From an uncultured delta proteobacterium (GTDB lineage Bacteria; Desulfobacterota; Desulfuromonadia; Geobacterales; DSM-12255): a DNA stretch of 64,000 bases. Below the pieces are notes generated by a model. The model saw only the letters and a program-made list of their open reading frames with translations, made no database searches and was not told the origin of the DNA. The position numbers and the translations under genes are program-made. Location of the stretch: NCBI GenBank assembly GCA_963787125.1, contig CAWBBV010000006.1:1-64000 (forward strand), read 5' to 3'. Shown here one piece after another: positions 1 to 64,000 of the stretch (the stretch's first letter is position 1; the number at the start of each line of letters is the position of its first letter).

Positions 1-525
1 CCAAGCGGCTGGAAAACTCCCCGCCGTTTCGTCTTCTGTGTTCAGATCAAGTCCGTAGACGAGAAAGGACAGCCACTGCTGCTCAATGACGTCCGCTACC
101 ACATACTGGCCACCAATCTACCCAAAGAAGTCACCCCGCAGCGGGCATTCGAACTCTATCGGGGGCGTGGAGCTGCAGAAGAAGCGAACAAGGAACTCAA
201 GCACGACCTGGATCTGGAGCGACTCCCCTCCCAGACCTTCAGTGTCAACGAAGTATTCCTTACCTTGGGGACCATGGCCTACAACCTGCTTATCCTGCTG
301 GGTCAGCAGTGGCGGGATGAAGCTGGTGACGGAGAGATGGACAGTCACTTAACACCGGTACGGCGGCGGATCAAGACCATTCAGGATTATCTGCTGCGTA
401 GTGCGGCAATCGTGGTCAATCATGCCCGCAAGAGCCTGCTGAAAGTCAACGGCTGGTGGCTGGAGAAACTTCGCCCTGACAGGATTCAGGCAAGAATCGG
501 CAGGCTTCAGCCGGTAACCTGCTAA
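1..525 (+). CDS. IS1380-family DDE transposase, C-terminal part
   Basis: Frame 1 is open from base 1 (PSGWKTPRRFVF...YRGRGAAEEANKELKHDL...) and nearly identical in protein to the C-terminus of 31249..32634. Confidence 0.9.
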   Translation, partial: PSGWKTPRRFVFCVQIKSVDEKGQPLLLNDVRYHILATNLPKEVTPQRAFELYRGRGAAEEANKELKHDLDLERLPSQTFSVNEVFLTLGTMAYNLLILLGQQWRDEAGDGEMDSHLTPVRRRIKTIQDYLLRSAAIVVNHARKSLLKVNGWWLEKLRPDRIQARIGRLQPVTC

Positions 526-749
526 AGAAAAGCTGAAAACGAGATTGTCAAAGAACAAAAAAGCAAGAACAAGGGGGCAGTTCGTCTTCAGTCCGGCAAA
601 AAACATCGTCTGAAGAGGCAAATAGCGCGTCACTTTTTGAATTTTAGAGAAAATATGTGTTTTCGACTCCCATCAAAGGGAGCTCACTGAAAAAATACCC
701 CCGAACTCACGCTGCCTGAATGTGTCCGGCAGAGATTTGCGGATTCGGG
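1..749 (+). mobile_element. IS1380-family insertion sequence, 3' part (truncated by window start)
   Basis: Transposase C-terminus followed by a ~225 bp tail ending in TTTGCGGATTCGGG (736-749), identical to the right end of the full copy at 31026-31039. Confidence 0.85.
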
Positions 750-785
750 TTAAAATTAAAGCGACTGTAAATGTCTTAGTCCACT

Positions 786-1970
786 ATGGAGCATGAACCC
801 ATGGAAACATATTTTGCTTCTGCTGAAAGGGTCAAGAAAAGAACTCTTAGCGGTCAAGTTGAAAGTGTCAGCAACAGTCCTGTCATGAATGCTATTCTTC
901 AAACTTCGGCAGGGCTACTGGTGGTAATCAACGAAAAAAGGCAGATAGTTGCTTTAAATAAATCATTCTTAGAAACTATTGGCATATCCAAACCGGAGAA
1001 GGTACTTGGACTACGTCTCGGAGAAACTCTGCACTGTAAATATGCCTTCAATGAACCTAATGGTTGCGGAACTACGCCCTATTGTTCTTCCTGTGGAGCC
1101 GCTATTGCCATGATGGCTGCTATTGATGACAATATGGTATGTGAAAGGATTTGTGCCCTGGCAACTGATAATAATGGTCATACGAATGAGATAAGCCTAA
1201 AGGTGCGAGCTCAACCCTTTATTGCTGATAAACATAGATGGATATTAGTATTTGCCCAGGATATAAGCCAACAGCAATTCTGGGCTAACATTGAAGGAGT
1301 ATTCTTTCACGATTTAAACAACATGCTCTGCTCGATGAAGAACGTCAGTCAATATGTTCATGATCACATGCCTGAGCATGAACTATTATTAAAACTCAAA
1401 TTAATAGCCGATAGAGCCTGTAAAGAAGTAACGATGCAGGAATCATTGTTGAACTACAAGAACAAGGCATCTATCGTAAATAACTCAGCGATAAGATTAA
1501 GCAATATAAAAGAACAGGCATTCAATACTGTCCTTAATAAGAGCCTAATAGACAACAAAACTTTGCTCGATGAAAGTTCAGCTGATGACTTGACGATATC
1601 TACAGACGGGATGCTTGTTTCAAGGATACTGATAAACATGCTTCTTAATGCCTTAGAAGCGACTGAAGAAGGCGGGAGTGTAAAATTTAGAGCAATAGTT
1701 GACAATTCTCAAGTTAGTTGGGAGGTTTGGAACGCTGCCTCTATTCCCGAAAATATACAACTACGTATATTTCAAAAATTTTTCAGCACTAAATCAACAA
1801 ATGGCCATGGTCTTGGCACATATTCGATGAAGTTCTTTGGAGAGGACTGCCTGGGAGGTAACGTTAGCTTCACTTCTACGGTTAATGAAGGAACAACTTT
1901 TAAATTCACTCTTCCGGCAATCTCTGCAGTGAGTAGAGAATTAACACTTAACCAGCATAGCTGCTTCTAG
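786..1970 (+). CDS. Cytoplasmic sensor histidine kinase with Cys-rich PAS-like domain
   Basis: H-box FFHDLNN, N-box NMLLNALEA, F/G boxes FQKFFSTK..GHGLG; CGTTPYCSSCG motif; AT-rich. Confidence 0.85.
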   Translation: MEHEPMETYFASAERVKKRTLSGQVESVSNSPVMNAILQTSAGLLVVINEKRQIVALNKSFLETIGISKPEKVLGLRLGETLHCKYAFNEPNGCGTTPYCSSCGAAIAMMAAIDDNMVCERICALATDNNGHTNEISLKVRAQPFIADKHRWILVFAQDISQQQFWANIEGVFFHDLNNMLCSMKNVSQYVHDHMPEHELLLKLKLIADRACKEVTMQESLLNYKNKASIVNNSAIRLSNIKEQAFNTVLNKSLIDNKTLLDESSADDLTISTDGMLVSRILINMLLNALEATEEGGSVKFRAIVDNSQVSWEVWNAASIPENIQLRIFQKFFSTKSTNGHGLGTYSMKFFGEDCLGGNVSFTSTVNEGTTFKFTLPAISAVSRELTLNQHSCF

Positions 1971-2541
1971 GGCAGTCAATATTGATTTATATTTATTCAC
2001 TGTATTCGCACTTCAGACGACCTCTACTATCCGTTCATGCATGTTGGGCTATCACACGTTATACAAAAGCTCCCTCCATATAAATTCACCGGCGCCGACC
2101 GTGGCCCGGTAGATGATGGTTCTCCTGTATTCCACTGCCCCCCGCATCTCACTGAACCACGCAGTCGTTCATTTTCGTCCTCAACATAGAAGTTCTTCTT
2201 ATTTTCCCAAATAAAATAGCTCGTGATCTGTATCGGTGAATAGGCGCAACCTCCCCTTCGCAGGAAAGGTTGCGGACGCCGGTGGCAACAGGAATTGCAC
2301 CTGCCGAATTGAATTTGATGAAATTCATCTTATATGCTATATGAGTATAAATTTAAGCGAGAACACTGGTCGTTTCACACTATCTTCAAAGCGGGATATC
2401 TACCAGTATGGAGTTTTATAGTATTTTCATCCTATCGCTAGAACGTTGAAAAAATTGGCGTTACATCAGTTAACTGGCCTGTCGCATCTGCCCCGCTTGT
2501 GCAGCAATAAATCGCCTTAACCAAACCGAACGAGGAATCCA

Positions 2542-3147
2542 ATGAAAAAACTGCTCCGAATGCTCTTCCCCCTGCTTATTCTCTCCCTGACTGGCTGTGC
2601 CTCAATTTCTTTGCAGCACTCTGCAAAAGATTCAACATTACCGGCAAAGCAATATAAAAAGCTGCTTATAGTCGGCATAACCGAAAGATCTGATAGGCGT
2701 CAGGTTTTTGAGGAGGTTCTTGCTGCCGAACTACAAAAACGGGGAGTAAGCGCTATCCCCAGTTACACCATCACCGGCGTAACCGAGAAGCTCACTTGGG
2801 CAGCTGGCGAAGAAGCTGTCAAAAAGACCGGCGCGGACGGGGCAATAACCACCCGTCTGATCGCCCTGAAGAAGGATACGAGTGTTAATACCGGCTATGT
2901 TATGACCAGCCATGGCTTTGCCGATGGTTACGGCGTCCATGTGACCTATGCAACCTTTATACATCAACCGGTTGAAGTTCTCCTCTCGACAAAAATGGCA
3001 ATTGAAACCAATCTCTTCGATGCTGCTACCGGTCGACTGGTCTGGACAGGGACGTCAAGCGCCGTAGATCCTGAGGGAATTATCACCTTCACCAAAGGAT
3101 TGGCAGAAGTGGTATTCAAAACAATGGCCAAAGACGGCCTGATTTAA
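2542..3147 (+). CDS. Lipoprotein (DUF4136-like)
   Basis: Lipobox LTGC; C-terminal ETNLFDAATGRLVW pattern; GAGG SD. Confidence 0.7.
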   Translation: MKKLLRMLFPLLILSLTGCASISLQHSAKDSTLPAKQYKKLLIVGITERSDRRQVFEEVLAAELQKRGVSAIPSYTITGVTEKLTWAAGEEAVKKTGADGAITTRLIALKKDTSVNTGYVMTSHGFADGYGVHVTYATFIHQPVEVLLSTKMAIETNLFDAATGRLVWTGTSSAVDPEGIITFTKGLAEVVFKTMAKDGLI

Positions 3148-3159
3148 GGAGGAGACCCA

Positions 3160-3735
3160 ATGCAATATTCTTCAGTAAAATTTTTACTCTACGGCTTGAT
3201 AGCCACCATGTTGTCAGGCTGCACTTCTCTCAAGGTAGTGGAAACCTGGAATAAACCTGCTGCTCAGGTCCATAAGAAAATCATGATCCTCGGTATAGGG
3301 AGTGACGAAACAAAACGCAAGCTATTCGAGAATATCATTGTTGATGAACTGCGGCACAGGATGATCGCTGCCGTGGCGAGCCATACAATCCTGCCGGATC
3401 TCGACAAGACTGATCGTGCCGGAGTTGTTGCTGCAGTTCATGCTAATGGTTGCGATGCTGTCCTGACAACTCGTGTACTGGTAAAAGGTGACGGCACCGT
3501 TTCCCAACAGCTGCCGTCAGGCGATTCGGTAGGCTATGTCTACGGGGCATCTCCGATGACAACCTACGGTGATTTCCTCAAAGCAACACTGCAGGCTAAT
3601 CTGTATGATGCCAAAACGGAGGAGCTGATCTGGAGTGCAACTTTCAAAACATCCGATGCCGACAGGCCTGCCAGGGTCAGTCGGGATCTGGGAAAGTTCT
3701 TTTTTGAGGCCTTACGGAAAGACGGTTTGATTTAG
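3160..3735 (+). CDS. Lipoprotein (DUF4136-like), tandem paralog of the preceding gene
   Basis: Lipobox LSGC; shared KKxxIxGI, FExxxxxEL, NLxDAxTxxLxW motifs and KDGLI C-terminus. Confidence 0.7.
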   Translation: MQYSSVKFLLYGLIATMLSGCTSLKVVETWNKPAAQVHKKIMILGIGSDETKRKLFENIIVDELRHRMIAAVASHTILPDLDKTDRAGVVAAVHANGCDAVLTTRVLVKGDGTVSQQLPSGDSVGYVYGASPMTTYGDFLKATLQANLYDAKTEELIWSATFKTSDADRPARVSRDLGKFFFEALRKDGLI

Positions 3736-3751
3736 CTGCCTGGAGGTTAGA

Positions 3752-6589
3752 ATGAACCGTATCGCCCGGTTTTGCGTGGCACAACCAGGAGTGAGCCGGC
3801 TGGTTTTGCTACTGGTATCTCTGGTAGTGGGCTCGTTGGCCAGCAGCATTGTGATAGGTTTCCGGGTTGACGAACGCCGTGCACTGCTGGAAACAGAGAC
3901 CCAGCGACGCAGCCTGGAAGTCATGTCCCAGACCCTCAACGGTAACCTGATGGGGTCGATGGCCATGCTGGGTCTGATCGACGCTGACATCAAGAGCGAG
4001 GCGCTTGGCAAAAAGTCCGGCATGTCGCAGAAATTGTTCGGTGCTTTTGAAAGCGTCGGTCGTTCCTATGATGCTCAGGGGGTTTTCCTTGTCCCCCACG
4101 ACGGGGTCATCACCCTGTCGTGGGACAGTGCCGGGAAACCCTCAACCGGCCTCAACGTGAAATTCCGCCCTTATTACCAGATGGCGATGAAGGGCAAAAA
4201 TAACGTCTATGCGGCAGTAAGCCTGGCCCGCGGTGACCGGGCGCTCTATTTTTCTGCCCCGGTATACCTCGGGGCCTCCAACGCTACCGAATCGGTCGGT
4301 GCTGTCGTGGCACGCACCAGTGTGCAGAAAGTGGATGAACTGCTGCGCGGCAAGGCCGATATTGCGCTGCTACTGTCGCCGCAAGGGGTGGTGTTTGCCA
4401 GCAGCCGCAAGGAATGGATCGGCCATCTGTCCGGAACGCCGACGCCAGAGCGGCTGCAGGCCATCCGTGAACTCAAGCAGTTCGGCAACCTTTTCGAAAA
4501 AACCGACCCGCCGGTGCTCCCCATGTCAGCCGAGCCTGGCGTACGCGAGATTGATGGTCGCTCCCACGCTGTGGCCAGTGCCAAGGTGCAGTGGAACGAC
4601 CCCATGGGGGACTGGTCACTGGTGCTGCTGGAAGATCTGACCCGCAGCGTACCGCTGACCGAGCGGCTGCGCTATGGTCTGGGAGCCGGCATAGTCGTGC
4701 TGCTGCTCGGCTGGGGGCTGACCCACCTGCTGCGCAGCCGCTACGCCCAGCAGCTTGCCGGAGAACAGCTGGCCGCCTACAGCAGTGAGCAACGGGCAGC
4801 CGCCAGCCGCAAGGCAGAGCTCGCGGAGACCGGCTTGCAGATGCAACAGGCAGAGCAGATTGATGAACTGGTCCGCTGCTATTTCAATGCTGCCCACCGG
4901 ATGTTCGGCGCCCTGCAGGGGGTGATCTACCTTGTTGACCGAACAAATCCCGACCTTTTGGCCCTGGCCGGCAGTTACGCCTGTGCCGAACTGCCACCTG
5001 ATGACCTGGCTATGGGTGAGGGGCTGCTTGGTCAATGTGCCGTTGAAAAGCGCTTACAGATGATCGATACCGCATCGGCCGGTTTTGCCGCCATCCGCTC
5101 CGGCCTTGGCGAGACCGTACCTGCGGCACTGCTGCTGGCGCCGATCATGCTCCATGACCGTTTTCTGGGCGTCGTTGAAGTGGCGCTGCTGCACAAGCCG
5201 GAGAGTGCCGAGCGGGATCAGTTTGCGGAGATGGTCGGACTGTTTGCCATGAACCTTGAGATTCTTGGTCGTGCCGCACAAACTGAACAGCTGCTATTGG
5301 CGACAGCAGCAGCTGAACGGGACATGGCGCGGCTTGCCGAGGCTGAACGCTTCAACCGGCTGGCCCAGGGACGCGAGGCCCGCATCCTCGATCTGAAACG
5401 CGAAATCAATGACCTCTGTCTGCGGCTGGCCGACCCGCCACGCTATGCATCATCGGAAATGTCCAGGATGGATGATGATCCTGCCGGGGATTCGTTTGAT
5501 ACAAACGGTAACCGGCTGGTCAGGCTCAACTGGCATCAAAGCTTTGAATCCGGAAACGCCGATGTCGACCGGGAACACCGCTCCCTGTTCGCCGTTGCAA
5601 ACGACCTGCTCAATGCCATTGTTAACGGCAAACCCAACGAGGAAATCGAACGGATTATCGGCGTTCTGGTCAAGGAGGTAACGTCTCACTTCGACCATGA
5701 AGAAGCGATCCAGCGTTCCATCGGCTACCTGCAAGCCGAAGAGCATGCCGGTATCCACCGCCAACTGGTCGAAAAAGCGGTACTGCTGATCGAAGACTTC
5801 AAGACCGGCACGCTCGCTGTCGGTCCTTTCTTCCAGTTCCTGGCCTACGATGTGGTTGCCCTGCACATGCGCCGGGAGGACAGCAAATTCTACCCATTGT
5901 TCGCTGCAGCCGGCCAGCAACTGCCGACAGAACAGGCCGAAGAATCAATCCCTAAACTCGTGGAACTCGTTGACCTGAACGAGCTACAGAAGCTGTTCAG
6001 CGCCTTTTGCGAATCGGTCGGCATTGCCGCAGCGATCATAGATCTGGACGGGACGGTGCTGGTCTCTGCCAACTGGCAGAGGGCCTGTACCGGTTTCCAC
6101 CGGGCCAATCCCGAATCCTGCCAGCTCTGCATCGAAAGCGATACCGAGCTGGCGCTCCAACTGCAGGCAGGGCAGGACTTCACCATGTACACCTGCAAAA
6201 ACGGCATGACTGACGCAGCCGCGCCGATCGTCGTTGACGGGCGGCACCTGGCAAACGTCTTTATCGGCCAGTTCCATCTCGGCCCGCCGGATCTTGATTT
6301 TTTCAGGCAGCAGGCGCAGCGGTTCGGTTATCCCGAAGCCGACTACCTCCAGGCTGTCAGCGAAGCGCCGGTGGTCGATGAAAAACGGATGCCGGTTATC
6401 CTCGGTTTCCTCAGCGGCTTTGCCCGGATGATCGGCACCATGTCGCTGGCGCGCTACCGGGCCGATGCAGCGCAGGTAAAACTGCAGGAACAGGCCGAGC
6501 TGCTCCGCCGGGAACGGCTGACTGCCATGAGCCTGGCCGAAGATGCTGAAGCAGCCCGACAAGTGAAACAACAAGGAGCACCTTTATGA
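3752..6589 (+). CDS. Membrane sensor protein: TM-dCache-TM-GAF-hemerythrin-PocR, with no output domain
   Basis: Two TM helices around an FRPYYQ Cache motif; GAF GEGLLGQCA; hemerythrin ligands H..HFxxEE..HxxxH..HxxxED; PocR Cys pattern C.GFHR..C..SD..Y.CKNG. Confidence 0.85.
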   Translation: MNRIARFCVAQPGVSRLVLLLVSLVVGSLASSIVIGFRVDERRALLETETQRRSLEVMSQTLNGNLMGSMAMLGLIDADIKSEALGKKSGMSQKLFGAFESVGRSYDAQGVFLVPHDGVITLSWDSAGKPSTGLNVKFRPYYQMAMKGKNNVYAAVSLARGDRALYFSAPVYLGASNATESVGAVVARTSVQKVDELLRGKADIALLLSPQGVVFASSRKEWIGHLSGTPTPERLQAIRELKQFGNLFEKTDPPVLPMSAEPGVREIDGRSHAVASAKVQWNDPMGDWSLVLLEDLTRSVPLTERLRYGLGAGIVVLLLGWGLTHLLRSRYAQQLAGEQLAAYSSEQRAAASRKAELAETGLQMQQAEQIDELVRCYFNAAHRMFGALQGVIYLVDRTNPDLLALAGSYACAELPPDDLAMGEGLLGQCAVEKRLQMIDTASAGFAAIRSGLGETVPAALLLAPIMLHDRFLGVVEVALLHKPESAERDQFAEMVGLFAMNLEILGRAAQTEQLLLATAAAERDMARLAEAERFNRLAQGREARILDLKREINDLCLRLADPPRYASSEMSRMDDDPAGDSFDTNGNRLVRLNWHQSFESGNADVDREHRSLFAVANDLLNAIVNGKPNEEIERIIGVLVKEVTSHFDHEEAIQRSIGYLQAEEHAGIHRQLVEKAVLLIEDFKTGTLAVGPFFQFLAYDVVALHMRREDSKFYPLFAAAGQQLPTEQAEESIPKLVELVDLNELQKLFSAFCESVGIAAAIIDLDGTVLVSANWQRACTGFHRANPESCQLCIESDTELALQLQAGQDFTMYTCKNGMTDAAAPIVVDGRHLANVFIGQFHLGPPDLDFFRQQAQRFGYPEADYLQAVSEAPVVDEKRMPVILGFLSGFARMIGTMSLARYRADAAQVKLQEQAELLRRERLTAMSLAEDAEAARQVKQQGAPL

Positions 6590-9500
6590 ACAGATTTATC
6601 ATCGCTCTGGAACGACGCTCCCTCTCCCGCAAGCTTGCATTCGGCTTCGCCCTGCTGCTGCTGGGCACCATAGCCATCGGCCTTGAAGGGATAGTCGGTC
6701 AGCGGGCAATTATTGACGACCTGAAAGTGATGCACGACAAGGAGCTACAGGGCGTTGCCAGCGGTAAGGATGCCCAGGTCGCCTATGCAACCATCGGCCG
6801 CACCCTCCGCCAGGCCTTGATAACCGCCGATTCAGTCGAGCGTAGCCGGAGTTTAAGCCAGCAGGACGCTGCCCGGATAGCCCTCAGCATGGAGGTCACG
6901 CTCCTGCGTACGACTTTGTTTCGTGAGGACACCAAGAAACTACTGGCTCTTTTTGAAAAAAACTCAGCGATATATTTGCGCGGGGTGGACAAAGCCACAG
7001 CCCTGATGCTGGGGGGCAGGAATGCAGAAGCGCTGGCCTTTGTCTCCTCCATGGAGTTTCAGCAACCAGGCATTGATGCCAATGAAAACATGGAACAACT
7101 TGTCAAAATCAAGGAGGATGGTGCTCAAAAGACCTATCTCCGTTCGCTTGCGGATGCCAGACGAAGCCAGATCATTTCCGCAACCTTGCTCGCCTTCGGG
7201 CTGCTTTTCGGCGTCATGCTCTGGCTACTGGTATCCCGTTCGGTGATCCGGCCCCTTGACCGGCTGCGTGATGCGCTCAAAGAGCTGGCCTCGGGCAGGC
7301 TTGATTACGAGGTGCCTCACTGCGACTACAGCAATGAGGTGGGTGATCTGGCTCGCGCCGTAACCGTGCTGCAGACTGAAGCGCAACAGATGGAGGCGCA
7401 GCGCTGGATCAAGACCCACATCGCCGCTGTTTCAACGGCACTGCAGGCTGCCACCAGCTTCAGTGAGCTGTCACAGACCTTTCTCTCCAGCGTTGCCCCG
7501 CTGCTCAAGGTCGGTCATGCGGTCTTCTACCTCTTTGAAGAAGAGCAGCAGCGGCTGCACATGCTGGGAGGGTATGCCTTCCGCGAGCGGAAGAATCTGG
7601 ATACCTATTTTGCCCTTGGCCAGAGTCTGGTCGGTCAGTGTGCCTTGGAGCGGGCGCCGATTATCATCTCCAAACCGCCGGCGGACTATATCCGGATCGG
7701 CTCAAGCCTGGGCGAAGCGGTACCGAATACCATCGCTGTACTGCCGGTACTGCATAACGAACAGCTGCTGGCCGTTCTTGAGCTTGCTACCTTCGAAAAT
7801 TTCGGTGCCAACGAACAGGCTCTGCTTGACGGACTGATGCCGGTTCTGGCCATGAGCATGGAGATCATCGAGCGCAACACCAGGACACAGCAGCTGCTTG
7901 AAGAGACTCAGCGTCAGGCGGAGAGCATGGAAAAACAGGCGGCCAAGCTGGAAGAACAGGCCGTCGAAATGGAGGCCCAGCAGCACGAGATCAAGGCCAC
8001 CGAGGCCTGGTTCCGCAGTATTGTAGAGTCAGCACCGGACGGCATGCTGGTGGTCGATGAGCATGGCAGTATCATTTTGACCAATCATCAGGTGGAAGCG
8101 ATGTTCGGCTACGGGCCTGGCGAGCTCTCAGGCAGCCCGATTGAGGCGTTGGTGCCACCGGACGTGCGTGGCCGCCATGTCGCCTTGCGCGACAGCTACC
8201 TGATAGATGATGAGCATGCCCGCAGCATAGATGCCACGAATCGTCAGCTGCGTGGCGTGCGTAAGGACGGCAGCGAACTGCCGGTGGAGTTGAGCCTGTC
8301 ACGCCTGCCGGCTATTGGCGGCCGAGGCAAATGCGTCTGCGCTTCGGTGCGCGACATCACCGCCCGCAAGGCGGCGGAAGACCGCCTGGCCATGGCGGAA
8401 GAGCGCAGCAGGCTGATTCTGGGTGCGGTCGGTGACGGCATTGTCGGCCTTGACAATGACGGCTTCGTCACCTTTGCCAATCCGGCTGCTCCGGCCATGC
8501 TCGGTTACCGGGAAGATGAATTCGTCGGCCAGAAGATGCATGCGCTGGTGCACCATCACTATCCGGACGGCCGTCATTTCCCCCGCGAAGAATGTCCGAT
8601 GTACCTTTCCTCGGTCGATGGTCAGGCTCGTACCGTGGACAGTGAAGTCCTCTGGCACCGAGACGGCACCGCAATACCGGTGGAGTATTCAACCACGGTA
8701 ATTCACAAGGAAGCTGCCATTGTCGGGACCGTCATTGTCTATCGTGATATCACCGAGCGCAAACAGAGCGAACAAAAACTGTCCGATAGCCGCGCTACCA
8801 TGGTGGCATTAATCAGCTCAATTCCTGACCTTATTTTTTACAAAAACCCGGAAGGCGTATACCTGGGCTGCAACGGCGCTTTTGCAGAGTTGGTTGGGCG
8901 GCCAGTTGAAGAAATTACCGGTTCGACCGATTATGAACTCTTTCCGCAGGAAGTCGCCGATTTTTTCCGTAACAAGGATGCCGATATGTTGTCCAAACTG
9001 GAAAGTCTGTCCAACGAAGAATGGGTTGATTATCCGGATGGCCGGCATGTCTTGCTCGACACCCTGAAATCGCCGTTCTGGAGCAGTGATGGCAAGCTGC
9101 TGGGCATTCTGGGCATTAGCAGGGACATGACCGAGCGCAAACAGGCGGAGGATAAACTGCGGCACGCCGATTTCCTCAACAACCAGGCGCTCGACCTGAC
9201 CAAAGCCGGCTACTGGCATATCCCGCTCAATACTGGTGACGAGTACTACAATTCGTCGGAGCGCGCCGCGACTATTTTCGGTGATCCGCCCCGCCCTGAC
9301 TGGCGCTATCATCTGATGAACGAATGGGGCGCCAATGTGGCCGCCGGCGACAAGGACGCTGCGGAAGCGACATTTAAAAACTATGCAGCTGCCCTTGAAG
9401 GGACAGTGCCCCGCTACGACGCGATCTATGCCTACAAACGGCCGATCGATGGCCACGTGGTCTGGATCCATGCCATGGGCGATGTGGTTCGCGATGCCGA

Positions 9501-11811
9501 TGGCAAACCGACGGATATGTTTGGTGTAACCCAGGACATTACCGAAGCTAAACTGGCGGAGGACAAGCTGCGGGAAGCCACGCAGATCGCTGAAGAAGCC
9601 ACCAGAACCAAGAGTGACTTCCTCGCCAACATGAGCCATGAGATCCGCACCCCGATGAACGCCATTATCGGCATGTCCCACCTGGCGCTGCAGACCACGC
9701 TGGACAAGAAACAGCGCAACTACATCGAGAAGGTGAAGCGCGCCGGCGAAAACCTGCTGGGGATCATCAACGACATCCTCGATTTTTCCAAGATCGAAGC
9801 CGGCAAGATGACCATGGAGAAGATTGATTTCCATCTGGAAGATGTCATGGACAACCTGGCTAATCTGGTGGGGATGAAGACCGAGGACAAGGGGCTGGAG
9901 CTGCTCTTCAACTGTGCGGCTGATGTGCCGACCTCACTGGTGGGTGATCCGCTCCGGCTGGGGCAGGTGCTGATCAACCTGGGCAACAATGCCGTCAAGT
10001 TCACCGAACAGGGTGAAATAGTCGTCGGCGTTGAAAAGGAGCTCGAGGATGAGAACGGCGCCCTACTGCACTTCTGGATACGTGATTCAGGCATCGGCAT
10101 GACCCCGGAACAGTGCGGCAAGATGTTCCAGTCCTTCAGCCAGGCCGACGCCTCCACGACCCGCAAATACGGTGGCACCGGCTTGGGGCTGGTCATATCA
10201 AAGAACCTGGTGGAGCAGATGCAGGGGCGGATCTGGGTCGAGAGCGAGGCCGGCAAGGGCTCTACCTTCCACTTCACTGCCCGCTTCGGGCTGCAGACAG
10301 AACCGATGCCACGGCGCATGTTCCTGGCCGAAGAGCTACTGGGGGTACGGGTGCTGGTGGTGGATGACAACGCCTCTGCCCGGGAAATTCTCTCCGCCAT
10401 GGCCCGCCAGTTCGGTCTGGAGGTAGACACCGCCCAGGACGGCCAGCAGGCACTGAATATGATTGTCCAGGCTGAACAGAAGCAGCTACCCTACGACCTG
10501 GTGCTGATGGACTGGAAGATGCCGGTCATGGACGGCGTGGAAACGGTCCAGCATCTGCAGGACGAGCAGCTGAACAAGATCCCGTCAGTAATCATGGTCA
10601 CCGCGTACGGCCGTGAAGAGGCGCTCAGTTCGGCCGACCAGCGTGGTGTTCAGCTGAAAACCGTACTGACCAAGCCTGTTAACGCCTCCACTCTGCTGGA
10701 AGCAATCGGCGAAGTTCTAGGCAGGGGGATTGTCATTGAGACCCGCGCCAGCGAACGGGCCGACGACCATGTCGATGTCATGGCTCAGCTGAACGGCGCC
10801 CGCCTGCTGCTGGTGGAAGACAACGACATGAATCAGGAACTGGCCACCGAGCTGCTGGAGCAGGCCGGCATAACCGTGGTGATCGCCAACAACGGCCAGG
10901 AGTCACTGGATATTCTTGCCAAAGACCCCGCCTTTGACGGGGTGCTGATGGATTGCCAGATGCCGGTCATGGACGGCTACACCGCCACGCGGGAAATCCG
11001 TAAAAACCCGGCCTTCAAAGAGCTGCCGATCATCGCCATGACCGCCAACGCCATGGCCGGTGACAAGGAAAAGGTAATCGAGGCGGGCATGTGGGACCAT
11101 ATTGCCAAACCGCTCAATGTGGCGGAGATGTATGCCACTATTGCCAAATGGGTCAAGCCGGCAGGTACGATTATCGAGACATCGACTGCTGCACCGGCAC
11201 AGCAGCAACCGGTGGACGGATTGCCGCCATTGCCCGGCATTGATGTGACGGCCGGTCTGGCAACCACCATGAATAATCACAAGCTTTATACCCGGATGCT
11301 GATCAAATTCCGCGACAGCCAGGGCAAGTTCAATGAACTGTTTGCCGCAGCCCGGCAGGACAGCGACCCTATGGCCGCCGAACGAGCCGCCCATACACTT
11401 AAGGGGACTGCCGGCAATATTGGCGCCAAAGGGGTGCAGGCCGCTGCAGGTGAGCTGGAACAGGCCTGCCATGCAGGCACGGTTGACGCAATAGATGCAC
11501 TACTGGCAACGGTACTGGCAGAGCTGGAGCCGGTTGTCTGTGGACTGCAGCAAGTTGGCGCAGGGGAAGCTGCGGCAGCGAATGCTGCACTGATGATCCC
11601 CAGGGAGGAAGTGCAGGCAGCGCTTGACCGGCTTGCGGTACTACTGGGAGATAATGACTCGGCAGCCGGAGATCTGCTGGGTGAACTACTGGACAAAATT
11701 GCTGCTACCCCTCAAGCACGGGCCTTGAAGCCGGTGGCTGACGCCATCAATAACTATGACTTTGATGAAGCGCTTGAGAAGCTGAAGAAGGTAAAGGTAG
11801 AAGCTGAATAG
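6586..11811 (+). CDS. Hybrid histidine kinase: 4HB-HAMP-GAF-4xPAS-HisKA-HATPase-2xREC-Hpt
   Basis: FLANMSHEIRTPMN, NLGNNAVKFT, GGTGLGL, two REC domains (LMDWKMP, LMDCQMP), Hpt AHTLKG; ATGA-type overlap with the upstream gene. Confidence 0.95.
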   Translation: MNRFIIALERRSLSRKLAFGFALLLLGTIAIGLEGIVGQRAIIDDLKVMHDKELQGVASGKDAQVAYATIGRTLRQALITADSVERSRSLSQQDAARIALSMEVTLLRTTLFREDTKKLLALFEKNSAIYLRGVDKATALMLGGRNAEALAFVSSMEFQQPGIDANENMEQLVKIKEDGAQKTYLRSLADARRSQIISATLLAFGLLFGVMLWLLVSRSVIRPLDRLRDALKELASGRLDYEVPHCDYSNEVGDLARAVTVLQTEAQQMEAQRWIKTHIAAVSTALQAATSFSELSQTFLSSVAPLLKVGHAVFYLFEEEQQRLHMLGGYAFRERKNLDTYFALGQSLVGQCALERAPIIISKPPADYIRIGSSLGEAVPNTIAVLPVLHNEQLLAVLELATFENFGANEQALLDGLMPVLAMSMEIIERNTRTQQLLEETQRQAESMEKQAAKLEEQAVEMEAQQHEIKATEAWFRSIVESAPDGMLVVDEHGSIILTNHQVEAMFGYGPGELSGSPIEALVPPDVRGRHVALRDSYLIDDEHARSIDATNRQLRGVRKDGSELPVELSLSRLPAIGGRGKCVCASVRDITARKAAEDRLAMAEERSRLILGAVGDGIVGLDNDGFVTFANPAAPAMLGYREDEFVGQKMHALVHHHYPDGRHFPREECPMYLSSVDGQARTVDSEVLWHRDGTAIPVEYSTTVIHKEAAIVGTVIVYRDITERKQSEQKLSDSRATMVALISSIPDLIFYKNPEGVYLGCNGAFAELVGRPVEEITGSTDYELFPQEVADFFRNKDADMLSKLESLSNEEWVDYPDGRHVLLDTLKSPFWSSDGKLLGILGISRDMTERKQAEDKLRHADFLNNQALDLTKAGYWHIPLNTGDEYYNSSERAATIFGDPPRPDWRYHLMNEWGANVAAGDKDAAEATFKNYAAALEGTVPRYDAIYAYKRPIDGHVVWIHAMGDVVRDADGKPTDMFGVTQDITEAKLAEDKLREATQIAEEATRTKSDFLANMSHEIRTPMNAIIGMSHLALQTTLDKKQRNYIEKVKRAGENLLGIINDILDFSKIEAGKMTMEKIDFHLEDVMDNLANLVGMKTEDKGLELLFNCAADVPTSLVGDPLRLGQVLINLGNNAVKFTEQGEIVVGVEKELEDENGALLHFWIRDSGIGMTPEQCGKMFQSFSQADASTTRKYGGTGLGLVISKNLVEQMQGRIWVESEAGKGSTFHFTARFGLQTEPMPRRMFLAEELLGVRVLVVDDNASAREILSAMARQFGLEVDTAQDGQQALNMIVQAEQKQLPYDLVLMDWKMPVMDGVETVQHLQDEQLNKIPSVIMVTAYGREEALSSADQRGVQLKTVLTKPVNASTLLEAIGEVLGRGIVIETRASERADDHVDVMAQLNGARLLLVEDNDMNQELATELLEQAGITVVIANNGQESLDILAKDPAFDGVLMDCQMPVMDGYTATREIRKNPAFKELPIIAMTANAMAGDKEKVIEAGMWDHIAKPLNVAEMYATIAKWVKPAGTIIETSTAAPAQQQPVDGLPPLPGIDVTAGLATTMNNHKLYTRMLIKFRDSQGKFNELFAAARQDSDPMAAERAAHTLKGTAGNIGAKGVQAAAGELEQACHAGTVDAIDALLATVLAELEPVVCGLQQVGAGEAAAANAALMIPREEVQAALDRLAVLLGDNDSAAGDLLGELLDKIAATPQARALKPVADAINNYDFDEALEKLKKVKVEAE

Positions 11812-11844
11812 CGTTAAGAATTGAATGACAGGAGAATAGCTCTC

Positions 11845-12702
11845 ATGCAACACGTGATTACTGTGAATCGCAGCATTATGAAAGTATGGACGCTCGCTGT
11901 TTTCGTTGCGGCAACTTTCGGTTTCAGTGCAGTTGCCGGTGCGAAAGATGAGAAAACCGCCAGCGTAACGCCCAAAGAAGCCAGGTCTATTCTGCTGCGC
12001 ATGGCAGAGTTCATGTCCAGAACCGGAAACTTCAGCGTAGCTGTGCGGGACAGTTACGATGTCTATCAGCAGTCGGGGCAGAAAATAGAATTCAGCGAAA
12101 TGCGCACAATCACCGTGGCCCGCCCCGACCGTCTCCGGATTGATGTCGAGGAGAGCAGCGGTGAGAAACAGATGCTGCTGTTTGACGGCAAGGAACTGAC
12201 CGTGGCAACGCCTAACCGTAACGTGTATGCAAGAACCCCGCAACCAGGTTCTATCGACGACGCGGTTAATTATTTCATCGCTAATCTTGGCATGAAAGTA
12301 CCTTTTTCAGTTTTGCTGCAGACCACCGCACCAAAAGAACTTGACCGGAAAACGCAAACGTTAAACTACGTTGAGAAGACAACCATATTCGGAGCTCCGG
12401 CGCATCACCTTGTCGGGCGCACTGCTAATGTCGACTTCCAGATCTGGATTGCGGACGGCGACCAGCCGCTACCGCAGCGCCTGGTGCTGACCTATCGCAA
12501 AGAGAAAGGTCAGCCGCAGTTCCGCGCCCAGTTCTCCAACTGGAATCTGGCTGCGGAGACGCCTGCATCACTGTTCGAGTTTGTCCCTTCAGCCGGGATG
12601 CATAAGATCACTTTCCTCTCACAACTGCCGCAGAGTTCAGACAAGAAGAGTGTAACACCGGTCAAAGTAAGTAAACCAAAGCTGCCGGGAGGTCCAAAAT
12701 GA
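11845..12702 (+). CDS. DUF2092-family periplasmic protein (LolA-like)
   Basis: Signal peptide; RPDRLR, FDGK, DFQIWIxxGxQPLP, PQFRA..SNWN motifs; start taken at the ATG after GGAG. Confidence 0.75.
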   Translation: MQHVITVNRSIMKVWTLAVFVAATFGFSAVAGAKDEKTASVTPKEARSILLRMAEFMSRTGNFSVAVRDSYDVYQQSGQKIEFSEMRTITVARPDRLRIDVEESSGEKQMLLFDGKELTVATPNRNVYARTPQPGSIDDAVNYFIANLGMKVPFSVLLQTTAPKELDRKTQTLNYVEKTTIFGAPAHHLVGRTANVDFQIWIADGDQPLPQRLVLTYRKEKGQPQFRAQFSNWNLAAETPASLFEFVPSAGMHKITFLSQLPQSSDKKSVTPVKVSKPKLPGGPK

Positions 12703-13187
12703 AAACGGGCACAGCCAGAGAGCTGAAGCAGGTTTTGATTCCCGGCAGTGTCGTCTGTTTGCTGGCATTGCTAGTCGGCAGCGTTGCTGTTGCCCACGGT
12801 GCTGGACGAGGCGGTGGAGGTGGCGGCGGGTATGCCCGCGGCGGTGCTGCCTCGACCGGCAGCTTTACAGGTGGAGCTGTTGCTGCAAGACAGATAGAGC
12901 ATCCGGTTGCTGCAGCAAGAGTTCCCGATAATCGCCGGGATATTATTGACAATGGCCACAGGGATCATCCGGTCGCTGCTGCGGCAGTGGCAGCCAGGGC
13001 CGTTGACAATCGCCAGGGCTATGTTGGTGGCGGGGGCGGAGCTTATTATGCAGAGCTCCCCTGTTCGAGCAGCGAAACATATATCGACGGGGTAACCTAT
13101 TACGCCTGCGGCACAACCTATTACGTACAAAGCTACAACGGCGGTGCGGTAGTCTATGTGCCGTCTCCGCCGCCGCCGGGGTACTGA
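12699..13187 (+). CDS. Gly-rich secreted protein (DUF6515-like C-terminus)
   Basis: Signal peptide, Gly run, duplicated HPVAAA..DNR motif, C-terminal LPC..GVTYYACG.TYY..VYV.PP. Confidence 0.6.
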   Translation: MKTGTARELKQVLIPGSVVCLLALLVGSVAVAHGAGRGGGGGGGYARGGAASTGSFTGGAVAARQIEHPVAAARVPDNRRDIIDNGHRDHPVAAAAVAARAVDNRQGYVGGGGGAYYAELPCSSSETYIDGVTYYACGTTYYVQSYNGGAVVYVPSPPPPGY

Positions 13188-13237
13188 GAAGATGTGTCGG
13201 GTGACAACGCCATGGATATAACCAGGCAGAGAAAGAG

Positions 13238-14713
13238 ATGGAGCTGAACTCGTATCGAGATTCTAGTCCCTGCATTTCGGTTGCCGGCATCGGCGCTTCC
13301 GCAGGTGGCCTTGAGGCGATGCTGCCGCTCTGTGCGCGGCTGCGTCGGACTGGGCGGATCGCCTATGTGATCGCGCAGCATATGGCCAATGACGGCCATG
13401 GCGAGCTGGTCGTCCGTCTGATCCAGCGTGAATCGGCGCTGCCGGTGATGCTTGCCGACAAGACAGTACGGCTGCAGGCAGATACGGTCTATATGATCCC
13501 GGCTGGCAAAGACGGTCTGGTCATGGCCGGCATGCTGACGTTAAATGAACCGGCTGCGGGAAACATCTCCACCCCGTCCGTCAATGCGTTATTTAAATCC
13601 ATTGCTGAAGAGTGCGGCAGTAATGCCATCGGCGTAGTCCTGTCAGGCACGGGATCGGACGGGGTTAGCGGCTGCCGTGCCATCAGGGTTGCTGGCGGTT
13701 TGACCCTGGCGCAGGAGCCAACGGAGGCCAAGTATGCCGGTATGCCGGAAGCTGTGATCGCAGCCGGCCTGGCGGATCAGGTTATGTCAGTGGTAGAGAT
13801 GGGAGTACGGCTGGCTGCACGGTTTCCCGGTTACGCTGCTCCTGTGGTGCTTATCAGTCCCAAAGCCGTTACCGCAGCAGTGGAGTCCGACGAAGACTCT
13901 GTCAGCAAAGCCGAGCGCCGGGAACTGGAAGAGTTGCAGCGCCAGGTGCTGGAAACCACCGGCATCGATTTTTCCAGCTACAAGGAAGATACCCTGTTGC
14001 GGCGTCTGGAAAAACGCAAAGCAGTTGTTGGAGCAACATCGGCAGAGGCTTACCAGTCACTGATCCACCGAGACCCACACGAACTGCACGCCCTGCAGCA
14101 CCTGTTTCTGGTCTCCATGTCATCCTTCTTTCGTGACCGTGACTCGTTTGAGTCGCTGGAGCGGACGCTGGCAACCCGGATTCTTGACAAGCAGAAGGGG
14201 GTGCCAGTCCGCATCTGGGTGCCGGGATGCGCCTCAGGTGAAGAGCCTTACACCCTGGCCATTATTTTGAGCGAACTGCTCGGCAGTTGCCGTCAGCTGC
14301 AGCCGCTTGCCATAACCGCCACCGACCTGAACCTTGAAGCACTGGCTATGGCCCGGGCCGGCATCTACCCCCGGACCGCCTTTACGGAAATGGACGCGAA
14401 CCTGCGCGATCGTTATTTCATCCTCCGGGGGGAGCAGTTTGAGGTGACGCCCGAGTTGAAAGCCTGCGTCCAGTTTGAACAGCGTGATGTCCTGAACGGC
14501 ACGCCACAGGGTGAGCTGGATCTGGTCAGTTGCCGCAATCTGCTGATCTATATGAAGAGTCCCCTGCAGGATCAGCTGATCAAAACTTTTTATCAGGCGC
14601 TGCTGCCGGGCGGCCTGCTGTTTCTGGGGCAGTACGAGTCTCTCAGTTTTCTGGGGAGTTCGCTGTTTACGCCGATTGACCATTACCACCGGTTGTTCCA
14701 GCGCCGGAATTGA
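13238..14713 (+). CDS. CheB methylesterase-CheR methyltransferase fusion
   Basis: CheB triad GASAGG / QH / GSDG; CheR motifs FFRD, GCASGEEPY, ATDL, CRNLLIY. Confidence 0.92.
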   Translation: MELNSYRDSSPCISVAGIGASAGGLEAMLPLCARLRRTGRIAYVIAQHMANDGHGELVVRLIQRESALPVMLADKTVRLQADTVYMIPAGKDGLVMAGMLTLNEPAAGNISTPSVNALFKSIAEECGSNAIGVVLSGTGSDGVSGCRAIRVAGGLTLAQEPTEAKYAGMPEAVIAAGLADQVMSVVEMGVRLAARFPGYAAPVVLISPKAVTAAVESDEDSVSKAERRELEELQRQVLETTGIDFSSYKEDTLLRRLEKRKAVVGATSAEAYQSLIHRDPHELHALQHLFLVSMSSFFRDRDSFESLERTLATRILDKQKGVPVRIWVPGCASGEEPYTLAIILSELLGSCRQLQPLAITATDLNLEALAMARAGIYPRTAFTEMDANLRDRYFILRGEQFEVTPELKACVQFEQRDVLNGTPQGELDLVSCRNLLIYMKSPLQDQLIKTFYQALLPGGLLFLGQYESLSFLGSSLFTPIDHYHRLFQRRN

Positions 14714-14797
14714 TTCAGTCATCAGACGTCAGCATTCAGTGGTCACCTGTCTGCTGGATACTGAATTGTAATATCTATTTTTAGGGAGAATTCACCC

Positions 14798-16519
14798 ATG
14801 AATATTCTAGTTGATGCAAAAATTTCCAGAAAACTATACACGATAATACTTGCTGCGTTGGTGGCCCTGGTCGGATTGGCCGGTATAAACCTGTACCAGA
14901 TAGATAAGGTCTATGATCGGGCCAATTATGCCTCAATCAACACGGTTCCCAGCTTCAATACGATCTACGAAGCCCGCAACCATTTTCTCAATGTCAGGAT
15001 TCTGGCACGAGACCATACGTTAAATACCGACAACCAGAAAATGGGTGCACTCGACAGGCACATTCAAGAGCAGCGCGAAGAACTGACAAAAAAACTCAAC
15101 TACTACGAAGACAAATTAATTTCCAATCCGGAAGACTTGCGATTGCTGAAGGTTACACAAGCTGCCCTGAAAGACTATTACATCGGCCTTGAACAGATTC
15201 TGGCATTTTCTCGCCAGAATAAGAATGTTGAAGCGCGGGATGAAACAGAGAAAATCCTGGGTACAGTCGCAAAGGTCCAGGAGGCGTTTCAGAATCATAT
15301 CGAGTTCAACCGAATGCTTGCCGTACAAAGCTCCGCCGACGCCTTGACTGCAAAAAACAGGGCATTCTGGATAAATTGCCTTGTCACTTCACTCATGATT
15401 GTGCTGCTTTGCATCGGTGGCTGGGTGATCGCTAATGTAGGTCTGGTACGCCCTGTCGGCGTTGTGGCTGAAAACTTGAAGCAACTTGCTGCCGGCCGGA
15501 TGGATGTGACAGTGTCAGGGACCGAACGACGTGACGAGATTGGAGACATAGCCCGTGCAGCACAAATATTTAAGGAGTTTGTAGATAAACTTAATGCCCA
15601 AAGCTGGTTGAAATCCCGCTCAGCTGAAATCATGGGCGCGTTGCAGCAGGCCGAGGACATTCTATCGTTGACGCAGACCGCTGTTTCCATGATTGCCCCT
15701 GCGGTTGGCGCCGGCCACGGTGCTTTTTATGTTGCTGACGATGAAGGGCGTTTCAACCTGCTGGCAACCTACGGCTGCCGCGAACGAAAGCAGCTGAACA
15801 ACAGCTTTCAGGTCGGCGAAGGTCTGGTCGGACAGTGCGTGATGGAGAAAACGCCGATCATGATCACCACATCCAAAGATTACCTCCGGATCCACTCTGG
15901 ACTCGGTGATGGTTGCCCGGCCTGTGTCATGGTGTTGCCGGTCATGCATCGCGAACAGGTGCTTGGAGTGCTGGAAATGGCGTCCTTCCAGCAGTTCGGT
16001 GAGCGAGAAAAGAACCTTCTTGATGCCTTGCTGCCGGTACTGGCAACCAGTATGGAAATTCTTGACCGCAACCTGCGCACCAGGGAACTGCTGGTTGCGA
16101 CTCAGGAACAGGCCGAGCGGATGGAGAAGCAGGCCGCTCAGCTTGAGGAGCAATCTGTCGAGATGGAAGCGCAACAGGCCGAACTTAAGGAGACGGAACA
16201 CTGGTTTCGCAGCATCATCGAAACCGCACCGGACGGTATGCTGGTGGTTGATGGCGCCGGCCGGATTCTGCTGGCCAATCCCAAAGCGGAAGAGCTGTTC
16301 GGCTATGCCTCCGGCGAACTGGCGAATGGGCAGATCGAACAGTTGCTTCCGCCAGGATTCATGGCTGAAGAGAACTGCACCCGTTTGATGGGTGAAGGTC
16401 CGCGGATAACCGGCCGACGCAGGGATGGCAACGAATTCGAACTGTCCGTCGCGTCGAGCCCGCTGCCGACCCGCGGTACACGCGGCAGTTGCGTGAGCGT
16501 CGCGCTGCGGGCGAGCTGA
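14798..16519 (+). CDS. Membrane sensor 4HB-HAMP-GAF-PAS without transmitter; paralog of the N-terminal third of the hybrid kinase
   Basis: Same domain order and strong similarity (MEKQAAxLEEQxVEMEAQQ, WFRSIxExAPDGMLVVD); ends immediately after the PAS domain. Confidence 0.85.
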   Translation: MNILVDAKISRKLYTIILAALVALVGLAGINLYQIDKVYDRANYASINTVPSFNTIYEARNHFLNVRILARDHTLNTDNQKMGALDRHIQEQREELTKKLNYYEDKLISNPEDLRLLKVTQAALKDYYIGLEQILAFSRQNKNVEARDETEKILGTVAKVQEAFQNHIEFNRMLAVQSSADALTAKNRAFWINCLVTSLMIVLLCIGGWVIANVGLVRPVGVVAENLKQLAAGRMDVTVSGTERRDEIGDIARAAQIFKEFVDKLNAQSWLKSRSAEIMGALQQAEDILSLTQTAVSMIAPAVGAGHGAFYVADDEGRFNLLATYGCRERKQLNNSFQVGEGLVGQCVMEKTPIMITTSKDYLRIHSGLGDGCPACVMVLPVMHREQVLGVLEMASFQQFGEREKNLLDALLPVLATSMEILDRNLRTRELLVATQEQAERMEKQAAQLEEQSVEMEAQQAELKETEHWFRSIIETAPDGMLVVDGAGRILLANPKAEELFGYASGELANGQIEQLLPPGFMAEENCTRLMGEGPRITGRRRDGNEFELSVASSPLPTRGTRGSCVSVALRAS

Positions 16520-16540
16520 CGTGGAAGTCAAAACCTCTTA

Positions 16541-16703
16541 TTTTACAGGACTTAAATGCGGGCCAAAAGGATAAAGGGGATCAATACGGATAAGATCAAA
16601 ACCAAACAGAAAAGCTTTTTAGTTTAAACCCAGCAGCTTGTTTTTAAAGGTTTTATCCTGTCCATCCTGTTCATCCTTTAGGCCCGCTTTGGGTCCAGTA
16701 AAA
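16541..16703. repeat. Long imperfect palindrome with periodic GGAT units (divergent member of the GxxExxY-associated repeat type)
   Basis: Left arm TTTTACAGGACTTAAATGCGGGCCAAAAGGATAAAGGGGATC vs reverse complement of right arm TTTTACTGGACCCAAAGCGGGCCTAAAGGATGAACAGGATGG. Confidence 0.8.
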
Positions 16704-16787
16704 ATGTTTTTGTTCTATGGTTTTACTTGCAATAGTGCTGAATCAACTCGTAATCGTTAATATTTTGCTCAAAAGGGAGTTTCTGCC

Positions 16788-18134
<1,347 letters not shown>

Positions 18135-18135
18135 A

Positions 18136-18302
18136 TCAAAAACCAGTTTCACGCGGATAACTTCGGATAGAATCTGATAAAAATCTGATTTTGAATCTAA
18201 CCTAATGATGATACTTGTAAAACCAAGAACCATACTTTAATCCCAAAAAGGGTTAATCCGCCTTTATCCGAAGTTATCAGATTTGATCCGCGTGCTGGTT
18301 TT
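18136..18302. repeat. ~165-bp palindromic repeat, copy 1 (intact)
   Basis: AAAACCAG-TTT-CACGCGGAT...ATCCGCGTG-CTGGTTTT; near-identical to the copies at 18680/20407 and 23541. Confidence 0.9.
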
Positions 18303-18313
18303 CGGAGGTTTTT

Positions 18314-18721
18314 ATGCTGCATGAAGATTTAACCAACAGAATTATCTGCGCTTTCTATACTGTTTACAATATTCTCGGTAGCGGTTTTCTTGAAAGGGTC
18401 TACGAAAATGCCCTTGTCATTGAGTTGACAAAAATCGGTGTATCAGTGACGCAGCAGGAGAGCGTAAAAGTCTATTATGATGGAGTGCAGGTTGGTGATT
18501 ACTATGCTGACATCGTTGTGAATGGCTTGGTTATTCTGGAATTGAAAGCTGCTGAATCTTTGAAAAATGAGCACTTTGCACAACTGACCAACTACCTGAA
18601 GGCCACTGATAAAGAAGTCGGGTTGTTGCTGAATTTCGGCAAAAAGCCGGAATTCAAGAGAATAGTTCTGGGGAATGAGTCAAAAACCAGTTTCACGCGG
18701 ATAACTTCGGATAAAATCTGA
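18314..18721 (+). CDS. GxxExxY protein (PD-(D/E)XK nuclease superfamily)
   Basis: LGSGFLERVYENAL, ADIVV..VILELKA, HFAQLTNYLKAT..GLLLNFG; its last ~13 codons lie inside repeat copy 2. Confidence 0.93.
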   Translation: MLHEDLTNRIICAFYTVYNILGSGFLERVYENALVIELTKIGVSVTQQESVKVYYDGVQVGDYYADIVVNGLVILELKAAESLKNEHFAQLTNYLKATDKEVGLLLNFGKKPEFKRIVLGNESKTSFTRITSDKI

Positions 18722-18779
18722 TAAAAATCTGATTTAGAATCTAACTCACTGAGAATACTGGTAAAACCAAGAGCCAAAA
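18680..18779. repeat. Palindromic repeat copy 2, left half
   Basis: TCAAAAACCAGTTTCACGCGGATAACTTCGGATAAAATCTGATAAAAATCTGAT...AAAACCAAGAGCCAAAA, collinear with the left half of copy 1. Confidence 0.9.
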
Positions 18780-18792
18780 TATCTGAGGTGAC

Positions 18793-19257
18793 ATGGAAGA
18801 AACAATAGGCAAGTTCCTTGAAGCGCTAAAGCTGACCGGAATGTTTCTCGATAGAGACAGAATAACGATTAATGATTTAGGATGCCCACACGCGCCCAAG
18901 GGATTACCTCATGGGAAGATGGCTATCTACACATTTCAGAAAGACGGTGTATATCTAAAAATTGGAAAAGCTGGAGCAAACAGTAAGGCTCGGTTTCAAA
19001 GCCAACACTACAGATCACATCTAGCGAAAAGCAATTTAGCCAAGAGCTTGCTCAACGACCCAGATATGGCAATAAATAAACTCGGTGAGAGCAATGTTAG
19101 TGAATGGATTAGGAGCAGCACTCGGCGGGTTGATATTCTAATTGATAGTGATACCAATATCTTCATACTTAATTTTCTTGAGGCATTCTTGCATTGCACA
19201 TTCAAGCCGAAGTACGAAGGTTTCGAAAAGCAGCGGTGTTTTGTTAACACTGAATAA
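18793..19257 (+). CDS. GIY-YIG-like nuclease domain protein
   Basis: AIYTF-x4-VYLKIGKAG, downstream R (ARFQSQH) and E (FLEAFL) in GIY-YIG order; AT-rich. Confidence 0.55.
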   Translation: MEETIGKFLEALKLTGMFLDRDRITINDLGCPHAPKGLPHGKMAIYTFQKDGVYLKIGKAGANSKARFQSQHYRSHLAKSNLAKSLLNDPDMAINKLGESNVSEWIRSSTRRVDILIDSDTNIFILNFLEAFLHCTFKPKYEGFEKQRCFVNTE

Positions 19258-19346
19258 ATATCCACTCATTCTTGCACGAATTCAATGCCAAGCCGTTTGT
19301 TTTTAGATTCTACGCGACTCAAAATATACAAATAATGAGGCACCGC

Positions 19347-20345
19347 ATGAGTGATACAAAGCTAGTAATAATTCCTTGTGGCAAGAAGAGCATTTCCAAA
19401 ATGAGGTCCGGTAAAGGGCTATTGGCTCGTGATGCATATACAGGAAATATATACAAATGGGGTGTGAGGTACGCAGATGCATGTAATGCGGACTGGGTGA
19501 TCTTCAGCCCTGAATCTGGATACATATTACCTTATACAATAATCGAAGAAGCTGCTGATTATGAAAAGCAAAAACCTCCTTTTTCTTTAGCAGAGCTGCA
19601 AGCTCAGGTAATAAACCTTAATCTGATGGATTACAAAGAAGTTATAGCTCTTGGATCTGAAATATATAGTCACGTTATCAGTCAATCATTCCTCAAGACT
19701 AAGGTCATAACTCCTTTTGTTGGATTAAGTGCGGGAAAGTATACTCAAGTGCTTAAAAATGCAGCTGAAGACGAAGTATATTCTTCATTTGAGCGTACAT
19801 ATGAAGTGGATGAGGCTAAACCTCTTGAATATGATGAAAATGATAAATTGAAGTTTCTATGGTCATACTGGAAATTACCTGTTCCAGAGAATGCATTTTC
19901 TGGGAGATTTGAAGGCCCGCAGCCAAAAAAGGATGAAGTTGAATGGGAGCATTTCAAAATCTCAGTAGCAAGAGAGTTTTGGCGTGATTCAGGACCCAAG
20001 CCTGGCGCTTGGTCTCAATTCCATGCGACAACATATCTAATAGGCAAGAAGCTGCTTATTCAGTTGTGGGATCCTATTATGTGGCTATGTGACGATGAAG
20101 GCCCAGACCCTTTTGAGGGTTATTGTGCCGGAGTAAATTTAGCCCACAATGAAGAAGGGTATTTACAGTGTTATATGCATCTTAAGGACGTTAGATGTCC
20201 GAAAGCAGAATACGAATGGGATGCTAGTTTTTGTATGCGGGAAACCGCTGAAGGCGGATATCTGTTAAGTTTGGGGAAAGTGCTTGAGCTATCTGTGCTG
20301 AATTCTAAAGAGAAAGTATCCAACCAGACAGAAGCTGCGGCCTAA
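19347..20345 (+). CDS. DUF6884-like N-terminal domain fused to an unknown C-terminal domain
   Basis: LVIIPCGKK...ARDAYTG...WVIFSPESGYI resembles DUF6884; start taken at the ATG after GAGG; AT-rich. Confidence 0.55.
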   Translation: MSDTKLVIIPCGKKSISKMRSGKGLLARDAYTGNIYKWGVRYADACNADWVIFSPESGYILPYTIIEEAADYEKQKPPFSLAELQAQVINLNLMDYKEVIALGSEIYSHVISQSFLKTKVITPFVGLSAGKYTQVLKNAAEDEVYSSFERTYEVDEAKPLEYDENDKLKFLWSYWKLPVPENAFSGRFEGPQPKKDEVEWEHFKISVAREFWRDSGPKPGAWSQFHATTYLIGKKLLIQLWDPIMWLCDDEGPDPFEGYCAGVNLAHNEEGYLQCYMHLKDVRCPKAEYEWDASFCMRETAEGGYLLSLGKVLELSVLNSKEKVSNQTEAAA

Positions 20346-20406
20346 AACCGCCGGTGTTCTGCAAAGTCGTTGCTATTGATTCTAATAGATTTCGACTAAA
20401 ACACGA

Positions 20407-20485
20407 AAGATCCAAAAACATTAATCCCAAAAAGGTTGATCCGCCTTTATCCGAATTTATCAGATTTGATCCGCGTGCTGGTTTT
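20407..20485. repeat. Palindromic repeat copy 2, right half
   Basis: TTAATCCCAAAAAGGTTGATCCGCCTTTATCCGAATTTATCAGATTTGATCCGCGTGCTGGTTTT, collinear with the right half of copy 1. Confidence 0.9.
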
Positions 20486-20515
20486 AGAGAATTCACCCCG
20501 AAAGGAGCCGAAACA

Positions 20516-22744
20516 ATGACCATCGAAACCAATGATTCCCAAGACAATCTTCTGCCCTGGTTGAAGACAAACGAACTTTTCGGGCAGTTCAGCGACGTTG
20601 TCTTGCGGGAATTTCTCGCGGAGGGGGAGTGGGCCTCCCTGCAAGCAGGCGAAACTCTCTTTCGGCAGGGCGACAGCGGCGGATTTTTCTGCATCGTCCA
20701 TTCCGGCTCCTTGCAGGTTTCCGTTACCCAAAAAAACGGGTCCGTCGATATTCTGACGACTCTTGGCCCGGGTAAGACCCTTGGTGAAATCCAGCTCCTG
20801 ATCGGCGGTACCCGCTCTGCCGATGTCTGCGCCATTGAGGAAACACGACTGCTCAAGTTCACCCGGAAAGCCTTTGATGGCCTTGCGCAGAACTCACCGG
20901 AAATACTGCACAAATTTGCAGATATAATCCGCAAAAGGCTCAGGCGCAGCCAGCTGGTCGAGATTTTGCCCCACTTGTACGGGCCACTCAATCCAGCCAT
21001 GCTCAAGTCCATTGAAGAGGCGGTTGAGTGGGTCCACGTCCCCTTTGGGCAGACTCTCTTTCGCCAGGGTGATCAGGAGTCTGACTTATATCTGCTCGTC
21101 AGCGGCCGTCTGCAGGTATGCATTCCTGACAAGATCGGTGGTGAACGGAAAGTAGCTGAAATAAAAAGAGGCGAGATCGTCGGCGAAATGGCCATGTTCA
21201 CCGGCGATAAGCGGACTGCAACTATTTATGCAATGCGTGACAGTGATCTGGTGCGCATTTCCCGGCAGGCATTCGAACGGATCATCGCCGCGCATCCCAA
21301 CATCATGATGTATTTCATCCAGTTCATTGTCAAACGGATGCAGGATATGTCCGCGGTAGCGCAGCGGCATGAAAAGAGTTTGAGCATCGCCGTTGTCCCT
21401 GGCAGCAGTGACGTCCCCCTGACAGATTTTACCAGGCGTCTGGTGGAATCATTGGCTCTGAACGGAAAAACCCTGCATCTCAGCAGCGCAAGCGTGGATC
21501 GTCACTGGGGTATCAGCGGTCTGGCCCAGGAGTCCGGCACCGACCCCAACAGCATCAGGTTGAACGCCTGGCTGGATGAGCAGGAAAGCAGCTTTACCAA
21601 CATCGTCTACGAAGCGGATCCGGCCGACACCTCCTGGACGAAGCGCTGCCTGCAGTATGCCGACCGCAGCATGATTATTGCCCGGGCAAACGCGGACCCA
21701 AAGCCGGGAGCACTGGAAACAACCCTCTTTGCTGCTGACAGCGGCGTCAACAGATTTCACCGTATCCTGGTACTTATCCACCCTGACAGTTGCAAACTCC
21801 CGACCGGAACCAGCCAGTGGCTGCGGGAGCGGCAGGTTGAGAGCCATTATCACGTTCGCCAGGGGAGTGATGCTGACATGCAACGCCTGGGGCGCATCCT
21901 GACCGGCAATGCCGTCGGCCTGGTGCTGGGAGGGGGCGGCGCACGCGGCTTTGCCCACATCGGCATCATTCGGGCTCTCAATGAGGCGGGCATCCCGATT
22001 GATATGGTCGGCGGGACCAGCATGGGGTCCATGATCGCCTCCATGTATGCCATGGGAATGGATAATCAAACCATGATTGCTGCCCAGAAGGAATTCATCA
22101 CCCATAAACCCTTTAACGAATTTTCTCTCCCCTTCATTGCCATGGTCCGGAGCAAACGCCTGGACAACATCATGGTGGACCTCTACAAAGAGGTAACCAT
22201 CGAAGACATGTGGCTGAACTTTTTCTGTATCTCCAGCAATCTGACTACCGCCGAAATGAATGTTCATCGGAAAGGAAGTCTCTGGAGAGCGGTCAGGGCA
22301 AGCACTGCACTCCCCGGAATTGTAACTCCGGTGATCGAGGACAACTGTCTGCTGGTTGATGGCGGCCTCTTCAACAATGTCCCGGCTGATATCATGAAGG
22401 GGATCTGCGGCGGTAATGTCATTATGGTCAACGTCAGCCCTGAGGAAGATCTGCTCATCTCCGACCAGTTCAAGAAAACCCCTTCTGACATGGAGGTTCT
22501 CTGGAGTCACCTCAACCCCTTCAAGGAGAAAATTACCTTTCCGCGCATTCAGGACATCATGATGCGCACTATCATGGTCGGCAGTGAACGGATGAAAAAT
22601 CAGACCAGCAAATCGGCGGATTACATCTTCTCTCCCAATCTTGACCGTTTTGGGTTACTTGGGTTTGAAGCTATTGACGATATTGTTGCAGCCGGTTACA
22701 GCTATGGGAAAGAGCGGATTAAAGAACTGCAGATGAAGGGGTAG
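20516..22744 (+). CDS. Tandem cNMP-binding domain patatin phospholipase (NTE-like)
   Basis: Two phosphate-binding cassettes (GEIQLL..TRSA, GEMAMF..KRTA); patatin GGGARG, GTSMG and DGG; start taken at the ATG after AAGGAG. Confidence 0.92.
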   Translation: MTIETNDSQDNLLPWLKTNELFGQFSDVVLREFLAEGEWASLQAGETLFRQGDSGGFFCIVHSGSLQVSVTQKNGSVDILTTLGPGKTLGEIQLLIGGTRSADVCAIEETRLLKFTRKAFDGLAQNSPEILHKFADIIRKRLRRSQLVEILPHLYGPLNPAMLKSIEEAVEWVHVPFGQTLFRQGDQESDLYLLVSGRLQVCIPDKIGGERKVAEIKRGEIVGEMAMFTGDKRTATIYAMRDSDLVRISRQAFERIIAAHPNIMMYFIQFIVKRMQDMSAVAQRHEKSLSIAVVPGSSDVPLTDFTRRLVESLALNGKTLHLSSASVDRHWGISGLAQESGTDPNSIRLNAWLDEQESSFTNIVYEADPADTSWTKRCLQYADRSMIIARANADPKPGALETTLFAADSGVNRFHRILVLIHPDSCKLPTGTSQWLRERQVESHYHVRQGSDADMQRLGRILTGNAVGLVLGGGGARGFAHIGIIRALNEAGIPIDMVGGTSMGSMIASMYAMGMDNQTMIAAQKEFITHKPFNEFSLPFIAMVRSKRLDNIMVDLYKEVTIEDMWLNFFCISSNLTTAEMNVHRKGSLWRAVRASTALPGIVTPVIEDNCLLVDGGLFNNVPADIMKGICGGNVIMVNVSPEEDLLISDQFKKTPSDMEVLWSHLNPFKEKITFPRIQDIMMRTIMVGSERMKNQTSKSADYIFSPNLDRFGLLGFEAIDDIVAAGYSYGKERIKELQMKG

Positions 22745-22748
22745 TAAT

Positions 22749-23522
22749 ATGAAAATCCGCTTTATTGGCGTCGGCTCGCAATTCTCGAGTCAGGAGCTGT
22801 ATCAGTCGAACATGGTCATTACCGCAGCCAGCGGCAAGCGGCTGCTCATCGATTGCGGCGGCGACGCGCGCTACTCTCTGACAGAATGCGGTTTGCGACC
22901 ACAAGACCTGGATGCCGTCTATATTTCCCACCTGCATGCGGACCATATCGGCGGCCTGGAGTGGCTGGCGCTCAGCACGTACTTTGCCAGTGAACCCCAG
23001 CGCCTGACTCTGTTCGGCGAAGAAAACCTGCTGGGTAGACTCTGGCACAACTCGCTGAAAGGTGGGCTCGAATGCCTGCGCACAAAACGTATGACGCTTT
23101 CGGACTATTTCGACTGTTATGCCGTGGCAGATGGAAATCAGTTTCAATGGGAAGGAATCCACTTTACCCTGATAAAAATGCTGCATATTGTCGGCACTGA
23201 CTGCAAGCATAACAGCTATGGACTGCTCATCGAACCTGCCATACCAGGCGGCCAATCGGTCTTCATCTCCACTGACGCGATTTTTCAGCCGGAACTACTA
23301 CAAAAACGCGCTGCAAAGGCTGATCTGATATTTCATGACTGTGAAACGAGTCCTTATAAAACCGGAGTCCATGCCCATTATGACGAACTTTGCACTCTGC
23401 CGGCGGCGATGAGAAAGAAGATCTGGCTGTATCATTATCAGGCGAACCATGACTACCAGCCCCATGCGGACGGCTTCCAGGGTTTTGTCGCCAAGGGCCA
23501 GGAGTTTTCGTTCAAGGAGTGA
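22749..23522 (+). CDS. Metallo-beta-lactamase-fold hydrolase, Apyc1-like cyclic nucleotide phosphodiesterase
   Basis: IDCG, HLHADHIGGLE, LWHNSLKGGL, IFHDC, VHAHYDELCTLP, IWLYHY. Confidence 0.8.
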   Translation: MKIRFIGVGSQFSSQELYQSNMVITAASGKRLLIDCGGDARYSLTECGLRPQDLDAVYISHLHADHIGGLEWLALSTYFASEPQRLTLFGEENLLGRLWHNSLKGGLECLRTKRMTLSDYFDCYAVADGNQFQWEGIHFTLIKMLHIVGTDCKHNSYGLLIEPAIPGGQSVFISTDAIFQPELLQKRAAKADLIFHDCETSPYKTGVHAHYDELCTLPAAMRKKIWLYHYQANHDYQPHADGFQGFVAKGQEFSFKE

Positions 23523-23540
23523 CATGGGTGTCCATTCAAG

Positions 23541-23703
23541 GTCAAAACCGTTTCACGCGGATAACTTTGGATACAATCTGATAAAAATCTGATTAAGAAT
23601 CTAAACCAAAGATAGTACTGGAAAATCAAGAGCAAAAAGACATTAATCCGAAAATGATTTGATCCGCCTTTATCCGAAGTTATCAGATTTTATCCGCGTG
23701 AAA
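23541..23703. repeat. Palindromic repeat copy 3 (intact)
   Basis: TTTCACGCGGATAACTTTGGATACAATCTGAT...TTATCCGAAGTTATCAGATTTTATCCGCGTGAAA. Confidence 0.9.
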
Positions 23704-23753
23704 TAGCCTTTGATTTTTCTGTGATTCCGGCTCGTCGGATTAGGGGGTAGTAC

Positions 23754-26700
23754 ATGAAAAACATGGAGCCAGCCGCTCCTCTTCCCGGTGCTTTCACCCG
23801 CCTCAATCTTGCCCAGGCCTGCGGCGCACTGAACGACAACCTGGTGAAGCTGCTGCTGGTCTTCTACCTGGTGAGCCGCTCCAGCTCCGGCCAGGCCGGC
23901 ACCATTGCCGCCATAGGCAGCGGGCTGTTCATCCTTCCATTCCTCCTCTTTTCCGCCCTGGCCGGTTCCCTGGCGGACCGGTTCCCAAAGCAGCATATCG
24001 TTGTCGCGGTAAAAAGCCTTGAGATCGGCATTACCGTTCTTGCCGTTCTTGCCGTTGCATTCGACAGCCCGGTTAGCATCTATACCGTCATATTTCTGCT
24101 CGGCAGCCACAGCGCGCTGTTCGCCCCGGCTAAATACGGCGTGGTCCCGGAACTGGTGGCACGCGATCAGCTCTCCCGCGCCAACAGCCTCCTGGAGATG
24201 GCCTCCTATCTTGGCATCATCGGCGGCACAGCGCTGGCGCCGATAATGCTGTACTTATCCGGTGGTCACTACACTCTTACGCTGTCTGCAGGCATTGTCA
24301 TAGCACTGGCCGGCCTGGCTTTTGCCCGCGCCGTGCCGCTGACTCCAGTTGCCGATGCCGTCCGTCCGCTTGCCTGGCATCCCGGGGTTTACTGGCAAAC
24401 CCTCAGAGGGTTGCGCAGCGATGGCTACCTGCTCCTGGCCATCATCGGCGCCGCCTACTTCCTCTTCATCGCCGCCTTTTGCCAGCTGAACCTGTTACCC
24501 TATGGCATGCGCTATCTGGGACTGTCCGAAGTGGGAAGCGGCTATCTCTTCTTTGCCGCAGCTGTAGGCATCGGCGCCGGATCGCTCCTGGCCGGCCATC
24601 TCTCCGGCCGGGATGTGGAATTCGGCATAGTACCCGTCGGCGCCATCGGCCTGACAACGGCTGCCTTTCTTCTCAATGCAGCACCCGCCAGCCTGTACAT
24701 AATTCTCCCGCTGATCACCCTCTTCGGAGTCAGCGCCGGCCTGTTCATTGTACCGCTGCAGGCATTCATCCAGCTCCGGGCACCGGCCGGCCACCGAGGA
24801 GCGATCCTGGCGACTGCTTCGTTCCTCAGCTGGGTCGGGGTGCTGCTCGCCTCGGGCCTGCTCTGGCTGCTATCCGGACCGCTGGGAGTATCTCCCGGCA
24901 GTGCGTTCTCAATCCTGGGGATTATTACCCTCATTCTCTCCCTGATAACCCTTTGGATTCTCCCCGATTTCCTGCTCCGCTTCATTGCCCTGTTTACCAT
25001 GCGTTTCCTCTATCGCCTGGAGATAATCGGTGACCAGCGGGTTCCGCTCGAAGGAGGGGCACTACTTGTGGCCAATCACGTCTCCTGGATGGACGCGCTG
25101 CTGCTCCTTGCTACCCAGCAGAGGCGCATCCGCTTCGTCATGGAAAAAGAGATTTATGATACGCCGCTCCTCAAACAGCTCTGCAAACTTATGCAGGTGA
25201 TCCCGGTATCCGCCAAAGGGCGAAAGAAGGAGCTGCTGGAGTTTATCACCACTTCCCGCCGGGCACTTGAGGACGGCTACCTGGTCTGCATCTTCGCCGA
25301 AGGGGAGGTTACCCGTAACGGCATGCTCAACCGCTTCAAAGGGGGCTTCGAGCGGATTGTCAAGGGGACGGATATCCCGGTGATTCCGGTGTATATCGGC
25401 GGCGCCTGGGGGAGCATTTTTTCCTATTCCCATGGCAAGCTCCTCTCCCGTTTCCCCACCCTCCCCCCTATCGGGTAACGGTCCTCTTCGGCGACTCCCT
25501 GCCGGCAACATGCTCGGCCCACGATGCCCGCCGCGCGGTGATGGAGCTCTCCAGCAAATGGTTCGACGCCCGCAAACCACGGCGCCGCCCCCTGGGTGAG
25601 CTGTTCGCCAAAACGGCCCGGGAGAACTGGGGGCGTTTTGCCATGAGCGACACCACCGGCAAGGAATTAACCTATGGCAAGGCTCTGATTGGTGCCGTGG
25701 CCCTGGCGCGCAAGCTTAAATTGCTGACTGCTGGTGAGGAAATGGTCGGCGTCTGCCTGCCGACGACGGTCGGCGGCGCCCTGGTGAATATTGCCCTGAC
25801 CATGAACGGCACCGTACCGGTTAACCTGAACTACACCGCTTCGGCCGAGGGGATCCGCTCGGCTGTCGATCAGTGCGGCATCACCACGGTTATCACCTCC
25901 CGCGCCTTTCTGGAGAAGCTCGGCACTCTGCCCGAATTCCCCATCACCCTCTACGCGGAGGATCTGTTAGGGAACCTGACCGCCGCCGAAAAGCGCTGCG
26001 CTTTCCTTGTTGCCCGCTTCCTGCCACTCTCCCGGTTTGCCTGTCCGACCGGCTTTACTGCCGACCGCCTCGCCACGGTCATCTTCTCCTCCGGCAGCAC
26101 CGGAGAGCCCAAGGGGGTCATGCTCTCCCACCATAACATCACCTCCAATCTGGAGGCGCTGCGCATGGTCTTCCGCATAACCCGGCGGGATAATCTCTGC
26201 TCTGCCCTGCCGTTCTTCCATTCACTCGGCTTTACCGGCACGCTCTGGTTGCCACTGGTATCAGGCTTCTCCGCTTCCTATCATACCAACCCGCTGGATG
26301 GCGAGACGATTGCCACTGTGGTACGAGAGCGACAATCGACCCTGTTGTTCGCCACCCCCACCTTCCTGCTGGCCTATCTGCGTCGGGCAAAGGCCGAAGA
26401 TTTCCGGTCATTGAGGCTTGTAATGACCGGTGCCGAGAAGCTGAAAACCAAGTTGGCTGACACCTACCAAGAACGGTTCGGCATCCGCCCAATGGAAGGG
26501 TATGGTGCCACCGAACTGTCGCCGCTGATCTCCCTGTCGGTTCCTGATGTTGAGATCGACGGTGTACGCCAGACCGGATCCGTTGAGGGGAGCGTCGGGC
26601 TGCCGATACCCGGAGTGGTCGTGAAGGTTGTCGATCCCGAGAGCGGTGCAGCCCTGCCGGAGGGGCAGAGCGGCCTGATCATGGTGAAGGGGCCGAATCT

Positions 26701-27145
26701 CATGACCGGCTACCTCGGTAATCCGGAGAAGACCGCTGCAGTCATCAGAGCCGGCTGGTATGACACGGGCGACATCGGCCACCTCGATGAACTGGGGTTC
26801 CTGCACATTACCGACCGTCTTGCCCGCTTCAGCAAGATTGCCGGCGAGATGGTTCCTCACGGGGCGGTAGAGGATGCCCTCCACGCCGCGCTTGGCGCAA
26901 CCGGCCTGGTGGCGGTCACCGGTGTGCCTGACGAGAAGCGGGGGGAAAAGCTGGCGGTGGTTTTTGCCAGGGAAGCAGGTGACGCCGCTACGCTGCACAT
27001 GCTGATGGCCGCAGCCGACCTCCCCAACCTCTGGAAGCCGGGGCGTGACTGCTACGTGGCGGTTGACGCCCTGCCAATCCTCGGCACCGGCAAGCTGGAC
27101 TTGAAGGCGGTGAGAGAAACGGCGCTCAACGGGTTGCCGTCATGA
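23754..27145 (+). pseudogene. aas: LplT(MFS)-acyltransferase-acyl-ACP synthetase fusion, split into 23754..25478 and 25538..27145 by a 1-nt frameshift in a C6 run
   Basis: MFS LADRF/PAKYG; PlsC NHVSWMD and FAEG; AMP-binding FSSGSTGEPKG and EGYGATE. One extra C at 25463-25468 gives LPPYRVTVLFGD... and joins the two ORFs. Confidence 0.8.
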
Positions 27146-27183
27146 TCGCTAGAATAGTCATACCAAATCAGAATTTGATCACA

Positions 27184-27211
27184 TTGACAAAATCCTCAAA
27201 TGTGATAGAAC
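27184..27211 (+). promoter_or_regulatory. Possible sigma70 promoter
   Basis: TTGACA-N16-TAGAAC with an extended -10 TG, upstream of 27289. Confidence 0.3.
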
Positions 27212-27288
27212 ATTCTGAAGATATTGTTAATATCACCTCTTTAGAGAGAATAATTCTGTATTAAACCAAACGAATCAAAGGAGAAAAA

Positions 27289-27780
27289 ATGAAAAAAATT
27301 GTTGCGGTAGCAATGCTGGCCGGTTCCCTGTTACTGAATGTCGGTGTCCTGTGCGCGGAAGGGCCGACGAAAGAGGCTGCTGTTGATCAGGAAATCAAGC
27401 TGCTCAGGCAGGATCTGCGGGCTGATAAAAAGAAGATAGTTGCTGCCAACCTGCAACTTACCGAGACGGAAGCGGTTAAGTTCTGGCCGGTTTACGATGC
27501 TTACACCCTGGAAACCATCAAATTGAACGACACTCTCCAGGCGCTGGTCAAGGAGTATGCCCAGAATTACGAGAGTCTGACCGACGAGAAAGCAAAAAGC
27601 CTGACCAAAAGAATGCTCGACCTGGATGATGGCGCCACCAAGCTGCGGCTCAAATATATGCCGCTTTTCACCAAAGTGATACCGGCCAAAAAAACTGCCA
27701 GATTCATGCAGATTGACCGCCGCCTGGGTCTGCTGGTAAACATTCAACTTGCTGCCGGTCTGCCGTTGGTTCAACCTTAA
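27289..27780 (+). CDS. Periplasmic helical protein
   Basis: Signal peptide; LxLTxxEAxKFWPVYDAY motif; AAGGAG SD. Confidence 0.7.
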   Translation: MKKIVAVAMLAGSLLLNVGVLCAEGPTKEAAVDQEIKLLRQDLRADKKKIVAANLQLTETEAVKFWPVYDAYTLETIKLNDTLQALVKEYAQNYESLTDEKAKSLTKRMLDLDDGATKLRLKYMPLFTKVIPAKKTARFMQIDRRLGLLVNIQLAAGLPLVQP

Positions 27781-27833
27781 GACACACAAGCAACCTTTAG
27801 AACATCTTACCACACCACTAAGGAGGCATCAGT

Positions 27834-29132
27834 ATGAAGCAGATCAAACTATTGTTAATGATTGCCCTGGTCCTTGTGCCTGCACTCTGCCAGGCAGAAG
27901 CCAAAGGCTACGGGTACCCGTTCCCCGGCCCATATGCAGCAACGATCCTGGGGACTCCTCCCCAAATGAAACCGGAACTCACCAAGGATGTTCGTTCCAA
28001 GGAACTCGTACTTGAACTCATCCCCGGGCTGAAAAAATCGGATGTCTTTTACTACGACAACGGTCTGCGCTGTACCTTTGCCTACCAGGATAAAAAAGCG
28101 CCGCTGATCTTTCTGATCGCCGGCACCGGCTCCAATCACAAATCCGCCAAACTGGAAACATTGATGAAATCCTTCTACCAGTCAGGATTTCATGTCATCA
28201 CCATGGCATCGCCGACCCACTCCAATTTCATCATCAATGCTTCTCACAGCCATATCCCCGGTGATCTGACCGAGGACGCGGCCGATCTCTACTGGGCCAT
28301 GGAAAGCGCCTGGAACAAGGTAAAGGAAGATGTGCAGGTCTCCGACTTTTACGTGGGAGGTTACAGCCTCGGCGGGACTCAAGCCGCCTTTGTCGCCAAG
28401 CTTGACGAGGAGCGCAAGAGCTTTAACTTCAAAAAAGTGCTGATGCTAAATCCGGCGGTCAACCTGTATGACTCGGTCTCGCGCATCGAGGGGACACTGG
28501 ATAAGATTCCGGGAGGCCCCAAGAAGCTCAATGCCTTTTTCAACAGCGTGATGGCCAAGTTCGTCGAAATATATAGAGAGGGGGATTACGTCGAATTCAA
28601 TGGCGAGTTTCTCTATGGGGTTTACAAATCCGGCAAGCTTACAGCGGAAGAAGGTGGCGGGATCATCGGAACCGCTTTCCGGGTAGCCTCGGGGAGCATG
28701 ATTTTCACCTCTGACGTCATGACCAATGGCGGCTACATTGTGCCGAAGAATCGGGTCCTGAGCTCCACCGATTCCTTGAGGGAATACATGCGGGTTGCCA
28801 ACCACCTCAGCTTCCTTGACTATTTCAACGAGTATTTCTACCCTTACTTCGAGAAAAAACGACCGGGGCTGACCAAAGAAGCGCTGATCCATTCATTAGG
28901 GTTGAAAAGCATTGAAGGCTACCTGAAAGGCAACCAAAAGTTCAATGTCATGACCAACGCGAACGACTTCATCCTGAACGATGCTGATCGGGATTATCTC
29001 AAGCACCTGTTTGGCGAGCGGACCATCATCTACCCGGTCGGCGGCCACCTGGGAAATCTCGAATACGTTGAGAACATAAAACAGATGCAAGATATTACCG
29101 GTATATTCAATACAGAAGGGGGTACAAAATAA
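27834..29132 (+). CDS. Secreted alpha/beta hydrolase (lipase-like)
   Basis: Signal peptide; nucleophile elbow GYSLG; NDFIL; GGHLGN. Confidence 0.8.
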   Translation: MKQIKLLLMIALVLVPALCQAEAKGYGYPFPGPYAATILGTPPQMKPELTKDVRSKELVLELIPGLKKSDVFYYDNGLRCTFAYQDKKAPLIFLIAGTGSNHKSAKLETLMKSFYQSGFHVITMASPTHSNFIINASHSHIPGDLTEDAADLYWAMESAWNKVKEDVQVSDFYVGGYSLGGTQAAFVAKLDEERKSFNFKKVLMLNPAVNLYDSVSRIEGTLDKIPGGPKKLNAFFNSVMAKFVEIYREGDYVEFNGEFLYGVYKSGKLTAEEGGGIIGTAFRVASGSMIFTSDVMTNGGYIVPKNRVLSSTDSLREYMRVANHLSFLDYFNEYFYPYFEKKRPGLTKEALIHSLGLKSIEGYLKGNQKFNVMTNANDFILNDADRDYLKHLFGERTIIYPVGGHLGNLEYVENIKQMQDITGIFNTEGGTK

Positions 29133-29911
29133 TGACTATCAGCATTCGCCGGGCCTACCCGGTCATGATAATCCTGACCCTCGCGCTGACCCTTGCCGGT
29201 TGCGCCACAACTTCTACCAACCTCCCTCCCGAGGAACCAGCCATGCATTCGGTGAAGGAATTTGCTGATGACGAGAATATTATTGTTAGTGACCCCATGG
29301 AAGGCTTCAACCGCAGCATGTACAAGTTCAACTACAACTTCGACAAATACTTATTCCTGCCGGTAGTGAACACCTATGAGTTCATCCTGCCAACCTTTGC
29401 CCAGACAGGAGTATCAAATTTCTACAACAATATTAACGAAGTGCGTACGTTCTACAACAGCCTCTTACAGGCAAAAGGGATGAAATCCCTGACAACGCTC
29501 GGGCGGTTTGCCACCAATACTACCATCGGCATCGGCGGCCTCTTCGACCCTGCCACCAGCTTCGGGATGAAGCGACAGAATGAGGACTTTGGTCAGACTC
29601 TTGGCGCCTGGGGTGTACCGGCCGGTCCGTACCTGGTCATACCGGTACTGGGTCCGGGCACCGTCCGCAGCACCAGCGGCTTCTTAGTGGACAGTGCTGT
29701 CCATGGTGCAATCAAGAGCGCTGTCGATCTTCCCCAGTACTTCACCCCCGAACATAATGGCGATAATCTACTTACCGCATTGACGGTGCTGAAAGCTATC
29801 GACAACCGCCACCAGCAGACCTTCCGCTACCATGACAGCGGCTACGCCTTTGAGTACGAACTGGTACAGTTCCTGTTTCGCCAGAGTCGCGAACTGCAGG
29901 TCATGAAATAA
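29132..29911 (+). CDS. mlaA: VacJ/MlaA-family lipoprotein
   Basis: Lipobox LAGC; DPMEGFNR, NTTIGIGGLFD, EDFGQTL, GPYLVIPVLGP. Confidence 0.92.
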   Translation: MTISIRRAYPVMIILTLALTLAGCATTSTNLPPEEPAMHSVKEFADDENIIVSDPMEGFNRSMYKFNYNFDKYLFLPVVNTYEFILPTFAQTGVSNFYNNINEVRTFYNSLLQAKGMKSLTTLGRFATNTTIGIGGLFDPATSFGMKRQNEDFGQTLGAWGVPAGPYLVIPVLGPGTVRSTSGFLVDSAVHGAIKSAVDLPQYFTPEHNGDNLLTALTVLKAIDNRHQQTFRYHDSGYAFEYELVQFLFRQSRELQVMK

Positions 29912-29918
29912 CCGAAAA

Positions 29919-30019
29919 TGCGTGGCGGAGACTTGGCAGGTCTCCTTCGCCACGCACCTGGTTTCCTGGCAATAATCTGATAAAGGAGGGGTAAACGGCA
30001 CAGCGTTACCCCTCCTTTT
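29919..30019. terminator. Two hairpins between convergent genes; the second is a bidirectional intrinsic terminator
   Basis: TGCGTGGCG..CGCCACGCA (29919-29956) and AAAGGAGGGGTAA..TTACCCCTCCTTTT (29982-30019). Confidence 0.7.
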
Positions 30020-30094
30020 CTGCAGTTGGACTGGTTGCCTGCCGACTGTAACAGAGGGTAACTGAAAAGCCTGAATCTACTATACTATTGGCAG

Positions 30095-30994
30095 CTAAAA
30101 CTTCCGCTTTAAAGGGTCATACTTGTCACATACACCCGTTATATTGAGGGTCTCCTGTGTTGCCAGCCCTGACATTGATTTACCCTCTAATCTCCCGGTC
30201 AATCTGTTAATGTTCAACGAAAGAGTCAAATCCTTGGTTTTATCTGTTTTCACCAGATCAAATGTATCTCCTGCAGTTTTTAACTGATAATTTGTCACAT
30301 GGTTATTGATTGTTCTTATCTCGTTTTTTATTTCATCTATAGTAAAATACATATCATCCAGGCTGATATTATTATCTGGCTTATCTTTGAATTTAATAAC
30401 TCTACAATGAACGCTTGAAGTTTGTGATTTGAGTTTAATTGATTTCTTATTGCCGTAGCTTAAATTTACAACAACTGGCAACAGTCCATTGGTAATACTC
30501 CCGTACACAACATCGAGTTCTATAATCGTATCATTAAAAATCCAGCTTGATGTCTTGTTCACAAAAGAACTCTCATCTCCTATTAAAGATGTACCGTCAT
30601 ATGACACATGTGGCCCACCATATTTGGTTATACACCAATTCAATATCTCATCATAAGATATGATCGGAAAATCTGATGATGAAGTATTGTAAATAGTAAC
30701 GATCTTAAATTTTTCTACGTTATTTGACGCATCTACTGACAATATCAGTTTATTATAGTTATCATTCAGTTTTATATCTGTGGCATAATATCTGAGCCTG
30801 TCGTCTGCTGTAGTTTGCGTCCACTTGGTTGTTTTATATAATGCACTCTCTCCTAAACTTTCCCACCTATAGGAAGACCAGAAGTCTTTATTTTGGACCA
30901 ACTTCATCAATTCGTCTGTTCCTCCATACGAACTGCATGAGAAGCTGAATACAACTATCAGACTAACAATAACAGTGTGATAAATATTTTTCAT
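30095..30994 (-). CDS. Hypothetical exported or lipoprotein, AT-rich
   Basis: Long ORF with an N-terminal hydrophobic stretch and Cys; GAGGGG SD; no family recognised. Confidence 0.6.
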   Translation of the reverse strand: MKNIYHTVIVSLIVVFSFSCSSYGGTDELMKLVQNKDFWSSYRWESLGESALYKTTKWTQTTADDRLRYYATDIKLNDNYNKLILSVDASNNVEKFKIVTIYNTSSSDFPIISYDEILNWCITKYGGPHVSYDGTSLIGDESSFVNKTSSWIFNDTIIELDVVYGSITNGLLPVVVNLSYGNKKSIKLKSQTSSVHCRVIKFKDKPDNNISLDDMYFTIDEIKNEIRTINNHVTNYQLKTAGDTFDLVKTDKTKDLTLSLNINRLTGRLEGKSMSGLATQETLNITGVCDKYDPLKRKF

Positions 30995-31025
30995 GTTATC
31001 CCCTCTCACTTAGAAATCTAATAAA

Positions 31026-32698
31026 CCCGAATCCGCAAACCTTTGCCGGACACATTCATACAGGGTGATTTCGGAGGTATTTTTTTGAGTGAGACCCCAT
31101 TGAGGGGAGTCGAAATCACAGTTTTCAGCAAATTTCAAAAAGTGACGAGCTATTTTCCTCTTCAGGCGGTGTTTTTGCCGAATTAGGGACGAACTGCCAC
31201 CTTGATCTTGTTTTTTGCTCTTTGACAATCTTGTTTTCAGTGTTTCCTTTAGCCGGTTACCGGCTGGAGCCTGCTGATTCTCGCCTGTATTCTGTCAGGG
31301 CGAAGCTTCTCCAGCCACCAGCCGTTGACTTTTAGCAGGTTCTTGCGAGCATGATTGACCACGATTGCCGCACTACGCAGCAGATAATCCTGAATGGTCT
31401 TGATCCGCCGCCGCACTGGTGTTGCCTGACTGTCCGTCTCTATATCACCAGTTTCATCCCGCCACTGCTGGCCCAGCAAAATTAGCAGATTGTAGGCCAT
31501 GGTTCCCAATGTAAGGAATACTTCGTTGACACTGAAGGTCTGGGAGGGAAACCGTTCCAGGTCCAGATCGTGCTTAAGCTCTTTGTTTGCCTCCTCTGCC
31601 GCTCCACGTCCCCGATAGAGTTCGAATGCTCGCTGCGGGGTAACATCTTTGGGCAGGTTGGTGGCCAGTACGTGATAGCGGACATCATTGATCAGCAGTG
31701 GCTCCCCTTTTTCGTCTACAGACTTGATCTGAACGCAGAAGACGAAGCGGCGTGGAATCTTCCAGCCGCTTGGGGTGTACTCGAATTCTCCGTAGAACTC
31801 ACCACCGAAGTCCGTGACTTTGAGGCTCATAACGTCTACATCGAGATTCTCGTTTACCACCCGGTCCAAAGCGCCACTGGTTCGGGCCTTGACCAGATAG
31901 TACGCCCCGGCATCTTCGCTGGCCTGGACAGTTTTGATGCTATAGAGCCCGGCATCGTAGCGAAAGAGGAGCTTGTTTCGATCTATCTTCTCAGGGAGCA
32001 GCTCTGCCGTTTCCCTGATAAAATCGTCAATCCGTTCGACAGCTTTCTCTCGTCCTGGCAACAGCCAGTGATTGATGCAGAACCGTTCGCGACCTACAAC
32101 AGCAAATACGGGGGTATAGCAGAGTTTGCCGTTGTATGTGGTTTGAGCACCTTCTCGTTTGGGCGCAAACTGCTCAAAAATACTTGGATCAATATCGCAA
32201 GGGATGTAACCTTCAGCTCCCGGTTCAGCAGTGATGGTTGCCTGGGAAACAATCTTTGCGCCGACCCGCTTGAGACCGGTTATTTCCTCTTTGCCATATT
32301 TCTCCAGATGCATGGCAACAGCTCGCTCTTTGGGGAGTTTGCCAAAGCCGAGCGATTTCTTGAGCAGTTTCTCTTCCCGTGCCAGCCAGGCAAGATCAGT
32401 GTAACTAGTCCGGCGTAGGGAAATGTTTAGTAACAGCGGGATCAGATGTTCCTCTTCCCGGAAGCCGTAGTCGATCTTCTTGACCCGCACCTCGCTTCTG
32501 ATTGCTCGAATCAAATCGAGACGGCGTATGAGGGTGGTGAGCAACTCCAATCCTGCTACGGAAGTTAGTGTCTGTCGGGCTGCTACATACTGGAAACCAA
32601 GATTGTCTTTCACCATTCGGGTGAACTCCTTCACTGCAATTATGTGAAGGATTATAGCATGTTACGTTACATTAGCCCAATAGTTTTGCGGATTGGGG
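31026..32698 (-). mobile_element. Complete IS1380-family element
   Basis: 14-bp terminal inverted repeats CCCGAATCCGCAAA / TTTGCGGATTGGGG (one mismatch); AT-rich flanks ATAAA / TTAAA; single transposase. Confidence 0.88.
31249..32634 (-). CDS. IS1380-family DDE transposase
   Basis: CDIDPS, RYDAG and YRGRGAAEEANKELK form a DDE arrangement; N-terminal LTSVAGL. Confidence 0.9.
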   Translation of the reverse strand: MKEFTRMVKDNLGFQYVAARQTLTSVAGLELLTTLIRRLDLIRAIRSEVRVKKIDYGFREEEHLIPLLLNISLRRTSYTDLAWLAREEKLLKKSLGFGKLPKERAVAMHLEKYGKEEITGLKRVGAKIVSQATITAEPGAEGYIPCDIDPSIFEQFAPKREGAQTTYNGKLCYTPVFAVVGRERFCINHWLLPGREKAVERIDDFIRETAELLPEKIDRNKLLFRYDAGLYSIKTVQASEDAGAYYLVKARTSGALDRVVNENLDVDVMSLKVTDFGGEFYGEFEYTPSGWKIPRRFVFCVQIKSVDEKGEPLLINDVRYHVLATNLPKDVTPQRAFELYRGRGAAEEANKELKHDLDLERFPSQTFSVNEVFLTLGTMAYNLLILLGQQWRDETGDIETDSQATPVRRRIKTIQDYLLRSAAIVVNHARKNLLKVNGWWLEKLRPDRIQARISRLQPVTG

Positions 32699-32976
32699 TT
32701 AAATATAAAGTGTTATGACTATTTAATTTCAACTGCAACTGTCAACCAAAAATGACGCAGAATGCATAAGACATTATCAGAAAGCTGCATGGCTATTATC
32801 TGCCCGCATGCCAATCCTATGGCCAACTATGAGCATTCAGAGCGCTGGTCCAATCATTTTTTGCATTCTCTTTCCAATGCCTGTCCATCTTGGATCGATA
32901 ATAAAATCAAGTGAAACCTCTGGAAAAACAAGATAATGTGGATATACTTAAACACAAATTCTTAAAGGAGATCGTC

Positions 32977-33537
32977 ATGCGATACCTTTTATTCGGGGTA
33001 CTGTTATCCATCCTTGTTGCAACCGGCTGCACTAACGTCATAAGCGAGCAATCGCGTAAACTTGTTAACACTGACGCAGCCTTTAAAGACGTAAAAGAAG
33101 CTCCGGACAACTATATTGGCAAAAACATATTGCTTGGTGGCCGTATCGCTAAAGTCAGAAACAGTAGCGATGGCGCCCAACTTGAAATAGTTCAGTTTGA
33201 TCTGACTTCTCAAAGCTATCCAGAGGATACCTTCCTTTCATACGGCAGATTTCTGGCAACAAACAGCAGCTACATGGATCCGCTGATATTCAAACAGGGG
33301 ATGCTCATAACAATAGTCGGAGAAGTAAAGGTGAAAAAAACCATGCGGCTTGATGACATGGATTACACCTATCCTGTCATATCAATGCGCGAATGGTATT
33401 TATGGCCAGGTTCAGAGCCTGACAGGGGGTGTTCTGCCTACCCTGCCTACCCTCCACAATATAATCCATACAACTACGGCTACGGTTATGAACCATTTAT
33501 TCAGAGGCCATACAGCCCTATATATTCGCCACACTGA
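32977..33537 (+). CDS. slp: Slp-family outer-membrane lipoprotein
   Basis: Lipobox ATGC; LGGRI, GRFLA..YMDP..F..G..ITIVG, YTYPV. Confidence 0.85.
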   Translation: MRYLLFGVLLSILVATGCTNVISEQSRKLVNTDAAFKDVKEAPDNYIGKNILLGGRIAKVRNSSDGAQLEIVQFDLTSQSYPEDTFLSYGRFLATNSSYMDPLIFKQGMLITIVGEVKVKKTMRLDDMDYTYPVISMREWYLWPGSEPDRGCSAYPAYPPQYNPYNYGYGYEPFIQRPYSPIYSPH

Positions 33538-33606
33538 AATTGGTGGCAATATACATAAGCGCCGCCCTGGAACACCGGCAAGATCTTTTGCAAGTAAACA
33601 AATACA

Positions 33607-33637
33607 AAAAGCCCTCTAAGTTATGCAGAGGGCTTTT
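33607..33637. terminator. Bidirectional intrinsic terminator
   Basis: AAAAGCCCTCT-N9-AGAGGGCTTTT between convergent genes. Confidence 0.8.
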
Positions 33638-33657
33638 CGGGTCAATGTACAGCAAAA

Positions 33658-34350
33658 CTATTTGAGTTCTGCTGCCGGTTCTTCAGGAAGGTTCTCTTCA
33701 ACGGCAGGAGAACGAGTCTGTTTTTCATCAACTTTCTTCTCAATCGACCTATCAGCAGGCTCTTTTGCTGGATCTACACTCTCTTTAGATTGAGCAGAAG
33801 AGCTCTTGAGTTTATCATTAGTGCCTTCATCAACACTTGCTACCGGTTTTGCAACAACAGACCTATGTTCCAACGAAGATTCGGGCCCATTTTTTTGCGC
33901 GGCTTTTTCTGCAGAAACAAGTGCCTGCTTCAATCTCACATTCTCAGCCTGAAGCATGGAAAATGATTCAACCAGAGTTTTGAGGAGGTTTTCCGGCTTA
34001 GCTGCAGTTATCAGCTTCTCATTCTCTTTTTTCAACTGTTCACTATCGGATTTAAGCTTCTCATTGCCTGCCGTAACTTCAGAAAAATCTGCTTCAAGTT
34101 TTTTGAGCTTCAGCATCGTGGCATCTTTATCTTCCGCTAGTTTATTGAGCTTCAGCACCATGGCTTCATTATCTTCCGCAAGTTTTTTGCTCTTTTCCTG
34201 AAGATCACTATAATCACCCTTGGTACTATCAAGTGACTGTTTGAGCTGAATCGATTCCTGTTCTTTAGCCTTATAGGTTCCTGAAGATACGCAGCCACTA
34301 ACTATTAAGACTACAACAGATAAAATTGAAAGTTTTCTCATCATCTCCAT
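33658..34350 (-). CDS. Coiled-coil lipoprotein
   Basis: Lipobox VSGC, long heptad region, low-complexity charged tail; GGAGG SD. Confidence 0.7.
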   Translation of the reverse strand: MEMMRKLSILSVVVLIVSGCVSSGTYKAKEQESIQLKQSLDSTKGDYSDLQEKSKKLAEDNEAMVLKLNKLAEDKDATMLKLKKLEADFSEVTAGNEKLKSDSEQLKKENEKLITAAKPENLLKTLVESFSMLQAENVRLKQALVSAEKAAQKNGPESSLEHRSVVAKPVASVDEGTNDKLKSSSAQSKESVDPAKEPADRSIEKKVDEKQTRSPAVEENLPEEPAAELK

Positions 34351-34382
34351 AAATTCAACCTCCCGGTAAATAATTTCGGTAA

Positions 34383-34455
34383 ATAATAACATCAGCTGTT
34401 AGTTTGTCAATTCAACATAAACGCTGATTGACAGTTATTGATCAGCTTCTATAAT
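34383..34455. promoter_or_regulatory. Back-to-back divergent sigma70 promoters
   Basis: + strand TTGACA(34428)-N16-TATAAT(34450); - strand TTGACA(34410)-N16-TATTAT with an extended -10 TG. Confidence 0.65.
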
Positions 34456-34474
34456 CACAATTACGGGAGACAAA

Positions 34475-35809
34475 ATGACTGATTTGATCGAAAGCGCACG
34501 TACCTACGCAATCAACGCCCACCAAAGGATAAACCAGCTGCGTAAATATACTTTTCAGCCGTACGATGTCCATCTTAAAGCAGTTGCAGACCTTGTGGCA
34601 ATGGTTACAGATGATCAAGAGATGATTGCAGCTGCCTGGCTGCACGATACGGTAGAGGATACACCTGCAACATTCGAAGATCTTGAGCGGGAATTTGGTT
34701 ATGGAGTTACCAGGCTTGTCATGGATCTTACCGATGTAAGTAGACCAGACGATGGCAATCGCGCCACAAGAAAGGAGATAGATAGGGATCATTCAGCCCT
34801 TGCCTCCACAAGAGCCAAAAGCATCAAACTGGCTGATCTGATAGACAACTGCCTTGACATCTGCCGGCATGATCATGCATTCGCCGTAGTCTATCTACAA
34901 GAGATGGTTGACTTGTTGGCAGTTCTCACTGAAGGAGATCAGCGTCTTTACAAAAAAGCACGAAAAACTGTAGAAATTTCAGCTAAAAAGCTACAGATTG
35001 ACGTTCCGCAGCCATCTGAGAATTTTGGTAAACATATCGATTTTAATGTAGGACCATACCAGCAGGGAGAAAGTGACCATGGGATCAGGCTGATTACAAC
35101 TGTTTTCAGCGCCAGAGATATCCTCGAACCGATACATTCATATGACGCGCAGCGACTAAAACCATCACTTTTCAGCGAGATTCTTGCTCTAAAAAGTGGA
35201 GTGATTGGCGTTCGTGACAAAGGTCTTGTAAAGCGCTATCTCCTGGAAGAGGATGTTCGTGCCGGCAGAGTAGTATTGAGAGCAATTGAAAAACGGCAAC
35301 AGGTTGAATTTGATACTCCTCTGGCAACAGTTATCCATGTATTAACAATGTTCTCGTGCTGCTTTGTCATGATTAACAATGAAGCAGTGGGTGTGATTAC
35401 CAGACGGGATATTGAGAAACCTGTTGTACGAATGTGGCTATTCGGGATTATCATTTTGATCGAGATCTTGATGGTAAAACATATAAAGTCAAGCTGGCCG
35501 AATGATGAATGGCAAGCTTTTCTAACAGAGGGGCGGTTGGAAAAAGCGATTGAGCTACAAAGGTTGAGGTATGAGCGCGGCACAAAAGCAGACCTGGTTG
35601 ATTGCCTTCAGTTTTCAGACAAACTGCATATTGCCGTAAACAAGCCGGACTTCATAGAAAGTACAGGATTCCTCTCCAACAAAGCGGCAAAGCGAGCTAT
35701 AAAAGATCTTGAGTCTCTCCGCAACAATCTTGCCCACGGTCAGGACATAACCAGCCAGGACTGGCCGCCGATAGCTCGACTGGCTAGACGTGTGCAGGGG
35801 GTATTCTAG
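34475..35809 (+). CDS. RelA/SpoT-hydrolase-like HD domain with a degenerate CBS region and a HEPN-like C-terminus
   Basis: H..Q.RK...PY..H, LHDTVED, KLADLIDN; VGVITRRDI; LRNNLAH (Rx4H). Confidence 0.7.
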   Translation: MTDLIESARTYAINAHQRINQLRKYTFQPYDVHLKAVADLVAMVTDDQEMIAAAWLHDTVEDTPATFEDLEREFGYGVTRLVMDLTDVSRPDDGNRATRKEIDRDHSALASTRAKSIKLADLIDNCLDICRHDHAFAVVYLQEMVDLLAVLTEGDQRLYKKARKTVEISAKKLQIDVPQPSENFGKHIDFNVGPYQQGESDHGIRLITTVFSARDILEPIHSYDAQRLKPSLFSEILALKSGVIGVRDKGLVKRYLLEEDVRAGRVVLRAIEKRQQVEFDTPLATVIHVLTMFSCCFVMINNEAVGVITRRDIEKPVVRMWLFGIIILIEILMVKHIKSSWPNDEWQAFLTEGRLEKAIELQRLRYERGTKADLVDCLQFSDKLHIAVNKPDFIESTGFLSNKAAKRAIKDLESLRNNLAHGQDITSQDWPPIARLARRVQGVF

Positions 35810-36000
35810 CAAGGCAACTGCTTGACATTTCAGTTACCAGTCAAAAACAACGCAACCGAAATTAAAGGCTTTCCGACCAACAAAACCTCTTAGGTGAAAC
35901 TCGAAGAGCATCGGCAACAGAGGCTGTGGGTTTTACCTCGAACCCGATTCGGACTCGGGACAGTTGCAATATTACTTGCTCTTTCTCGTCATATTAGCCT

Positions 36001-37194
36001 TTAAATTGAAAAATCCTCAATTTTGTTCTCTGTTTTCAGCAACAGCAAATACCCGGCAACACCGGAAAAAAGTGAACCGAGTATAATGCCAAGTCTGTCC
36101 GCATATGAGAAGACCTTGCCATCACTAAAAGCCAACCCGTCGATAAAGAGACTCATTGTAAAGCCGATTCCGGTAAGGAGGGCAACACCGTACAGCTGCC
36201 TCCAGCCGGCATTTTTAGGCATGGTTGCCAGGCCGAACTTGATTGCAACCCAGCTGAAGCCAAAGACGCCAAACTGCTTGCCGATGAACAGACCAAGCAT
36301 AATTCCAAGAGGTACTGGTCCAGACATCTGCTTGAGAGCTATTTCTTGAAGGTTAATACCTGCGTTCACAAAAGCAAAAAGTGGCAGTATCATGAAAGCA
36401 ACCCAGATATGCAGATCGTCTTCCAGACTTTTGGCAAGTGTATGGACAATGCCGTGACGATCTTTACTCTCAAGCGGGATCATGAAGGCAAGTGCAACAC
36501 CAGCAAGGGTTGCGTGAACTCCCGACTTGAGAACTGACACCCAGAGGAAAACTCCGACCATGATATAGGCGCCCCTTTTGACCACTCCGCCGATATTCAT
36601 CAAAGCAAGGATGACAAGGGCCGCAAGCGCAAAAGAGATTGAGATAATAGAAATCTGTTCCGTGTAAAAGAGAGCGATAACAACAATTGCGCCGATATCA
36701 TCGATTATCGCCAACGCCATCAAAAATATTTTCAAAGAAACCGGAACCCTTTTACCCAAAAGGGAGAGTATTCCAAGAGAAAAAGCAATGTCGGTCGCTG
36801 TCGGGATTGCCCACCCTCTCATTGATACCGGATCGTTCCAGTTAAATGCGGCGTAAATCAGTGCAGGAACCACCATGCCACCAAATGCGGCGATTCCTGG
36901 CAGCGCTACCTTTTGCAGTGTTGAAAGATGGCCATTAACAATCTCCTGCTTAACCTCAAGTCCTACAAGCAGAAAAAAAACAGCCATGAGACCGTCATTT
37001 ATCCAGAGCAGCAGTGGCTTGCCGATAAAAAGAGCGCCGAATCTAAGTTCAACAGGGGTGAGCAGCAAGGCATCATAGGCATTGGTCAGAGGTGAGTTCT
37101 TAAGCACCATCGCTGCGATTGTCACAAACATGAGGACAATGCCCGCAGATGATTCCTTCTGAATAAATTCCTCTACTTTATCTTCAATAGCCAC
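36001..37194 (-). CDS. nhaA: Na+/H+ antiporter NhaA
   Basis: WINDGLMAVFF, GWAIPTATDIAF, LAIIDD, GIGFTMSLF. Confidence 0.96.
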   Translation of the reverse strand: MAIEDKVEEFIQKESSAGIVLMFVTIAAMVLKNSPLTNAYDALLLTPVELRFGALFIGKPLLLWINDGLMAVFFLLVGLEVKQEIVNGHLSTLQKVALPGIAAFGGMVVPALIYAAFNWNDPVSMRGWAIPTATDIAFSLGILSLLGKRVPVSLKIFLMALAIIDDIGAIVVIALFYTEQISIISISFALAALVILALMNIGGVVKRGAYIMVGVFLWVSVLKSGVHATLAGVALAFMIPLESKDRHGIVHTLAKSLEDDLHIWVAFMILPLFAFVNAGINLQEIALKQMSGPVPLGIMLGLFIGKQFGVFGFSWVAIKFGLATMPKNAGWRQLYGVALLTGIGFTMSLFIDGLAFSDGKVFSYADRLGIILGSLFSGVAGYLLLLKTENKIEDFSI

Positions 37195-37202
37195 ATCATC
37201 TC

Positions 37203-37517
37203 CTATTTTTGCAAAGGTTCTTCCAGGTTTGTTTCATCCCTGTTGATCGGCAAAATAGGCTTGATCTTCTTTGGTGTGGGCACATTCAATCCAGACTTGT
37301 ATTCATCACTGGTAACCTGCGTAACATCAGAGTGTTGAAGTGTAACTACTGCTGAGCTTTTTTGATCAGTCAGTTTTAAAGCGCCGCCCTTTACCACTTC
37401 AAGCTCGGTAGTATAATAAGTAGCACCGGTTTCCGAATCTTTGACAACGTAATATGTCGTGCACGCAGTTAACGACACAAGCATAAATATGACTGAAATG
37501 GTCACCACAATTCTCAT
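37203..37517 (-). CDS. Small lipoprotein
   Basis: Lipobox LTAC; YYVVKD..TG.TYYT. Confidence 0.65.
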   Translation of the reverse strand: MRIVVTISVIFMLVSLTACTTYYVVKDSETGATYYTTELEVVKGGALKLTDQKSSAVVTLQHSDVTQVTSDEYKSGLNVPTPKKIKPILPINRDETNLEEPLQK

Positions 37518-37763
37518 AAACAGAGATCTCCGGTCATTTTCAATTCGCGATTTAAAACTCACGCTTCATCGTAAAAATCATTCTGATCAATTCGTACTCA
37601 AAGGGCGAACCGGACCGTAGGATCAGGGAATATATCTGGCAAGTTAACCACTGATAATTATCGCAAAACCGGTTTCAAATATTTTCAATTCAGCCGTAAT
37701 TGAAACTTCATTAGAGGCGTAGATGAATTCTGTGAAAAAATTAAAGCATAACTATTCAGGGTG

Positions 37764-38126
37764 TCATTTAAGAAATCTCTTGCCCGAGTTATCAACACAG
37801 ACATCGTCAGACAGATCAAAATCGGAATAACAGCCAAAACAGCGCCCTTGGCAGGAATAATTAAAAGAGTTGCAAGTGGATCCGGCCAGCACCGGACTAT
37901 TGACGGTGATGCTGCCAAGACTCTGCTTGTCGTTCGGATTACCGAGATAGCAGGTGACAGTCAACGTCTGTTCTGGCATCACAGCCTTACTCAAGGGGCT
38001 TGTATTGACTGACGGCAGACTCTGTGGCCCACCGGAGGGTAACGTAGGCAGATTATTGTCCCCAAAGGCAGGCACTGCCGCCAGTAGAAAACCTGCCAGG
38101 AAGAATGGTCGCAAGGTATTGAGCAT
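37764..38126 (-). CDS. Small secreted Cys-rich protein
   Basis: Signal peptide; six Cys in the C-terminal half; starts 1 nt after the OMF stop. Confidence 0.65.
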   Translation of the reverse strand: MLNTLRPFFLAGFLLAAVPAFGDNNLPTLPSGGPQSLPSVNTSPLSKAVMPEQTLTVTCYLGNPNDKQSLGSITVNSPVLAGSTCNSFNYSCQGRCFGCYSDFDLSDDVCVDNSGKRFLK

Positions 38127-38127
38127 G

Positions 38128-39882
38128 CTAGCGTCCTGCCTTGCTTTCAGGAGCTGCTGGCAGACTTACCTTGGAGCTAAAAATTTGAATCTGTTCGCGA
38201 CAGGCTGATGAAATTCTGTCACCGTACTCCTTAAAACACTCCAACAATCGCCCCTGTCCAGGCACTACCTTCGGGCAGAACTTCTCGATGTCGGTGGCGC
38301 AGATTCTCCGGGCTTCCTCCAGTCGGGCACTGTATTTATCTACTTTCTCCCGGCATATCGGGGCAATTTCCTGCTTGTGTCCGGAGAGACAGAGAATCAG
38401 CTCACCCTTGCCTGGCGGGATTTCCTTGCAGAATTTTTCAATCTCATCCATGCAAGGGTAACCTGCACTGACAATAAGCGACGCAACCTTTTCTGCCTTG
38501 TCAACCCAACCGCCTCCCATGGCCTTGTAGAGATTGGCATAGGAAATAAAGAGTGCAGCACGCAACTGAGCCAGATTGAGTTCGGCCGGGAAAAGCTGCT
38601 GCTGGGCATTAAGGACGGTGAGATAGGGAGCATAGCCGCCGTCGAACTGGAGTTTTGCAAGGTGCTCGTACTCCTTATTTGCCTTGACAAGCCGTTGCTG
38701 CGCCTGAAGTTGCCTGGTCAGCTTTTCGCGGACCACCAGAGAATTCTCCACATCAGCGAACGCATTTTGAATAGCTGCCTCATAGCTGAGGAGTGCGGCC
38801 TTCCTTGCTGCTTCGGTCTGCGCAACCTGGCCGGAGATCGCTCCGGCGGTGAAGATCGGCCCGGTGATCGAACCGCCGTAACTCCAGGTCCGGCTCGGGC
38901 CCTTGAAAAGATCGGAGAGATTGGCGCTGGCAAAACCATAATTGCCGGTCAGGGAAATTGTCGGGAAATAGAGCGCTTTGGCCGCTCCGATCTGGGCGTT
39001 GGCGGCGATCAGGCTCTGCTCTGCCTGAGCAAGGTCCGGTCGGCGTTCGAGCAGCTGGGACGGCAAACCGGCCGGAACAGCAGGATACATGAGATCGAGG
39101 ATCGTCTTGCCCCGGGCAATAGGTCCCGGATTGCGGCCAAGCAGTATCGACAGGGCGTTCTCAAGTTGCACGATCTGGGATTCGAGCTGCGGAATGGCAG
39201 CTGCTGCGGTTTCGTACTGAGAACGGGCCTGCTCGACATTCATCTGGGAAATCTGGCCGTACTGGAACTGCAATTCGAATAGTTTCACCGACTCGGCGTA
39301 GGCCGCCAGATTGCTTTTGGCTACGGCCAACTGTTCGTCAAGGCCGCGCAGTTGCAGGTAATCAACCGCAACCGAGGCGACCAGGGAGAGGATCACCCCA
39401 CGGCGTGCTTCTTCGGTGGCAAGCAGGTTTGCCCGGGCAGTTTCGTCGAGCCTTCTGACACGACCCCACAGGTCGAGTTCCCAGCTTGCGCCGGCAAAAA
39501 GTTGCAGCGAATTATTCGGGTTACTGACACCGGTTGGAAACGGCGAGGCATTGTTCTCGCTGCCCCGCTGCCGGTCAGCCCCGCCGCCATATCCCAGCTG
39601 GGGGAAAAGCGGGGAGCGAACCTGAGTGAGCACGGCCGCAGCCTGCTCGACGTTGGCTGCGGCGACTTTGACGTTCTTATTGTTCGTAAGGGACTCGGTA
39701 ATCAGACTGTCAAGGACCGGATCCTGAAACTGCTTCCACCATTCGGCGTCCACTGCGGCCTTGGCCTCCTTATCCTCGTAGGTGAAGGATTTAGGCGTTT
39801 CCACCTCCGGCCGGCGGTAGTCAGGGCCGACCATGCAACCAGCCAGAGAGCCTGCAAGAGCAATAACAAGTATTCTGCGCAT
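38128..39882 (-). CDS. RND outer-membrane factor (NodT/OprM type) with two C-terminal Cys-rich repeats
   Basis: Lipobox LAGC-MVGPDY, WELDLWG, LLERRPD, LYKAMGGGW, then 2x C..(E/D)IEKFC...PG.G....C.........C. Confidence 0.9.
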   Translation of the reverse strand: MRRILVIALAGSLAGCMVGPDYRRPEVETPKSFTYEDKEAKAAVDAEWWKQFQDPVLDSLITESLTNNKNVKVAAANVEQAAAVLTQVRSPLFPQLGYGGGADRQRGSENNASPFPTGVSNPNNSLQLFAGASWELDLWGRVRRLDETARANLLATEEARRGVILSLVASVAVDYLQLRGLDEQLAVAKSNLAAYAESVKLFELQFQYGQISQMNVEQARSQYETAAAAIPQLESQIVQLENALSILLGRNPGPIARGKTILDLMYPAVPAGLPSQLLERRPDLAQAEQSLIAANAQIGAAKALYFPTISLTGNYGFASANLSDLFKGPSRTWSYGGSITGPIFTAGAISGQVAQTEAARKAALLSYEAAIQNAFADVENSLVVREKLTRQLQAQQRLVKANKEYEHLAKLQFDGGYAPYLTVLNAQQQLFPAELNLAQLRAALFISYANLYKAMGGGWVDKAEKVASLIVSAGYPCMDEIEKFCKEIPPGKGELILCLSGHKQEIAPICREKVDKYSARLEEARRICATDIEKFCPKVVPGQGRLLECFKEYGDRISSACREQIQIFSSKVSLPAAPESKAGR

Positions 39883-39883
39883 G

Positions 39884-42800
39884 TCAGTGTCCCCCTTCCT
39901 GAGCGGAATCATGCTTCTCCGGCAGGCTCCCGTCATGGGGGCTATCAGGTGGATGCCCTCCAGCGGCGGCTTTCTTCAATTTCTTCGCCTTGTTGCGCTC
40001 GGTGAGGTTGTCAAAAAGGTAGAAGAATAGCGGCACGTAAAGCATTGCCAGGGTGGCTTCACCGATCATCCCCCCCATGATACCGGTACCGATGGAATGG
40101 CGGGCATTGGCGCCGGCGCCGGTGGCTATTGCCAGCGGTAGCACGCCGAAGATGAAGGCCAGCGAAGTCATGATGATCGGTCGGAAGCGCTCTTCGCCGG
40201 ACCGGATCGTGGCGTCCATAATTGACAGGCCCTGTTCGCGCAATTCGACGGCAAAGGTCACCCTGAGGACCGCATTCTTGGCCCCCAAACCGATCAGTAC
40301 CAGCAGGCCGATCTGGAAATAGACATCATTGTTGAGACCGCGCATCCAGTTGAAGCCGAGGGCGCCGAGGATACCGAACGGAACCGCCGTCATGACAGAG
40401 CCGGGCAGGGTCCAGGACTCGAACTGGGCGGCCAGCAGGAGGAAGACGATGATCAGTCCGAAGGCAAAGGCAGCGGCAGATGAACTGCCCGATTTCTTCT
40501 CCTCGAAGGCCATGCCCGACCAGGCAAAGCTGTAGCCTGCCGGGAGTGCTTCACGGGCCACTTCTTCCATCACATTGAGTGCCTCGCCCGAGCTGAAGCC
40601 TTCACTGGCATTCCCGGTCACCTGTGCAGCCGGGAAGCCGTTAAAGTGCGGCACCAGATCGGGATTCGTCACGAATTTGGTTGTCACCAGCGCAGACAAC
40701 GGCACCATCTGGCCATTGTTCGACCGGGTATAGAGCCGCGTTATGTCAGACGGAGTCTTGCGGTAGGGGGCGTCGGACTGGAGGATGACATTCCAGATCC
40801 GGCTATACTGGTTGAACTGGCTGACCTGAATCGAACCGAACTGGGCCTGCAGCGCGCTGTAGACGTCAGAAACCGGCACACCGAGCAGCACCGCCTTGTC
40901 CCGGTCGACCTCGGCCTTCAGCTGCTGTGAAGCAGCACGGAAGGTGGAGTTAAGACCGACCAGTTCTTTGCGCTGGCGGGCCTTGGCAAGGAACTGCTGG
41001 GTGACCTCATACAGTCGGGCCGGATCACCGCTCGACTTGTCCTGGACCCAGAACTCGAAGCCGCCGGTGGTGCCGATCCCCGGGATAGCCGGCGGCGGAA
41101 TCGGGATGGTCACACCCTCCTTGATTTCACGCGCAGCGCCGCCTATCTGTTTCAGTACAGCGTCGGAACTTTCCTTTTTCGCACGTTCCTTGCTTGAATA
41201 ACGCTCCTTGAAATCCTTGAGAGTCACGAAGAAAGTTGCCACATTCGGCTTGTACTGGCTGTCGATCAGGCTGTAGCCGCCGATCATCGTCCGGTTTTCC
41301 ACGGCCGGATTCTTGGCGAACAGCGCGTCCACCTTCATGGACATATCCGAAGTGCGGTTCAGACTGGCGGCATCAGGCAGCATGATCTGCGTAAACACAT
41401 AGCCCTGGTCCTCATTGGGGACGAAACTGGTCGGGATCGTTTTGAACAGGTGCACCAGACCAAACATCATAACGGCCAGCAGCACGAAGGCCACTGACAT
41501 CCGCTTGATCATCAGCACCACAGCATCGCCAAACATGAGAGTGAACTTGTCGAACATCCGGTTGAACCAGGCGAAGAAGCCTTTCTGGGGCGGCGGGTTA
41601 TGCTTCAGCATAACGCCGCACATGGCCGGGGTCAGGGTCAGCGCCACGAACCCTGAAAGGGCTACGGACACGACGATGGTGATGGCGAACTGCTTGTAAA
41701 GCTGGCCGGTCGTGCCGGGGAGGAAGGCGGCCGGGATGAAGACACACGCCATAACCAAAACCACCGCGATCAGCGAAGTGCCAATCTGCTCCATCGCCAG
41801 GATGGTGGCTTCTTTTGGCTGCATATGCTTCTTGATCATGTTGCTTTCCACGTTCTCCACGACGACGATCGCATCGTCGACCACCATGCCGATCGCCAGG
41901 ACGATGCCGAACAGGGTCAGCAGGTTGATGGAAAAGCCCATGGCCAGCATGCCGGCAAAGGTGCCAATAAGCGAGACAAAGACAGCCACCGTGCAGATGA
42001 TGGTGGCGCGGAAACTCTGCAGGAACAGGTAGACGACCAGAATGACCAGTATGATCGCCTCGTAGAGGGTTTTAAGAACCTCTTTGATAGAGAGGCGCAC
42101 GAACTCCGTCGTGTCCAGGGCGATGGTGTACTCAATGCCGTCGGGCAGGGTTTTCTTCAGTTCCTCCATGGTCTTGCGGACGCCCTTGGACACCTCGAGA
42201 CCATTGGCGCCGGCCTGTTGGTAGACGATGATCGGGGCGGCCGGCGCACCGTTCAGGCGGTTGTCGTCGATGTACTGCCGGCGGCCGGTCTCGGCGCGAG
42301 CGACGTCCTTGACCCGGACGACGGCACTGCCGTCCTGACTGGCACGGAGGATAATGTTCTCATATTCGGAGGGTTTGACGAACGGCGACTGGGTCACAAC
42401 CGGAAAGGTCAGCTGCACCGACTTGTCACTCGGCTGTGAACCGACCTGGCCGGCACCGAACAGGGCGTTCTGCTTGGAGACTGCAGTCTGGACATCGGTG
42501 GTGGTGATGCCAAGGGAGGCCATCCGGTCAGGGTCCAGCCAGATACGCATGGCCTGGTCCGGCACGCCGAAGATCTGGGCCTGGCCGGCTCCGGGCACCC
42601 GCTTGATAGCATCAAGAACGTAGACGTTGGCGTAATTGGTCACGTATTCTGGCGTGTAGCGGCCGTCCTTGTTGAACAGCGAGATAATCATCAGGGGGCT
42701 CGACGACTTCTTCTGCACCGATACGCCGTACTGCTTGACCGCGTCGGGGAGCTGCGGCATGGCCAGGTTCACCCGGTTCTGGACGTCCACCTGGGCGATG

Positions 42801-43105
42801 TCCGGATCGGTGTCGAGGGAAAAGAAGACCGTGATGGTCATCTGACCGGTGTTGGAACTGGTCGAAGTCATGTAGAGCAGCTTGTCGGCGCCGTTGATCT
42901 GCGCCTCTATCGGAGCAGCCACTGAATCGCCCACCGTTTTTGAGTCGGCACCCGGATAGGTTGTCGTGACCTGGATCGTCACCGGTGTGATCGTCGGGTA
43001 CTGGGCGACCGGCAAGGATTTCATGGCCACCAGACCGGCAATGACGATGATGAGGGAGAGGACCGTCGCGAAGATCGGCCGCTCGATGAAAAACTTGGAA
43101 AACAT
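39884..43105 (-). CDS. RND efflux permease (HAE1, AcrB/MexB type)
   Basis: FFIERPIFA, LAIGMVVDDAIVVVENV, RFRPIIMTS. Confidence 0.96.
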   Translation of the reverse strand: MFSKFFIERPIFATVLSLIIVIAGLVAMKSLPVAQYPTITPVTIQVTTTYPGADSKTVGDSVAAPIEAQINGADKLLYMTSTSSNTGQMTITVFFSLDTDPDIAQVDVQNRVNLAMPQLPDAVKQYGVSVQKKSSSPLMIISLFNKDGRYTPEYVTNYANVYVLDAIKRVPGAGQAQIFGVPDQAMRIWLDPDRMASLGITTTDVQTAVSKQNALFGAGQVGSQPSDKSVQLTFPVVTQSPFVKPSEYENIILRASQDGSAVVRVKDVARAETGRRQYIDDNRLNGAPAAPIIVYQQAGANGLEVSKGVRKTMEELKKTLPDGIEYTIALDTTEFVRLSIKEVLKTLYEAIILVILVVYLFLQSFRATIICTVAVFVSLIGTFAGMLAMGFSINLLTLFGIVLAIGMVVDDAIVVVENVESNMIKKHMQPKEATILAMEQIGTSLIAVVLVMACVFIPAAFLPGTTGQLYKQFAITIVVSVALSGFVALTLTPAMCGVMLKHNPPPQKGFFAWFNRMFDKFTLMFGDAVVLMIKRMSVAFVLLAVMMFGLVHLFKTIPTSFVPNEDQGYVFTQIMLPDAASLNRTSDMSMKVDALFAKNPAVENRTMIGGYSLIDSQYKPNVATFFVTLKDFKERYSSKERAKKESSDAVLKQIGGAAREIKEGVTIPIPPPAIPGIGTTGGFEFWVQDKSSGDPARLYEVTQQFLAKARQRKELVGLNSTFRAASQQLKAEVDRDKAVLLGVPVSDVYSALQAQFGSIQVSQFNQYSRIWNVILQSDAPYRKTPSDITRLYTRSNNGQMVPLSALVTTKFVTNPDLVPHFNGFPAAQVTGNASEGFSSGEALNVMEEVAREALPAGYSFAWSGMAFEEKKSGSSSAAAFAFGLIIVFLLLAAQFESWTLPGSVMTAVPFGILGALGFNWMRGLNNDVYFQIGLLVLIGLGAKNAVLRVTFAVELREQGLSIMDATIRSGEERFRPIIMTSLAFIFGVLPLAIATGAGANARHSIGTGIMGGMIGEATLAMLYVPLFFYLFDNLTERNKAKKLKKAAAGGHPPDSPHDGSLPEKHDSAQEGGH

Positions 43106-43120
43106 GGTAACCCTCCTCGG

Positions 43121-44362
43121 TCAGTTGCCCTTTTTGGCGGGAGCCTTCTTGGTGTCAGCGGCCGAAGCCGGAATCGGCTGCCCGGGTTGCGGCGGGGCGG
43201 CAGGGACCTTGATCGTTACCGTCACATCGGGGCGCAGCGTCAGACCGCCATTTACCACCACCCGTTCACCGGCCTTGAGCCCTTCGGTTATAAACCAGTC
43301 GCTGCCGATCAAGTCGCCTACCAACACCGGCCGGGCTTCCGCCTTGCTCTCCTTGCTTATGACCCAGACAAAATGTCCCTTTGCCCCCTGCTGCACCACC
43401 CGCTGCGGGACAACGATCGCGTTGGGCCGGATGGCACCCTTGACACGGGCGCGGACATACTGGTTGGGACGAAGAGCGGCTTTGGGATTGTTGACGCTGG
43501 CCCGGATCAGGAACGTGCCGGTCTGGGCGTTGAACGATGGATCGGCAAAGGTTATCCGTCCGGTCTGGGGGAAGATGGAACCGTCGACCTGGACAACTTC
43601 GACCACGTAATTCTGCCCGGCCGGAGGACGAATCTGTCCTTTTTCAACCTGGTCGCGGTAGGTCTTGATCTCGTTTTCAGAAAGGCTGAAGTTGACCCAC
43701 ATCGGCGACAGGACCGCTACAGTCGTCAGCAGGCTGTTCGTCTGATTGAGGTAGGCGCCGTCCTGCTGTAGAGCCGAGGAAGTAATGCCATTGACCGGTG
43801 AGGCTATCGTGCAGTAGGAAAGATTGAGCTGAGCCGTCTGCAGCTGGGCCTTGGCTATCTCCACTGCCGCTGCTGCCGACTCGTAGGCGCCGGTGGCATC
43901 ATCCAGGTCCTTCTGCGAAAGGGCGTTTTTGGCAGTCAGGGGTTTGGTCCGCTCAAGGTTGAGACGGGCCGTCTCCATGGCCGCCTTCTGCCGCGACAGG
44001 GCCGCTGCTGCTGCATCCACCTGGACCTGGAACGGTTTCTTGTCCATCAGGAAAAGGATGTCACCCGCCTTTACCATGGTCCCTTCAGTGTAGACCCGCT
44101 TTTCGAGGAATCCGTTCACCCGTGCCTGGATGTTCACCTGCTGTGAGCTCTGGGTCTGGGCGACATATTCCATGGTAATCGGCGTGTCTTTGGCAACGAC
44201 CTGGGTCACCTCGACCGTCGGCGGCGGTGGTGGTGGCGCCTGCACCTTTTCCTTGCAACCGCTTGCCAGTAGTGCGACAAAACAGGTAACGGCAACCGCG
44301 GCAACACCCGCTGCACCCCTGACTGACCCTGAGCTGACCCGGCTAAAAAAACAATTATTCAT
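43121..44362 (-). CDS. RND membrane fusion protein
   Basis: Lipobox ASGC; ARVNGFL..EG..VKAG; IASPVNG; LRPNQYV. Confidence 0.93.
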   Translation of the reverse strand: MNNCFFSRVSSGSVRGAAGVAAVAVTCFVALLASGCKEKVQAPPPPPPTVEVTQVVAKDTPITMEYVAQTQSSQQVNIQARVNGFLEKRVYTEGTMVKAGDILFLMDKKPFQVQVDAAAAALSRQKAAMETARLNLERTKPLTAKNALSQKDLDDATGAYESAAAAVEIAKAQLQTAQLNLSYCTIASPVNGITSSALQQDGAYLNQTNSLLTTVAVLSPMWVNFSLSENEIKTYRDQVEKGQIRPPAGQNYVVEVVQVDGSIFPQTGRITFADPSFNAQTGTFLIRASVNNPKAALRPNQYVRARVKGAIRPNAIVVPQRVVQQGAKGHFVWVISKESKAEARPVLVGDLIGSDWFITEGLKAGERVVVNGGLTLRPDVTVTIKVPAAPPQPGQPIPASAADTKKAPAKKGN

Positions 44363-44482
44363 CTTACCCCCCTCTTTGTGCAGTGATCTTTTATCATATT
44401 TTAATCGGCTAGTGTCAATATGGTTTTCCGGAGCAGCTGCGTTTTTTCAAATCGCAACTTGTAACTAGCAACTGATTGCTTT

Positions 44483-45460
44483 CTAACAGAGTTCCCGCAA
44501 CTCCTTACCAGGAATAGAAACCAGCACCACCACCAACTGGCGTCCTTCCGCATTGCGCAGTTCAGTGAACGTCAAGGCAGGAGCGTCAATGGATGCCTCA
44601 TTATGCTTTATTGCCATCTTGTCAACGAAGATTGTTGCGCCCTTCCCCAGCAGATACTCGGCCGGTTTTCCCAGCACATCAGTGACGATCTGCAGATAGG
44701 CTTCACTTTCGCGGTCGTCGCCGCCAAATTCCTGCAGTTGTGCTTCAATCTGCCCGAGACGCTTTTCTACTTCAGCAACATCGAGTTTTTCAGTTGACCC
44801 GGTACTGAGGTCAAATCCCCACCCCTCACGTTCAAGCAGGTTCATCTTTGCCTGAAGCAACGTGCGTCGTCGTTCCAGGTCTTTCCGCTCAGACTTCACA
44901 AAGGCAAGTCGCTTGAGCGCCAGACTGAGCAGATGGTCGTAAGCCCGGCGCATCAGCAGTCGGCGTGCTTGAGTCTCGTCTGCTGCCGGGTCGACGAGAC
45001 GGTGACCGTCGAAACTGACCGTCATTTTGGGGACATCGCGGATAATGATATCGCCCGCCAATTCGGCGCCGAAAATCACTTTTTCCTCTTTCTCCATTGC
45101 CAGCAGGGCAACAATCTGCGGCGAGTCGCCAGCCGGTCCCGCCAAAAACTCGGCAAGGTTCTGATCTTTACTGAAAACATTTTTCAAGTGTTTCCCGGAA
45201 ACAAAAAAACCTTTGAGCCGGTCATCATCTTCAAAGCTGCCCAAAGCCACCGACAGGGGTGCGGGAAAACCGTTCACCAGGGCTACGACGTGATCAATGG
45301 CTTGAATCACCGCCGGTCGCAGTTTTTTCTTATAGCCCGATACCGAGCGCAGCCACGGATCGGTACCGTCCACTGCCCGTTCAATGGCTTCATTGACAAG
45401 TGACTCCGGGTAACTCCCCTGCTTTGCTGTGCCGAAAATGGATTGCAGCAGTTTCAACAT
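44483..45460 (-). CDS. Conserved hypothetical protein
   Basis: Long ORF in operon orientation with a GAGG SD and a coiled-coil segment; no family assigned. Confidence 0.7.
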   Translation of the reverse strand: MLKLLQSIFGTAKQGSYPESLVNEAIERAVDGTDPWLRSVSGYKKKLRPAVIQAIDHVVALVNGFPAPLSVALGSFEDDDRLKGFFVSGKHLKNVFSKDQNLAEFLAGPAGDSPQIVALLAMEKEEKVIFGAELAGDIIIRDVPKMTVSFDGHRLVDPAADETQARRLLMRRAYDHLLSLALKRLAFVKSERKDLERRRTLLQAKMNLLEREGWGFDLSTGSTEKLDVAEVEKRLGQIEAQLQEFGGDDRESEAYLQIVTDVLGKPAEYLLGKGATIFVDKMAIKHNEASIDAPALTFTELRNAEGRQLVVVLVSIPGKELRELC

Positions 45461-45496
45461 GTTCAGCCTCCTATACCAGAGATACAAAAAACCAAG

Positions 45497-47887
45497 TCAG
45501 TCTTTGACGGCTGTTAACCCTTTGAGCGTGCGCTTCTTTAACCGGGAAGCCTGCCGGTGAAGCTTTGCTGACAATTCGATAAGGCTTTGCTGGCAGCTCT
45601 TTGCTTCATCACCTTTGGCAGGTATTCGCTGAATATAACTGCCGTCGGGCTGCATATCCCAGGCGCTGCGCCGGTCAGTCAGCTGTATGTCGAGAAACTG
45701 CCGCAGCTCCCGCTGCAGTTTGAGGCGCTCCACCGGTACCACCACCTCAACCCGGCTCTCCAGGTTGCGCTGCATGGCATCGGCCGAACCGATCAGATAC
45801 TCCTCTTTGCCACCGTTGCGGAAATAATAAAGACGGGCGTGCTCAAGAAAGCGACCGACAATACTGATAACATGGATATTTTCGGAGAGCCCGGCCAGAC
45901 CAGGACGGAGCAGGCAGCTGTCGCGAATAATGAGATCGACGCGCACCCCGGCCAGCGAGGCACGGTAGAGGGCGCGAGCGATGTCCGGATCATCCATCGC
46001 ATTCATCTTGAACTGGATCAGTCCCGGATCCTTTTCCCGGTGGGCTGCTATCTCCCGTTCAATTCTGGCTATGAGCGCTTTTTTGAGAAGCTTGGGCGCC
46101 GGCAGGATTTTGCTGTAGTGACGCTTGGGGGTATAGCCGGTAGTCAGGTAGTTGAACAGTTCAGTGACATCCTGACCAACCTTTTCGTCGCAGGTAAACA
46201 GTCCCAGGTCGCTATAGAGCCGGGCAGTGCCGTGGTGATAGTTGCCGGTGCCGAAATGGAGGTAACGGCGCAGACCATTATAATCGCTGCGAATCACCAT
46301 AATGACCTTGCAGTGGGTTTTCAGTCCCATCACCCCGTAAGTAACATGAATGCCGGCCTGCTCCATCCGCTCCGCCAGGCGGATGTTGGCAGCTTCGTCA
46401 AAGCGGGCCTTCAACTCCACCACCACCGCAACCTGCTTGCCGTTTTCAGCGGCGTTAATGAGGAAATCGACAATACGGCTGTCAGTCGCCGTGCGATAAA
46501 GGGTCATTTTGATGGCCCGAACCTTGGGGTCATCCGCCGCTTCTTGAATAAAACGCTCAACAGAGGTGCTGAATGATTGATAGGGATGCTGCAGCAGGAT
46601 TGATCCGGCATCGCGGATAATGTGAAAAATGCTGCGCGGACTGAGCAGTTGCGGATGGTCAATCGGCTGGTGCGGCGCTTCCTTGAGATGGGGATAATCA
46701 AGGGAGGCAAGCTCCATCAGGTCGCGCATAGCCAGCATACCGGTCGTTTCAAAAACATCGGCGACTTCATCCAGGTTCAGCTCAGCAGCAAGGTGGCCGC
46801 GATGCAACGGCGTCATGCGCTGCAGCACCTCCATACGGACGATAGGCGCGAATTTCCGTTCCCGCAGTTCCGATTCGATCAAGGCCATCAAGTCGTCGGC
46901 CTGCTCCTCGTTCCTCTCCGTGTTGGCGTTACGGGTGACTCGAAACAGCTCATGGGAAACAATTACCATCCCCGGGAACAGCATATCAAGATTTTGACAG
47001 ATAACCTCTTCGAGCAGGACAAAGGTGTCGCTGCCTGCAACACGGATAAAGCGGGGAATGCCCGCCCCGACCGGCACTTTGATCCGGGCCAGCGAAGTCT
47101 CTTTATCCTTGCGGTAGTGCAGTTTAACAAGAATATTGAGGGAGAGGTTGGATATAAAGGGGAATGGGTGGGCAGGATCCATTACCTGAGGAGTTATCAG
47201 CGGAAAAATATTCTGATAATAGTAGGTCCCAACCTTCTTCCTCTCCTTTGGGGTGAGATCCTTGTAGGAGTTTACGGTTATTCCAGATATTTTCAGGAGT
47301 TTTAACAACTGCTGTAGCAGCTTTTCCTTGCGCCGCTCAAGATCGTGAACCACCGCATAGCAATCGACAATCTGCTGCCGGGGAGTGCGACCATCCACGG
47401 TCTGCGTGTGGATGCCGGCTTCCACCTGTTGCTTGAGACCGCCGATCCGCTTCATGAAAAACTCGTCGAGGTTGGAACTGACGATGGCAACAAATTTACA
47501 CCGCTCCAGCAATGGTGTCCGCTCGTCCTCGGCTTCGTGCAGAACCCGGCGATTGAACTCCAGCCAGGTCAGTTCCCGGTTCAGGTAGAGAGCAGAATCG
47601 TTCAGATTGACGAATTGTTGCTGTTTCCTCTCCAGGCCCGCCTTTTGCCTGACTGGCTCCGGCTTGGTTGTCTGTAACTGAGCGGACAACTCAGGTTTTG
47701 CCATGGGGACGGCATACAGATTTCTGCCGCGTCTCGGCTTTAGCTCTTCCGGATTAGATGCAGGCACTATAATCGCGCTTGACAGTTCGGCAACCGGAGC
47801 AATCACGCTTGCTTCGCTCTGGTTTACAGGCTCATTGACCGTTTTGACTGAACTGGAATTGCATGCCAATTTACTATTTTTGCTCAT
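45497..47887 (-). CDS. ppk1: Polyphosphate kinase 1
   Basis: NRELTWLEFN, NLDEFFM, HPFP, LKARFDE, LKTHCK, GTGNY, RFLEHAR. Confidence 0.96.
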   Translation of the reverse strand: MSKNSKLACNSSSVKTVNEPVNQSEASVIAPVAELSSAIIVPASNPEELKPRRGRNLYAVPMAKPELSAQLQTTKPEPVRQKAGLERKQQQFVNLNDSALYLNRELTWLEFNRRVLHEAEDERTPLLERCKFVAIVSSNLDEFFMKRIGGLKQQVEAGIHTQTVDGRTPRQQIVDCYAVVHDLERRKEKLLQQLLKLLKISGITVNSYKDLTPKERKKVGTYYYQNIFPLITPQVMDPAHPFPFISNLSLNILVKLHYRKDKETSLARIKVPVGAGIPRFIRVAGSDTFVLLEEVICQNLDMLFPGMVIVSHELFRVTRNANTERNEEQADDLMALIESELRERKFAPIVRMEVLQRMTPLHRGHLAAELNLDEVADVFETTGMLAMRDLMELASLDYPHLKEAPHQPIDHPQLLSPRSIFHIIRDAGSILLQHPYQSFSTSVERFIQEAADDPKVRAIKMTLYRTATDSRIVDFLINAAENGKQVAVVVELKARFDEAANIRLAERMEQAGIHVTYGVMGLKTHCKVIMVIRSDYNGLRRYLHFGTGNYHHGTARLYSDLGLFTCDEKVGQDVTELFNYLTTGYTPKRHYSKILPAPKLLKKALIARIEREIAAHREKDPGLIQFKMNAMDDPDIARALYRASLAGVRVDLIIRDSCLLRPGLAGLSENIHVISIVGRFLEHARLYYFRNGGKEEYLIGSADAMQRNLESRVEVVVPVERLKLQRELRQFLDIQLTDRRSAWDMQPDGSYIQRIPAKGDEAKSCQQSLIELSAKLHRQASRLKKRTLKGLTAVKD

Positions 47888-47972
47888 TTATACCTTCCGT
47901 TTATTTAAATGCAAGCCGTGCCGCTGACTGGAATAATCGCCATCACGATCGCAATTGTTGAGACTGCCCGTA

Positions 47973-48671
47973 TTAACCTTTATCCCTGTTCATCACTTCA
48001 AGGGAAACCAGCCGTGCCAGAAGAGTGGCAGGATAAAGCTGGCCGCACAAAGCCTCCATAATGGCAAACATCCGTGACACATCGTGGGTTGGAGTAATAT
48101 CGCCATAACCGACCGTAGTCAGGGTAACAAAACTGAAGTAGGTCAGGATCTGCTGACGTTCCGCACTGAACAATACCCCCGCTGCGGGAAGGCTGAAGGC
48201 GTTGGGCAGTATCTGGTCAAGGAGGCCATAAAGAGTTGACCAGGTCAAACCGAACAGCAGATAGACGGCAATAGCCCCCTTGATTTTATCAACCGTCACC
48301 GGGCCACTTTCTTGGAACACTTTGCGGAGAAACACCATAGTCAGTATGATCATGAAAATGAACGTTGCGAACCCGCCCCAGAGGAAAATTACCGGCGTCG
48401 GCGCCAAATGCATCATCCAGCGCAGCACGACAGCGATGCCCGCAACAATACCGGCTAGAAACCTTATAGCCGGGTGTAACGACATACTGATGACCCCGAA
48501 AACCATGAAAAGTGTAAGAAACAGACTTGTCAGCAGGCGTGCCGGCACGGAGTCAACAAAAGGTGCGAGAAAAAAGGCAAGAAAGAGGAGATAGAGAAAT
48601 ACGGAAAGTCTCTTTTCTCCCCACAAAGAGTCATGCAACTTGCTGAATATTTTTGGCACATGATAGCTCAT
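47973..48671 (-). CDS. Potassium channel family protein
   Basis: Selectivity filter TTVGYGD; multiple TM helices. Confidence 0.88.
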   Translation of the reverse strand: MSYHVPKIFSKLHDSLWGEKRLSVFLYLLFLAFFLAPFVDSVPARLLTSLFLTLFMVFGVISMSLHPAIRFLAGIVAGIAVVLRWMMHLAPTPVIFLWGGFATFIFMIILTMVFLRKVFQESGPVTVDKIKGAIAVYLLFGLTWSTLYGLLDQILPNAFSLPAAGVLFSAERQQILTYFSFVTLTTVGYGDITPTHDVSRMFAIMEALCGQLYPATLLARLVSLEVMNRDKG

Positions 48672-48744
48672 AACAATGCGATTCCAATGAGACCTGAGGA
48701 GGTCAGCTCTATTCTGTTTCTCGGTTTAGTCACAGCTCTGCCTT

Positions 48745-48981
48745 TCAATGCTTGCCCAGGTGCTTGGTGACAAGTTTTTCCACAATCTGCTCAAGCGTCT
48801 TTTCCTTCCGTGCCGCTTCAGCTTTGAGCCGGGCAACGACCTCCGCTTTAAGCGCAAGAGTGACACTGGTCCGCTCCGGATCGCCACCAGCCGTTGGAGT
48901 CCCAAGGGCTGCAAAGCGGAGAATACTGTCTGCGTCGAAAACCGGTTTATGCAGGGATGGTTTGGTCTTGGCGCGCGTCAT
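48745..48981 (-). CDS. Small ParG-like ribbon-helix-helix protein
   Basis: RTSVTLALKAEVVARLKAEAARKEKTLEQIVEKLV pattern; ATGA overlap with the ParA stop. Confidence 0.6.
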   Translation of the reverse strand: MTRAKTKPSLHKPVFDADSILRFAALGTPTAGGDPERTSVTLALKAEVVARLKAEAARKEKTLEQIVEKLVTKHLGKH

Positions 48982-49640
48982 TGCCCCTTCTCCTTGAGAA
49001 TACTTTTCACTTCGGCGGCAAGCGCCAGAATCTCGGCATGGGCGACCCTGTCCAGCCACTCATCTACCGACAGACCTCTTGCCAGAGCCTCGCTATAGGC
49101 CACTCGATAGCTGAGACGGGCAGTCAGTTCCTTCAGCCCCAATTCTGTGCGGGCCGCCCCGCTCACCTCAAGCGCCTCCCGGGTGTTGCCCCGGTAGCGG
49201 TTCCAGACGATGCGGGCGTCGATATCAGCCCGGAATTCACGTGCCGCACTGATAGTCTTCAGCAGATCCTGCGTTGACCATATTTCCGCAGCACTGGCCC
49301 CCAGCGGAATAAGACTGAGTCTGCTCATGACAATGATAGCCCGGGTCATCTCGGCGATACGTGGTGGCGCATCTATAACAATGTAGTGGTGCGTCTTCGA
49401 GAGCTCCTGAGCCAAACTGACCAGTTCACGATAATCACCAGCGGTAGCGAGAGTGAGGTTGGCAGACGCCACTTCCGAGTTTCGCACAGCGTACCATGAA
49501 GCGCTTGTCCCCTGGGGGAGGTCACAGTCAATCAGTGCCGTCGGCTGTTTGAGTGAAAAAACAGCCGCCAGATTGGTTGCTATGGTTGACCGCCCTACCC
49601 CGCCCTTCACCTGGATGATGCCGACTATCTGCGCCATCAT
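48978..49640 (-). CDS. parA: ParA/ParF-family ATPase (short, type Ib)
   Basis: Deviant Walker A KGGVGRST, IDCDLPQG, Walker B IVIDAPP. Confidence 0.85.
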   Translation of the reverse strand: MMAQIVGIIQVKGGVGRSTIATNLAAVFSLKQPTALIDCDLPQGTSASWYAVRNSEVASANLTLATAGDYRELVSLAQELSKTHHYIVIDAPPRIAEMTRAIIVMSRLSLIPLGASAAEIWSTQDLLKTISAAREFRADIDARIVWNRYRGNTREALEVSGAARTELGLKELTARLSYRVAYSEALARGLSVDEWLDRVAHAEILALAAEVKSILKEKGQ

Positions 49641-49645
49641 CTCAC

Positions 49646-49807
49646 TCACATTTCGACCGGCTTGCAGAGGTAGTCGCTCTCTTTTGCCACCCGACCGCAT
49701 TTGCGGCAGATGAAGTGTGGCGGATTGACGAGCTCCTTCAGCTTTTCCAGGTCATCCCTGACTTCATCCTTCTCCCACTTGCAGATAGTTTTCATTCCTT
49801 TGGCCAT
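49646..49807 (-). CDS. 53-aa four-Cys small protein (not in the ORF track)
   Basis: AAGGAG SD; MAKGMKTICKWEKDEVRDDLEKLKELVNPPHFICRKCGRVAKESDYLCKPVEM. Confidence 0.75.
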   Translation of the reverse strand: MAKGMKTICKWEKDEVRDDLEKLKELVNPPHFICRKCGRVAKESDYLCKPVEM

Positions 49808-49879
49808 CGAACAACTCCTTTTTTACCTAAATCTGCAGAGCGAGTGATCCAGACTGATGTCGTCCATGGATGAACGGCA

Positions 49880-50779
49880 TCAATATGCCTCGGGGATAAA
49901 CTTGAACGGGTAGTCGGGCGACTGATACTTTTTACCTATCTGCCGCTTTGGCAATTTCACTTTTTCCCGCGGCGCCTCCTTGTACGGGATCTTGCTGAGC
50001 AGGTGAGAGATGATATTGAGTCGCACTTTCTTCTTGTCCTCGGAGTTAGCCACATACCAGGGTGCCCAGGAGGTATCGGACGCCACAAACATTTCGTCGC
50101 GCGCCTTTGTATAGTCGTCCCAGTGAGTATAAGAGGCAACGTCCATGGGGGAAAGCTTCCAGATCTTGCGACCGTCGTCGATACGGCCTGACAAGCGTCT
50201 CGTCTGTTCCTCAGGACTTACTTCGAGCCAGTATTTGAGGAGAATGATGCCGGATTCGACCACCAGTTTCTCGAAATGAGGCACGAGTTCCAGAAAGCGT
50301 GTCGTCTCTTTCTCCGTGCAGAAACCCATAACCCGCTCCACCCCGGCCCGGTTGTACCAGCTGCGATCAAAGATGACCACCTCGCCGGCTGCCGGCAGGT
50401 AGGGCATGTAGCGTTGGGAATACATCTGTGTTTTTTCCCGCTCGTTAGGTGCCTGCAGGGCGATTACCCGGAATGTCCGCGGGCTGACCCGCTCGGTGAT
50501 CGCCTTGATGGTCCCCCCCTTGCCGGCGCCGTCACGCCCCTCGAAAACAACACAGACCTTAAGCCCTTTGAGTTTGACCCACTCCTGCAGCTTGACCAGC
50601 TCCACATGCAGTTTGGCCATCTCCTTCTCGTAGGACTTTTTCTTGGACTTTTTACTCGGCTTCTCTCCTGTTGCGTCAACAGCGGTCGCAGCGACACTGT
50701 CGATATTCAATTCCTTAACGGACACTTCAGCCGGTTTCTTTGCTTTTTTCTTTTTTTTATCTTTCTTCTCTGCACTCAT
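49880..50779 (-). CDS. ppk2: Polyphosphate kinase 2
   Basis: FEGRDGAGKGG, FDRSWYNRAGVERVMG, WKLSPMD. Confidence 0.95.
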   Translation of the reverse strand: MSAEKKDKKKKKAKKPAEVSVKELNIDSVAATAVDATGEKPSKKSKKKSYEKEMAKLHVELVKLQEWVKLKGLKVCVVFEGRDGAGKGGTIKAITERVSPRTFRVIALQAPNEREKTQMYSQRYMPYLPAAGEVVIFDRSWYNRAGVERVMGFCTEKETTRFLELVPHFEKLVVESGIILLKYWLEVSPEEQTRRLSGRIDDGRKIWKLSPMDVASYTHWDDYTKARDEMFVASDTSWAPWYVANSEDKKKVRLNIISHLLSKIPYKEAPREKVKLPKRQIGKKYQSPDYPFKFIPEAY

Positions 50780-50808
50780 GATCAAACTCCTTTTTTCGTT
50801 TTAGACAG

Positions 50809-52479
50809 CTATATGCCGTATTCTTTCTGATACTTCTCAACCGCCTGTTCAATAGTGAAGAACATCCGCTCCCGGCCCAACCGCTCCCAGAGTAATGAAT
50901 GCTGAACAACCGTCAGAACCAAAGGATTCATTGCCACCAGCCAGAGCATGGTCCCTTCCTCGCGCATTTCCTCCTCACCGTCAGTCAGCATCCTCAAAGC
51001 TGTGTATTCCAGGCTGGGCACCGCACTTAAATCAAGAACCAGCACTTTCGGCGCTGACTCGCGCATCAGTGCCCGTATCTTCTGACCAAGACGCGGTGCG
51101 TTGCCAAAGTATACCGCACCTTCAGGCCGAAGCAACAGCATGCCGGGGAATGTTTCGTCTTCCGGGTGTTCCGGCGAGAGAGGCCGGAACACATTGGTGC
51201 CGGGCTTGCGCCCGAGGACCAGAATGGGGTAGAGGTTGGCACGGATGATGAGCGCCAAGAGCGATATCAGCACCGCCACCAGAATTCCCTGCAAAGTGCC
51301 GAGCAGCAGCACGCCTGCCACGGCAGTGAGAGCCCAGCGAAACTCTATGGAGCGGATTTTCAGAATGGCACGAAACTCTGCCGGGCTGATCAAACCGACA
51401 CTGGCGATAACAACAACGGCAGCCAGAGTTGGATGCGGCATAAGGCCGAAAAGCGGGGCAAGGAAAAGGAGTGTGGCCACGACAACCGCAGCATTCACCA
51501 GCCCTGCCACCTGGCTGCGCGCGCCGGCGCTGTTGTTGACTGCCGTCTGCGATGTCCCGCCGCCAGCCGGCATGATATGGAAGAGACTGCCGACAAGGTT
51601 TGCCATACCGGTTGCCACCAGTTCACGATTCGCGTCAGGAACCGTGTCGCCGCGCCTGATGAACGCCCGGCCCGCAGCTGCTGTTTCGACGAAACTCATC
51701 AGGGCAATACCCAGGGCTGCCGGCCAGAGCTGCTCCACCAGGGAAAGATCGGGAAGAGCAAAGGAGGGCAAGCCGGCTGCGACCTTCCCCACCAGGGCAA
51801 TACCGAACCTGTCAAGCCCGACCAGGGCTGAAACGGCAATACCGGCAGCCACAGTAACCAGCGGTGCCGGCACCTTCGGTGCAAAATGCTCCAGGCCGAG
51901 CATCAGTGCCAGCATTGCCAGAGCCAGCAACAGGGTCGGCAGTGACGTTTCCGGCAGATGCTGCCCGATTGAGAAAATATCCCGGAAGAAACCGGCCTTA
52001 GTGATATGTATCCCCAGGAGTTTGGGTAACTGATCCAGAACGATGATCACACCGATGCCCGCCTTGAACCCGGTGAGCACCGGATCGGAGATCAGATTGG
52101 CAACCACGCCGAGGCGAAACAGGCCGGACAGCAGCAGAAATGCCCCGGTGAGGAGCGACAGCGTGGCAGCCGCCGCAATCAGTGCGGCGGGGTCACCGCC
52201 CGCCGCAACCTGGCCAATGGCACCTGCCGAAAGTATGGCAATTGTCGAAGTGGAGGTGACACTAAGAGGCCGCGATGTCCCCATAATGGCGTACACCACC
52301 AGGGGGATAAGGGACGTGTAGAGACCGACTACCAAGGGGAGACCGGCAATAGCGGCGTAAGCCATTGCCTTGGGGATAACCACCGCCGAAGCTGTTAATC
52401 CTGCGACAAGGTCATAACGGAGCCATTCCTTCTGATAGGACGGCAACCAATTGAGTATGGGAAATATTTTTTTGAACAT
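50809..52479 (-). CDS. SulP/SLC26 anion transporter with STAS domain
   Basis: DLVAGLT..PKAMAYA..GLY; DANRELVA; STAS YFGNA and LDLSAV. Confidence 0.93.
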   Translation of the reverse strand: MFKKIFPILNWLPSYQKEWLRYDLVAGLTASAVVIPKAMAYAAIAGLPLVVGLYTSLIPLVVYAIMGTSRPLSVTSTSTIAILSAGAIGQVAAGGDPAALIAAAATLSLLTGAFLLLSGLFRLGVVANLISDPVLTGFKAGIGVIIVLDQLPKLLGIHITKAGFFRDIFSIGQHLPETSLPTLLLALAMLALMLGLEHFAPKVPAPLVTVAAGIAVSALVGLDRFGIALVGKVAAGLPSFALPDLSLVEQLWPAALGIALMSFVETAAAGRAFIRRGDTVPDANRELVATGMANLVGSLFHIMPAGGGTSQTAVNNSAGARSQVAGLVNAAVVVATLLFLAPLFGLMPHPTLAAVVVIASVGLISPAEFRAILKIRSIEFRWALTAVAGVLLLGTLQGILVAVLISLLALIIRANLYPILVLGRKPGTNVFRPLSPEHPEDETFPGMLLLRPEGAVYFGNAPRLGQKIRALMRESAPKVLVLDLSAVPSLEYTALRMLTDGEEEMREEGTMLWLVAMNPLVLTVVQHSLLWERLGRERMFFTIEQAVEKYQKEYGI

Positions 52480-52619
52480 GGTCAGTAATACCTCCCTGAT
52501 CCGGCAACTGCTCCAACTACTGTCATGGCTTGAGCCGGATAATTTTTCACTGTGTCAGACCTGATGATTCATTTGACCTTGATAATGCCTTCTCGACAGA
52601 TCGCACGTGGCGGTGGTCC

Positions 52620-54023
52620 TCAACCAGTAACGAAAAGTACCCACGGTGTACCAATCAGCAGGAACACCGCCATGAAGGCAAGGGTGGTAATGAGCCCCAT
52701 TTTGTAGAGCTCACGCTGAGTGAGATAGCCGCTCGCCGCAAAGATGATGTTCTGGCTGCCACCCTGAGGTGTAATCACCGAGAAATAGCTGCTCGCGAAG
52801 AGCAGTCCGAAGGCCATCAGCGGCGCCGGCACCCCGCCGCGCACACCCACGTCAAGGAAGACGCCGAGCAGCGCCAGCACCTGCGAAGACTGACTGACAA
52901 ACATGTAGTGGATGGCAACATAGAGGGCAACCAGGGTGACATAGAGCGTCAGCCAGGACATACCGCCCAGATGCGAGGCGAGGCGCTCTCCTGCGTAACC
53001 CATAAAGCCGAGCTCGTTCAGTTGGCCGCTCAGGGCGAAAAGAACTGCCAGCCAGAGAAAGGTCGCCAGCGTGTCACCCTGCTTGGCAATGTCATCCATC
53101 GTCAGCACGCCAGCCAGCAGCAGCACACCAAAACCCAGGAAGGCAATGCTGGTCACGTTCAGTTTCAGGCTGTCCGCAAACACCCAACCGGCGACCATTA
53201 CCACGAACGTCACCGCCGTAATCCACTCGTCTCGAGACATCGGCCCCATGCCGGCGATTTCCGCGCGCGCCGCCAGCGGTGCCTCGGGTGTAGCGCCGAC
53301 ACCGGGCGGAAAGAGCCTGGCGACAAACAGGGGCAGAAGAGCGATGGCGATAAGCGCCGGAACGCTGGCGGTAAGAAACCAGGAGCCGAAACTGATCTGC
53401 AGCCCGGATTGCCGCGCGATCTGCACGCCAATGGGGTTAGCCGAGGTCGCCGTCATCCAGAGGGCAGAGGAGACCGCCAGGCTTGCCATGGTGCAGAACA
53501 TGAGATAGCCGCCAAGGCGTCGCCCCTCGGGGCTGTCGGGTTCGGAGCCCGCCCCCTTTGCCACTGACAGCACGATCGGGTAGAGCACACCACCGCGCGC
53601 CGTGTTGCTGGGAAAAGCCGGGGCAATGGCGGCATCGGTCAACACGATGCTGTAGGCAAGACCGATGGAAGAGCCACCGAAGTGGCTCACCATGAAAAGG
53701 CTGATGCGGCGGCCCAGCCCCGATTTCACCACCGCCTGGGCGACAATAAAGGCGATGATTACCAGCAGCACGCTCGAATTGGCAAAGCCGGAAAAGGCCT
53801 GCGCCGGGGTGATCGTTCCGGACAGGACAACTGTTCCCGCGGCGATCATAGCTGCCGTAAGGAGCGGGAAAGCGCCCAGCAGTACGGAAGCGATGGCGGC
53901 GACGAAGACCGCGAACAGGTGCCACGCAGGCGCCGTAAGGCCTGCCGGCACGGGGCTGAACCAGATGGCAAGAGCAATCGCAAAGGGCGCCGTACGTTTC
54001 AGGAGCAGACCAGGTATGATCAT
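52620..54023 (-). CDS. DASS-family divalent anion (dicarboxylate/sulfate) transporter
   Basis: KSGLGRRI, PSNTARGG, MTATSAN, HYMFVS, GY...E..K.G. Confidence 0.92.
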   Translation of the reverse strand: MIIPGLLLKRTAPFAIALAIWFSPVPAGLTAPAWHLFAVFVAAIASVLLGAFPLLTAAMIAAGTVVLSGTITPAQAFSGFANSSVLLVIIAFIVAQAVVKSGLGRRISLFMVSHFGGSSIGLAYSIVLTDAAIAPAFPSNTARGGVLYPIVLSVAKGAGSEPDSPEGRRLGGYLMFCTMASLAVSSALWMTATSANPIGVQIARQSGLQISFGSWFLTASVPALIAIALLPLFVARLFPPGVGATPEAPLAARAEIAGMGPMSRDEWITAVTFVVMVAGWVFADSLKLNVTSIAFLGFGVLLLAGVLTMDDIAKQGDTLATFLWLAVLFALSGQLNELGFMGYAGERLASHLGGMSWLTLYVTLVALYVAIHYMFVSQSSQVLALLGVFLDVGVRGGVPAPLMAFGLLFASSYFSVITPQGGSQNIIFAASGYLTQRELYKMGLITTLAFMAVFLLIGTPWVLFVTG

Positions 54024-54616
54024 GGCCGCGCACCTCCTGCAGTAGGTTGACCGGGCCGAACGCGACCCTTGAGGCCAACAGCGCGACCCTGAACAGAGCC
54101 GTCCTCCGCCTCGATCATGAACTGCCAGGAGAATTCATAGGCACCGGTCACGCCGGCATAGCGGCCGGTGCCGCCCAGTATGGTCCCGGTGATGTGGTTT
54201 TTCGCCGCGGTGCCTTCCCCCTTGAGCTCGCTGAATACCTGGTCGCCCCGCTCGTCTGTCCAGACGCTACGGCCCTGAAGTCCAGTAGCGCTATCATTGA
54301 GCGCAATCACTTCCGAGCGGAAACCAACGCCGGGGCGTCCGGTGCCCGCAAGCAGCATCGACCCCTTCAAATCTATAATTGAACCGCGGCGATCTGCACC
54401 CAGGGGAATGGTGTGGCGGCTGCCGGCGGCGTTCCAGGAGCCTTCGAATTCCCGCCAACCACTGCTGTCCGCCTGGGGCTTCGCCGGTTCTGCAACCGGA
54501 CTGCATGCGGCCATGGCAAGCGCCAGGGCAACCAGCACCAATCGCCACCAAACGCTCCAAATCGAAGAGCGCTTCGTAATGCGTTCAGGCCGCTGCAATC
54601 GTATGAAAAAGTCCAC
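54020..54616 (-). CDS. Exported beta-barrel lipoprotein (dirigent/allene-oxide-cyclase-like motif)
   Basis: Lipobox MAAC; ILGGTGRYAGVTG; paralog of 63110..63619; start codon uncertain. Confidence 0.6.
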   Translation of the reverse strand: MDFFIRLQRPERITKRSSIWSVWWRLVLVALALAMAACSPVAEPAKPQADSSGWREFEGSWNAAGSRHTIPLGADRRGSIIDLKGSMLLAGTGRPGVGFRSEVIALNDSATGLQGRSVWTDERGDQVFSELKGEGTAAKNHITGTILGGTGRYAGVTGAYEFSWQFMIEAEDGSVQGRAVGLKGRVRPGQPTAGGARP

Positions 54617-54649
54617 GCTTCCTCCATATAAATAATTAGAAGTGGCAAA

Positions 54650-54697
54650 GACATCACATCTCCCCCAGTTGCAATAAAAACGGGGAGATGCGATGTC
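54650..54697. terminator. Stem-loop downstream of the VWA-OmpA gene
   Basis: GACATCACATCTCCCC...GGGGAGATGCGATGTC. Confidence 0.5.
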
Positions 54698-54732
54698 AAC
54701 GTGGCAGCCTGACCTCTATGCTTCTTACCTGC

Positions 54733-55983
54733 TTATTTTTCCAAACCAAACACTTCGATCTCTACCCGGCGATTTTGGGCCCGGCCTTCCTGCGTTCTGT
54801 TATCAAATATTGGCCTGCTCAGGCCTTCGCCAACAACTTCCATTTTCACTGTGACACCAATGCTTTTCAGGTAAGCGCTCACGGCCTCGGCACGCTTCTG
54901 TGACAGCTTCATATTGTAATCGGCTTTTCCGATATTATCGGTGTGACCGGTAATTCTGATCTTGTCGGCACGACTAAGACCCGACTTTGCATCTTCGCGA
55001 TATGCCTTGATTTGCTCTTTTCCTGAAGGCTTCAGATCAGCCTTGTCAAAATCAAACAGCGCTACCTCCGGAAATATCATGACAACTGGTTGCGGAACAT
55101 GTGGGGGAATGAATACGTAGTTGAGGATATAAGAGTAGTCAAGGGTTGTTGCGACATTTTCCCAAATCGGAGTCAGCTCAACTTTTGATTTGGTCTTCCA
55201 GACCTTACCGCGGTTTTCGGTTGCAAATGCTGTCAGGAATTTGTCCGTATCAGGACCTTTCATATAGTCGATGGTGTAGGCGTTGAACTTGCCTACCTTC
55301 TTTGCCGCATTGACGACGTCTTCGCTCTTGACTTTGCTGTTCAGATCTTCGCCATCGGAAAAAACTATCATGATGCGAGGGTTTGTAGCCGGCGACTTGC
55401 CAACGATATCAAGTCCGGCCAGCATCGCCTCATAGAGCGTAGTTTTAGCTGTAATGCCTTGATTGCTGTAGGCTTTCTTGGCGAACGCCCGCAGTTTGCT
55501 GGTATCGCTGGATTTGAACGTCTGTACCCGGAGATCGCGGCCACCCACCTTGGTGGTGAGTTTTTTGTCGAAGACCACCATAGACACCGTATCAATCGGA
55601 CGGACAACCTTCAAAACCTTGTCGACGCCGGCCAGGAGTGCTTTGACAGAGTCGCTTTCTTCCATTGAGAAAGAGTTGTCCAGCACCATGACGATGTTGA
55701 CCGGCACATCCTTGGTCTCAGCAACCGACATCACCGAGACGACTTTACCCTTCAGATCTCCCTTGCTCACGGTGAAATCATCGGCCCCCAGGCCGAGCAG
55801 TGGCTGCTTTGCCGCGTCATCAACACTCACCAGAGCCCTGCCTTCTTTAATGATCCGGTCTACGGTGACCGTTACGCCGGCCTTGGTAGTACCGATCGTC
55901 ACATCGCTACCGGTTGCAGCGAAGACAGTTCCACCCATTACAAGGGCACACATCAAAATGCTCAGACGAATAACACTCTTCAT
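54733..55983 (-). CDS. VWA domain plus OmpA C-terminal peptidoglycan-binding protein
   Basis: MIDAS DNSFSM, T.LYEA, SDGED; OmpA GHTDNIG...LSQKRA...NRRVE. Confidence 0.9.
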   Translation of the reverse strand: MKSVIRLSILMCALVMGGTVFAATGSDVTIGTTKAGVTVTVDRIIKEGRALVSVDDAAKQPLLGLGADDFTVSKGDLKGKVVSVMSVAETKDVPVNIVMVLDNSFSMEESDSVKALLAGVDKVLKVVRPIDTVSMVVFDKKLTTKVGGRDLRVQTFKSSDTSKLRAFAKKAYSNQGITAKTTLYEAMLAGLDIVGKSPATNPRIMIVFSDGEDLNSKVKSEDVVNAAKKVGKFNAYTIDYMKGPDTDKFLTAFATENRGKVWKTKSKVELTPIWENVATTLDYSYILNYVFIPPHVPQPVVMIFPEVALFDFDKADLKPSGKEQIKAYREDAKSGLSRADKIRITGHTDNIGKADYNMKLSQKRAEAVSAYLKSIGVTVKMEVVGEGLSRPIFDNRTQEGRAQNRRVEIEVFGLEK

Positions 55984-56071
55984 AATCAATTCCTCCTGGT
56001 TTTTTTACCGAGCAATGCAGCTCAGTTTACTACTCTTCAAACTTTCAGCTCTCCCCTCTTTCCGCGCATGG

Positions 56072-56632
56072 TCACGGCTTGAGCTTGGTAATCTTGGAAC
56101 CCTGGATACCGAGACCGGCCATCAGACCCTTTTGGCTAAAGATGAAGGCATAGACGTCGTCCTTGGCAGTAGTGGTTGTCAACGACTTGGCAGCACCTTC
56201 GTCCACAACGACTATAGTCGGTCCGACCCCCACTTCCCAGCCGTCGCTCTTATCCATATAGGCACGCGCAGAGTCTGTCATCAGGAACATGGCATAGCCG
56301 AACTCCTGCACACCGACCTGGAGACCGTAGGATGCTGCCGCGATGTTGTAATAAGCCACGGCTTTGCCGTCCACCAACAGAGCGCCATTGCCGCCCTGAC
56401 CGCCGATAATCAAGCCGGCCTTCAGAATGCTGGGGAAGACCAGGACTGCTTTTGCTTTTTCTCCGAGGGTCTTGGCTGCTGTAGTCGTATCATACAGTTT
56501 TGCGAGAGCTGCTTGCGAATCACGCTCGATTGCCGCCGTGTCAGCCGCCAGAGCGGGACGCGGAGCGGTCAGAAACAGTGTGATGACCAGAGCGAGAAGC
56601 AGTGTCGAAATGGTTCTGAACCGTTTAATCAT
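56072..56632 (-). CDS. YSC84/SYLF-related lipid-binding exported protein
   Basis: AVLVFP..KAG..IGG..G.G, S.GLQ.G, KGLMAG...GSKIT. Confidence 0.85.
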   Translation of the reverse strand: MIKRFRTISTLLLALVITLFLTAPRPALAADTAAIERDSQAALAKLYDTTTAAKTLGEKAKAVLVFPSILKAGLIIGGQGGNGALLVDGKAVAYYNIAAASYGLQVGVQEFGYAMFLMTDSARAYMDKSDGWEVGVGPTIVVVDEGAAKSLTTTTAKDDVYAFIFSQKGLMAGLGIQGSKITKLKP

Positions 56633-56763
56633 CTGTTGATTCCTCCTTTCGTACGGTGGGATGCGGGTAAATGCCGTTGCTTGACAAATCTTGCAATCCT
56701 TCTGGGGTGGCCCTTATCACTACGGATATCTCCCCGAAATCCGCACAGAAGAAGACATCTGGT

Positions 56764-57615
56764 TTATTTTTTCGTCACCTTTGTATGGTCACCATGACAC
56801 AGTTTACATTCCATATGCCCCTGCTGCTGATTCATGCCCTCTTTCGAGTGCGACATATCAGCCGGGCCATGGCAGCTCACGCAATACGCAGCCTCTTTGG
56901 AAGGTTCCCATAGCGGCGGTGTCCACTTGCCGTCGAAGTATTCATTGAGAGCTTTGACCGTGATGTAGACTACTTCACCGGATACCTTGGCGCAGCGTTC
57001 CTTCTTCTCTTTCGAGGTTACCTCAGCACCTGCTGCCAGTGTCCAACTCGAAACCGAGGTGTGACAAAGCGGCGACTTAGCCGTGACCTTGATCTGATTC
57101 GGAACTTTTGAATTATCGTCAAACATGGTACTCGGGAAATCCTGCTTGGCATACCAGTAGTAGAGCCGGTCGATCAACTGGGTGTACATCGGGTCCTTGG
57201 CATCCTTGTAGGCCACCAGGTTGATGATCAAAGAGGTTCCGCCGAGGGCGCCGCAGAGCGTGCCGTGACCGGCGTAACCGGCCGCGCCGTGCATCATCAT
57301 CCGGTCGGGCAGCGTGGTCCAGGGATAACCGACCTTCTCGCGCAGCATGCTGAGCAGGGCAAAATAGGTCGTGTGACCACAGCCGCCATCAAAGTAATTG
57401 CGATAGGCTCTCTGGCCAGCTTCCAGGGGATCAAGCTTGACCCATTTCCAGGGAAGTGGCGGCGCCGCGGGAGCTGGATCAGCGGTTTTGGCCTGACCCG
57501 AGGCAGCATAGGTGAGCACGGCGCCACCTACGGCACCGCCGACCAAAAGAGAAGTTGATTTAGTCAGAAATCCCCGGCGTGAACAGCTGTTTTCTTCAGA
57601 ATCATTAGAATGCAT
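56764..57615 (-). CDS. Split-Soret cytochrome c-like protein (C-GCAxxG-C-C family), Tat-exported
   Basis: Tat motif SRRGFL; GGC, GTLCGALGG, LCH.SV, ERC; two CxxCH motifs (CVSCH, CKLCH). Confidence 0.85.
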   Translation of the reverse strand: MHSNDSEENSCSRRGFLTKSTSLLVGGAVGGAVLTYAASGQAKTADPAPAAPPLPWKWVKLDPLEAGQRAYRNYFDGGCGHTTYFALLSMLREKVGYPWTTLPDRMMMHGAAGYAGHGTLCGALGGTSLIINLVAYKDAKDPMYTQLIDRLYYWYAKQDFPSTMFDDNSKVPNQIKVTAKSPLCHTSVSSWTLAAGAEVTSKEKKERCAKVSGEVVYITVKALNEYFDGKWTPPLWEPSKEAAYCVSCHGPADMSHSKEGMNQQQGHMECKLCHGDHTKVTKK

Positions 57616-57657
57616 ATTTCACTCCTGTAATGGTTGATTGAATTATGGCAACGTAGA

Positions 57658-58944
57658 CTACATGGCTCTCGGCTGCCCGGTGGAGGCGAGCACACTGCTC
57701 CAGAGCCAACCATCGGGAGCGATTTTCTTTCTGATGCTGGTCGCCAGGGAAATAGGCACATGGGTAAACTGATGGTTCCAGAAACCGACTACCATATCGG
57801 TTCTTCCCGTCATCCCCGCATGCACTGCATTGTGCCCCAGCAACAGACAGAGACCGGAGTCATGAGGATTGGCCGGCTGACTGCGAATTATGTAGCTGGG
57901 GTCGATGTATTTGAGATTGCACTCTGTCCCGCTACTGGTAAAACGCCCCTTGATGACATCACGCAGGTATGTGCCGATATCGCCGAGCTTGGCATTTCCC
58001 GAAGCATCGCGCTCCGCCGAGGCTGCCAGCAACTCCTGCCCCGCACCCTCAGCCACCACGATCACTGCATGACCGCGTTGCTGGAGCCGCTCACCCAAAG
58101 AGCGCAGCAGGCCGTCAAGAGTGAAGGGAGACTCAGGAATCAGACAGAAATTAACCTGGCTGTCAATCAGGGATGCAAAGGCGGCGATGAAGCCGGAGTC
58201 GCGCCCCATAAGCTTTACCAGACCGATGCCGTTGCGCGCGCCGGTGGCCTCGGTGTGCGCTGCGTAGATGGCGCGATGGGCTTCGGCCACGGCAGTCTCG
58301 AAACCGAAAGTTTTCTGGACATAAGAGATGTCGTTATCAATGGTCTTGGGGATGCCGATGACGCTGAGCTGGTAGCCCTGCCGGCGTGCCTCAGCCGCAA
58401 TGGCAGCAGCTCCCTTGAGGGTGCCGTCGCCGCCGATGGCAAAGAGAATGCCGATGCCCAGTTCTTTCAAGTAGTCCACCATCTCGGCAGGATCCTGCGG
58501 TCCCCGGGAGGAGGCGAGAATCGTCCCCCCCAGTTCGCTGATCTGGCTCACTGAAGCCGGAGTCAGTTCAAGGGGAGCAAAGCCGAGTCGCTTCACCAGC
58601 CCTTCATAGCCGTAGCGGAAACCGTAGATTTTACCTACACCGTAGTGATGGTTGAGGCTCAGCACCACGGCGCGGATCACGTCGTTAATTCCTGGGCAAA
58701 GGCCTCCGCAGGTAACAATGCCGCAGGCAATAGTCGTCGGGTCAAAGAATATCCTGTCCCGCGGGCCGGCCAACTCCAGTGACGGCGGCTCCTCTCCAGC
58801 GGCCAGATACGGCTTGATCTCCTCAAAGCGCGAGTGATACATAATCCGTTCCCCGGCAGCGATAAAGCGTCCTTCAAGCATCGGTGAAGGGAAGCGACAC
58901 TCGCCAAGGTTCTCAATATTGAAATCGATCTTCTGTGTGGTCAT
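57658..58944 (-). CDS. pfkA: ATP-dependent 6-phosphofructokinase
   Basis: TCGGLCPG, GGDGT, PKTIDND, MGRDSG, YIDPSY. Confidence 0.93.
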   Translation of the reverse strand: MTTQKIDFNIENLGECRFPSPMLEGRFIAAGERIMYHSRFEEIKPYLAAGEEPPSLELAGPRDRIFFDPTTIACGIVTCGGLCPGINDVIRAVVLSLNHHYGVGKIYGFRYGYEGLVKRLGFAPLELTPASVSQISELGGTILASSRGPQDPAEMVDYLKELGIGILFAIGGDGTLKGAAAIAAEARRQGYQLSVIGIPKTIDNDISYVQKTFGFETAVAEAHRAIYAAHTEATGARNGIGLVKLMGRDSGFIAAFASLIDSQVNFCLIPESPFTLDGLLRSLGERLQQRGHAVIVVAEGAGQELLAASAERDASGNAKLGDIGTYLRDVIKGRFTSSGTECNLKYIDPSYIIRSQPANPHDSGLCLLLGHNAVHAGMTGRTDMVVGFWNHQFTHVPISLATSIRKKIAPDGWLWSSVLASTGQPRAM

Positions 58945-59122
58945 GGCAGTGAACCTACCCTATATAACTCTGTCTACTCTCTTGTAAGTTGCTTCAACAC
59001 GTAAACAAGACTCACAAGGTAGTCACTTAAAAAATGTGTTTTTACCGGTGAATGGAGGCGGCACTCTCAAGGCTCCTGAAATCCAGTTCTAACCCCGTCA
59101 TACCGCCTCCCGCAATCTACCT

Positions 59123-59743
59123 TTACTTCTTCTTTGCCGTTTTTGCCGGTTTTACTGCAATTGCCAATGTCTCGGTAACGGTAATAACCACTTCGTCGCC
59201 GACCTTTACATTATCAAGATTTTTCTTGTTTTCGATCTTGACTACCTTGAATTTCCCGTCAGCCATCTTCAGGGTAGCGGTTGTTTTGTTCGGGCTGATC
59301 GACTCGACAGTGGCCGTGATGGTAACCTGAGCGCGAGCGATACCTGACGGCTTTTCACCTGGCTTGGCAAGGCGTTCTGCGCCGAGTGCTGCCGTGTTTT
59401 CCTTCGGTGCTTCGCCAGCTTTGTATACTTTCACGGCTATCGACTCGTAATAGGTAATATTAACCGTATCACCAACCTTGACCTGAGCAAGATTTTTGAC
59501 CTGATCGCCGGCCTTGATGTCGACGATATTGCCTTCAGGCCCCTTGACCGTAACTATGCGGTTTTCAAGGTCAACTGCCTCTACCGTTGCAGTCACCTGA
59601 GTAGTTCTCTCTTTTTTTACGGAAGGTTTTTTGCCTTCTGCAGCTTTCTTTGTTTCTGCGACCGGTTTTGCATCTTCGGCAATCGATACAGCCGCAAGTG
59701 ACAGGGTAAAAAGGGATGCAGCAACAACAATCAGTTTCTTCAT
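59123..59743 (-). CDS. Periplasmic protein with two OB-fold-like repeats
   Basis: Signal peptide; duplicated TATVE...NL..VKVGD.V.IT..E. Confidence 0.7.
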   Translation of the reverse strand: MKKLIVVAASLFTLSLAAVSIAEDAKPVAETKKAAEGKKPSVKKERTTQVTATVEAVDLENRIVTVKGPEGNIVDIKAGDQVKNLAQVKVGDTVNITYYESIAVKVYKAGEAPKENTAALGAERLAKPGEKPSGIARAQVTITATVESISPNKTTATLKMADGKFKVVKIENKKNLDNVKVGDEVVITVTETLAIAVKPAKTAKKK

Positions 59744-59823
59744 ATTCAGACTTCTCCTTTGGGGGTTATTGGGTACAGTCGTGCAGACTTGTCCCGGTTG
59801 AAAATAAATTACGTACGTTTTTG

Positions 59824-61689
59824 TTACTTCGGCAGAGAACGGGGTTGAGTCATATTCTCCGGTTTGAGGAGATCGTCAAGCGCGTCCTTGGTCAACCACC
59901 CTTTTTTCAGAACCAGATCATAAACGCTGCCATCAGTTTCCAGCGCCTCTTTGGCAATGGCCGCTGACTTTTCATAGCCAAGCACCGGATTGAGTGCCGT
60001 CACAAGACCGATACTGTTCTGCACCATTTCAAGGCAACGTTTCTCATTGGCCTTAATGCCGACGATGCAGCGACTGGTCAGAGTAAGGCACGCGTTTTTG
60101 AGGATCATCAGGCCGTGGAGCAGACAGTATGCCATGATCGGCTCAGCCATATTCAGTTCAAGTTCTCCTGCCTCTCCGGCCATGGCAACAGTCACATCAT
60201 AGCCGATGATTGTGAAGCAGACCTGGCTGACCATCTCCGGTATAACCGGATTGACCTTGCCCGGCATAATAGATGAACCTGGTTGCATTGCCGGGAGGCG
60301 GATTTCATACAGACCGCAGCGTGGGCCTGAACCCATCCAGCGCAGATCGTTGCAGATCTTGGAGAGCTGCACCGCTGCCCGCTTCATATTGGATGACATC
60401 TGGACAAAACCGCCGGCATCCTGAGTTCCCTGGACCATATTACCGGCTTTGGTGACCTGCAACCCGCAGACTGCCGCCAGTTTTTTAGTGACAAGTTCGG
60501 CGTACCCCGGAGGGGCATTAATCCCCGTACCGATGGCAGTAGCCCCCATATTGATCTCCAGAAGCTCATCCGCGCCGCGCTTCATACTGGCCATGGCGCC
60601 TTCGATCATTTTGGCGTAAGCACCAAATTCCTGTCCAAGGGTGATCGGCACAGCGTCCTGATTCTCGGTCCGACCCATCTTCAGCACAGTGGCAAACTCC
60701 TGCTCCTTTGCCAAGAGTGCTTCCTGAAGCTCGCCAAGCGCACCCAGGGTGTCCTTGATGGAGAAGTAGACGGCCAGCTTAATGGCAGTCGGATAGGCAT
60801 CGTTCGTCGACTGGGAGCAGTTGACATCATCATTGGGATGGAGAAACTTGTACTCGCCTTTGCTGTGGCCCATAATCTCCAGTGCCCGGTTAGCAATGAC
60901 TTCGTTGGCATTCATATTGGTAGAGGTTCCGGCACCACCCTGAATCATATCAACGACAAACTGGTCGTGCAGCTTGCCGGCAAGGATCTCATCGCAAGCA
61001 GCGCAGATGGCTTCCATCTTTTCCTTTGCCAGTACACCCAGTTCACAATTGGCCTGGGCAGAGCCCTTTTTAACCATGGCAAGAGCATCGACAAAATGGG
61101 CAAAATTCTTCAGCGGCATTCCGGAGATTGGAAAATTCTCAACGCTGCGCAGCGTCTGAACACCGAAATACGCTGAAAGCGGCACATCGCGCTCACCCAG
61201 CAGGTCGTGCTCACGGCGCACGGCGGTGGTCAGGGCGCCAGGACCGGACTGGCCGGCCAGCTGTTCGGCGGCGAAGCGCAGCCGTTCTGCCTGCCGCTGG
61301 GCCACCCTGGCGACAAGACGATAGAAGATGCCGGGATCGTTCTGCTGCACCGACTCCCAGACTGAACGCGGCACCTGCCAGACGGTCGCCCCGTTACGGG
61401 TGAAGGCGCTGGTGGAATGAGGAGTTTCGTCGAGGAGGGCCCCTTCACTGATCATAGCCCCCATGGCCAGAGTGGAAAGATGGGTGGTGGAACCGTGCAG
61501 GCCGCGAACGATCTTGACTTCCCCCGCCTCGATGATTCCGGCCCAAAGACGTGGTGAAGATTCATGGAAAAGGTATTCACCGGCGGCGTAGATTTTGCGC
61601 TCCCCCTTGCCGAAAACGAAAATCAGATCATTCTGGGAAATTCCGGTACTGGCTGCAGCAGTTACAAGCAATTGCTCAAGAATCGACAT
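59824..61689 (-). CDS. aspA: Aspartate ammonia-lyase with an N-terminal cNMP-binding-like domain
   Basis: GGAGTSTNMN, SQSTND, GSSIMPGKVNP; N-terminal GEYLFHE...G.V.I...G..ISEGALL. Confidence 0.93.
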   Translation of the reverse strand: MSILEQLLVTAAASTGISQNDLIFVFGKGERKIYAAGEYLFHESSPRLWAGIIEAGEVKIVRGLHGSTTHLSTLAMGAMISEGALLDETPHSTSAFTRNGATVWQVPRSVWESVQQNDPGIFYRLVARVAQRQAERLRFAAEQLAGQSGPGALTTAVRREHDLLGERDVPLSAYFGVQTLRSVENFPISGMPLKNFAHFVDALAMVKKGSAQANCELGVLAKEKMEAICAACDEILAGKLHDQFVVDMIQGGAGTSTNMNANEVIANRALEIMGHSKGEYKFLHPNDDVNCSQSTNDAYPTAIKLAVYFSIKDTLGALGELQEALLAKEQEFATVLKMGRTENQDAVPITLGQEFGAYAKMIEGAMASMKRGADELLEINMGATAIGTGINAPPGYAELVTKKLAAVCGLQVTKAGNMVQGTQDAGGFVQMSSNMKRAAVQLSKICNDLRWMGSGPRCGLYEIRLPAMQPGSSIMPGKVNPVIPEMVSQVCFTIIGYDVTVAMAGEAGELELNMAEPIMAYCLLHGLMILKNACLTLTSRCIVGIKANEKRCLEMVQNSIGLVTALNPVLGYEKSAAIAKEALETDGSVYDLVLKKGWLTKDALDDLLKPENMTQPRSLPK

Positions 61690-61738
61690 GTTGTTTCTCC
61701 TTTATTCAGAAGTTTTAACCGGATTACCCGGTTTGTGG

Positions 61739-63043
61739 TCACAGGAATATGCCGCCGAACACGAAGCCCAGGGCCACCGCAAAGGCAATAGTACAGGTTC
61801 CGGGGATCAGGAACGGGTGGTCAAAGACGTATTTGCCCACCCTGGTCGAACCGGTGTCGTCGAATTCGACGGCAGCGATCAGGGACGGGTAGGTCGGCAG
61901 CACGAACAGTGCGCTGACTGCGGAAAAGGCGGCGATGGCCGCGACCGGACTGACTCCGAGAGCCAGCGCCGCCGGCATCAGCGCCTTGGTGGTCGCCGCC
62001 TGGGAATAGAGCAGCATGGCGGCAAAGAAAAGGACCACGGCCAGCATCCAGGGGTACGAAGAGAGCAGGTTGGCGGCAAAGACGTTGATCTCCTTCATAT
62101 GCGCCGCCACAAAGGTCGTGCCGAGCCAGGCGACCCCCAGTACGCAGATGCAGGCGCTCATCCCCGATTTGAAGGTCGCCGCGTTGAGGATATTCTTGGC
62201 GTCGACCTTGCAGAACAGGCAGATCAGGGTGGCTGCGCCAAGCATGAAGGAGATGATCGCATCGTCCCGGGTAAGAACCGGTTTCGTGATGAGGGCAAAC
62301 GTCGGGCTGATGGCCAGGGCGTAAAACACCACACCAAATAGACAGATGGCGAAGATCAGCACGGACCGCTTGGCTTCGGAAGTAATCTCCTTCTCCCCGT
62401 CAGAAGAAGCCTTCATATTGACCTGGCCCTTGGCAAGACGCTCCTGAAAGATCGGATCGTCCTTCAACTCCTTACCCATGAAGTTAGCCACGACTGCGCC
62501 GAGCATGCACGCTATAAAAGTGCTCGGAATCGCCACCATCAGCAGCTTGACGTAATCGACCCCGTATTTTTCCAGCTCCTTGGAAAAGAAAACCACGGCA
62601 GCCGAAATCGGTGACGCAGTGACAGCGATCTGAGAGGCAACGGTGGCGATGGAGAGCGGCCGTGACGGTCTGATGCCGTTCAGTTTGGCTACTTCTGCAA
62701 TCACCGGCAGGGTCGAAAAGGCCGTGTGACCCGTTCCGGCGAACAGGGTCATGGTATAGGTGACCATCGGCGCAAGAAACGTGATATACTTCGGATTCTT
62801 TTTCAGTATTTTGGTGGCGATGTGAACCAGATAGTCGAGCCCGCCTGCCACCTGCATCGAGGCGATGGCGGCAATAACCCCCATGATGATGAGAATGACG
62901 TCTGTCGGGATGGCGCCCGGTTTGACACCGAACAGCCCCAGGACCAGCACGCCGAAGCCACCGGCGAAACCGATGCCGATGCTCCCCAGGCGCGCCCCCA
63001 GCCAGATGAAGAACAGCACGATCAGCAATTCAACGATCCACAT
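61739..63043 (-). CDS. Anaerobic C4-dicarboxylate transporter (DcuA/DcuB family)
   Basis: GARLGSIGIG, GTGH, RPSRPLS, SPISAA, DDTGSTRVG, HPFLIPG. Confidence 0.93.
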   Translation of the reverse strand: MWIVELLIVLFFIWLGARLGSIGIGFAGGFGVLVLGLFGVKPGAIPTDVILIIMGVIAAIASMQVAGGLDYLVHIATKILKKNPKYITFLAPMVTYTMTLFAGTGHTAFSTLPVIAEVAKLNGIRPSRPLSIATVASQIAVTASPISAAVVFFSKELEKYGVDYVKLLMVAIPSTFIACMLGAVVANFMGKELKDDPIFQERLAKGQVNMKASSDGEKEITSEAKRSVLIFAICLFGVVFYALAISPTFALITKPVLTRDDAIISFMLGAATLICLFCKVDAKNILNAATFKSGMSACICVLGVAWLGTTFVAAHMKEINVFAANLLSSYPWMLAVVLFFAAMLLYSQAATTKALMPAALALGVSPVAAIAAFSAVSALFVLPTYPSLIAAVEFDDTGSTRVGKYVFDHPFLIPGTCTIAFAVALGFVFGGIFL

Positions 63044-63109
63044 GAGCTCTCTCCTTTATCGTTCCGCAGCGTAACTTGGAATAGTCTTGTTGTTGAGACA
63101 GGCTCATAT

Positions 63110-63619
63110 TCATGGCAGTCGGAAATGCCCGCCGAGATTCCTGGTCTGGCCGGTCACGCTGATAACACCCTCGGAATCAGTCATTGTGGTAATCGATGCC
63201 CAGTTGAAGGAAAGGTCGCCGCTAATGCCGGCCAAACTGCCGTTGCCACCGATAATGGTGCCGGTAACCTGGCTCCCCTGCTGCAGCTTGTCGCTCTGCA
63301 AAGTAATGTAAATCTCCGGCCCGGCAAGATCCTTCCAGACACAGCGACCGACAAGTCCGGTCACCGAATCGGCAAGACCGACGCATTCCGACCAGTAATC
63401 CTTCTTTTTGCCAAGGGCCGTCTGCAGACTTACATGGCCAGCGAGCTTAAAGGTGAAAACCTGCCGTCCGTCCTCAAAGGGGAACGACGTCCGGGTGCCG
63501 TTGGCAATCCAGGCTCCCTTGAATTCACCTGATTCAGCCGCCTGGCTTTCGGCCAAGAATGAAGTCGCGAGCAGTAGCACCCCGCATACAAAGATTCGTG
63601 ACATCAAGCTACCGTTCAT
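63110..63619 (-). CDS. Exported beta-barrel protein, paralog of 54020..54616
   Basis: Signal peptide; EFKGAWIANGTR; TIIGGNGSLAGISG. Confidence 0.65.
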   Translation of the reverse strand: MNGSLMSRIFVCGVLLLATSFLAESQAAESGEFKGAWIANGTRTSFPFEDGRQVFTFKLAGHVSLQTALGKKKDYWSECVGLADSVTGLVGRCVWKDLAGPEIYITLQSDKLQQGSQVTGTIIGGNGSLAGISGDLSFNWASITTMTDSEGVISVTGQTRNLGGHFRLP

Positions 63620-63692
63620 GGCGTCTCCTTTAGTCCGTTTTCAAGTTTTATGAATCAGAAAGAGTGACTCCGCTGTGCCGCCCAGGCTGTAG

Positions 63693-64000
63693 CTACTCGA
63701 CTTTCTTCCAGCCACTGCCAGGATTAAAGAGTTTTATGGAGGCAGCGACTTTACCGCTGTTCTTCCCCAGGTCTTTCTGATAAACGATGCCGTTCTGGTT
63801 GACGATAAAGGTCATGACCCCGGACGCTCCATACTGAGCAGGATAAGCCACCATGGCATAACCGAGGATCATTTTACCGTTCACCAGGTAATCGAAGGCT
63901 CCGCCTTCAGCGTCCTTACCCTGCCCTTTGAGTATTTTGAAGTAATAACCATGGAGCGCGGTATTCCCCTTTGAGTACCCTTCTTTGGCAGCCTTTGCCG
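63693..64000 (-). CDS. DUF2950-family protein, C-terminal part (truncated by window end)
   Basis: HGYYFKILKGQG..A.GGA.DY.VNGKMI.G.A.VAYPA.YG.SGVMTF.VN..G.VYQKDLG. Confidence 0.85.
   Translation of the reverse strand, partial: AKAAKEGYSKGNTALHGYYFKILKGQGKDAEGGAFDYLVNGKMILGYAMVAYPAQYGASGVMTFIVNQNGIVYQKDLGKNSGKVAASIKLFNPGSGWKKVE

Follow-up and report, generated by a model that had tools for sequence, protein, structure and literature searches.

Two unrelated mobile DNAs probably nested in one operon spacer: integron cassette DNA in the centre of a GxxExxY-linked palindrome of an uncultured Geobacterales bacterium

The locus described here raises the question of how two foreign genes came to lie inside a palindromic repeat within a bacterial operon, and whether a small nuclease gene beside the repeat had any part in their arrival. 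It lies in a window of 64,000 nucleotides from an uncultured member of the Geobacterales (contig CAWBBV010000006.1, positions 1 to 64,000), in which a palindrome of about 165 bp is present in three copies: copies 1 and 3 are intact, whereas copy 2 is interrupted between 18779 and 20407 by an AT-rich stretch of 1,627 bases with two genes. The initial annotation had described the three copies and the interruption of about 1.6 kb with its two genes, and all of these coordinates hold; the left half of copy 2 begins at about 18668, upstream of the 18680 given there. The palindrome copies and the junctions of copy 2 are as follows.

18124..18302, no strand assigned: palindrome copy 1, intact (repeat search, blastn, ssDNA fold)
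18668..18779, no strand assigned: palindrome copy 2, left arm and left part of the centre (88% identity to copy 1 over 109 nt)
18769..18779, no strand assigned: left copy of the duplicated loop 11-mer (read directly; shares its aligned loop segment with 20407-20417)
20407..20417, no strand assigned: right copy of the duplicated loop 11-mer, the first bases of the right part of copy 2
20407..20485, no strand assigned: right portion of palindrome copy 2, comprising the centre from the second 11-mer onwards and the right arm (93-94% identity to copy 1)
23528..23708, no strand assigned: palindrome copy 3, intact, more diverged, in the next intergenic spacer (repeat search, blastn, ssDNA fold)

A repeat search of the window delimited a left part of 109 nt (18124-18232; 18668-18776, 88%; 23528-23636, 72%) and a right part of 60 nt (18243-18302; 20426-20485, 93%; 23649-23708, 77%). 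In blastn against the whole genome, copy 1 matched the left half of copy 2 (E 1.6e-33), its right half (E 3.2e-23) and copy 3 (E 1.4e-40), all far beyond chance, and the flanks of copy 2 are diverged by about 6-12%. The arms, which are 75-83% complementary, are arrays of phased units of about 10-11 bp resembling C(G/T)GATAA, with a weakly paired centre in copy 1. As single-stranded DNA, copies 1 and 3 fold into long hairpins (-29.5 kcal/mol, z -5.6, and -25.0 kcal/mol, z -5.2, with 0 of 200 shuffled sequences as good in either case) that are weakly paired over the central 60-85 nt or so, and it is to this centre that the break in copy 2 maps, in agreement with the earlier statement that it falls in the unpaired loop. 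The near-duplicate 11-mer previously reported at both junctions was also recovered: the two 11-mers are identical at 10 of 11 positions and correspond, in alignment, to one and the same loop segment in copies 1 and 3. No Rfam family matched within 17900-23900 at E up to 1. A supposed duplication of the 3' end of the upstream cyclase gene ahead of copy 2, judged by eye, was not significant and was dropped.

It is very improbable that the two halves of copy 2 are independently truncated palindromes that flank a pre-existing cassette fragment. Orphan single arms do occur in the source genome and its relatives, and the palindromes insert readily into spacers, but the halves are complementary, stand in the correct order and orientation, match one another better than any copy except copy 1, and have as their overlap precisely the same 11 bases of the loop. 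A single palindrome that was split is the reading followed below.

The palindrome family is present in 72 of the 239 genomes of the order, the source genome included, and elsewhere the palindromes occupy ordinary operon spacers (trpD-C-B, flpD/Fe-S, ETF, and the cus efflux operon). Two further copies were noted by blastn in the source genome, one with a short loop (C7:238196-238310) and one a half copy (C6:280689-280747). No transposase was found in or beside any palindrome copy examined.

The split copy interrupts the spacer between the first two of three host genes.

16788..18134, + strand: host gene, left border, encoding a response-regulator receiver and class III nucleotide cyclase (Pfam Response_reg 4.9e-27, Guanylate_cyc 2.2e-14)
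20516..22744, + strand: host gene, right border, encoding two cNMP-binding domains, an NTE P-loop-like domain and a patatin phospholipase domain (Pfam)
22749..23522, + strand: host gene encoding a metallo-beta-lactamase fold, Apyc1-like (PF23023 109.9 bits, cut-off 50)

The empty state of the cyclase-patatin locus was sought and is present in a congeneric genome (G004, on its contig C7), where the end of the cyclase gene and the start of the patatin gene are 41 bp apart, with no palindrome, GxxExxY gene or cargo between them; therefore, the whole block of 2.35 kb is an insertion. This comparison is with a single genome, the only one of 40 relatives to have the cyclase-patatin operon. The patatin-domain protein is 87% identical in amino acid sequence to its ortholog there, and one nucleotide match of 83.5% spans the 3' end of the patatin gene and the metallo-beta-lactamase gene. 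The cyclase-patatin spacers of the two genomes do not align, and thus the borders of the first insertion are approximate; synteny stops after the metallo-beta-lactamase gene, so that no empty site is available for comparison with copy 3.

The nuclease gene is bracketed by the right arm of copy 1 and the left arm of copy 2.

18314..18721, + strand: GxxExxY protein, small PD-(D/E)XK nuclease (PF13366 2.2e-39, TIGR04256 8.4e-39)

Its product scores well above the curated cut-offs of the family profiles (132.5 bits against 35 for TIGR04256, and 134.9 bits against 22 for PF13366) and contains both the GxxExxY motif and the catalytic D...ExK residues, with G24, E27, Y30, D66, E76 and K78 invariant across 19 sequences. 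The structure model (pLDDT 88.9) has its best fold matches in Cas4 SSO0001, lambda exonuclease and Hjc, and a search of solved structures by sequence with the GxxExxY protein and both cargo proteins yielded nothing useful. The last 14-17 codons or so of the open reading frame extend into the left arm of copy 2, in agreement with the initial annotation, which had these codons encoded by the repeat; this C-terminal tail falls outside the family domain, and residues 125-135 are modelled with pLDDT below 50.

The association of the palindrome with GxxExxY genes, which had been proposed from this locus, was found to extend far beyond it. All six GxxExxY genes of the source genome are flanked by their own palindrome families, so that six genes correspond to six repeat families with 2-37 blast hits each, and gene-less palindromes of the same families are dispersed through operon spacers. 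In 29 genomes of the phylum, flanking inverted repeats with a score of at least 16 were found at 24 of 29 testable GxxExxY loci, control positions at the same loci scoring at most 12. The palindrome family of the window is carried by all nine genomes of the order with a GxxExxY ortholog of at least 75% amino acid identity (9/9 versus 72/239 overall, among related genomes and so not a clean statistic), and 62 of the 72 palindrome-carrying genomes have no ortholog at that threshold. The window-type gene always stands between palindromes in the order right arm, gene, left arm (G004, G008, G196 and G124), an arrangement conserved in five genomes. At two other loci of the source genome (C24 and C1) and at most of the 29 loci across the phylum, the GxxExxY gene itself is located between palindrome arms. 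GxxExxY genes occur in 182 of the 239 genomes of the order and in 40 of 121 in the phylum sample. We know of no function for the family, and a literature search on it found no description of framing by palindromes. Thus, the link between GxxExxY genes and palindromes is real, widespread and poorly described, and as the best explanation of the repeat, the palindrome is probably a REP/REPIN-like intergenic element, with conserved outer arms built of phased units of about 10 bp around a variable centre, and the cognate repeat of one GxxExxY (PD-(D/E)XK) subfamily.

The DNA between the halves of copy 2 has a different character.

18780..20406, + strand: cargo, 1,627-bp integron cassette-array fragment (GC content, homology to metagenome contig L084 and genome G213, attC)
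18793..19257, + strand: cargo gene 1, 154 aa, probably of the GIY-YIG superfamily (ESM Atlas clusters)
19286..19297, + strand: between the cargo genes, a candidate remnant of the 3' terminus of an attC, low confidence (12 nt identical to those that end the attC of G213 on its 3' side)
19347..20345, + strand: cargo gene 2 (ORF332), 332 aa, its N-terminal domain DUF6884-like (subthreshold match to PF21818, 28.2 bits against 30)
20304..20373, + strand: integron attC, extending across the stop codon of cargo gene 2, stem apparently degraded (nhmmer profile)
20361..20406, + strand: post-attC segment, about 45 nt after the G/TT crossover (most resembles the start of the next cassette in G213)

The cargo has a GC content of 0.36-0.44, compared with 0.50-0.62 in the flanking genes. 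Cargo gene 1 has no match in Pfam, NCBIfam or PADLOC; its nearest ESM Atlas clusters (0.96-0.97), some of them named GIY-YIG nuclease family, are a lead only, and its product is probably a GIY-YIG-superfamily protein. Homologs of cargo gene 1 were found in 5 of the 239 genomes of the order and at 8 metagenome loci (48-95% identity); a wider contig scan returned only two Paenibacillaceae loci, 48% identical and uninformative for the borders. Cargo gene 2, which also matches PADLOC PDC-M57A (21.2 bits) and ESM Atlas clusters of DUF6884 (0.84-0.87), has homologs in 3 of the 239 genomes. One of these, G213, carries the same pair of genes on its contig C40 (39% amino acid identity for gene 1 and 88% for gene 2), followed by the same attC in a cassette-like context. 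Metagenome contig L084 likewise has both genes and the attC in a cassette-like setting, with cargo gene 1 at 93% nucleotide identity and preceded by a hairpin element that ends in GTTGAAC; the homology of this contig to the window starts only at 18785, which places the left border of the cargo about 5-11 nt from the cassette start of L084, a few bases inside the 5' end of a cassette.

The attC of the window, directly at the 3' end of cargo gene 2, opens with CCAAC and closes with CGTTGC, as a cassette attC does. An nhmmer profile built from this copy and four others of the source genome recovered it with E 3.5e-20, as one of its own seeds, and recovered the attC of G213, which is not a seed, with E 1.7e-23. 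The same family has 10 matches in the source genome, some near the two genes for integron integrases, intI, at C4:161732-162667 (340.9 bits) and C23:106715-107650 (337.8 bits), both above the TIGR02249 cut-off of 265: two matches (C4:151305-151875) lie about 10 kb away on the cassette side of the former, and one (C23:105078-105143) lies 1.6 kb from the latter. By a crude scan, C4:130000-161700 contains 8 attC-like sites, against 0-3 per strand in 12 control regions. Thus, the attC family of the cargo is shared with arrays that adjoin an integron integrase, and judged from these sequences the foreign genes come from an integron gene-cassette array. The claim that they represent cassette-like acquisition without an integrase is not supported, since the cargo ends in an attC of the very family found beside the two integrases of this genome. 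No integron integrase above the cut-off was found in G213 (85% complete) or G004 (90% complete), incomplete genomes in which absence is unproven.

The attC of the window appears to be decaying: its bottom-strand fold is weak (-8.3 kcal/mol, z -0.8, with 44 of 200 shuffled sequences as good), and the two halves of its stem resemble different family members, as expected of a decayed site. Contigs assembled from four DNA runs (X1-X4, shares 0.05-0.12) contain many empty palindromes, relatives of the GxxExxY gene and of the attC, and one cargo contig; none of these contigs bridges palindrome and cargo, and uncovered parts prove nothing. Contigs of X3 and X4 lose homology to the window at 20319-20321 and 20360-20372, and in a contig of X2 the match begins, as in L084, at 18785, with 316 unmatched bases upstream.

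Neither border of the cargo coincides with the G/TT crossover of an integrated cassette. The left junction has no G/TT and does not have the TTGAAC start present in L084 and G213, and the right junction lies about 45 nt past the G/TT crossover of the attC; because the borders miss the crossover, the cargo is classified as a cassette-array fragment and not as an intact inserted cassette. The 45 nt or so beyond the attC align locally with the next cassette in G213 (score 26 versus 15.4 +/- 3.1 for shuffled sequences, 5 of 500 shuffles as good), a moderate similarity that includes the conserved start of the R' box. That this segment is instead a diverged palindrome loop was rejected, the similarity being weak (equalled by 16 of 300 and 89 of 300 shuffled sequences). 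Integration of a cassette circle through the 11-bp homology, under which the segment after the attC would be the leader of the cassette itself, was also rejected: the cassette starts with TTGAAC in L084 and G213, unlike the post-attC sequence of the window, and no X1-X4 contig joins about 20406-20417 back to about 18780.

An integrase may have inserted a circle comprising at least two cassettes at a loose attG-type GWT site in the palindrome centre, with later deletions trimming the first bases of the first cassette and most of the next. The two intI genes of the genome, the membership of the cargo attC in the resident family and the closeness of the left border to the cassette start in L084 agree with such an event, and cassettes are known outside integrons at sites with only the GWT consensus (bioRxiv 10.1101/2022.09.11.507474). 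We nevertheless consider it unlikely: G/TT is found at neither junction, two extra deletions are required, the duplicated 11 bp are not expected of an integrase, whose insertions leave the target unduplicated, and the genome's own integron arrays have no paralog of either cargo gene.

The explanation that we regard as probable is that two unrelated mobile DNAs are nested in one operon spacer, the cassette fragment having landed illegitimately in the palindrome centre. We infer that a block consisting of palindrome, GxxExxY gene and palindrome would first have entered the 41-bp cyclase-patatin spacer, and that a 1.63-kb piece of a cassette array, made up of the GIY-YIG-like gene, the DUF6884-like gene, their attC and about 45 nt of the next cassette, would later have inserted into the unpaired middle of the second palindrome, duplicating 11 bp of the loop. 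The landing could have occurred by a staggered break at the single-stranded tip of a hairpin or cruciform, followed by fill-in and joining to a stray DNA fragment, or else by a template switch of replication at the hairpin via micro-homology. The left end is without the first bases of its cassette and the right end runs past the attC crossover; therefore, the landing was most likely an illegitimate event and not a precise integrase reaction. This mechanism is read from one event, the junctions of which may have eroded after a precise integrase reaction, and the 11-bp duplication is as readily explained by a dedicated enzyme that makes staggered cuts. The palindrome centre is a tolerated site because it is non-coding and lies within an operon spacer, with the cargo in transcription orientation, and it is probably also a fragile one.

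Other palindrome centres were compared with that of copy 2. The distance between arms is 10-65 nt in 28 of 29 arm pairs of relatives, and 188 nt in one, which contains a nested palindrome. No other gene-sized foreign cargo was found in these 29 arm pairs (25 loci), and no loop filled with foreign genes was found in the other palindrome families of the source genome. Palindrome centres do take inserts, as seen from the GxxExxY genes at C24 and C1 and from a loop in G003 that contains a palindrome of a different family. The view of the hairpin loop as a cargo site is thus upheld in that centres accept DNA, but not as to foreign genes, for which no second filled loop came to light. Selfish modules (HepT/MNT, HipA, PIN/Phd and TacA/GNAT) adjoin these palindromes in several genomes, and the PIN/Phd pair of G175 lies between duplicate copies of a palindrome together with a 35-nt flank; these neighbours hint that the palindromes may do more than reside passively.

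Such observations bear on the proposal that the GxxExxY nuclease recognizes its cognate palindrome and makes a staggered cut in the unpaired centre, so that the hairpins would be dedicated landing pads for passenger genes. It would draw on the 10/11 duplication of loop bases at the junctions, the GxxExxY genes between arms, the foreign palindrome nested in the G003 loop, the single gene per repeat family in the source genome, the intact catalytic D-E-K residues, and the C24-type palindromes, in which the outer arms are conserved and the loops so hypervariable that they cannot be aligned between copies. We judge it a doubtful account of this insertion, given that the cargo brings its own recombination site from an integron, that no second loop with foreign genes occurs in the 29 arm pairs of relatives or the genome's own families, that the window-type nuclease gene lies outside the palindromes and not in a loop, that most palindrome-carrying genomes have no close ortholog of the gene, and that solved structures searched by sequence gave no match for the GxxExxY protein. 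The linkage of GxxExxY genes to palindromes is family-specific, but nothing ties GxxExxY to this particular insertion. By a broader and equally doubtful conjecture, GxxExxY genes and their family-specific phased-repeat palindromes would form a widespread undescribed selfish class, a counterpart of REPIN/RAYT powered by a PD-(D/E)XK nuclease that acts on the extruded hairpin, staggered cuts in the centres making them recurrent landing pads for the nuclease gene, other palindromes and occasionally stray DNA; such cuts would account for the 11-bp duplication.

Among known systems, the nearest to the GxxExxY-palindrome pair are REP/REPIN elements and their RAYT genes (REPtrons), family-specific intergenic palindromes with one flanked HUH/Y1 (IS200-like) transposase gene per family. 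Both have family-specific palindromes in operon spacers, one gene per repeat family, framing of the gene by inverted repeat copies, and many gene-less copies, but here the gene encodes a PD-(D/E)XK nuclease of about 120 aa instead of an HUH/Y1 transposase, and the arms are arrays of phased 8-11-bp units instead of the short GC-rich hairpins of the RAYT type. The genome has seven Y1_Tnp matches, and all seven lie more than 1.5 kb away from the arms of the six families. By analogy, the GxxExxY-palindrome system may at most work like REP/REPIN-RAYT, without being a member. The hairpin or cruciform tips of long palindromes are also subject to cleavage (palindrome fragility of the SbcCD type), which the break in the unpaired centre of a palindrome of about 165 bp resembles, any role of a nuclease here being conjectural. 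Nested insertions in MITEs and other small repeats are similar in that a repeat with inverted arms is interrupted by mobile DNA with intact copies nearby, but no transposase-bearing parent was found here, the cargo has no terminal inverted repeats, and it is a cassette fragment.

Cassettes outside integrons (SALIN/CALIN, attG) are reported to integrate at GWT-consensus sites and to be expressed behind host promoters (bioRxiv 10.1101/2022.09.11.507474). The cargo resembles them in consisting of open reading frames followed by an attC of the genome's own integron family, in having no integrase nearby and in being inserted in transcription orientation in a host operon; it differs in its truncated left end, its right end about 45 nt past the G/TT crossover, its 11-bp target duplication, its target in a palindrome centre and its apparently degraded attC stem. 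In the intervening sequences of 23S rRNA, such as that of Coxiella with S23p, an open reading frame lies between inverted repeats (PMC4990558); they likewise place a small selfish gene inside stem-forming inverted repeats in a transcribed host unit, but here the host unit is an mRNA operon spacer and the gene family is different.

As a stray piece of an integron array, the foreign genes of this operon need no new capture machinery. The case indicates that cassette DNA can enter a host operon by means other than attI, attC or a clean attG event, and that the centre of a palindromic repeat can be a refuge for it. Of greater value is a general rule that emerged alongside, that GxxExxY genes are almost always framed by family-specific inverted repeats of phased 8-11-bp units. 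If these prove to be nuclease-driven REPIN-like elements, the rule would give a testable function to a large family of 'unknown' proteins and would reveal a new source of structure in operon spacers.

Judged from its sequence, the host operon of the window seems to encode a phospholipase gated by cyclic nucleotides, together with a dedicated phosphodiesterase. In the congeneric genome G004, the 3' end of the cyclase gene (86% nucleotide identity) and the 5' end of the patatin gene (82%) are 41 bp apart; therefore, all of the window from about 18136 to 20485 is inserted DNA. This empty state, which alignment of orthologous cyclase-patatin loci had been proposed to reveal, comes from a single comparator, G004 being the only one of 40 relatives in which the operon is present, and its 41-bp spacer does not align with the spacer of the window. 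The MBL-fold protein of the operon has an Apyc1-like Pfam match (110 bits), and in PADLOC the cNMP domains of the patatin protein additionally hit models of Pycsar effectors (PycTIR and TIR-type).

Features of the operon and its inserts (identities relative to the first repeat listed)
16788-23522: host operon (response-regulator class III cyclase; protein with two cNMP-binding domains, NTE P-loop and patatin; MBL-fold protein)
18124-18232, 18668-18776 (88%), 23528-23636 (72%): left-part repeat family, 109 nt, from repeat search
18243-18302, 20426-20485 (93%), 23649-23708 (77%): right-part repeat family, 60 nt, from repeat search
18314-18721: GxxExxY gene
18793-19257, + strand: cargo gene 1
19347-20345, + strand: cargo gene 2
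20304-20373: attC

Repeat searches recovered the three palindromes where the initial annotation had placed them, with arms that are 75-83% complementary; in a search of the whole 4.2-Mb genome, their matches have E values of 1e-23 to 1e-40. As single-stranded DNA, copies 1 and 3 each form a long hairpin (z of -5.6 and -5.2, respectively; none of 200 shuffles was as good in either case) that is weakly paired at its centre. Copy 2 is indeed split by an AT-rich insert, 1,627 bp between 18779 and 20407, which has a GC content of 36-44% versus 50-62% in the adjoining genes and contains two ORFs, both on the + strand. The near-duplicate 11-mers at its junctions (18769-18779 and 20407-20417) differ by one base, and because both align with one common loop segment in copies 1 and 3, 11 bp of the copy 2 loop are truly duplicated.

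An imperfect palindrome of 60-70 nt, starting ...CCAAC and ending CGTTG..., overlaps the stop codon of cargo gene 2. With an nhmmer profile built on this copy and four others of the same genome (G000), 10 matches were found genome-wide, including two on the cassette side of an integron integrase gene of contig C4, at a distance of about 10 kb, and one on contig C23, where a second integrase gene lies 1.6 kb away; each integrase has a score of about 340 bits, versus the TIGR02249 cut-off of 265. A crude scan counted 8 attC-like hairpins in C4:130000-161700 versus 0-3 in twelve control regions. Because the family recurs near integron integrases and hairpins are in excess on C4, the palindrome is identified as an attC site. 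At C23:104648-105143 (locus L082, 1149-1451), the attC of that contig is directly followed by group II intron domains (Rfam RF02001, 154 bits; RF01998, 54 bits), by these matches the arrangement seen with group IIC introns that target attC sites.

The cargo pair is also present in G213, a genome from another family of the order (39% and 88% amino acid identity for genes 1 and 2), followed by the same attC (E 1.7e-23, outside the profile seeds) and then by other small genes. The metagenome contig L084 has gene 1 at 93% nucleotide identity and then the beginning of gene 2. In front of this pair is another, unlike hairpin element that ends in GTTGAAC, and the homology of the contig to the window starts only at 18785, five bases into the insert. 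A contig from sequencing run X2 behaves likewise, and attC-family contigs from runs X3 and X4 drop homology at 20319-20321 and 20360-20372, as expected of cassette borders. Cargo gene 1 looks like a GIY-YIG-superfamily protein, as judged from language-model neighbours only; the N-terminus of cargo gene 2 is DUF6884-like, slightly under the Pfam cut-off, with a weak match to PADLOC PDC-M57A.

A clean integrase product would begin with the TT of G/TT and end with the G of attC, and integrase reactions are not known to duplicate their target. The left junction of the cargo has neither G/TT nor the TTGAAC start of L084 and G213. Beyond the attC crossover at the right end are about 45 nt that resemble the beginning of the following G213 cassette (score 26 vs 15.4 +/- 3.1; 5 of 500 shuffles as good) more strongly than they do the palindrome loop. 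The attC stem appears decayed in folding, and the cassette arrays of G000 itself have no paralogue of either cargo gene. Because of the non-canonical junctions, the 11-bp duplication, the apparently decayed attC and the lack of paralogues, the cargo is read as part of a cassette array that most likely came with foreign DNA drawn from the same integron pool and that would have been joined into a break at the unpaired palindrome centre or, alternatively, copied in there via a template switch. A two-step integrase route is possible, with off-site insertion into a GWT site, a process that a preprint describes (bioRxiv 10.1101/2022.09.11.507474), and erosion of both ends afterwards, but it requires more events than entry of an array fragment by break or template switch. 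A circle-plus-microhomology model was rejected on the cassette start in L084 and G213 and on the contigs of runs X1-X4, none of which joins about 20406-20417 back to about 18780.

The GxxExxY ORF (PF13366, 2e-39; TIGR04256, 132 bits) continues for about 14-17 codons within the copy 2 left arm, confirming that its last codons are encoded by the repeat; this tail is outside the conserved domain and disordered in the structure model. The protein retains G24, E27, Y30, D66, E76 and K78. In its model (pLDDT 88.9), the fold resembles those of Cas4, lambda exonuclease and Hjc (TM 0.4-0.54), which amounts to a generic minimal PD-(D/E)XK core. A 2012 superfamily survey enters PDDEXK_3 as 'Unknown'.

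The proposed link between palindrome and GxxExxY gene extends far beyond this locus. All six GxxExxY genes of G000 have flanking palindromic arms, with a separate sequence family for each gene; on C24 and C1 the gene is between arms, and at least two genes (window and C7) are between whole palindromes. The GxxExxY family is present in 40 of 121 genomes sampled from the phylum. Among 30 loci from 30 genomes, 29 had sufficient flank, and 24 of these 29 have flanking inverted repeats scoring at least 16, with scores of 12 or less at control positions 900 bp off in the same loci. Each arm is a tandem run of 8-11-bp units, two to four in number (CACAGAGG-type or CGCGGAT-type, for instance); on the start-codon side the arms begin at a distance of 15-50 bp, and at the other end of the gene they overlap the region of the stop. 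Within the order, the window-type palindrome was found in 72 of 239 genomes (three candidates were scored per genome, giving genomes and not copy numbers), including 9 of 9 with a GxxExxY orthologue of at least 75% amino acid identity (G124, G189, G008, G012, G181, G203, G004, G097 and G196), although these nine are related and the overlap is not a clean statistic. The arrangement right arm, gene, left arm is common to five genomes, and gene-less palindromes occupy ordinary operon spacers (trpD-C-B, flpD/Fe-S, ETF and a cus efflux operon, in which GxxExxY follows an HlyD-family, CusB-like gene). No description of this linkage was found in full-text literature searches directed at this family.

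Arms of the CCACGGAT-type palindrome are repeated in tandem at C7:230308-233781 (locus L079; 17 matches, period about 130 bp) around one GxxExxY gene and a toxin-antitoxin pair that is HepT/MNT-like. A TAG in frame makes the GxxExxY gene at C8:18729-19076, still flanked by its CACGAA-type family, a probable pseudogene. C27:30019-30182 and C5:138680-138843 are identical, flanks included, near contig ends, and are probably one locus assembled on two contigs, which makes the copy counts for the C24-type family slightly too high. G000 also has seven Y1_Tnp (IS200/RAYT-like) matches (C4:125387, C23:102651 and five more) in open frames of 105-343 amino acids, two of them close to the two integron arrays and none near any of the six arm families.

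In relatives, 28 of 29 arm pairs (25 loci) have 10-65 nt between the arms, the sole outlier being a nested palindrome, and in G000 the only gene-sized gap between left and right arms is GxxExxY itself. Neither set contains another copy filled with foreign genes, a finding that the initial annotation had set against its own idea, and the sole foreign-gene cargo bears the signature of another mobility system. It is improbable that the palindrome loop is a capture site for genes, even though the nuclease gene is often found between arms, the C24-type family combines conserved outer arms with hypervariable loops, and in G003 (locus L023 on contig C34, 1291-1566) the centre of a window-type palindrome holds a second palindrome of another family, with CGCGACGA-type arms. 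Also in favour of capture, selfish modules adjoin these palindromes in several genomes, and in G175 a duplicated palindrome plus flank frames a PIN/Phd pair. This toxin-antitoxin pair (locus L067 on G175 contig C26, 418-1700) lies between two window-type copies, both followed by the same flank of about 35 nt, and the right arm of the first copy is replaced by a CGCCGA-type palindrome of another family; the arrangement resembles an insertion that duplicated a long target.

The initial observation is thus borne out and its interpretation supported in part: the tie between GxxExxY and the palindrome stands, but capture of cassettes without an integrase is not supported, the cargo having an integron attC. 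The locus is a nested insertion, with a GxxExxY-and-palindrome element in an operon spacer and a cassette-array fragment inside one palindrome centre. Integron cassettes outside integrons and REP-like repeats are known kinds; the combination of parts, the non-canonical junctions and the general association of GxxExxY genes with palindromes are new variations on these and make follow-up worthwhile.
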